From Sandaracinaceae bacterium (lineage in GTDB: Bacteria > Myxococcota_A > Polyangia > Polyangiales > Sandaracinaceae), in assembly GCA_044220955.1 (NCBI GenBank), contig JBGAQA010000055.1, forward strand, positions 9,332 through 44,936: a stretch of 35,605 nt of DNA. Reading direction: 5' to 3'. Position 1 is the first letter of the stretch; each line of letters begins with the position of its first letter. The notes beneath the pieces were generated by a model. It worked only from the letters and a program-made list of their open reading frames with translations, was not told where the DNA came from and ran no database searches. The position numbers and the translations under genes are program-made. Positions 1-35,605 of this stretch are shown piece by piece.

Positions 1-237
1 GATGCCCGCCCCGCCCCGTGCCGAGTGAATCGGTCGACCACACGGCCTGTAGCCAATTGGCCATAGGCCTCGTCGGTAGGGTCCCCACCCTCACTCCGAC
101 TCGGCTCGCTACCGCTCGCCTCGCGAGGCACACCGCTCCTCTCGCGCGGCCGCCGGATCGTGCCCGAGGCCGTCGTCGATTTGGGGACAGACCCCGAGCT
201 GATTCCTGGACGGCCGGTACCGGCCCTCCCCCCGACC

Positions 238-744
238 TCAGCAGTCGTCGTCGCTCGGGGCGCCGAGCTCGACGGAGGTGTTGCGGAACACCGCGCTCCC
301 GAGCACGCGCTCGCGGGCGCGCGCGAGCTGACGCAGGAGCGTCCCGTTCGTCATCGCGCGCTCGACGGCGGGGCCCGGCGAGTACGTCGTCACGATGCTC
401 GCGTCCGCGCTCGCCGCGAGCCGGTGCAGCGCGCCCTTCGGCAGGTGGCTCGAGTCGCCCGTGCGCAGGTGTCGCACCTCGAAGTGCCAGCCCTCGTCGC
501 CCGCGGTCCATCGCTCCTCGACGAGCGCGCCGGAGACCACGTGCAGCCACGCGTCGGTCGCGCCGTGCGAGACGACCTCGGACTGCGCGCCGCGGCGCAG
601 CCAGCGCGCCACGATCTGGTGATCGGGATAGCGGGCGACCGACGCCCGCGTCTGTCCGCCCTCGGTCACCGCCGTCTGGTTGGCTCGCAGGTTGGCCCAG
701 CCGAGCCCGAAGAAAGCACGCGGTCGAGCGCCGAGGTCGTCCAT
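238..744 (-). CDS. Cysteine dioxygenase type I-like cupin, degenerate metal site
   Basis: Spacing W..G..S.VVSH...W.HVVSG.L.EERW ... LHRL ... TTYSPGP matches the CDO pattern (IHDH ... G.L.E ... LHRV ... SLHLYSPP), but two His are substituted. Confidence 0.6.
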   Translation of the reverse strand: MDDLGARPRAFFGLGWANLRANQTAVTEGGQTRASVARYPDHQIVARWLRRGAQSEVVSHGATDAWLHVVSGALVEERWTAGDEGWHFEVRHLRTGDSSHLPKGALHRLAASADASIVTTYSPGPAVERAMTNGTLLRQLARARERVLGSAVFRNTSVELGAPSDDDC

Positions 745-803
745 GCGGGCACGAGATCACGTTCCGGATCCGCGCGCCAGAAAGCGGTGCGATAGTGCCG
801 CGC

Positions 804-1745
804 ATGACCGAGATCCCGCGCTACCCGACGCTCCACGTGGACGTGCCGCCCGACGACGTGGACGAGGCCTCGGCGGCCCTCTTCGAGCTGGGGGCGAGCG
901 GCGTCGAGGAGCGCGATCGGTCGACGCTCGAGAAGTCCCCGGGCGACGCCGTGCTGCTCGTGGCGCACTTCGCGAGCGACGACGAGGCACGCATCGCGGG
1001 CGCCACGCTCAGGTGGCCCTGCCGGCTCGAGCACGTGATCGGCGACGACTGGAAGCACCGCTGGCGCGAGTTCTTCAAGCCCTCGCGCCTCGGCGAGCAC
1101 ATCGTCGTGCGTCCTCCCTGGGAAGAGGTGGAGACGAAGAAGGGCGACGTGGTGATCACCATCGACCCCGGCCAGGCGTTCGGCACGGGCACGCACGAGA
1201 CCACGCGCCTCGTGCTCGCGGAGCTCGACCGGGTCGTGAAGGGCGGTGAGCGCGTGCTCGACGTCGGGTGCGGCAGCGGGATCCTCTCGATCGGCGCGGT
1301 GCTCCTGGGCGCCTCGCGCGCGGACGGCATCGACGTGGAGGCGGAGTCGGTCGCGGCGACCCACGAGAACGCCGAGCGCAACGCCGTGAAGGGGAGGGTG
1401 AGGGCGAGCCTCACGCCGCTCGCGCGCGTGAAGGGCCAGTTCCCGCTGGTGCTCGCGAACGTGGAGAGCCGTGTGCTCGTGCCCTTCGCGAGGGAGATCG
1501 CGGCGAGGGTCGCTCCGGGCGGCACGCTGATCCTGTCGGGCCTGCTCGCGGACGAGGAGGCGAGCCTGATCGCGGCGTACGCGCCGATGTCGTGCGTGCG
1601 TGTGACGCGCGAGCGCGACTGGATCGCGATCACGCTGACGCGCGCTGGCTCGAAGCCGAAGCCGAAGCCGAAGTCGAAGCCGAAGTCGAAGTCGAAGCCG
1701 AAGCCGAAGTCGAGGTCGAAGTCGAGGTCGCCACGAAAACGATGA
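804..1745 (+). CDS. prmA: Ribosomal protein L11 methyltransferase with Lys-rich C-terminal tail
   Basis: DWKHRWREFFKP, IDPGQAFGTGTHETT and the SAM motif VLDVGCGSGILSI; ATG at 804 is in the frame of ORF 18..1745; adjacent to rsmE, a common gene order. Confidence 0.93.
   Translation: MTEIPRYPTLHVDVPPDDVDEASAALFELGASGVEERDRSTLEKSPGDAVLLVAHFASDDEARIAGATLRWPCRLEHVIGDDWKHRWREFFKPSRLGEHIVVRPPWEEVETKKGDVVITIDPGQAFGTGTHETTRLVLAELDRVVKGGERVLDVGCGSGILSIGAVLLGASRADGIDVEAESVAATHENAERNAVKGRVRASLTPLARVKGQFPLVLANVESRVLVPFAREIAARVAPGGTLILSGLLADEEASLIAAYAPMSCVRVTRERDWIAITLTRAGSKPKPKPKSKPKSKSKPKPKSRSKSRSPRKR
1650..1727 (+). repeat. 13 x 6-bp tandem repeat (YCGARG) encoding SKPKPKPKSKPKSKSKPKPKSRSKSR
   Basis: Read directly: tcgaag/ccgaag/tcgagg units in frame at the end of prmA. 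Confidence 0.95.
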
Positions 1746-2455
1746 GCGCCCCTCGCCTTCACTCGCCGTCCCCGCTCGTCCGAGCAGGCGGCCGCCTCGA
1801 GCTGGGGCAGAGCGCTGCGCGTCATGCGCACGTCCTCCGTCTCGCTGCCGGTGACCCGCTCGTCGTCTTCGACGCCGAGGGCCGGCAAGCGCACGCGCGC
1901 GTCGTCTCGCTCGAGCCGACCTCTCTATCCGTCGAGCTCGGCGCCATCACGCAGCACGCGCCCGACGCGTACGGCCCCGTGCTCGTCCAGTGCGTCCCGA
2001 AGGGCAGCAAGCTCGACGACGTCGTGCGCGCCGCGACGGAGGCCGGCGCCTCGGCCATCCACCTCGCGCTCGCGTCTCGCTCGATCGCCCGCGCCGAGGG
2101 CCGCCTCGATCGGCTCGCGCGCATCGCCGAGGAGGCCGCGCGTCAGTCGGAGGCGCCGCGCGTCCCGGCGATCCACGCGCCCGCGTCGCTGAGGGAGGTC
2201 GCCTCCCGTGCGCCACGCACGAGCGCACGGGTGCTGCTCTCGCCGCGCGCCGGAGCACGCCTTCGCGAGGTCATCCGGGCGGACGCGGCGACCCCGCCCT
2301 GGCTCGTCGTCGGCCCCGAGGGCGGGCTCGACGACGCCGAGACGGATTCGCTGCTCGCCTCGGGGTACGTGCTCGGTCGTCTCGACACCTACGTCCTGCG
2401 CACCGAGCACGCCGGCCCCATCGCCGTCGCTCTCGCGCGCGAGCTCGCCGGCTAG
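1742..2455 (+). CDS. rsmE: 16S rRNA m3U1498 methyltransferase RsmE
   Basis: HAHVLRL, K.DDVVRAATEAG, EAARQS, VVGPEGG and LRTEHA motifs; ATG overlaps the prmA stop (ATGA). Confidence 0.92.
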   Translation: MSAPRLHSPSPLVRAGGRLELGQSAARHAHVLRLAAGDPLVVFDAEGRQAHARVVSLEPTSLSVELGAITQHAPDAYGPVLVQCVPKGSKLDDVVRAATEAGASAIHLALASRSIARAEGRLDRLARIAEEAARQSEAPRVPAIHAPASLREVASRAPRTSARVLLSPRAGARLREVIRADAATPPWLVVGPEGGLDDAETDSLLASGYVLGRLDTYVLRTEHAGPIAVALARELAG

Positions 2456-2573
2456 GCACGCCGCTCTGTGCCACGGCCGATGGGTCAGTGACCTCCGGGA
2501 CACACTCGGGGGCTCCGTGATCGGCGCGAGATCGCGCGTTCGCGCGTGGCACGCGCGCTGCTCCAGCGAGGGC

Positions 2574-3470
2574 ATGCGCTTCGCCGTCGCCCTCACGCTC
2601 CTCGCCGCGCTCCTCCCGCCAGGCTCGATCGCATCGGCGCAGACCGCACCGATCGTCGTCATCGGCCCCGCGCCGGCGGTGTCGGGTCCGCCGCCGCAGG
2701 TCGCCCCGACGATCCCGCCCGGCTACGAGATCGAGGGCGACCTCGGTGGTCTGCACTTCCGGGCCCGCGTGACGGCGCCGCCGAGCGCCGCGCCGGCCCC
2801 CGCGCCCGCCCCGGTGATGGTCCCGGCTCCCGCGCCGGCCCCCGCACCCTCGCAGATCGTCGTCCCGCCGCCGGTCATGGTGGTGCAAGCGGCGGCGCCG
2901 CCCGCGCAGCCGACGTACGCGCCCGCGTACCCGCCCCTCGACCCCACGCGGCGGCCGGTCGATCACCGCCCGCGTCTCGACGAGGGCATGGACTTCGGTG
3001 GCCGCCTCGGCCTCGAGCTCCTGGGGGCCGGCGTCGGGTTCGGCCTCGCGACGGGACTGGCCTACCTCATCGACTCGGACCGCCGGCACGACGACGGGGT
3101 CTTCACCGCGACCGCGCTGATGGCGAGCGCGGGCCTGGTCCCGACGGGCGTCTCGATCTTCGGTGGCGCGATCGCGGGCGGCCGCGGCCGGTTCGGCGGC
3201 GCGATGCTCGGCCAGGTGATCGGCGGCGGTCTCTCGGCGATGATCGTGCTGGCGGCCGACGTGCAGTTCCACGAGCCCTGGGAGCTGATCGGTGCCATCG
3301 CCGGCCCCGCGATCCTCGGGGCGATCCTCGGCTTCGAGGCTCAGCACGGCCTGCGCACCGCCCGGCTCGAGCGGCAGGCCGAGCGCGAGGGCGCGCAGCT
3401 CAGCGGCGTCTCGATCGCTCCGACCGCCCAGGGATCGGGCGCGCTCGCGGGGCTCAGCGGGACCTTCTGA
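2574..3470 (+). CDS. Exported/membrane hypothetical protein: signal peptide, Pro/Ala-rich linker, Gly-rich hydrophobic helices, terminal Phe
   Basis: MRFAVALTLLAALL..ASA signal peptide, PAPAP tract, several hydrophobic segments, ends GLSGTF. Confidence 0.7.
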   Translation: MRFAVALTLLAALLPPGSIASAQTAPIVVIGPAPAVSGPPPQVAPTIPPGYEIEGDLGGLHFRARVTAPPSAAPAPAPAPVMVPAPAPAPAPSQIVVPPPVMVVQAAAPPAQPTYAPAYPPLDPTRRPVDHRPRLDEGMDFGGRLGLELLGAGVGFGLATGLAYLIDSDRRHDDGVFTATALMASAGLVPTGVSIFGGAIAGGRGRFGGAMLGQVIGGGLSAMIVLAADVQFHEPWELIGAIAGPAILGAILGFEAQHGLRTARLERQAEREGAQLSGVSIAPTAQGSGALAGLSGTF

Positions 3471-3476
3471 TCGCGT

Positions 3477-3565
3477 CAGTGCGCCGGGGTCAGTGCGCCG
3501 CGTATCACTGCTTCGCGTAGCACTGCGCCGCGTATCACTGCGCCGCGTATCACTGCGCCGGGATC
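3477..3565. repeat. About 6 tandem copies of a 15-bp unit (CACTGCGCCGCGTAT consensus) between convergent genes
   Basis: Units start at 3477 (14 bp), 3491, 3506, 3521, 3536 and 3551; the array overlaps the stop codon of the minus-strand lipoprotein. Confidence 0.85.
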
Positions 3566-3999
3566 ATGGGGCACTGCGCCGTCCACGATCCGTTCGGCCG
3601 CGCGTCGGTGGTGCCGGTGCCCGCGTACACGTAGCGCGTGCCGGGCTGGCCCGCGCCGGGGATCACGAACTCCCAGCCGCTCGAGGTGACCCACGTGTAG
3701 TAGTGCGTGCCATCCGCACCGCTCCACTGGTTGTCGATGATCGCACCCGAGCCGTCGGCGGACTGCTCGAACAGCTCCGTGCCGTTGGCGCCCTGCAGCA
3801 GGAAATACCGAATGCCGGAGGGCGGCGAGAAGGGGCGGCCATCCACGCCCGTGCACGCGGGCACGTCCCACGCGGCGAGCGCGCCGGTCGTCGGAGTATC
3901 GCGCCCGGCCAGGCGGGCGCCGTGGAGGAACGCGGAAGCGCAGCCGGAAGCGGCCAGGCAGAGCAGCGCGAAGGTGAGGACGAGCGAGACACGCATCAT
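3550..3999 (-). CDS. Small putative lipoprotein of unknown function
   Basis: Hydrophobic signal with lipobox-like LAASGC; aromatic/beta-rich mature region. Confidence 0.7.
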   Translation of the reverse strand: MMRVSLVLTFALLCLAASGCASAFLHGARLAGRDTPTTGALAAWDVPACTGVDGRPFSPPSGIRYFLLQGANGTELFEQSADGSGAIIDNQWSGADGTHYYTWVTSSGWEFVIPGAGQPGTRYVYAGTGTTDARPNGSWTAQCPMIPAQ

Positions 4000-4109
4000 G
4001 GAGAACCCCCGTTCGAGCGCGCGACACTACCATGGGCGTGCGGTGCCGCGATTGGCTGTCGTCACCTTCCGATGGCGAGGGCCGGGCGGGTGCCGCATCC
4101 TCTCGATCG

Positions 4110-4685
4110 ATGCGCCTCGCCGTCCGCGCCCTGCCCGCCCTGCTCGCGCTCCTCGCGTTCCCGTCGATCGCCTTCGCGACCCAGGTCGAGGCGCTCTCCA
4201 TGCGCGAGCTCGTCGAGGGCGCCGACCACATCGTGGTCGGCACCGTGGTCGCGCAGCAGGCGCACTACGACGACCTCGACCGCATCGTGACCGACTCGAC
4301 GATCCGCGTGGAGGAGACGCTGCACGGCGCGCGGAGCGAGACCCTCGTCGTGCGGCACATCGGGGGCGTCGTCGGCGAGCTGGGCCTGAGCGTCGCCGGG
4401 GAGGGGCGCTACGCGGACGGCGCGCGCATGCTGCTGTTCCTGCGGAGCTTCGACTCGGGCGACGCCGGCGTCGTGATGCGGCCCGTCGGGATGTCGCAAG
4501 GCGAGATGCCGATCGTCGACGGCGCGACGGGCGAGGTGGTCCTGCCCGGCGCGGCGGGCGTGTCCGTCGTCACGCGCATGCCCGACGGCCAGCTCGTTCC
4601 CGCGCCCGCCGCGATCACCGCTCCGGCTCCGCGCGACGAGCTGCTCGCGCGCGTGCGCGACCTCGTGGCCGAGGTCCACCCGTGA
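4110..4685 (+). CDS. Secreted partner protein upstream of matrixin
   Basis: Signal peptide ending AFA, then LSMRELVEGADHIVVGTV, as seen in proteins paired with myxobacterial matrixins; its stop overlaps the next GTG. Confidence 0.75.
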   Translation: MRLAVRALPALLALLAFPSIAFATQVEALSMRELVEGADHIVVGTVVAQQAHYDDLDRIVTDSTIRVEETLHGARSETLVVRHIGGVVGELGLSVAGEGRYADGARMLLFLRSFDSGDAGVVMRPVGMSQGEMPIVDGATGEVVLPGAAGVSVVTRMPDGQLVPAPAAITAPAPRDELLARVRDLVAEVHP

Positions 4686-5656
4686 GCCTTCCACGGGCGG
4701 CCACGCGGCTCCTCGGTTGCGCTGCCGCCGTCGCGGCGACGCTGCTCGCTCCGCGCCCGGCGGCCGCGTACTGCCGCATGGTCACGGGCGACGGCCGTCA
4801 GCCGAGCGACTACTCGTCGTGCGCCCCGCTCGCGACCGAGAACGACCACTACCTCTTCTGGACGCACCGCTGCACGCAGCTCTCGATCTCGTCGGCTGCC
4901 CCGCCGCACTCGCTCACGATCGCCGAGGTGCAGGACGTCTTCCGCGCGGCGGCTGCGACGTGGGGCGCCATCGACTGCGGCAGCGGCGTCGACCTCTCGC
5001 CGCGCTTCTCCATCGACGTCCTGATGGAGACCAACGCGTGCACGCGCTCGGGCCACAACGGCCGCGGCCACAACGTCAGCTCCGTGATGTTCGTGCAGGA
5101 CGTGCGCGAGTGGACGCAGACGCGCGGCTGGTCGCCGGTCGCGTTCGCCGTGACGCTCGCCTGGCACCTCGAGTCCACGGGCGAGATCGTCGACGTCGAC
5201 ATGGAGATCAACGAGAGTCGCGGGAGCTGGACGGTCTGCGCGCCGAGCGGCTGCGTGGACGGCGCCTCGACGTGCCCGCCGACCGGCTGCGGCCGCGACG
5301 GCGGGCCGGTCGACCTGCAGAACGTCGTGACGCACGAGCTCGGCCACTACCTCGGGCTCGGGCACACGACGCGCGACCACCCCGACGCGACGATGTACGC
5401 GAGCGCGCAGTTCGGCGAGCTCACCATGCGCGACCTCGACGTCGACGACATCGCGGGCATCTGCGACTCGTACCCGCCGGGCGCGCTCGCAGCCAGCTGC
5501 GATCCCACGCCGGCGGGCGGGCTCTCGCTCGACTGTCAGTCGCACGACTGCGGCTGCGGCGTTCCGGGCGCCGGACCCGGTGACGGGCGCAGCGGCTGGC
5601 TCGCGCTCGCCGCGCTCGGGGTCGTCATCGTCGCGCGCCGCCGCCGGGCTCGCTGA
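4682..5656 (+). CDS. Matrixin (M10-like) zinc metalloprotease with MYXO-CTERM-like sorting signal
   Basis: HELGHYLGLGH zinc motif, Met-turn ATMY, signal peptide, C-terminal CGCGVPG + hydrophobic stretch + RRRRAR. Confidence 0.9.
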   Translation: MSLPRAATRLLGCAAAVAATLLAPRPAAAYCRMVTGDGRQPSDYSSCAPLATENDHYLFWTHRCTQLSISSAAPPHSLTIAEVQDVFRAAAATWGAIDCGSGVDLSPRFSIDVLMETNACTRSGHNGRGHNVSSVMFVQDVREWTQTRGWSPVAFAVTLAWHLESTGEIVDVDMEINESRGSWTVCAPSGCVDGASTCPPTGCGRDGGPVDLQNVVTHELGHYLGLGHTTRDHPDATMYASAQFGELTMRDLDVDDIAGICDSYPPGALAASCDPTPAGGLSLDCQSHDCGCGVPGAGPGDGRSGWLALAALGVVIVARRRRAR

Positions 5657-5665
5657 GGCCCGCAC

Positions 5666-6757
5666 GTGCGTCCCGGAGATCGCGCCGAGCCGACGTTCGA
5701 CTTCGATCGCTTCTTCGCCTCGCGACCCGTGATCCTCGCGCCGATGGAGGAGGTCTCGGACGCAGCGTTCCGAGCCGTCTGCCGGGCGCGCGGAGCCGAC
5801 CTGTGCGTGACGGAGTTCGCGCTCGCCGATGCGCTCGTCGCCGCGCAGCCCGACGTCCTCTCTAAGATCCACCTCGGGCCGGCGGACCGGCCGACGGCGA
5901 TCCAGATCTACGGCGCGGACGAGGAGGCGCTCGCCACGGCCGCGTCGATCGCGGAGCGCTCCGAGCCCGCGTACGTGGACGTCAACTGCGGGTGCTGGGT
6001 GCCCAAGGTCGCGCGCGCGGGCGCGGGCGCCGGATGGCTCCGTGACCCGCACGCGATGGTCCGGATGGCCGCGAACGTCGTCTCGCGCGTCGCGCTCCCC
6101 GTCACCGTCAAGACGCGCATCGGCTTCGGCGACGAGGCGACGATGCCGATCGTGGACCTCGCTCGCCGCCTCGAGGACGTGGGCGTACGCGCGCTCACGA
6201 TCCACTGTCGCACCGCCCGCATGGGTCACGCCGGCTCGGCCGACTGGAGCTGGGCGCGCCGGGTGCGCGAGGTCGTCTCGATCCCGGTGATCGTCAACGG
6301 CGACGTGCGCAGCGGAGACGACGCGAGGAGCGCGCTCGCGGAGACGGGCTGCGCAGGCGTGATGATCGGTCGCCGCGCGATGGAGCACCCGTGGATCTTC
6401 CGCGAGGTGCGCGCGCGGCTCGCGGGGGCGCGGAGGCCCCCCGCGCCCTCGGACGCGGAGCGTCTCGCGCTCTGCCGCGAGCACCTCGCGCGCCTCGCGC
6501 AGGAGCACTCGCCCGGGCGGGCCGTCCGCACGATGCGTCGCTACTACCCCGGCTACCTGGCGCGTCTGCCCGACGCTCGCCTGCTGATCAAGCGGCTCGG
6601 AGCCGCCGGCACCATGGCGGCGACGCTCGCGGTGCTCGACGACGCCGAGAGCGTCGACGACGCGCGGGGCCACGAGGGCGCGAGCGACCCCTATTCGATC
6701 GACGCGGCGAGCCAGCCGGCCGTCCGCGCGACCTCCGCGATGAGCTCGACGACTTGA
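5666..6757 (+). CDS. dusB: tRNA-dihydrouridine synthase (DusB-like)
   Basis: ILAPME, DVNCGCW, PVTVKTRIG, TIHCRT, VIVNGDV and GVMIGR motifs. Confidence 0.88.
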   Translation: MRPGDRAEPTFDFDRFFASRPVILAPMEEVSDAAFRAVCRARGADLCVTEFALADALVAAQPDVLSKIHLGPADRPTAIQIYGADEEALATAASIAERSEPAYVDVNCGCWVPKVARAGAGAGWLRDPHAMVRMAANVVSRVALPVTVKTRIGFGDEATMPIVDLARRLEDVGVRALTIHCRTARMGHAGSADWSWARRVREVVSIPVIVNGDVRSGDDARSALAETGCAGVMIGRRAMEHPWIFREVRARLAGARRPPAPSDAERLALCREHLARLAQEHSPGRAVRTMRRYYPGYLARLPDARLLIKRLGAAGTMAATLAVLDDAESVDDARGHEGASDPYSIDAASQPAVRATSAMSSTT

Positions 6758-8046
6758 TCGAAGTCGAGCGGCTTGCGCGCGAAGCGCCGCACGCCGAGCG
6801 CCGCGAAGCGCAGGACCGCCTCCTCGTCCACGCCGGCGGTCAGCACCACCACGCGCACGGTCCCGCCCTCGGGCAAGCTCCGGACGCGCGTGAGAAGCTC
6901 GACGCCGTCGGTGTCCGGTAGGCGATAGTCGAGCAGCAGGAGCTGGGGCAGGCGCCGCGTGCATCTCTCCACGGCGCGCGCGCCCGAGGTCGCCTCCGAG
7001 ACGGACACGGGGATGTCGGCGAATGCCGCCCGGACGCAGCGCGTGGCGAGCTGCGTGAACAAGGGGTCGTCGTCGATCACGAGCACGCGCAGTGCGCCGT
7101 CGTCGGTGTCGAACGTGGCGCTCGGCTCGCCTCGTCCCGGCTCGGGCGGCCTGCGCGCCGCGGCGTCGCGGAGCGCGGTCGCGAAGGACGCCACCGTCGG
7201 AAAGCGCGCGGCGGCCTGTGCCGAGAGCGCGCGCAGGATCACCGGATCGAGCGGCGCGGCGTGCTGCGCGTGCCTCGAGGGGGGAGCGGGCGCGGGGCGC
7301 GAAGGTCGCACGAGCTCGTGGGGCGTCCCCTCGAACGGCAGCCTCCCGGTGAGCATCTCGTACGCGATCACGGCGAGCGCGAACTGGTCCGACGCGGGGC
7401 TCGGGAGCGCACCCGCGAGCAGCTCGGGCGCCATGTACTCGAGGGTCCCGTACAGACGATCGGGTCGCTGGGTCGAGAGGGTGTCGCGCGCGACGCCGAA
7501 GTCGACCAGCACGACGCGGCCGGTGTCGTGCTCCACGATCACGTTCTCGGGCTTCACGTCGCGGTGCACGATCCCGAGCGCGTGCGCCTCCGAGAGCGCG
7601 CTCGCGAGGTCGCGAACGATCGCCACGCTCCTGCCGAGCGGGAGCGTGGCGCGCCGCAGCGCGTGCCGCTGGACGATCTCGTGGAGCGTCGTGCCGTCCA
7701 CGTGCTCCATCGCGAAGAACGGCGCGCCGAACGCCATGCCGAAGCAATGGATCGCCGCGACGTTCGGGCTCCGCATGCGGGCCAGACGGGCCGCCTCGGT
7801 CACGAACGTCGCGCTCGAGCGCGGCACGTGAGCGTGCGGCCGCTTGATCGCGACGGAGCGCTCGAGGTGCACGTCGTGTGCATGGTAGACCTCGCCCATC
7901 GACCCGGCGCCCAGGTTGCGCAGGATCCGGTAGCGCCCGTCGATCAGCGTGCCGATCACGAGCGGGGCTCCGCTCCGGTCGAGCTCCAGCTCGCAGAGCG
8001 CGCAGTGCCGTCCGTCGTCCAGGCGGCTGGAACCGGTCGGTGCCAC
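6691..8046 (-). CDS. Hanks-type Ser/Thr protein kinase fused to a C-terminal response-regulator receiver domain
   Basis: GAGSMGEVY, VAIK, HRDVKPEN, DFG and YMAPE; receiver VIDDD..LLLLD..VLTA..KP; N-terminal CALC. Confidence 0.92.
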   Translation of the reverse strand: MAPTGSSRLDDGRHCALCELELDRSGAPLVIGTLIDGRYRILRNLGAGSMGEVYHAHDVHLERSVAIKRPHAHVPRSSATFVTEAARLARMRSPNVAAIHCFGMAFGAPFFAMEHVDGTTLHEIVQRHALRRATLPLGRSVAIVRDLASALSEAHALGIVHRDVKPENVIVEHDTGRVVLVDFGVARDTLSTQRPDRLYGTLEYMAPELLAGALPSPASDQFALAVIAYEMLTGRLPFEGTPHELVRPSRPAPAPPSRHAQHAAPLDPVILRALSAQAAARFPTVASFATALRDAAARRPPEPGRGEPSATFDTDDGALRVLVIDDDPLFTQLATRCVRAAFADIPVSVSEATSGARAVERCTRRLPQLLLLDYRLPDTDGVELLTRVRSLPEGGTVRVVVLTAGVDEEAVLRFAALGVRRFARKPLDFDQVVELIAEVARTAGWLAASIE

Positions 8047-8123
8047 GGCAGGACGATAGAGGAAGAACGCGCCCCGGTCGGGCGAATTCGTGGACGCGCT
8101 CTTCCGCCGTGTACTCTGCGAAC

Positions 8124-10703
8124 GTGGCGTCTTCCCCGCCGACCGAGCTGCAGGCCGACCTCGACGACGCGACCGTCCGCAACTACGCGATCGCGACCGC
8201 CGTCGGGTGGCTGGCGGTCGGTGCGCTGCACGCCGCGGCCGGGCGCTGGCTCACCGCGCTGGTCCACCTCGGTGCGGCCCTCGGCTCGGCCAGCGCGCGC
8301 CTGCTCGTCCGGGGCGAGCGCGGGCGCTTCGCCGGCATCGTCGTGCTGGCCGCCGGCTCGCTCGCCGGTCTCGCGGGCGTCGCGGTGCTCTCGGGCGACT
8401 CGCGCGGCCCCGCGGTCACGCTGATCGCGCTCGTTCCGCTCCTCTCCGGGGTCATCCGGACCCAGGTGCTCCGGCGCAGCATCCTCGCGCTCTCGATCGC
8501 GACCGCGATCGGCGTCCCCGTCGTCGCCAGCCGCGTGACCGTCGTCGAGCCGATGCGCCTCGGCGTGCTCGAGAGCGTGCTCCTGAGCGCGGCCCTCGGC
8601 GTCCTCGTGTACCGGTTCGGGTCGGAGTGGCGCCTGCGCAGCGACGCGCACGTCGGGCGCCTCAAGGCGCAGCAGGCCGAGCTCGAGGCGCAGCGCGTCC
8701 GCCTCGAGACGAGCGCGAGCGAGCTGGAGAAGGTACGCGACGAGGCCCTGCGTGCGTCCGCGGCCAAGAGCCAGTTCGTCGCCATGACCAGCCACGAGAT
8801 CCGCGGTCCGCTCAACGGCCTGGTCGGTCTCAGCCATGCGCTGGCGGACACCGAGCTCTCGGCTCACCAGCGAGGCATCGTCCAGGCCCTGCGCGGCTCG
8901 TCGGACGCCCTCACCAAGGTCGTCGGGGAGCTGCTCGATCTCGCGCGTGTCGAGGCGGGCCGGATCGAGCTGGCCGTCTCGTCGGTCGACGTCCGCGAGC
9001 TGGTGGAGGACGTGGTCGACACCTTCTCCGCGGGCACGATGGAGAAGGAGCTCGAGATCGCGGCGGTCACCGACGCGAGCGTTCCGGAAGGTGTTCTCGT
9101 CGACGGCTCCCGCCTTCGCCAGATCGTGGCGAACCTCGTGGGCAACGCGGCGAAGTTCACCGATCGCGGCCACGTCCTGGTGCGGGCGCGCTTCGTCTCG
9201 GGGATGCTCGTCGTCGTCGTGTCGGACACCGGGCGCGGCATCTCGTCCGAGGATCGCGCGCGCCTCTTCGCGCCCTTCGAGCAGGTCTCCGATCGGCTGC
9301 TCGACCGCCAAGCGGGCACGGGGCTCGGGCTCTGGCTGGCGCGGAGCTTCGTCGAGGCGATGGGAGGCGTGCTCGAGGTCCGCTCCGAGCTCGGTGCCGG
9401 GACGACGTTCGAGCTGCGCGTTCCGTGCCGGCGCGTGACCGTCCCCGAGCTGGATCGCCCGTCGCGCCTGCCCACCTCGAACGTGCTGGCGCTGGTGTCG
9501 TCGCCGATCGCGGCCGACTCCTTCTCGTGCGCGGCGACGCGCGTCGGCCTCGCGCCGACGGTGGTGGCCTCCGGTGAGCCGCTCCCCGCCTCGGGCGTGT
9601 TCGAGCACGTCTTCGTGGACGTCGACGATCCGGTGCTGATCGCACGGATCGACGAGGCGGCGCGGCTCTGCGGGCCCGGCGGACGCACGTACCTCGCGGC
9701 GTCACCACGCCGCGTGGCGCGCGCCGAGGAGCTGATGCGCCGGCACGATCTCGCCGGCGTGCTGCTCAAGCCCTTCCGGGCCGCGCGCCTCGCGGCGCTC
9801 GCGGACCTCGGCGGCGACCCGCACGCTCGTGGACGGGTCGGGTCCGCGAGCGGGCAGATCCTGCCCGGGGATCTCCTCGTGGTCGACGACGAGCCGATCA
9901 ACCGGACGGTGGCGCGGCACCTCGCGGAGGGCATGGGGCTCAGCGTCTGGGAGGCGGCGAGCGGTCCGGAGGCGCTCGCGTGGCTCGAGCGCAACCCCTG
10001 CGACGTGGTCTTGCTGGACCTCCACATGGAGGGGACCGACGGCGCCGAGACCGCCAGGCGCATCCGCGCCGTCCACGGCGGGGTTCCGATCCTCATCGGA
10101 TACTCGGGTCTCGTGCGCGACGAGGAGCGAGCCCGCTTTCTCGCCGCGGGCGTCACCGAGGTGCTGGGCAAGCCGCTGGAACGCAGCTCCTTCGAGAGCG
10201 CGCTCCGGACGGGGATCCATCGCGCGCGCCGCCGTCGGACCCTCACCAAGGAGCGCCCCGGCGCCGCCGGAGCGAGCCCGAGCGCGAAGGTGACCGTTCC
10301 GGCCGCTGCGGCGGACGGCCCGCCTCCGGCCTCGGGCGCCACGACGCCGCCGACGTCGGGCACGACGCTCGATCGGGCACGCCTGCGCGATCTCGAGCGG
10401 TTCGTCGGCGTCGTCGAGGCACGCAAGCTCGCCTCGGAATTCCTCGCGTCCTTCGAGGCGCGCATCAGGAACGTGACCGAGAGCGCGAGCGCGGCCCACG
10501 TCGCGGCCGAGGCCCACAAGCTCGCGTCCGTCGCGGGCACCTTCGGGATGAGCGACGTCGCCGCAGCCTGCCTCGCGCTCGAGGCCGCCGCTCCGAGGTC
10601 CGACGCCGCGGAGCTCGAGACGCTCGTCGCGCGCCTCCGTGCCGCCGCCCCGCGAGCCCGCTCCGCGCTCGCCGGCGCACTCGACGAGTCGCCTGCGGCG
10701 TAG
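8124..10703 (+). CDS. Membrane hybrid histidine kinase (TM-HisKA-HATPase-degenerate REC-REC-Hpt)
   Basis: SHEIRGPLNG H-box, NLVGNAAKFT, DTGRG, GTGLGL; REC VVDD..VLLD..KP; Hpt AHKLASVAGTFG. Start placed at GTG 8124 to avoid overlapping the kinase gene (uncertain). Confidence 0.9.
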   Translation: MASSPPTELQADLDDATVRNYAIATAVGWLAVGALHAAAGRWLTALVHLGAALGSASARLLVRGERGRFAGIVVLAAGSLAGLAGVAVLSGDSRGPAVTLIALVPLLSGVIRTQVLRRSILALSIATAIGVPVVASRVTVVEPMRLGVLESVLLSAALGVLVYRFGSEWRLRSDAHVGRLKAQQAELEAQRVRLETSASELEKVRDEALRASAAKSQFVAMTSHEIRGPLNGLVGLSHALADTELSAHQRGIVQALRGSSDALTKVVGELLDLARVEAGRIELAVSSVDVRELVEDVVDTFSAGTMEKELEIAAVTDASVPEGVLVDGSRLRQIVANLVGNAAKFTDRGHVLVRARFVSGMLVVVVSDTGRGISSEDRARLFAPFEQVSDRLLDRQAGTGLGLWLARSFVEAMGGVLEVRSELGAGTTFELRVPCRRVTVPELDRPSRLPTSNVLALVSSPIAADSFSCAATRVGLAPTVVASGEPLPASGVFEHVFVDVDDPVLIARIDEAARLCGPGGRTYLAASPRRVARAEELMRRHDLAGVLLKPFRAARLAALADLGGDPHARGRVGSASGQILPGDLLVVDDEPINRTVARHLAEGMGLSVWEAASGPEALAWLERNPCDVVLLDLHMEGTDGAETARRIRAVHGGVPILIGYSGLVRDEERARFLAAGVTEVLGKPLERSSFESALRTGIHRARRRRTLTKERPGAAGASPSAKVTVPAAAADGPPPASGATTPPTSGTTLDRARLRDLERFVGVVEARKLASEFLASFEARIRNVTESASAAHVAAEAHKLASVAGTFGMSDVAAACLALEAAAPRSDAAELETLVARLRAAAPRARSALAGALDESPAA

Positions 10704-10727
10704 CGCTCCGATCCGGCTGGCGGATCC

Positions 10728-12062
10728 TCAGCAGTCGCGGGCGCCTGGCGCGGGCACCGTGACCGGCGGCGTCGCGAACGCGGGCGAGGTGAAGTCGAAG
10801 AGATCGAGCAGCGCGTCCGAGTTCGCATCGCGCCCCGTGATGGCCGGCAGGTCGTGGACGACCTCGATGAAGCGCAGGATGCTGGTGTGGCTGTGCACGC
10901 GGTGCGAGACGTGCCCCGCGCGCGCGTAGGGCGAGATCACCACGAGCGGCACGCGCGCGCCCAGCGTGTCGAAGGCCGCCTCCGACGGGGAAGCGAGGCA
11001 CGCGGCCGGCGGACGCACGTGATCGAAGTAGCCGCCTCCCTCGTCGTACGTGAAGAAGATCGCGAGGTGAGGCCAGAGCGGGCTCGCGAACGCCGCCTGC
11101 AGCAGGGGATGCATCGCGAACTCACCGTCGTGCACGCTCCCCGGCGGATGTTCGTCGTTCGGCTCGAGGTCCACGAAGCTCACCGCCGGCATCGACCCGT
11201 CGGCGAGCGAGGGAAGGAACTCCGTGTACGGCCGGATGTTGCGGAAGGTCGTCGGGAGCGTCCCCGAGAAGGCCTCGATCGGGCTCGCGTTGAACTCGGC
11301 CCAGGCGACACCGGCCGCCTCGAGCTCGTCGAAGACGAAGGGCCCGCTCGGATAGCCTGCGTACGACTCGCGGATTCCGTTGCTCGTGCCGCCGTAGAGG
11401 TACGCGCGGTTCGGGTGGGTCGGGCCGAGCACGCTCGCGAAGTACGCGTCGCTCGTCGCGAACGTCGTCGCCATCCACGTGTAGAAGGGGTGGTCGTCGT
11501 CGGTGAGGTAGCCCATCGCGTTGCGGCCGCCCGAGCGCGCCCAGCCGTCCATGAAACCTTCGTCCCAGCCGGTGTGCATGGCTGCCCAGCCGTGCGGGAC
11601 GTCCGGTCCACACGTCGGCGACTCGTGCCAGGCCGCGATCGGGTTGCCGCGGGCGTCCGGCAGCGCGTAGCCGCTCGGGAAGCCCTCCGTGCCGTGCCCG
11701 AGCGTGCCGAACATGTGATCGAAGGAGCGGTTCTCCTGCATCACGACGATGACGTGCGTGATCGCCGCGCGGGCCGCGCTGACGTCCGGCAGCGTGTCGG
11801 CGACCCGCGCGCCCGCCGTGAACATGCAGCGGGCACGGTCGATCGCGCGTGGATCGTCGTCGGGCGCGGGGCCGGCATCGGGTGGCGGGCCGGCATCGCG
11901 TCGTGGTGCGGCGTCCCGCGGTGGCCCGGCGTCGCGGACGACGAGCGCGTCCGAGCCCGCGTCCTGCGGGCCGGCGTCGGCTCCGGCGTCCGTCGGGCTG
12001 GGCGGCGACGAGCACGCGCCCAGCAGTGCGGCGAGCACGAGACGACGATCCAGAGCGTTCAT
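10728..12062 (-). CDS. Phospholipase C/acid phosphatase (phosphoesterase family) lipoprotein, possibly Tat-exported
   Basis: VIVVMQENRSFDHMFG, GPTHPNR, DEHP, TYDEGGGYFDHV, G.RVP..ISP and HTSILRFIE motifs; N-terminus DRRLVL..LLGAC. Confidence 0.9.
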   Translation of the reverse strand: MNALDRRLVLAALLGACSSPPSPTDAGADAGPQDAGSDALVVRDAGPPRDAAPRRDAGPPPDAGPAPDDDPRAIDRARCMFTAGARVADTLPDVSAARAAITHVIVVMQENRSFDHMFGTLGHGTEGFPSGYALPDARGNPIAAWHESPTCGPDVPHGWAAMHTGWDEGFMDGWARSGGRNAMGYLTDDDHPFYTWMATTFATSDAYFASVLGPTHPNRAYLYGGTSNGIRESYAGYPSGPFVFDELEAAGVAWAEFNASPIEAFSGTLPTTFRNIRPYTEFLPSLADGSMPAVSFVDLEPNDEHPPGSVHDGEFAMHPLLQAAFASPLWPHLAIFFTYDEGGGYFDHVRPPAACLASPSEAAFDTLGARVPLVVISPYARAGHVSHRVHSHTSILRFIEVVHDLPAITGRDANSDALLDLFDFTSPAFATPPVTVPAPGARDC

Positions 12063-12183
12063 CCCGGGATCTTACGCGCGCGGCGCTTGACGCGCCGCGA
12101 CGAAGCTCGTCTCTCGACGCCCGCCCCGTTGACGCCCCGCGGACTTCCACGGAGCATCGCCCGAGAGCGAGCCGCACGGATTC

Positions 12184-12876
12184 ATGTCGCCACCTCCACC
12201 CACGCACGCGCCGCGACCGTCGATGCCCGGGACGCACGGGCTCGCGTCGCGCCTTCGCGCCGATACCGCCGAGGCGCACCGGAGCGCAGAGCGAAGTCCG
12301 CTGATGAGGAGGATTCTCCGCGCCGAGGTCGGGCCCGTCGCGTACTGCCGGCTGCTCCGGTCGCTCTGGGATCTCTACGACGCGCTCGAGCGCGGCATCG
12401 ATCGCCACGCCACCGACGACGTCGTCTCGGTCGTGAGCTCGGCGGCGCTCCGGCGCTCGCCGGCCCTCGCGGCGGATCTGAGGAGCCTCCACGGCCCAGG
12501 TTGGGCCACCGATCTCGTCACGGGGCAGGCCACGCGCCGGTACGTGGAGCGCCTCGATCGACTGGCGCGCGTCGAGCCGGCGCTCCTCGTGGCGCACGCC
12601 TACGTTCGATACATGGGCGATCTGTCCGGGGGGCAGCTGCTCGAGCCCCGCGTCGCGGCCGCCCTCGGGCTCGAAGGCGAGGCCGGCCTGGCCTTCTACC
12701 GATTTCCCGCGATCCCCGATCCGGCAGCGTTCAAGGCCGGCATGCGTGCCGCGCTCGACGCGCTGCCGGTCGATCCACCTCGAGCCGACCGCATCGTGGG
12801 CGAAGCGCAGTGGGCGTTCGCCGGTAACCTCGCCATCTTCGACGAGGTCGAGGCGGACACGGCGGTTCGCGCGTGA
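12184..12876 (+). CDS. Heme oxygenase, biliverdin-producing (HO-1/HmuO type)
   Basis: LRADTAEAHRSAE (proximal His), LVAHAYVRYMGDLSGGQ, FYRFP and EAQWAFAGN; the start could instead be the second Met. Confidence 0.93.
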   Translation: MSPPPPTHAPRPSMPGTHGLASRLRADTAEAHRSAERSPLMRRILRAEVGPVAYCRLLRSLWDLYDALERGIDRHATDDVVSVVSSAALRRSPALAADLRSLHGPGWATDLVTGQATRRYVERLDRLARVEPALLVAHAYVRYMGDLSGGQLLEPRVAAALGLEGEAGLAFYRFPAIPDPAAFKAGMRAALDALPVDPPRADRIVGEAQWAFAGNLAIFDEVEADTAVRA

Positions 12877-12901
12877 GCGCACCCCGGTCGCGGAGTCTGC
12901 G

Positions 12902-14371
12902 ATGGAGCTTCGAGCGATGACGCCCACGGAGCGGGCCGCGATCGTGCAGGACGCGCTCGCGCGGGTCTCGATCGAGGCGATCGGCAGGCCCGGGGTCACG
13001 CCGGAGGCGCGCCTGGCCGCCTGCAGACGCGACCTCGACTCGCACCTCGAGGCGCTCTCGACCTCGCTCGCGCGCGGCGGCGCTGCCGAGTTCGCCGAGT
13101 ATGCCGCGTGGATCGCGGTGTTCCTGGAGCCGCTCGGCGTCCCGCCCCTGGTGCTCGATCAGTCGTTCGCGGCGCTCGCCGACGCGTGCGCCAGCCTCGG
13201 CGGGGCCGCGGCCGGCAGCGAGGCGGTGGCGGCTGCGTTCGCCGCGGCGCGCGAGCGTCTCGCCTCGAGCCCGCTCGTGACGCCGGCGGAGGTCGCCGAC
13301 GTCGCGCCGCTCCCGGGGGCGACCGGGCCCGCCGCGGATCTCGACGCGGTGAGCGACGCCGCCGCGAAGATGTCGGTCGCCCTGGCCTATGCGCGGCGGC
13401 CGCACGACGCGCTCTCGCACGGGGCCAAGCGCTCGCGCTGCCTCGAAGACGCGCGCTTCCACCTCGCGCAGCTGCGCGAGGCCGCGCGGCTCGACGCGCC
13501 GGCCGTCTTCGCCGAGTACGCGGCTTGGGTCCGGAGCGTCCTCGTGCGGCACGGCGTCGCCGCCGAGGAGCTCGTCGGCTACCTCGGGGCGCTGCGCGAC
13601 GTCGTGGTCGTTCTGCTCGGCGTCGAGCGCGCGGTGTCGCCGCTGCGCTGCATCGACGCGGCGCTCGAGAGGCTCGCAGGCACCGACCTCGAGATCCCGT
13701 CGTTCTTGCGCGAAGACAACCCACGGCTCGAGCTCGCGCGCGCCTACGTGGAGGCTCTCCTGGCCGGCGATCGGCGTCGGGCGAGCGCCCTCGTCGTCGA
13801 CGCGGCCGAGGGCGGCGCGCCCATCCGCGATCTCTACGTGCACGTGTTCCAGGCTGCGCAGTACGAGGTGGGACGCCTCTGGCAGCAGAACGCGATCAGC
13901 GTCGCGCAGGAGCACTTCTGCAGCGCCAGCACGCAGATGGTCATGAGCCAGCTCTACTCGCGGGTGTTCGGCGCGAGCCGCCGCGGCCTCCGGCTCGTCG
14001 CCACGTGCGTCCAGGGGAACCTGCACGAGATCGGCGCGCGCTTCGTCGCCGACTTCTTCGAGATGGACGGATGGGACTCGTATTACCTCGGCGCCAACAT
14101 GCCCACGGAGTACGTCCTCAGAGACGTCGCCGAGCGCAGGGCCGACCTCGTCGCGATCTCGGCCACGTTGTTCGACCACGTCGAGGGCGTCCGGCAGCTC
14201 GTCGCCGCGCTGCGCGCCGACCCTGCGACCCGCGGCACGGCGATCCTGGTCGGCGGACACCCGTTCCGGATGGTGCCGACCCTCTGGCGGGACGTGGGCG
14301 CGGACGGCTTCTCCGCCGACGCGGCCGGGGCGGTCGAGATCGGCAACCGGCTCGTGGCCCGCCGACCCTGA
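12902..14371 (+). CDS. Tandem phycobiliprotein-like globin domains + cobalamin-binding module (photocobilin-like), 489 aa
   Basis: Two repeats, RLAACRRDLDSHL..F.EY.AW...L...GVP and RSRCLEDARFHL..F.EY.AW...L...GV; cap domain W-x9-EH (W327/E337/H338); Rossmann NLHEIG (H375), YLGANMP, AISAT, ILVGG; GGAG upstream of ATG. Confidence 0.85.
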   Translation: MELRAMTPTERAAIVQDALARVSIEAIGRPGVTPEARLAACRRDLDSHLEALSTSLARGGAAEFAEYAAWIAVFLEPLGVPPLVLDQSFAALADACASLGGAAAGSEAVAAAFAAARERLASSPLVTPAEVADVAPLPGATGPAADLDAVSDAAAKMSVALAYARRPHDALSHGAKRSRCLEDARFHLAQLREAARLDAPAVFAEYAAWVRSVLVRHGVAAEELVGYLGALRDVVVVLLGVERAVSPLRCIDAALERLAGTDLEIPSFLREDNPRLELARAYVEALLAGDRRRASALVVDAAEGGAPIRDLYVHVFQAAQYEVGRLWQQNAISVAQEHFCSASTQMVMSQLYSRVFGASRRGLRLVATCVQGNLHEIGARFVADFFEMDGWDSYYLGANMPTEYVLRDVAERRADLVAISATLFDHVEGVRQLVAALRADPATRGTAILVGGHPFRMVPTLWRDVGADGFSADAAGAVEIGNRLVARRP

Positions 14372-14411
14372 AGGCCCCTGGCGTGGTTGAACACCATGCC
14401 CTTCGCGTGCG

Positions 14412-15383
14412 ATGTTCGCCTCCATGCAGGGTCAGGGCGGCCCCGTCTCGGTCGTGCAGGTCGTGGCGCCGCCGCGCAACACGCTGGCCTACGTCAGCCT
14501 CGGCGCGGGGCTGCTCTCGTTCTGCTCGATCCTCTGCTGCTGCATCCCCGTCCTGAACTGGGGCGCCTTCCTCGCGATGTTCCTCTTCGGCCTGATCGCC
14601 ATCGTCACGGGCGCGATCGGGCTCGCCGCGTCCGGCCGCCTCGGGGTCGGGCGAACGGAGTCGATCGCGGGCATCGTGCTCGGCTCGTTCTGGGTGCTCG
14701 CAGCGATCGGCAGCGCCGTCACCTTCTTCATGGGGTGCGCGAGCCTCGGTGCGCTCGGCGCGGCTGGCGCCGCCGTCGACGAGGGCACCGGCTCGCCTCC
14801 GCTCCTCGCGCCCGGCGAACCGCGCGAGCCCACTCCGAGCGCGCCGGGCCCGAGCGCGCCCGACCCGAGCGGCGCGCCGCCCGTCGGCGCTCCGGCCTCG
14901 ACGGCCACGCTCGATCTCGGCGCTCCGACGGAGGAGTGGCTGGACGCCCCCTGCGCGCCGGTCTCGGTGGCGGCGTCGCACGCGCTCTCGACCGGTCACC
15001 ACGGCGAGGACTACCCGGCGACGAACGCCTTCGACGACGACACGGACACGGCGTGGGCGGTGCGTGACGCCGTCGAAGGCGAGGAGTGGATCGAGGCGAC
15101 GCTTCCGCCCGGCACGCGCGTCAGCCGGGTCTGGCTCACGACGGGCTACGAGAAGATGGGCCGCGTGGGCGACCTCTTCACGCTCAACGCGCACCTCTCG
15201 CGCTTCACGCTCGAGACCGATGCCGGCCGCCGCACCGTCGACGTCGGACCCGGCCAGCGTGAGGCGGACGTGCGCCTGAACGTGGAGACGACCCGTGTCC
15301 GCTTGATCGCCGAGGGGATCTATCCAGGTGAGCGCTGGCAGGATCTATCGATCTCCGAGATCCGCGTGTACTGCGCCCGCTGA
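14412..15383 (+). CDS. Membrane protein: DUF4190-like TM region, Pro-rich linker, discoidin/galactose-binding-like C-terminal domain
   Basis: Three hydrophobic helices; YPATNAFDDDTDTAW..GEEWIE..ISEIRVY resembles discoidin-like domains. Confidence 0.7.
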   Translation: MFASMQGQGGPVSVVQVVAPPRNTLAYVSLGAGLLSFCSILCCCIPVLNWGAFLAMFLFGLIAIVTGAIGLAASGRLGVGRTESIAGIVLGSFWVLAAIGSAVTFFMGCASLGALGAAGAAVDEGTGSPPLLAPGEPREPTPSAPGPSAPDPSGAPPVGAPASTATLDLGAPTEEWLDAPCAPVSVAASHALSTGHHGEDYPATNAFDDDTDTAWAVRDAVEGEEWIEATLPPGTRVSRVWLTTGYEKMGRVGDLFTLNAHLSRFTLETDAGRRTVDVGPGQREADVRLNVETTRVRLIAEGIYPGERWQDLSISEIRVYCAR

Positions 15384-15469
15384 CCAGCGCGGGACGCTCG
15401 ACGTCCGTCACGCGCGCGCCGGCCGGCTCCGAGCTCCGTGCGGCCAGCGCGCTGCTGACAGGCGCGGCC

Positions 15470-15638
15470 CCTAAATAGCCGGTCGCGATTCGGAGAATCG
15501 CGAAGGCAGGACGTCCCCGTCCTCCCTCGGCTGTCCTCTTTAATCGGCCTGCCTCACCCACCTGTCCGTCGCGACGTCCGTCGCGACGCTAACTGCCCGT
15601 CGACGATTCTGTCCCAGAATCGTGATCGGTCATTTAGG
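15470..15638. repeat. 169-bp element with 22-bp imperfect terminal inverted repeats and terminal hairpins (REP doublet/MITE-like or structured RNA)
   Basis: CCTAAATAGCCGGTCGCGATTC pairs with GAATCGTGATCGGTCATTTAGG; perfect 9-bp hairpins at 15483-15503 and 15603-15623; tandem 12-mer at 15564-15587. Confidence 0.7.
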
Positions 15639-15714
15639 TCGCGGGCGCCGGCTCGAGCGACGAGAGCGACGCCGCCGATCTCGCGCGTCGGCCTCTCGTG
15701 ACGTCGACCGCGAT

Positions 15715-16524
15715 TCATGCGGTGAGTCTCGAGGGAGCGGTCGGGAACAGGGCCTCGAAGAGGATGCGCTCCGCGAGCAGGTCGCCGAACATGCGCGCGA
15801 GCGCGGCGGCCTCTCGGCGGTTGCGGCGCTCGGCCTCCCGGCAGCCCTCGTTGCGCGCGGACGCGCTGCGCGCCCTCGCGTCGGCGGCGCTCGTGCGCGC
15901 TCGAGTCTCGGGATCGAGCGCGGGAAGGCACGCGATGCCTCGCGCGAGCGCGATCGCCGCGTCGAGCCCCGCCTGCTCGCAGCCCGGCGGTGCGCCGGCG
16001 ATCAGGGCGAGCGACGAGAAGCTGTGCACGGCGAAGTCGGGCAGCTTGCGAAGGACGAGCCCGCTCGCGCGCTCGCGCAGCGCCCGCAGCAGCGGCGCCG
16101 CGTGCTCTGCGTGGAACGCATCGTCGAGCGGCGAGAGGTCGAGCGCGATCAGCGAGAGCCGGCCGCCCAGCGCGACCAGATCGATGCCCACGATGGGCCG
16201 CAGCCGCCCGCGCTCCGGCAGGCCGCACGCCGTCACGGAGCGGAGCGCGCCGCGCGCATCGACGAGCGCGCCGAGGGTGAACGACTCCCAGCCCGCGCCG
16301 CGAGCCGACGCGAGGTGCAGGGTGACGGGCTCGGCGCCTAGCTTTCCCGAGCAGCGCTCGAGCTCCGGGCCGAGCGGGCGAGCCTGCAGCTCCCAGCCCG
16401 CGATCGTCCTGCCGAGCTCCGAGAGCAACGCCCTCAGGCCCGCGTCGATCGGATCGGCCGCCGCCGTGACCGGGGTCGGGAGGTCGAGCCGCGCAGACGC
16501 ATCCGAGTCCGACGAGGAAGGCAC
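15715..16524 (-). CDS. Ferredoxin-dependent bilin reductase family protein (divergent PcyA-like)
   Basis: P.VGIDLV...LIALDLSP, RKLPDFA..FS and N......LARMFGDLLAERILFEALFP align by eye with PcyA PLFGCDIV..AIADLSP, RELPPWG.IFS and NDKTRRVLEKAFG..WAERYM..VLF. Confidence 0.8.
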   Translation of the reverse strand: MPSSSDSDASARLDLPTPVTAAADPIDAGLRALLSELGRTIAGWELQARPLGPELERCSGKLGAEPVTLHLASARGAGWESFTLGALVDARGALRSVTACGLPERGRLRPIVGIDLVALGGRLSLIALDLSPLDDAFHAEHAAPLLRALRERASGLVLRKLPDFAVHSFSSLALIAGAPPGCEQAGLDAAIALARGIACLPALDPETRARTSAADARARSASARNEGCREAERRNRREAAALARMFGDLLAERILFEALFPTAPSRLTA

Positions 16525-16613
16525 GCGCGCACGCTATCACCGCGCGTGATCTCTCACGAAGCCGGTGCCGCGCCCGCGCGAAAAAGCTAGAGTCCCTGGA
16601 ACCGCCGAGCGAC

Positions 16614-17968
<1,355 letters not shown>

Positions 17969-17972
<4 letters not shown>

Positions 17973-19096
17973 TCGCCCGTGCGCCGAGCGTCGCGCCGAG
18001 GTCCCTGCTCGTCGTCGACGACGAGAAGGAGATCGTGGCCGCCCTCCGGCGGCAGTTCCGGCGCGACTACGACGTGCTCGTCGCCTACAGCGCGGAAGAG
18101 GGCTACGCGCAGATGCGCGAGCGCGAGGTGCAGGTGATCCTCAGCGATCAGTGCATGCCCGGGATGAGCGGCTCGGAGTTCTTCGCGAAGGTCGAGGGCG
18201 AGTTCCCCGACGCGGTCCGCCTGATGCTGACGGGCTACGCCGACATCGGCGCGGTGATCGCGGCGATCAACGAGGGCCGCGTCTTCCGGTACATCACCAA
18301 GCCCTGGAACCCGGCCGAGCTGGCCGCGATCGTCGCGAGCGCCTTCGAGCGCTACGAGAGGGTCCGCGCCGACCGAGCGCTCGCGGGCGAGCTCCGCGCC
18401 CTCGTCGCGTCGCTCGAGGCGCGGCTCGAGGAGGGCAGCGCCGCGCTGGCCGCGTCCAGCGAGCGCGTGCGGGAGCTGGAGCGAGCCCAGGACGAGCTGC
18501 TCGGGGTCGTCGCGCACGACGTGCGTGACGCGATCGGCCTGGTGCTCGACCACGTGCGGCGCTTGTCGGCCATGCCCGACCCGCCGGCCGAGACGCTCCG
18601 GACGACGCTCGGTCGCGTCGAGCGCACCTCGAGCCTCGTGCTCGAGGCGATCGACGGCCGGCTCGACGACGCGAGCGTCCGGGGCGGGCGGCTCGCGCTG
18701 CGCCGGCGCCGCGTGCCGGTCGCGGAGGTGCTCGGCGAGGTCGTGCAGCGCCACGCGCAGCGCGGGCGCCCGAGGTCGATCGACGTCGTCTGGGACGGCT
18801 CGCGCTGTCCGACCGAGTGGACGATGGATCCGGATCGTGTCCGGCAGCTCCTCGAGCACCTGATCGGCGACGCGATCGAGGTCTCGCCCCCGGGCTCGAC
18901 GGTGCGCGTCGAGGTCGCGCGCGACGGGCACGACCTCTCGATCACGGTCAGCGATCAGGGCCGCGGCGTCGCGGCCGAGGGGCTCGGCCCATCGATCTGC
19001 AAGAGCCTCGTCGAGCGTCACGGAGGCCGCATCCGGGCCGAGCGCGAGGCCGGCGTCGGCACGCGCGTGGTCGTCACGCTCCCGCCCGCGGGCTGA
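17969..19096 (+). CDS. Receiver domain + degenerate histidine kinase (HisKA/HATPase-like)
   Basis: VVDDE, ILSDQCMPGMSG, LTGY and KPW receiver motifs; AHDVRDAIG; N-box reads HLIGDA and the F-box/lid is missing; ATGA coupling to the upstream kinase. Confidence 0.85.
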
Positions 19097-19111
19097 GGAG
19101 CAGGCCGCCCG

Positions 19112-21856
19112 TCAGCGGCACGTCGCCGGCACCGGCGCCGCGACGGCGTCGCACGGGTGCCAGAGCCGGCCGAGCTGGTTCATGGGCAGGAGTCCGAAAG
19201 TCGAGGTCGGCGTGAAGTCGCCGCAGCGATCGAGCGCGTCGTAGCCGGCCGAGCCGCAGCCGCCGGGGCCGCCCGCGTAGGTGAGCGAGTCGATGGTCGT
19301 GCCGCCGGTCGGGCTCACGTACGCGCCCGTGGCGATGCGGAAGCGGCCGCCGCCCATGTTCGCGAACCAGCCGCTCGCGAGGCCCGTGCCCTGCATGGCG
19401 AGGGTTGACACGTGCAGGCCGAAGAGGCCGGGATCGTCGGGTCCGAAGAACGGGTAGCTGCACATCGCCATCGCGTCGGCTTGGTCGCGGATCGCGACGT
19501 ACACGCCGCGCGGCGGGACGACGTCGCCCGCGCCGAAGTCCATCCAGCGGTAGCTGCCCGGCGCGCAATCGCTGCCGTTGCAGTAGAAGAAATGGTCCCC
19601 GGCGAGCGTGATGGGGCAGTTCGTGAGGTTGGTGATCTCGAACGCCTCGCCCGCCTCGCACGTCGCGCCCGGGCACGCGCCACTTCCGTCGATCACGTAC
19701 TCGCTGAACACGACGTCGAGGGCGCCCGGCGCCCGCGGCGTGGTGCAGGCCTCGATCAGGTTGACCGAGAGGCTCGTCGTCGCCGAGCAGCACGCCGGCT
19801 CGCTCGCCATGCACGCGCGCACCGTGATGGTCGCGCGCGCTCCGGGCGGCGGCCCCCCTGCCGCGATCGCCGCCGGCGGCCGGAAGTAGTTCTGCCCCGT
19901 CGTGGTGACGGTGCCGTACGGCGTGCCCGCCCCGTCGAGGAAGAGCTCGTACGTCTGGCCGGCCGGCAGCGCGCCCAGCTCCACGATCGGGCGACGATCC
20001 CAGCTCGTCCCGCACGTGGTCGCGCTCGGCACCGGAGGGGCGGTGCACGTGGCGGTCGCCGTCACGTTCGTCGTGCAGCAGGTCGTCACCGCCTCGTCGT
20101 CGGTCACGCAGAGGCGCAGGGTGTAGCTGCCCACGGCGTCGGGCGTGAAGGACGTGCTCGCGCTCGCGGGCGTGCCCGGCATCGCCGACGAGCCGCCGGG
20201 CCGCACGACGACCGTCCACGCGTAGCTCACCGCCCCGCCGTCGGGGTCCGACCCCACGCCGACGAGCGAGGCCGCCGTGCCCACCGGCGTCGTGCGGGGC
20301 GCCGGGCACATCGCGAGCGGCGGCGAGCGCGGGCAGACGTCGTCCTCGTCCGCCAGCCCGTCGCAGTCGTCGTCGCGACCGTTGCAGACCTCCGCGCTCG
20401 GTCCGACCGCCCCGCTGCACGTCGCCCACGTGCCATCCGTCGCGCACGTCTCGGTGCCTGCGACGCACTCGCCTTCGTCCGTCCCGCAGCTGCGCAAGGC
20501 GCCCGTCACGCAAGCGCAGCCGTCGTCGACCGTGCCGTCGCAGTCGTCGTCGACGGTCCCGTCGCAGCGCTCCGGGGCGGGATCGATCGCGCCCGCGCAC
20601 GCGCTCCAGCTGCCCGTCACGCTGCAGGTCTGGGTGCCCGCCATGCACGCGCCCACGTCGGTGCCGCACGCGCGCGTCGCGCCGCTCGTGCAGCCGCAGC
20701 CCTCGTCCACGGTGCCGTCGCAGCTCTCGTCGAGCACGCCGTCGCAGAGCTCGGGGCCTGGCGCGGCCTCTCCGCTGCACGAGATCGCCCACGCGCCCGC
20801 GCTGCACGCCTGCGTCCCGGCCGTGCACGCGCCCACGTCGGTGCCGCACGCGCGCACCAGGCCCTCGTCGACGCTGCCGTCGCAGTCGTCGTCGAGCCCG
20901 TTGCAGCGCTCGGCGATCGCTCGGACCCCGCCCTCGCACGTCGCGTACGCGCCGCTCACGCAGCGCTGCACGCCGGTCGCGCAGGCGCCCGTGTCGGTGC
21001 CGCACACGCGGTCCGTGCCCTCGTCGGTCGAGCCGTCGCAGTCCTCGTCGGTCCCGTCGCACGTCTCGGTGCCGGCGGAGACCTCGCCCGCGCAGACGCC
21101 CCACCTGCCGTCGCTGCACGCGGCGATGCCCGTGCGGCAGCGTCCGACGCTCGAGCCGCAGGTGCGGGTCAGGCCCTCGTCGATCGCCCCGTCGCAGTCC
21201 TCGTCGGTTCCGTCGCAGGTCTCCGCGCCGGGCGCCGTCGCGCCCTCGCACGCCGTCAGCATCCCGGCATCGCAGCGCTGCGTCCCCGCGACGCAGGCCC
21301 CCACGTCGGAGCCGCAGGGGAGCGGCGGGTCTGCCGGGTCGCACTCGCAGCCCTCGTTCGCGGTGCCGTCGCAGTCCTCGTCGAGGCCGGCGGGGTCGCA
21401 CACCTCCGACGTCTCGAGCACGTCGCCCGCGCACGCGCCCCACATCCCGACCTCGAGGCCCGTACAGACGATCGTCCCGTCGATGCAGAGCCCATGGCCG
21501 CGGCGCGAGGGCGCGCCCCGGAAGCAGGGCATCGTGTCGCCCGGGACGCACGCGCATCCGTCGTCGACGGCGCCGTTGCAGTCGTCGTCGAGGCCGTTGG
21601 AGCAGACCTCGGCCGTACACGGGCGGTCGGGTCCGCCGTCCGGCAGGGACGCGTCGCGCCCGGGCGCGGCATCGCTGGCGTCACCGGCGCTCGCCCCGTC
21701 GCCGGCGTCGACGCGCGACCCGGCGTCGTCCGTCGAGGCCTCGAGCGAGATCCTCGCGTCGAGCCGGCCCGTGTCGTCGCCGGCGCGGGAGCCCACCGTG
21801 CACCCCATCGCGCTCGAGAGGATTGCAAGGAGCGCGTGCGCAGCGACTCGACCCAT
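19112..21856 (-). CDS. Large Cys-rich lipoprotein with 8 C-x-G-x-D-x-D-C-D-G-type repeats, a PKD-like domain and a lamin-tail-like C-terminal domain
   Basis: Lipobox-like AMGC; repeated CNGLDDDCDG/CDGTDEDCDG; SDPDGGAVSYAWTV..GSYTLRLCVTD; VVFSEY..EAFEITN. Confidence 0.8.
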   Translation of the reverse strand: MGRVAAHALLAILSSAMGCTVGSRAGDDTGRLDARISLEASTDDAGSRVDAGDGASAGDASDAAPGRDASLPDGGPDRPCTAEVCSNGLDDDCNGAVDDGCACVPGDTMPCFRGAPSRRGHGLCIDGTIVCTGLEVGMWGACAGDVLETSEVCDPAGLDEDCDGTANEGCECDPADPPLPCGSDVGACVAGTQRCDAGMLTACEGATAPGAETCDGTDEDCDGAIDEGLTRTCGSSVGRCRTGIAACSDGRWGVCAGEVSAGTETCDGTDEDCDGSTDEGTDRVCGTDTGACATGVQRCVSGAYATCEGGVRAIAERCNGLDDDCDGSVDEGLVRACGTDVGACTAGTQACSAGAWAISCSGEAAPGPELCDGVLDESCDGTVDEGCGCTSGATRACGTDVGACMAGTQTCSVTGSWSACAGAIDPAPERCDGTVDDDCDGTVDDGCACVTGALRSCGTDEGECVAGTETCATDGTWATCSGAVGPSAEVCNGRDDDCDGLADEDDVCPRSPPLAMCPAPRTTPVGTAASLVGVGSDPDGGAVSYAWTVVVRPGGSSAMPGTPASASTSFTPDAVGSYTLRLCVTDDEAVTTCCTTNVTATATCTAPPVPSATTCGTSWDRRPIVELGALPAGQTYELFLDGAGTPYGTVTTTGQNYFRPPAAIAAGGPPPGARATITVRACMASEPACCSATTSLSVNLIEACTTPRAPGALDVVFSEYVIDGSGACPGATCEAGEAFEITNLTNCPITLAGDHFFYCNGSDCAPGSYRWMDFGAGDVVPPRGVYVAIRDQADAMAMCSYPFFGPDDPGLFGLHVSTLAMQGTGLASGWFANMGGGRFRIATGAYVSPTGGTTIDSLTYAGGPGGCGSAGYDALDRCGDFTPTSTFGLLPMNQLGRLWHPCDAVAAPVPATCR

Positions 21857-21923
21857 GGGTCAACCATAGGCGATCTCGGCCAGGGGCGCGTGGGCCGCCG
21901 CCGTGCGGTGTACTCTCGCCGCC

Positions 21924-24677
21924 ATGGGCGAGGACGGCAGGGCGCTCGTTCGCGGGCTCGACGAGGGGCGAGTCGGTGCGGACGCGGCGCTCGCCGCGCT
22001 GACCCGGGCCGCGCACGAGGCGCCGACCTGGGCGCTTCGCCTCGATGCGTGCAGGGGGCTCGGGGCGATCGCCGGGCGCGCGTTCGGCGCCTCGTGGGAG
22101 CTGGCCGAGCGTGCGGCCTTCGTGCTGCTCGAGGTCGCCCGCGAGACCGACGCTTCGAACGAGCGCGCGCAGCTGCTCGGCGCGATGGGGAGGGCCTACC
22201 GGAACCTGTGGCTGATGCCCTACGTGCATGCCCGGCTCGGGGACGAGAGCCCGGCGATCGTGGCTGCGGCCATCGGAGCGGCGGGCGGGCTGGCGTTCCC
22301 GGCGCTCGAGGAGGTGGTCGCGTCGGGGTTCCTCCGGGACGACACCGAGCCGGGCCTTCGCCTGGCGGCGATCGCGGCGCTCGGCCGCATGGGCGCGGCG
22401 AGCGCCGCCTCGCGCATCGCCCGCTACGTCGAGAGCACCTCGGACGAGGCGATCGCGGCGCTCGACGCGCTGACCGAGATCCGCTCGACCGCAGGCGCGA
22501 GCGCGGCGATCGCGGTGCTCGACCGCGAGCCTCCGCCCGACGTGCTCGCGGCGGCAGTCCGATACCTGGCCGAGATCGGGCAGGAGCGCGTGCTCCGCGC
22601 GCTGCGCCGCCTCGCGCGCGACGACGAGCCGGGGCAGCGCATCGCCGCGAGCCTCGCGTCGCGCGCGTACCACACGGAGCGCGCGGGCGACGCGGCGGAG
22701 CGCATCCTGGCGGCTCTCACCGAGCGCGATCGGGCGGTCCGCGGCGCGCTCGCCCGACGCCTGCGGACGCTGCCCGTCGCCGCCGTGCTCGAGCAGGCGG
22801 GGCTGCTGCTCTCCGACGACCCCGAGGGCGTGGTTCAGATCGTCTCGGAGGTCCGCGCTCCGGAGGTCACGCGGATGCTGCTCGCGATCGCCGCCGACCC
22901 GGCGCGCGCCGTCTCGGTGCGCGCGCGCGCGGCGGGCGCGATCGAGGCCAACGAGCCCTGGGAGCAGGAGGCGCTCGCCCTGCTCATCGGGTCCTGCCGC
23001 GACGTGGCGGTGCGCGTCGCGGCCGCGCAGACGCTCGGCGCGTTCGCGCCGCCATCGCTCATCCTCGAGGAGCTCGCGTCGCTCGCGACGGATCCCTCGC
23101 CCGAGGTCCGCGGCGCGTGGCTCTGGGCCCTGCAGCTCGCCGCGCGGCCTGGCTCGCTCCTCGGCGCGGAGCGCGCGCGCGCGGAGCAGCTCGTCGCGCG
23201 TGCCCTCGAGGATGACGATCCCGGGGTGCGTCGGCGCGCGGCGTACGTCGCGGGGAACATCGACGCGAGCGCGCTCGTCCCCGCGCTGGTCGAGCTCGCG
23301 CGCGGCGAAGGCGAGCGGGCCGATCTGCGCGTCGCGGCGTTCGTGGGCCTGGGCGAGATCGGCAGCGCCGAGCGCGTCCAGGATCTCGTGTACCTCTTCC
23401 AGCGCGAGGACGACCCCTCCGCGCTGAGCGCGCTCGCGCGGGCGATCGAGCGGGCGTGTGAACGAGGAGGCGAAGGCGCGAGCGCGGTGCTGCGCGCCAA
23501 GGACCGCCTGCCGAAGCTCGTGGCGCACGCGGACCCGCGCGTCCGGGCGGCGGCTGCGCGCGTGCTCGGGCTCGCGCCCGATGCGCTGCCCATCGAGAAG
23601 GTCGCGGCGATGGCCGACGACACCTCGCCGCGCGTCCGAGAGCAGGCGGTGTCCGCGCTCGGTCGCCTCGGCCGTGACGAGACGAAGAGCAGCGCCGCCG
23701 AGCGCGCGCTCGTCCACGCGCTCTCGGACGTCGACGCCGTGATCCAGGAGCGCGCGGCCGAGGGGCTCCTCGCCCTCGGCGGTCCCACGGCCGTCGGCGC
23801 CGTGCTCGAGCTCGTCGGGCGTACGGCCGACGAGCCCGCTGCGGCGCGCCTGGCCGAGAAGCTGACGCTGCCGCCCGGAGATCCCGCTCCGTTCGTGGAG
23901 GCGCTCGGCGCGGCCCTCGCGCGCGTCGGTGAGGGCCACGCCGCGTACGAGCCACTGCTCGAGCTCAAGGTTCGCGCGCTCGACGTCCTGCGCCCCTCGC
24001 GCGGCGCCTCGTCGCGGCCCGACGTCGATCTCGAGATCGCCGCGCTCTTCCCCGCGTGGCCGCGCCTCTCGGTGGTGCGCGGGTTCCTCCCGCTCGCCAA
24101 GAGCCTGCGCACGGCCGAGCTGCTCTACGAGAGCACGGCTGCCGAGGACGGCGATCAGTCGGCCTCGATCGTCCTCTGGACCAAGTCGCTCGAGGGCTAC
24201 CTCCACGCGTGGCTCTCGCCGCGCCTCGCGAGCCTGCAGCGCCAGCCCGGCACGCTCTTCGAGCTGACCGACCGCGTGAGCGCGTCGTGGCCGACCTACC
24301 AGCGCTGGCTCGCGGCGCGCTGGGCCGATCCGGTGAGCGTCGGAGCGATGCAGGTCGACGTGCCCCTGCGCTCGACGGTCAACGTGCTCCGCGATCTGTC
24401 CGAGCGGCGGACCAAGGCGCTCGACTCGCCGCTCTCGGTCACCGAGTGGGCACGGCTGATGATGTTCCTCGCGATCGATCACCCGTCGGGGCCCAGGAAC
24501 GTGCTCCAGGTGAGCTGCGGCGACGCAGACCACGCCGCGCGCCTCGCGCACCGGCTGCAGGTGATCGCCCTCGTCCGCAACACGGTCACCCATCGCTCGG
24601 TGGCGGCCACGTCCACCCTCGATGCGTTCCGCGCCATGTACTACGAGGCGTTCGAGGACGTCACCCGGATGGCGTGA
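21924..24677 (+). CDS. HEAT-repeat protein with C-terminal HEPN-like domain
   Basis: Many D..P.VR..AA..LG HEAT repeats; the C-terminus has SASIVLWTKSLEGYL and RNTVTH (Rx4H). Confidence 0.75.
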   Translation: MGEDGRALVRGLDEGRVGADAALAALTRAAHEAPTWALRLDACRGLGAIAGRAFGASWELAERAAFVLLEVARETDASNERAQLLGAMGRAYRNLWLMPYVHARLGDESPAIVAAAIGAAGGLAFPALEEVVASGFLRDDTEPGLRLAAIAALGRMGAASAASRIARYVESTSDEAIAALDALTEIRSTAGASAAIAVLDREPPPDVLAAAVRYLAEIGQERVLRALRRLARDDEPGQRIAASLASRAYHTERAGDAAERILAALTERDRAVRGALARRLRTLPVAAVLEQAGLLLSDDPEGVVQIVSEVRAPEVTRMLLAIAADPARAVSVRARAAGAIEANEPWEQEALALLIGSCRDVAVRVAAAQTLGAFAPPSLILEELASLATDPSPEVRGAWLWALQLAARPGSLLGAERARAEQLVARALEDDDPGVRRRAAYVAGNIDASALVPALVELARGEGERADLRVAAFVGLGEIGSAERVQDLVYLFQREDDPSALSALARAIERACERGGEGASAVLRAKDRLPKLVAHADPRVRAAAARVLGLAPDALPIEKVAAMADDTSPRVREQAVSALGRLGRDETKSSAAERALVHALSDVDAVIQERAAEGLLALGGPTAVGAVLELVGRTADEPAAARLAEKLTLPPGDPAPFVEALGAALARVGEGHAAYEPLLELKVRALDVLRPSRGASSRPDVDLEIAALFPAWPRLSVVRGFLPLAKSLRTAELLYESTAAEDGDQSASIVLWTKSLEGYLHAWLSPRLASLQRQPGTLFELTDRVSASWPTYQRWLAARWADPVSVGAMQVDVPLRSTVNVLRDLSERRTKALDSPLSVTEWARLMMFLAIDHPSGPRNVLQVSCGDADHAARLAHRLQVIALVRNTVTHRSVAATSTLDAFRAMYYEAFEDVTRMA

Positions 24678-24721
24678 TGGATCGCTCGACCGCTCCCGGG
24701 GATCCGTCGCACACTGGCGGC

Positions 24722-26071
24722 ATGGCTTTCCGGTCCTCGGTCCTCGCGGCTCTCGCCGCCTGCCTCGTCGCGGCCCCAGGCTGCTCGCTCCCACGCGCGG
24801 TGCTGGCCGGGGGCGGCCCGGGGATCGACGGAGGAACGGCCGACGTCGGTGGCGGCGGTCGCGACACGGGCCCCGGTCTCGACGCGGGCCCCGGGACGGA
24901 CACGGGGCCCCGCCCCGACGGCGGCCCCGACGGCGGCAGCACTTGCCCGACGTCCTGCGACGACGGCGAGCCGTGCACCGCCGATGGCTGCGACGCGGCC
25001 GGCAACTGCACGCACACGAACAGCGCGGCGGCCTGCGACGACGGCGTCCTCTGCAACGGAGCGGACAGCTGCGGGGGTGGCACCTGCTCGGTGCACGACG
25101 GCGTCGACCCCTGTCCCGGGATGTCGCACTGCGACGCCGCCATGGACGCCTGCACCGGCTGCCGGTCCACCGCCGACTGCCCGGTGGCGGTGCCGGGAGC
25201 CTGGGGCGCCTGCGACTTCGGCAGTGATCTCTGCGCGACCACCGGCGGCACGCAGACGCGGAGCGTCACCGGGTTCGCGTGCAGCCACGGGACCTGCGAG
25301 GGCCAGGTGACGATGGAGATGCAGGCGTGCACCCGGCCGTCGACCGACGGGAACATGTGCGCCGCCGGGACCTTCGGCGACTGGTCCGCGTGTGACTTCG
25401 GCACGGACCCCTGCACCCAGGCCGGCACGCAGACGCGCATCGCCACGACCTCGCACTGCCTCGGTGGCGCCTGCACCGCCATGGACATGGCCGAGTCGCA
25501 GGCGTGCATGCGCGCGACGGATGGGATGCCCTGCGGCATGCCCATGACCTCGGACTGGTCGGCCTGCATGGTCGGCGCGACGTGCGCGCTGATGGGGACG
25601 CAGACGCGGACCACCACCACGCCCACCTGTACCGGCGGCGCGTGCGTCGTCGCGTCGAGCAGCGAGAGCCAGGCCTGCACGTCCGGAACGGTGGTCGGAT
25701 CGACCTGCGGGGCGACGACGTGTACCGCGTGGGGCGCGTGCACGCAGACGATGCCGAACACGTGCGATCGCACCGGCGTCCAGCAGCGGACGTGCACGAC
25801 GCCGACCTGCTCGGGCTCGGGCGGCTCGGCGGGTTGCACGGGCTCGACGACGACGACCGAGTCGCAGCCGTGCAGCGCGAGCGTGGGGGGCGTCTCGTGT
25901 ACGACGACGTCGTGTGGCTCGTGTCGCGAGCCGGGCCGGCTCGACTGTCGCTCGGGGCACATGGGCCAGCAGCGCTGCACGAGGACCAACGGCACCTGCA
26001 TGGACTGGGGCCTCGGGCCCTTCTGCGCCGGGCTCGGCGGCATGACGTTCAATCGCAGCTGCAGCTGCTGA
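24722..26071 (+). CDS. Cys-rich lipoprotein with thrombospondin type 1-like repeats
   Basis: Lipobox-like APGC; CDDGEPCTADGC repeat; four W(S/G)AC..C...G.Q.R units. Confidence 0.75.
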   Translation: MAFRSSVLAALAACLVAAPGCSLPRAVLAGGGPGIDGGTADVGGGGRDTGPGLDAGPGTDTGPRPDGGPDGGSTCPTSCDDGEPCTADGCDAAGNCTHTNSAAACDDGVLCNGADSCGGGTCSVHDGVDPCPGMSHCDAAMDACTGCRSTADCPVAVPGAWGACDFGSDLCATTGGTQTRSVTGFACSHGTCEGQVTMEMQACTRPSTDGNMCAAGTFGDWSACDFGTDPCTQAGTQTRIATTSHCLGGACTAMDMAESQACMRATDGMPCGMPMTSDWSACMVGATCALMGTQTRTTTTPTCTGGACVVASSSESQACTSGTVVGSTCGATTCTAWGACTQTMPNTCDRTGVQQRTCTTPTCSGSGGSAGCTGSTTTTESQPCSASVGGVSCTTTSCGSCREPGRLDCRSGHMGQQRCTRTNGTCMDWGLGPFCAGLGGMTFNRSCSC

Positions 26072-26078
26072 TCGCGCG

Positions 26079-27626
26079 ATGGCGGTCGCCCTCTCTTCCG
26101 AGCAGGAGCGCGAGGTCGGGGGGCTCTTGCTCTCGTGCGCGCAGGTGGCGAGCCCCATGCACGCCTTGCGCGCGGCCGAGTGGCGCAACCGGCTCGCGCG
26201 CGTCGGCCTGCCTGTCCCGTTCTGGGTGGTCCACGACCTCGGTCTGCTCTTCGTGGCGCCCCCCGACCTGCTCGCCGCGCGGCCGGGGCTCGCGCAGGCG
26301 GGCCTCCCGCCCGGTGTGCTCAAGGCACACGCCGCGTGGCTCGGGCTGCTCGAGGAGGTCGCGACGACCGAGATGATCGAGCGCGCGCGCGCGTGGAAGC
26401 TGCGCGACGATCTGGTCGCGGTGGTGCTCCTGCGCGTCCTGGCGCCCGTCTACGAGCGCTTCCTCGGGCCAGGGCGCAGGCCGATCGGCGTCTCGTTGCC
26501 CCTCGACCCCGAGGTCTACACCGACCTCGGCCAGCGCCTGCCGAGGCTCTTCGCTTCCTTCGACCGGCAGGCCGACGCGCAGTTCCTCGCGCACCTCGTC
26601 GCCGAGCGCCTGCGCCTGGTCACGGCGCTCGAGCAGATCGATCTCGACACCCTGCGCCTGCTCGGCATGTTCGGCGCCGAGGCCTCCGCCGCCGGTGCGT
26701 TCGGGATGCTCGATCTGCTCGACGTGCTCGCGAGCCCGGACGCGAACGACGTCGTGAACTTCTCGCTCGACCTCCTGCCGAGCGTGCTCGAGACGAAGCG
26801 CGCGACGGGCATGCAGGCGTTCAACGTCGACGGCTACGCGGGCCTCGCCCGGCGCGGCACCCTCGACTCGCTCGTGCTGAGCGAGCTCGCCCAGGACGAC
26901 GACCTCTTCGATCAGCGATTCAGCGAGAACGAGGTCTTCTACTACGCCCACGAGAAGAGCCACGACGACGACCGGCGGCTGCACTACCTCGCGGTCGACG
27001 CGACGGCGTCGATGCGCGGGCAGCGCTCGGTGTTCGCGAGGGGCTTGGCCCTGACGCTCGCCAAGAAGCTGCTCCTGCGCGGGGACGACGTCTTCCTGCG
27101 CTTCTTCGACTCGCGCCTCTACGAGGTGCAGCAGGCGAGGGCCAGGCGCCGCGGCAAGACGGAGCTCGACGTGCCCTACGTGCTCTCGTTCAAGGGCGAG
27201 CACGGCCGCAACTACGCCAAGGTGTTCGCCATGCTCGCCGCGGAGCTCGGGCGGACGCGGCGGCGGGAGAAGAAGTCGATCGTGCTCTACCTGCTGACGC
27301 ATGCCGAGTGCCACGTGCCGATCGAGACCATCGAGCGCCTGCGCGAGGAGGCCACTCTCTACGGCGTGTTCATGCTCCCGAGCTCGGGCGAGCTCGACCT
27401 CGAGTACCTGCCGCGCCTGCACACGGTGCAGATCGTGAGCGAGAGCGCGCTCGGGCAGCGCGACGCGCGGGCGGCGCGGGCGCTCGACATCGTGGACGAC
27501 GCCGCGAAGGAGGGCCGCGCCAGCATCCCGCCGCGAGCAGGACGCGCGAGCGAAGAGGCGCTGCGCAAGGCGGATCTCGACGCCGCGACGCGCGAGGTGG
27601 ACGAGCTCGCGCCCGGAGGAGGCTGA
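26079..27626 (+). CDS. von Willebrand factor A domain protein (MoxR-partner type)
   Basis: GTLDSLVLSELA..F..RFSENEVFYY then YLAVDATASMRG (MIDAS-like DxTxS), FLRFFD and YLLTH. Confidence 0.75.
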   Translation: MAVALSSEQEREVGGLLLSCAQVASPMHALRAAEWRNRLARVGLPVPFWVVHDLGLLFVAPPDLLAARPGLAQAGLPPGVLKAHAAWLGLLEEVATTEMIERARAWKLRDDLVAVVLLRVLAPVYERFLGPGRRPIGVSLPLDPEVYTDLGQRLPRLFASFDRQADAQFLAHLVAERLRLVTALEQIDLDTLRLLGMFGAEASAAGAFGMLDLLDVLASPDANDVVNFSLDLLPSVLETKRATGMQAFNVDGYAGLARRGTLDSLVLSELAQDDDLFDQRFSENEVFYYAHEKSHDDDRRLHYLAVDATASMRGQRSVFARGLALTLAKKLLLRGDDVFLRFFDSRLYEVQQARARRRGKTELDVPYVLSFKGEHGRNYAKVFAMLAAELGRTRRREKKSIVLYLLTHAECHVPIETIERLREEATLYGVFMLPSSGELDLEYLPRLHTVQIVSESALGQRDARAARALDIVDDAAKEGRASIPPRAGRASEEALRKADLDAATREVDELAPGGG

Positions 27627-27727
27627 TGCTCGAGGACCCGCGGAGGGACCGGATCGGAGCGCGCGCGGTGCGCCGACGGAGTCGGCCGGAGAAGCGAGCC
27701 GAGACCGTTCGGGGGAGGCTCTGAGCC

Positions 27728-29527
27728 GTGGCGGCGATCGACGTCCGGGATCTCGAGCGGCGCGCGCAGCGCGCGATCCAGGCGCGTAGCTACGACGAGG
27801 CGCTCACGACGCTCTGGGTGCTCGTCGATCGGCCTCAGCTCGAGAGCGAGTCGTTCCGCCACCACGTTCGGATGCTCGCGGCGTGCTTCAAGGAGACGGG
27901 GCGCACGCGCGCCTTGGTCGCGGCCCAGCTCTTCCTCGGCGACGTGGGGCTCGCGCGGAGCACCGCGCCGGTACCGCTCGACCGCGCACGCATCGCCGCG
28001 CACGAGGGACAGCACGCGGCGGCCGCGCGTCACTTCGAGGAGGCCGGCTGGCTCGGGCACGCGGCGATCGCGCTCGAGGAGGCCAAGAACGACACGGGCG
28101 CGCGCATCCTCTGGGAGCGCCTCGGTGCCGACCCGCGCCTCTCGAGCGACCCCTACACGCGCGGGCTCGTTCGCTTCAACCACGGTCGCGTGTGCTTGCG
28201 GCTCGGCGATCGGGGCGCCGGGCGCAAGTCCGTGGTCGAGGCGATGCACCTGCTCACGGCGGCGGCGGACGGCTTCGAGGCGCGCGGGCTGCGCGAGCGC
28301 GCGTTCGACTGCTACGGCGTGCTCCTGACGATCGGCCGCGAGGGCAGCTTCGAGAACCTCGCCGAGGGCTACCTCAACTGCATCCGCATCCTGCGTGAGG
28401 ACGGCCTGAAGAACTACGTCGTGCAGTACTACGACGACTTCGGCGAGCTCGCGGTGCAGCGCAAGGAGCTCCACGCTGCGGCGACGCTCTTCCGCGAGGC
28501 TGCGGACTACGCGCGCCGCCAGTCGCTGCCTTACGTCCGCCACTACCGCAAGCGCAGCGCCGAGGCGCACATCTCGGCGGGGGAGCAGGGCCTCTCGGCA
28601 GGTGGGCCGCCCGAGATGGCGGAGAACGCGTTCGCCGCGGCGATCGACGCGTACAACGAGCTCGGCCTCTACTCGAAGGTGCAGGCGACCTACGCACGCA
28701 TGGCCGCGCTCGACCTCGGCGACAAGCGACGCGAGCGGTACACGCGCCTCTGCGCGCGGCTGCGCGGGCTCCGAGACGACGATGCGGCCTCGCCGGGCTT
28801 CCCCGACTACCTGAGGGCCGACGTGCCGTACCCGGAGATCTGGCGGCTCGACGTGCTCGAGTGGGAGCAGGGCGGCGACCCTGCCGAGACGATGGCGGAC
28901 CTCGTGACGGACGCGCGCGTGCCGGACTCGGTGCGACGGCGCGCGCTCGTGGTGCGGCTCTTCCAGCTCGGGACGCCCGAGGGGCACCTCTGGCCGCCGC
29001 GCCTCTCGGCGTCGCACTGGGTGGCCCTCGCGGCGCAGCTGGCGCGAGTGGAGACGTACGCCGTGCTCGCGCCGCTCGAGAGGCTCCTCGAGCACGACCA
29101 GCCTGCGGTGCGCGCGGCGGTGCTCAACGCGGTGCGCACGCTCTTCTTCAAGCGCTCGTTCGTCGCCATCCGGCGGGGCCTCGCCGATCCCGCGCCGGAG
29201 GTGCGCGCGGCCGCGATCGCCGCGGTGCAGGCTCTGCACTTCGGTCACGTCTTCGATCCGCTCCAGCGCATCTACCGCGAGGCCGAGGACGCCGACGTGC
29301 GCCGGGCGGCGCTCCACTCGCTCGGTCAGATCGCCAGCGTCGAAGCGATCGAGGTGCTGATCGACGTGCTGCGCACCGGCGTGCCGGCGGAGCGCACCAT
29401 CGCGCGCGAGTGCCTGGTGCGGGCCGAGCACGCCGAAGCCAGCGGAATCCTGCGGCGTGCCGCCGCGGACGAGACCGGCCAGGCCCGCGAGGAGCTCGAG
29501 CGCATCGTCCGAGCCCGCGGGGCTTGA
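27728..29527 (+). CDS. TPR/SNAP-like helical repeat protein with C-terminal HEAT repeats
   Basis: AA..F.EA / A...Y.ELG helical repeats; D.PAVRAA, D.APEVRAAA and DADVRRAA HEAT units; GGAGG at 27714-27718. Confidence 0.75.
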   Translation: MAAIDVRDLERRAQRAIQARSYDEALTTLWVLVDRPQLESESFRHHVRMLAACFKETGRTRALVAAQLFLGDVGLARSTAPVPLDRARIAAHEGQHAAAARHFEEAGWLGHAAIALEEAKNDTGARILWERLGADPRLSSDPYTRGLVRFNHGRVCLRLGDRGAGRKSVVEAMHLLTAAADGFEARGLRERAFDCYGVLLTIGREGSFENLAEGYLNCIRILREDGLKNYVVQYYDDFGELAVQRKELHAAATLFREAADYARRQSLPYVRHYRKRSAEAHISAGEQGLSAGGPPEMAENAFAAAIDAYNELGLYSKVQATYARMAALDLGDKRRERYTRLCARLRGLRDDDAASPGFPDYLRADVPYPEIWRLDVLEWEQGGDPAETMADLVTDARVPDSVRRRALVVRLFQLGTPEGHLWPPRLSASHWVALAAQLARVETYAVLAPLERLLEHDQPAVRAAVLNAVRTLFFKRSFVAIRRGLADPAPEVRAAAIAAVQALHFGHVFDPLQRIYREAEDADVRRAALHSLGQIASVEAIEVLIDVLRTGVPAERTIARECLVRAEHAEASGILRRAAADETGQAREELERIVRARGA

Positions 29528-29528
29528 G

Positions 29529-29627
29529 CCCTCACGCTGACCCTCTCCCACTGCGTGGGCGAGGGAACATCGAGACGTACGTTGGATCTCCCTCGCCCCG
29601 GAACGGGGAGGGGGTTGGGGTGAGGGG
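29529..29627. repeat. Inverted REP-like doublet (CCCTCAC..CCCTCTCCC..GGGCGAGGG family), probable bidirectional terminator
   Basis: Left arm 29529-29566 and right arm 29589-29627 are imperfect inverted copies, each with an internal hairpin; lies between convergent genes. Confidence 0.8.
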
Positions 29628-29629
29628 CA

Positions 29630-31183
29630 TCACTCCAGCGGCCGTGGCGCGAACCGGAACGCGCTCGTGGGCAGCGGGGCGCCGTAGGTGCGGAGCTGGT
29701 GCGCGCGCGTGATCGCGGCGGCGCCCTCGAGCAGGTTCTTCGCGATCTGGACGACCGTGCGCGCCTCGGGCGCCTCGAGGAAGCTGCCCTTCACCCAGTC
29801 GTTGAACGCGCCCATCGCCGGGCCGCACCACACCTGGTAGTCGAGCTTGCGCGCCGGGTCGCCCACGATCGCCCAGCGCGACGAGAGGCCGAGGTACCAG
29901 CGGAAGCAGAGCGCCATCCTGTGCTTCGGCGAGGCCGACGCCTTCTCGAGCTCGTGCGGGTCGCGCTTGCTCCAGAAGCTCTGCGTCTCGGCCCACACGC
30001 TCTCGACGCTCTGGCCGAGCACCTCTTTCTCGAGGCGCGCGCGCACGTCCGCCGGGATCGACTCGAGCCCCTCGTGCGCGACGTACACGTCGTAGAGGCG
30101 CTGCGCGCGCGGCGCGAACATCGTGCCGCGCTTGAGCACCTGCACCTTCACGCCCAGCTCGAACATGTCGGCGGCAGGGGCCATCACCACGTCGGCCATC
30201 CCCGCCGTCGCGAGCATCTTCTTGCCTTCGGCGCTGAGCCCCGACTCGATCGCCGACTGGTTCACCGACCCGGTCAGCACGTAGCTCGCCCCGAGCGCGA
30301 ATGCGCCCGCGACCGACGCCGGCGCGCCGAGCCCGCCGCCAGCGCCCACGCGGATCGGGACGGCGTACCCGTGCTTGGCGCCCAGCTCGTCGCGCAGCCC
30401 GAGCAGGATCGGCAGCACCACGCCGAGCGGCCGGTTGTCGGTGTGGCCGCCCGAGTCGGCCTCCATCGTGACGTCCTCGGCGATCGGCACGTGCGCCGCG
30501 AGCCGCGCCTCGTCGGCAGTGACCAGCCCCTGCCGCACGAGCTGCTCGAGCATCGCCGCGGGCGCCGGCGACATGAAGTGCCGCGCCACCTCCGGCCGGC
30601 TCACCTTCGCCATCACGTGCCGCTCGCGCACGATCGAGCCGTCGCTCGCCTGCGTCAGACCGGCGACCGCGTAGCGCACGATCGAGGGCGTGAGCCCCAT
30701 GAACGCCGAGGCCTCGACGCGCCGCACGCCACGCCGGATCAGCATGTCGGCGACCGCCGCCTCGAGCGCCGGCTCGTTGGGCGAGTGGATCAGGTTCACG
30801 CCCCAGGTGCGCTCCGGCCCGAGCTCGCGCATCAGCTCGTCCACGGCCGCCTCGACGCGCTCGCGCCCGAGCCCCGCCGCGCCGAAGAAGCCGAGCATCT
30901 CCGCTCGCGCCATCTCGATCACGATCCGGGTCGTGGCGATCCCGTTGGCCATGGCCCCGGTCGCGTAGGGGAAGCGCACGCGGTGCGTCTCCGCGAACGT
31001 CCGGTCGCCCAGCCACTCGGGGTAGAGCGGCGGCAGGGTCGCCAGCACCTCCGTGCCGCCCGGGTCGCCGATCGCCGCCCCGACCACGCCCGTCGCGGGA
31101 TCGCGCACCACGTGGGTGGTCTCGCGGAAGCGCTCGACCACCCGCGCCAGACCGTCCGGGGAAAACGCTACTTCTCCGCTCAT
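29630..31183 (-). CDS. pfaD: PfaD-family FMN-dependent enoyl reductase (PUFA/polyketide synthesis)
   Basis: GAMANGIA, WGVNLIHSP, VEASAFM, AKVSRPEVA, EADSGGHTDNRP, TGSVNQ, APAADMFELGVKVQVLKRGT and DYQVWCGPAMGAFN motifs. Start set at ATG 31183. Confidence 0.93.
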   Translation of the reverse strand: MSGEVAFSPDGLARVVERFRETTHVVRDPATGVVGAAIGDPGGTEVLATLPPLYPEWLGDRTFAETHRVRFPYATGAMANGIATTRIVIEMARAEMLGFFGAAGLGRERVEAAVDELMRELGPERTWGVNLIHSPNEPALEAAVADMLIRRGVRRVEASAFMGLTPSIVRYAVAGLTQASDGSIVRERHVMAKVSRPEVARHFMSPAPAAMLEQLVRQGLVTADEARLAAHVPIAEDVTMEADSGGHTDNRPLGVVLPILLGLRDELGAKHGYAVPIRVGAGGGLGAPASVAGAFALGASYVLTGSVNQSAIESGLSAEGKKMLATAGMADVVMAPAADMFELGVKVQVLKRGTMFAPRAQRLYDVYVAHEGLESIPADVRARLEKEVLGQSVESVWAETQSFWSKRDPHELEKASASPKHRMALCFRWYLGLSSRWAIVGDPARKLDYQVWCGPAMGAFNDWVKGSFLEAPEARTVVQIAKNLLEGAAAITRAHQLRTYGAPLPTSAFRFAPRPLE

Positions 31184-31241
31184 GGGGGCGCGAGCGTGGC
31201 ACTTTTCAAATCGGGCGGCGAGCCGGTATTCTCCCCGCGAC

Positions 31242-32987
31242 ATGAAGCGTTCATTCGGCGTTCTTGCTGCCTTCCTGCTGGGCGCCCTCGCGCTCGTGCC
31301 CGTCCGCGCTGCGGCGCAGGGACGGCCGCTGCAGCAGGTGCTCGACCTGAACCGTCAGGCGATGGACGCCTACAACAACCTCGAGATCGAGCAGGCGCAG
31401 GGCCTCTTGCAGCAGGCGCTCGACGCTGCCACGCGCGGCCACGTGACGGGCTCGCCCCTCGCGCGCACCTACGTGAACCTGGGCATCGTCGCCATCGCCG
31501 GCCTCGGCGACAACGGCGCAGGCCTCAACTACTTCGTGCAGGCCCTCCAGGCCGACGGAAGCGCTGCGCTCGACCCGCTGCTCTCCACGCCGGACATCGA
31601 GCTGATCTGGACGCAGGCCCACGCCCGCGTCGGTTCGGGCGGCACGGGCCCGGTGCAGATCGAGCCGCCGCCGGACACGAGCGGCGGCGCCGTCGGCGAC
31701 CTCACCCACGTGCCGGTCCCCGAGCAGCTCCGGCAGACGCCGGTGCCGGTCTACGTCGAGGTCCCCGGGCGCCCCGCGCACGTGTACCTCTACTACCGGG
31801 GCCACGGCATGCGCGACTTCGAGCGCGCCGAGATGGAGCACGTCGGGCGCGGCTTCGGCTACGAGATCCCCTGCGGCGACGTGTTCGAGCCGGAGGTGAA
31901 CTACTACATCGCGGTCTTCGACAGCTCGGGCAGCCCGATCAGCTTCGCGGGCTCGCAGACCTCGCCGATCGCCGTCCCGATCGTCGCGACGCGCTCGACG
32001 AGCGCTCCGGCGCTACCGGGCCGCGCGCCGCCGACGCAGTGCACCTCGATGGAGGAAGAGTGCCCGCCCGGCATGAGCGGCTGCCACCAGGCGGCGGGCA
32101 CGCGCGGCCTCGGCGACTCGTGCAGCTCCGACGCGGAGTGCTCCAGCGGCAACTGCGAGGACGACCTCTGCGCGCTCGGTGACGGCGGCGGCGGCGGGGG
32201 CGGCGGCGGTGGGGGCGGCGGCGGCGGCGGCGAGGACAACGGCGCGCCGCGGTTCTTCGCGCGCGTGAGCGCGGGCCTCGGCGCCAGCTACGTGAACAGC
32301 GGCATGCCCACCGATCGCAACGTCTGCAACGAGGACGCCCCGGAGGGAGCGATCGGTGACTGCGCGCTCGTCGACAACCCGCAGCCGGTGCCCGGCGCGG
32401 AATTCGCGAACTTCACCACCTTCGACCAGGCGGGCATGCCGGGCGTCTCGCGGCTCTATGGCTACGACGACACGGGCATCCTCGCGGACACCGGCGCGCT
32501 CAGCGCGGATCAAGCGCAGACGTGCCCGTTCACGGACAGGCACTGCTTCTACGTCGAGGCACCCGGCTTCGTCGCCAACTTCGGTCTGCGCCTGGACATC
32601 GGCTACTACATCGTGCCGCGCTGGTTCGCGGTCGCCGCGATGTTCCGCTTCCAGCCCCTCTCGGGCACCGGGACGCTCTCGTTCATGCAGATCGGCCTCC
32701 GCGTCGAGACCGAGCTGACCGAGCCGCAGCCGACCGGCTTCCACGTGCACCTGCACCTCGGCTTCGTCGCGTACGGTCAGATCCAGGTCTACCTCCCGCG
32801 CGCGGCCGACCGGAACCCGTACGCACCCTGGGGCGCGAGCGGCTACCAGGGGATCGACTTCGGCTCGACCATCGGCTACCGGTTCATGCCGAACTTCGGC
32901 ATCCACCTGCAGCCGGTGCTCGTGTTCAACTTCCCGACGTTCCTCTTCACGCTCGACGTGATGGCCGGCTTCGAGGTCGGGTTCTAG
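31242..32987 (+). CDS. Secreted TPR-like protein with Ig-like domain, Cys-rich linker, poly-Gly and probable C-terminal outer-membrane beta-barrel
   Basis: Signal peptide; ARTYVNLGIV TPR-like helix; CSSDAECSSGNC; (GGC)n tract; alternating beta strands ending GFEVGF. Confidence 0.75.
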   Translation: MKRSFGVLAAFLLGALALVPVRAAAQGRPLQQVLDLNRQAMDAYNNLEIEQAQGLLQQALDAATRGHVTGSPLARTYVNLGIVAIAGLGDNGAGLNYFVQALQADGSAALDPLLSTPDIELIWTQAHARVGSGGTGPVQIEPPPDTSGGAVGDLTHVPVPEQLRQTPVPVYVEVPGRPAHVYLYYRGHGMRDFERAEMEHVGRGFGYEIPCGDVFEPEVNYYIAVFDSSGSPISFAGSQTSPIAVPIVATRSTSAPALPGRAPPTQCTSMEEECPPGMSGCHQAAGTRGLGDSCSSDAECSSGNCEDDLCALGDGGGGGGGGGGGGGGGGEDNGAPRFFARVSAGLGASYVNSGMPTDRNVCNEDAPEGAIGDCALVDNPQPVPGAEFANFTTFDQAGMPGVSRLYGYDDTGILADTGALSADQAQTCPFTDRHCFYVEAPGFVANFGLRLDIGYYIVPRWFAVAAMFRFQPLSGTGTLSFMQIGLRVETELTEPQPTGFHVHLHLGFVAYGQIQVYLPRAADRNPYAPWGASGYQGIDFGSTIGYRFMPNFGIHLQPVLVFNFPTFLFTLDVMAGFEVGF

Positions 32988-32993
32988 TCTTCC

Positions 32994-33046
32994 GGGGGCC
33001 GAAACGCGGCCCCCTCCATCCGGCGGAGCCGGATGGAGCCTCCCCC
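32994..33046. repeat. REP-like double hairpin / possible terminator
   Basis: GGGGGCCG-AAACG-CGGCCCCC followed by CTCCATCCGGC-GGA-GCCGGATGGAG, then a pyrimidine-rich CGCT-repeat tract to about 33120. Confidence 0.7.
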
Positions 33047-33220
33047 TCGTTCCGCTTCCTCGCTGCGCTCGCTACGTCCGCTACGTCGCTGCGCTCCTCC
33101 GCTTCCTCCGCTCCCTCCACTCGGCGCGAGCGATGACGCATCTCGCATGCAGCTCCCGGATCGTCGCCGGCCCTCTTCTTCCCGCCCCAGCGCCGCGCGC
33201 GGGGCCTCCGTCGGCGCCTC

Positions 33221-34174
33221 GTGAGTGCGCGCGTCCGCCCGCTCTCGGTGCGGCCGGGCGCCCGCTACGCCTGCGCGGGCGACGGGCTCTGCTGCACCGA
33301 CGTGCACCTGCTCGGCCCGGTCGCGAGGGCCGAGCGCGCGCCGATCGAGGCAGTGCGTCCGGGGTCGATCGTGCGTGGCCGTCACCTCGCGGTGCTCGCG
33401 CCGCGGGCGGACGGCGGGTGCACCTTCCTCTCGCGCGAGGGGCGCTGCGAGATCCACGACGCGCGGCTCCAGCCACGCAGCTGCGCGCGCTACCCGTTCC
33501 TGCTCGCGGCGACGCCTTCGGGTGGGCGCATCGGGACGGACCACCGCTGCCCGTGCCGTACGATGGGCGAGCGCCCGCTGCTCCGGGTCGAGGACGCGCT
33601 GCCCTCCTTGCTGGACCGGCGCGGCAGGCTCTCGGCGGACCGGCGCATCGAGGGGCGCATCGCGCTCGCGCGCGGCCGCCGCGTGTCGTTCGCGCGCTAC
33701 GAGGCGATCGAGGCCGAGCGTCTCGGGTGGATCGGGGAGGGCGCGGGGCTGCGGGCGCGACGATGGCGCGCGCTCGTGACGCGCATGGACGCGATCGCGG
33801 AGGCACCGACGCGCTGGGGCGCGATGCACGCCGCCTTCGCGCGCGGGCTCGAGGCGGCGGCGACGAAGGGCGCGGTGCGAAGCTTCGCGCGCCCGTGGGC
33901 GGAGAGCTTCGCGCGTGCCGAGCGGCGAGCGAGCGTCGTGCAGGACCCGGAGGCCATGCTCGCCGACTGGGCGGCCGACGTGATCTGGGCGCTCGAGTGG
34001 ACCTTCGCCCTCACCCTCGAGCAGGCCGAGCGCGAGCTCGCGTGGCGCGCGCGCATCGCACGGACGCTCGCGGGCTCGATCGACGCGCGCGCCGACGCGG
34101 CGATGGCCGAGGCGATCGCGATCGTCGAGGTCGCGGGGCTCTCGGAGGAGTGGGTGACGTTCGCTGCGGAGTGA
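33221..34174 (+). CDS. YkgJ-family (CxxCxxCC-type) cysteine-cluster protein
   Basis: YACAGDGLCC, CTFLSREGRCEIH, PRSCARYPF and CPC. Confidence 0.8.
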   Translation: MSARVRPLSVRPGARYACAGDGLCCTDVHLLGPVARAERAPIEAVRPGSIVRGRHLAVLAPRADGGCTFLSREGRCEIHDARLQPRSCARYPFLLAATPSGGRIGTDHRCPCRTMGERPLLRVEDALPSLLDRRGRLSADRRIEGRIALARGRRVSFARYEAIEAERLGWIGEGAGLRARRWRALVTRMDAIAEAPTRWGAMHAAFARGLEAAATKGAVRSFARPWAESFARAERRASVVQDPEAMLADWAADVIWALEWTFALTLEQAERELAWRARIARTLAGSIDARADAAMAEAIAIVEVAGLSEEWVTFAAE

Positions 34175-34336
34175 GCCCTCGCCCTCGCTCTCGCTCTCGC
34201 TCTCGCCCTCGCCCTCGCTCTCGCTCTCGCTCTCGCCCTCGCTCTCGCTCTCGCCCTCGCTCTCGCTCTCGCTCTCGCCCTCGCTCTCGCTCTCGCCCTC
34301 GCTCTCGCCCTCGCTCTCGCTCTCGCCCTCGCCCTC
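34175..34336 (+). repeat. 27 x GCYCTC hexanucleotide microsatellite
   Basis: Uninterrupted gccctc/gctctc units fill the intergenic space. Confidence 0.97.
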
Positions 34337-34340
34337 GGCT

Positions 34341-35605
34341 ATGGTCCGCGCCGTGTTTCCGGAGCGGCCGCGTCCTTCGCCCGTGCTCGCGATCGGGCTG
34401 CTCGGGGCGGTCATGGCCTTCGCGGCGATCCTGCCCGGCCTGCACGCGAACACCTGGCTCTTCCGCGACGGGCGCTTCTACACGAACGTCGCCGTCACGC
34501 TGACCGAGCGGCTCTCGCTCGAGCAGAGCGAGTTCTGCGCGAGCTGGTACGACGGCACGCTCGGCTGGAACCGCGACCTCGATCCGGGGTGGAGCAACGT
34601 CGCGCTCGGGCGCAACGACGAGCACTGGCCGAAGCACAACTGGCTGCTGCCCCTCGCGGCGAGCCCGCTGGTGTTCGCGTTCGGCCTCGCCGGTACGCTC
34701 GTGTTCAACCTGCTCGGGCTGGGCGTCGTGACGGCGGGCCTCTTCCGGTTCGCGCGCGCGTTCACCTCGCCACCGGCGGCCGCGTGCGCGGCGATCGCGT
34801 TCGTGTTCGGCTCCGCGATCGTCGGCCAGAACGCGTACGACTTCTCCACCGACGTCTTCTTGCTCGCGTGCTTCTCGCAGGGCCTGGCTGCCGTCACCGA
34901 GAAGCGCGGTGTGCGCGCGGGCGTGCTCTTCGGGATGGCCGTCGTCGTCCGTCCGACGACGCTCGCGTTCCTCCTGCCGCTCGGCCTGCTCGCCTGGACG
35001 CACGCCGGGAAGAAGCCGCTCGGTCACGCCGTCGGCGGCGGCGCCGTGGTGCTCGCGCTCGCCGGCGCCGTGAACACGTACCTCTTCGGCGCGCCCTGGA
35101 TCACCGGCTACCAGCGCACGCTCGTCGTGGTCGGGGGCCACCCGCAGGCCTCGTCGCACGTCGACCTCTTCTCCGTCCCCTTCGAGCAGGGTCTGCACAA
35201 CCTCTGGGAGGGCGAGTACGGCCTGCGGCAGGCGTTCACGATCCTCGCGCTTGCCCTCCCGGGCGTCTTCGCGCTCGCGCGGCGCGCGAAGGTGCTCACG
35301 CTCGCCTCGCTCGTCGCGCTCACCCTCTCGATCGAGATCTTCGCGCGCTACGCGTACGAGGGACACCGCTTCCACTGGGCGGCGCTCTCGTTCTTCGTGC
35401 CCGCCCTCGCGGCTTCCGTCGACCTCCTCTTCCGGCTCGCGCGACGCGTCCTGCGTGCGCGGGGCGGGCTCGATCGTCGCGCGCGGAGCGCCTCGCTGGT
35501 GGCCGCCATCGCGGCCATCGCGGTCTGGTGCGCCGAGCTGCCCTTCGGCTTCCCGGAGTCGCGGCTGGGCCCAGGCCCGATCGCTGGCTGGCTGCGCGAC
35601 ACGCT
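34341..35605 (+). CDS. Polytopic membrane protein, GT-C fold glycosyltransferase-like (ArnT/PMT type); runs off the window end
   Basis: Own translation (not in the ORF track, no stop in window): MVRAVFP..FRDGRFY..WPKH..P..many TM helices..STD..GMAVVVRP..N...FG.PW.TGY..RF. Confidence 0.7.
   Translation, partial: MVRAVFPERPRPSPVLAIGLLGAVMAFAAILPGLHANTWLFRDGRFYTNVAVTLTERLSLEQSEFCASWYDGTLGWNRDLDPGWSNVALGRNDEHWPKHNWLLPLAASPLVFAFGLAGTLVFNLLGLGVVTAGLFRFARAFTSPPAAACAAIAFVFGSAIVGQNAYDFSTDVFLLACFSQGLAAVTEKRGVRAGVLFGMAVVVRPTTLAFLLPLGLLAWTHAGKKPLGHAVGGGAVVLALAGAVNTYLFGAPWITGYQRTLVVVGGHPQASSHVDLFSVPFEQGLHNLWEGEYGLRQAFTILALALPGVFALARRAKVLTLASLVALTLSIEIFARYAYEGHRFHWAALSFFVPALAASVDLLFRLARRVLRARGGLDRRARSASLVAAIAAIAVWCAELPFGFPESRLGPGPIAGWLRDT

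Follow-up and report, generated by a model that had tools for sequence, protein, structure and literature searches.

The closest described relatives of the protein studied here are the two characterised photocobilins, SasPcob and AbDPcob (8J2W, 8J2X, 8J2Y; Zhang 2024), in which one globin lies C-terminal to a B12 module and holds biliverdin loosely and non-covalently (PMC10979010). Red excitation of the bilin in SasPcob leads to Co-C cleavage, and its B12 binding and bilin binding are allosterically linked; biliverdin occupancy of AbDPcob is about 20% (PMC10979010). The photocobilin literature describes the way in which bilin excitation leads to Co-C cleavage as unknown. Photoglobin-B12 fusions (Schneider 2021, PMC8717448) carry a six-helix non-heme globin with a Cys or Ser and an Asp, placed before or after the B12-binding_2 domain and the B12-binding domain, and adjoin two-component genes. 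The photoglobin domain frequently occurs by itself or multiply linked, and the term "bilin reductase" is absent from the text of that paper (PMC8717448). A third system is the pre-2/BBAG-2 cluster of Myxococcota (Rockwell 2023, PMC10151467), which unites a globin, a B12-binding module and a reductase in one locus. In published descriptions, pre-2 reductases are tied to B12 proteins and pre-3 reductases to V4R clusters (PMC10151467, PMC13446030).

In this study, we describe a locus of a Sandaracinaceae bacterium within a stretch of 35,605 nucleotides, hereafter the window. It encodes a 489-amino-acid protein which is a member of the published photoglobin-B12 family, with a real but modest variation, namely a second Cys-bearing globin and a pre-3-like bilin reductase. 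The features of the locus are as follows.

12184..12876, forward strand: heme oxygenase, the biliverdin source (PF01126, E 1.2e-54); start codon not certain
12902..14371, forward strand: globin-B12 gene, 489 amino acids, photoglobin 1, photoglobin 2, B12 cap and B12 Rossmann domain, without output domain
12923..13279, forward strand: photoglobin repeat 1, residues 8-126, with C41, D44, H48 and W70
13322..13693, forward strand: photoglobin repeat 2, residues 141-264, with C180, D183 and W209
13718..14371, forward strand: CarH-type cobalamin module (PF02607 and PF02310) with G324xxW327, E337-H338, G372xxH375 and G397xxxP401
14412..15383, forward strand: membrane protein with C-terminal F5/8-type domain, interrupting the cluster
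15715..16524, reverse strand: predicted ferredoxin-dependent bilin reductase, pre-3-like (PF05996, E 8.5e-7, below the curated cut-off)
16614..17972, forward strand: soluble histidine kinase with an N-terminal domain of about 150 amino acids, coiled coil, HisKA and HATPase
17969..19096, forward strand: receiver-kinase hybrid, overlapping the stop codon of the preceding kinase gene

The heme oxygenase gene ends 25 nt 5' of the globin-B12 gene, whose ATG at 12902 has a GGAG 6 nt upstream; a sigma-70 promoter and a terminator were looked for and not found. Translation from this ATG reproduces the motifs of the initial annotation, RLAAC41RRDLDSHL and LEPLGVP (75-81) in repeat 1 and RSRC180LEDARFHL in repeat 2, with the TGC codons of the two cysteines at 13022 (C41) and 13439 (C180). 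Its claim that both repeats keep Cys and Asp at the phycobiliprotein positions (C41/D44, C180/D183) holds, and both pairs show the arrangement by which photoglobins are recognised, a helix-3 Asp with Cys, Ser or Thr three residues before it. We rejected an assembly artefact as the origin of the tandem, since an independent contig from another run extends gap-free across 12100-15500, with 15 differences. The single RNA run yielded only a pair of 151-nt contigs within the B12 part, too little for a statement on expression.

Pfam recognises only B12-binding_2 (279-351) and B12-binding (364-474) in the protein. The two repeats share 32% identity over 115 amino acids (E 6e-6), and their Smith-Waterman score of 92 was reached by 0 of 2000 shuffles (mean 33.6, sd 6.0). 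A single-globin profile built from 101 relatives, no tandem protein among them, detects both repeat 1 (40.5 bits) and repeat 2 (78.9 bits); in a profile comparison, real repeat 1 scored 44.7 and the best shuffled repeat 1 scored 7.4. AlphaFold2 modelled the full-length protein with pLDDT 93.5 and pTM 0.89, and residues 1-264 with pLDDT 90.9, the two globins being placed relative to each other with confidence (pTM 0.88). The globin fold proposed for both repeats is supported by these models, which align to photocobilin and phycobiliprotein globins and predict six helices related to phycocyanin without its N-terminal helix pair. When the 1-264 model was compared with 48,161 chains, the top match of repeat 2 was the SasPcob globin (Z 17.2, rmsd 2.8, 120 amino acids), with phycobiliproteins at Z 14.7 (rmsd 2.3, 117 amino acids) and 14.3. 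For repeat 1, whose first helix is shorter than in relatives, the comparison gave a stressosome globin at Z 13.8 (rmsd 6.0) and ApcE at Z 12.8 (rmsd 2.9, 122 amino acids). Foldseek returned nothing at E 0.001 for the two-globin model, SasPcob and allophycocyanins forming its top rows, and the listing for the full-length model was filled by B12 domain matches.

The B12 half is structurally closest to the photocobilins (8J2W, Z 27.3; 8J2Y, 27.0; 8J2X, 26.7), and the alignment of the full model to photocobilins spans this part only. Methyltransferase corrinoid domains (24.0), CarH (about 21), AerR (21.2) and AppA (20.5) follow. All four motifs of the light-response signature, GxxW, EH, GxxH and GxxxP, which are experimentally validated according to PMC11796333, are present in the cobalamin module. 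In the sequence alignment W61, E71, H72 and H108 of SasPcob correspond to W327, E337, H338 and H375, all of them kept. SasPcob His137 corresponds to Y404; the substitution T14111C, found in all three DNA runs compared, gives His404, so that the Tyr404 of the window is the less common form there. Asp270 and Trp296 of SasPcob correspond to D183 and W209 in repeat 2, with D44 and W70 as the counterparts in repeat 1. The protein thus shares with the photocobilins the B12 module, the globin, the light signature and the pocket Asp and Trp, and with SasPcob also the stand-alone form. It differs in having two globins, both N-terminal to the B12 module, and in carrying a Cys at the attachment position, C180 aligning with a Thr of SasPcob. 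With the photoglobin-B12 fusions it shares the globin type, the fusion to the two B12 domains and the neighbouring two-component genes, and it departs from those described in having two Cys-bearing globins before the B12 module and a bilin reductase in the locus. All 158 single-globin fusions and all 14 repeat-2 domains have the Trp of W209, but repeat 1 most often has Phe (54%) at this position, which makes repeat 2 the likely B12-coupled globin, judged from alignment.

By analogy, the kept photocobilin signature and pocket Asp and Trp support the earlier proposal of a bilin-type pocket coupled to B12 photochemistry. The antenna idea itself corresponds to a published mechanism, since bilin excitation already cleaves the Co-C bond in SasPcob (PMC10979010). 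A photocobilin-like mode of action is most likely on these grounds. The AerR and AppA matches also fit a chemical sensor, in which bilin occupancy would report heme breakdown and oxygen or iron status and tune the B12 module and kinase. Heme oxygenase requires O2, the DNA occurs in samples of activated sludge and bioreactors, eight studies in all, and B12 and bilin binding are allosterically linked in SasPcob. We consider this reading quite unlikely, because all four validated light-response motifs are present and the photocobilins are structurally closer (Z 27), but sensing of light and sensing of chemistry are not mutually exclusive.

The initial annotation had further suggested an intramolecular alpha/beta-like pair and a bearing on phycobiliprotein origins. 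Allophycocyanin and phycocyanin subunits do share the globin core and the Cys-x-x-Asp position with the protein. If the two globins preserved an early phycobiliprotein stage as such a pair, one would point to the CxRD of repeat 1, to its best PDB sequence matches, which are allophycocyanin beta chains (E 6.7e-5), and to the confident mutual placement of the globins in the model. The close resemblance of repeat 1 to the phycobiliprotein motif stands as far as its own letters go, but the exact CxRD occurs in only 3 of 13 repeat-1 domains. Alpha/beta pairing requires the X/Y helices, and photoglobins have none (PMC8717448, section 3.3). They are absent here too, the structural matches beginning at phycobiliprotein residue 35-39, and the linker 122-142 between the globins is predicted to be neither helical nor a helical hairpin. 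The pair is therefore not supported. Repeat 1 scores 45.2 bits with a photoglobin profile and 5.8 bits with that of BBAG-1/3, the lineage sister to phycobiliproteins. In our trees the phycobiliprotein side was represented by 19 BBAG-1/3-type and cyanobacterial BBAG rows as a proxy, without true Apc/Cpc. Both repeats fell among photoglobins in a quick tree of 99 rows (98) and in a subsampled 50-row tree from which four long branches were dropped, where BBAG-1/3 split from all 40 photoglobin rows with 100/99. Repeat-1 domains form one supported clade across distant relatives (95/91). FastTree joins repeats 1 and 2 (0.92; 32 of 318 domains), and the AU test with IQ-TREE rejects neither this grouping (p-AU 0.42) nor a placement of repeat 1 nearest BBAG-1/3 (p 0.43), the latter being a further point for the pair. 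One relative has a third globin copy, which fits ordinary duplication. Taken together, survival of an early phycobiliprotein pair is very improbable. The protein differs from allophycocyanin and phycocyanin in lacking X/Y helices, in its non-photosynthetic host and in its apparently separate clade; a role as missing link to photosynthetic antenna proteins is not supported, and it tells nothing about phycobiliprotein origins beyond published knowledge.

A word-based search gave 114 homologs, most of them single-globin fusions of about 350 amino acids; four span the whole query, and repeat 1 alone matched only a near-identical protein. Of 401 genomes of the order, 18 match and three, including the source genome, match across both repeats; none of five other genomes of the same genus matches. 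A genome scan located seven Sorangium loci, which may overlap the other two both-repeat genomes and were not counted separately. A single-sequence genome scan and a metagenome scan gave no loci, and plasmids searched by tblastn with repeat 1 and with a partial BBAG gave no match. A profile search of 1.84 billion representatives yielded 679 matches. The best 150 of these comprise 53 globin-B12, 51 single-globin, 38 stand-alone di-globin and six globin-globin-B12 proteins, one protein with three globins and B12 (P0116, 630 amino acids, CxxD in all three) and one with four globin domains (P0262, 717 amino acids); 46 of the best 150 have at least two photoglobins, counting RGMC-type (BBAG-2) globins. 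A literature search found no paper that deals specifically with tandem globins fused to B12; the figures or supplements of published surveys could list this architecture.

RGMC is the BBAG-2 motif (PMC10151467) and is present in 36 of 40 first domains of the stand-alone di-globins. RGMC-type globins are two-domain proteins of about 240 amino acids (e.g. L081:4104-4817 (-), L013:1414-2124 (+)), a feature on which the main text of PMC10151467 is silent. Of the 37 di-globins in which both domains were scored, 21 combine RGMC in the first with CxxD in the second; bilin proteins with two globins and two Cys next to a B12 module thus recur. Locus L081 carries, in this order, a B12 protein, a 238-residue RGMC di-globin, a reductase and a kinase. 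Against the pre-2/BBAG-2 cluster, the present locus has globins and B12 fused in one chain, no RGMC (LGVP in repeat 1 and HGVA in repeat 2 at this site) and a reductase that is not pre-2.

Column comparison placed T98 and D115 of this reductase at His88 and Asp105 of PcyA, with a numbering offset of 10 taken from weak matches to PcyA chains (E about 1). Thr and Asp at these positions are the pre-3 pattern, and pre-2 enzymes have Asn at the His88 position (PMC10151467). The enzyme groups with two reductases of V4R-BBAG clusters (99/95), also in a second tree from which one long-branch row was left out (95/94); neither tree contained a published reference pre-3 sequence. We considered assignment to a pre-2 cluster and rejected it, because of T98 in place of Asn, the missing RGMC and the rejection of a clade with pre-2-context enzymes (p-AU 0.010). 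The likeness to pre-3 reductases (PMC10151467; PMC13446030) lies in Thr/Asp and in nearest relatives from V4R-BBAG-heme oxygenase clusters. Unlike those, the predicted enzyme sits with a photoglobin-B12 sensor and kinases, and no V4R, Fe-S or BBAG-3 gene was found among the window proteins scanned. A literature search did not find the pairing of a pre-3-like reductase with a photoglobin-B12 sensor in print. Cross-pairing of reductases and globins has a precedent, since two atypical pre-1 enzymes accompany photoglobin-lineage globins (PMC10151467).

The reductase belongs to a divergent subclade of six proteins below the Pfam cut-off (15715-16524 (-); L028, L031; P0264, P0265, P0268), which appears to have left the V4R cluster for the photoglobin-B12-kinase locus. 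PF05996 counts over the 401 genomes are lower bounds, the search having missed the source genome's own reductase. Nine weak PF05996 matches in Polyangiaceae-level genomes form a long-branched clade (L045, L049, L055, L053, L042, L043, L056, L048, L052), possibly one of the uncharacterised reductase-like lineages; no photoglobin domain was found near them in the loci fetched.

In the source genome (87.9% complete) the only heme oxygenase, the only bilin reductase and the only photoglobins found are those of this locus, and neither a phytochrome PHY domain nor a reaction centre was found. This leaves the globin-B12 protein as the evident acceptor of the bilin. The genome encodes an adenosyltransferase of PduO type; one of the PF02572 family was not found in it. 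Elsewhere, a MerR-B12 (CarH-like) regulator (G000:C243:5230-6249, L024) adjoins a fasciclin-domain gene. The membrane protein gene at 14412..15383 has no match in the seven Sorangium loci and is probably unrelated to the cluster. Between it and the reductase gene lies a dispersed repeat of about 170 nt (15470-15640), of which the genome has 12 more copies, complete or partial. Orthologs of the histidine kinase are found downstream in all seven Sorangium loci (46-51% identity), as are those of the receiver-kinase hybrid, and the histidine kinase is the likely output partner. A complex prediction for residues 138-489 with the 175 N-terminal residues of this kinase scored 0.20 against a mark of 0.32 and gives no evidence either way. 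A bilin reductase is present at the same place in two of the seven Sorangium loci and as a remnant in one more. None of the seven contains a heme oxygenase, and PF01126 was found in none of five Sorangium genomes tested (G401-G405; L027, L028, L031, L032, L033), both reductase keepers included, so that a strict need for bilin is disfavoured. PF14518 proteins occur in all five of these genomes; uptake or another enzyme is a possible biliverdin source in Sorangium. In two further loci with photoglobin and B12 genes (L025:7071-8403, L023:6793-8744) an ABM-family monooxygenase replaces the classical heme oxygenase.

CxxD is conserved in 10 of 13 repeat-1 and 11 of 14 repeat-2 domains. Seven of 13 tandem proteins have it in both repeats; six of these seven are from Sorangium and not independent. 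The other six tandem proteins lack the Cys at one site or the other, repeat 1 being without it in three. Single-globin fusions have CxxD in 75 of 158 cases and no Cys in 83. Across the photoglobin domains compared, the Asp hardly varies and the Cys is optional; one would expect this pattern if binding in the pocket were the core function and covalent attachment an addition. Covalent bilin binding at two sites, as first proposed, is plausible. It is favoured by the bilin reductase of the locus, which is predicted to reduce the A ring; non-covalent binding by SasPcob, with its Thr, and the limited share of tandem relatives with both Cys weigh against covalency. We lean slightly towards at least one covalent bilin on the protein; covalent attachment at both sites is a tentative proposal, somewhat doubtful on present evidence.

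Loss of Cys also bears on an explanation in which the B12 module alone senses green light and the globins, chiefly repeat 1, are relaxed or empty, with weak occupancy like that of AbDPcob (PMC10979010). It would account for the greater divergence and shortened first helix of repeat 1, and for the persistence of Sorangium orthologs without recognisable heme oxygenase and mostly without reductase. We regard it as unlikely, since 92% of repeat-1 domains retain D44 and H48, these domains form their own supported clade, and both pigment-making genes are retained at the source-genome locus.

We therefore favour, as the probable reading, a light sensor of photocobilin type. Its B12 module would switch a partner kinase; repeat 2 would be the coupled bilin site and repeat 1 a second one, filled with biliverdin or with a reduced bilin produced at the locus. 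From the fold, residues, context and distribution observed, we infer by analogy ligand binding, covalency, photochemistry and kinase control. As in photocobilins and CarH, adenosylcobalamin would be bound via H375, under W327 and E337-H338, and light would cleave the Co-C bond and thereby change the oligomer. The bilin of repeat 2 would adjoin the corrin and hand its excitation to B12; repeat 1, the less conserved site, may widen absorption or store pigment. Heme oxygenase would supply biliverdin, from which the reductase would probably form an A-ring-reduced bilin, phytochromobilin or perhaps phycoerythrobilin. Both of these bear an A-ring ethylidene, the target of the phycobiliprotein Cys. 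The reduced bilin could thus attach to C41 or C180 in phycobiliprotein-like manner, and the signal would most likely pass to the conserved downstream kinase pair. The one characterised pre-3 enzyme forms 3E-phytochromobilin and then 3E-phycoerythrobilin (PMC13446030). Phylogeny is a poor guide to the products of reductases (PMC13193486).

A bolder version, which we consider rather unlikely, is that the pre-3-type reductase, recruited for this purpose, loads two covalent reduced bilins, phycoerythrobilin and/or phytochromobilin, into the tandem globins, giving a one-chain antenna for a B12 photoreceptor in a non-photosynthetic predator or scavenger bacterium. The emission of phycoerythrobilin on a BBAG, at 566-572 nm (PMC13446030, Table 1), would meet the dark B12 band near 570 nm (PMC10979010); transfer would be downhill, and green sensitivity would be amplified rather than sensitivity only being extended to red. 

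The tandem protein, a natural form with Cys at both sites and with an oxygenase and a reductase encoded at its locus, lends itself to testing how covalent and reduced bilins couple to B12 and whether excitation passes from bilin to bilin to B12. It could also provide a brighter basis for optogenetic tools that use B12.
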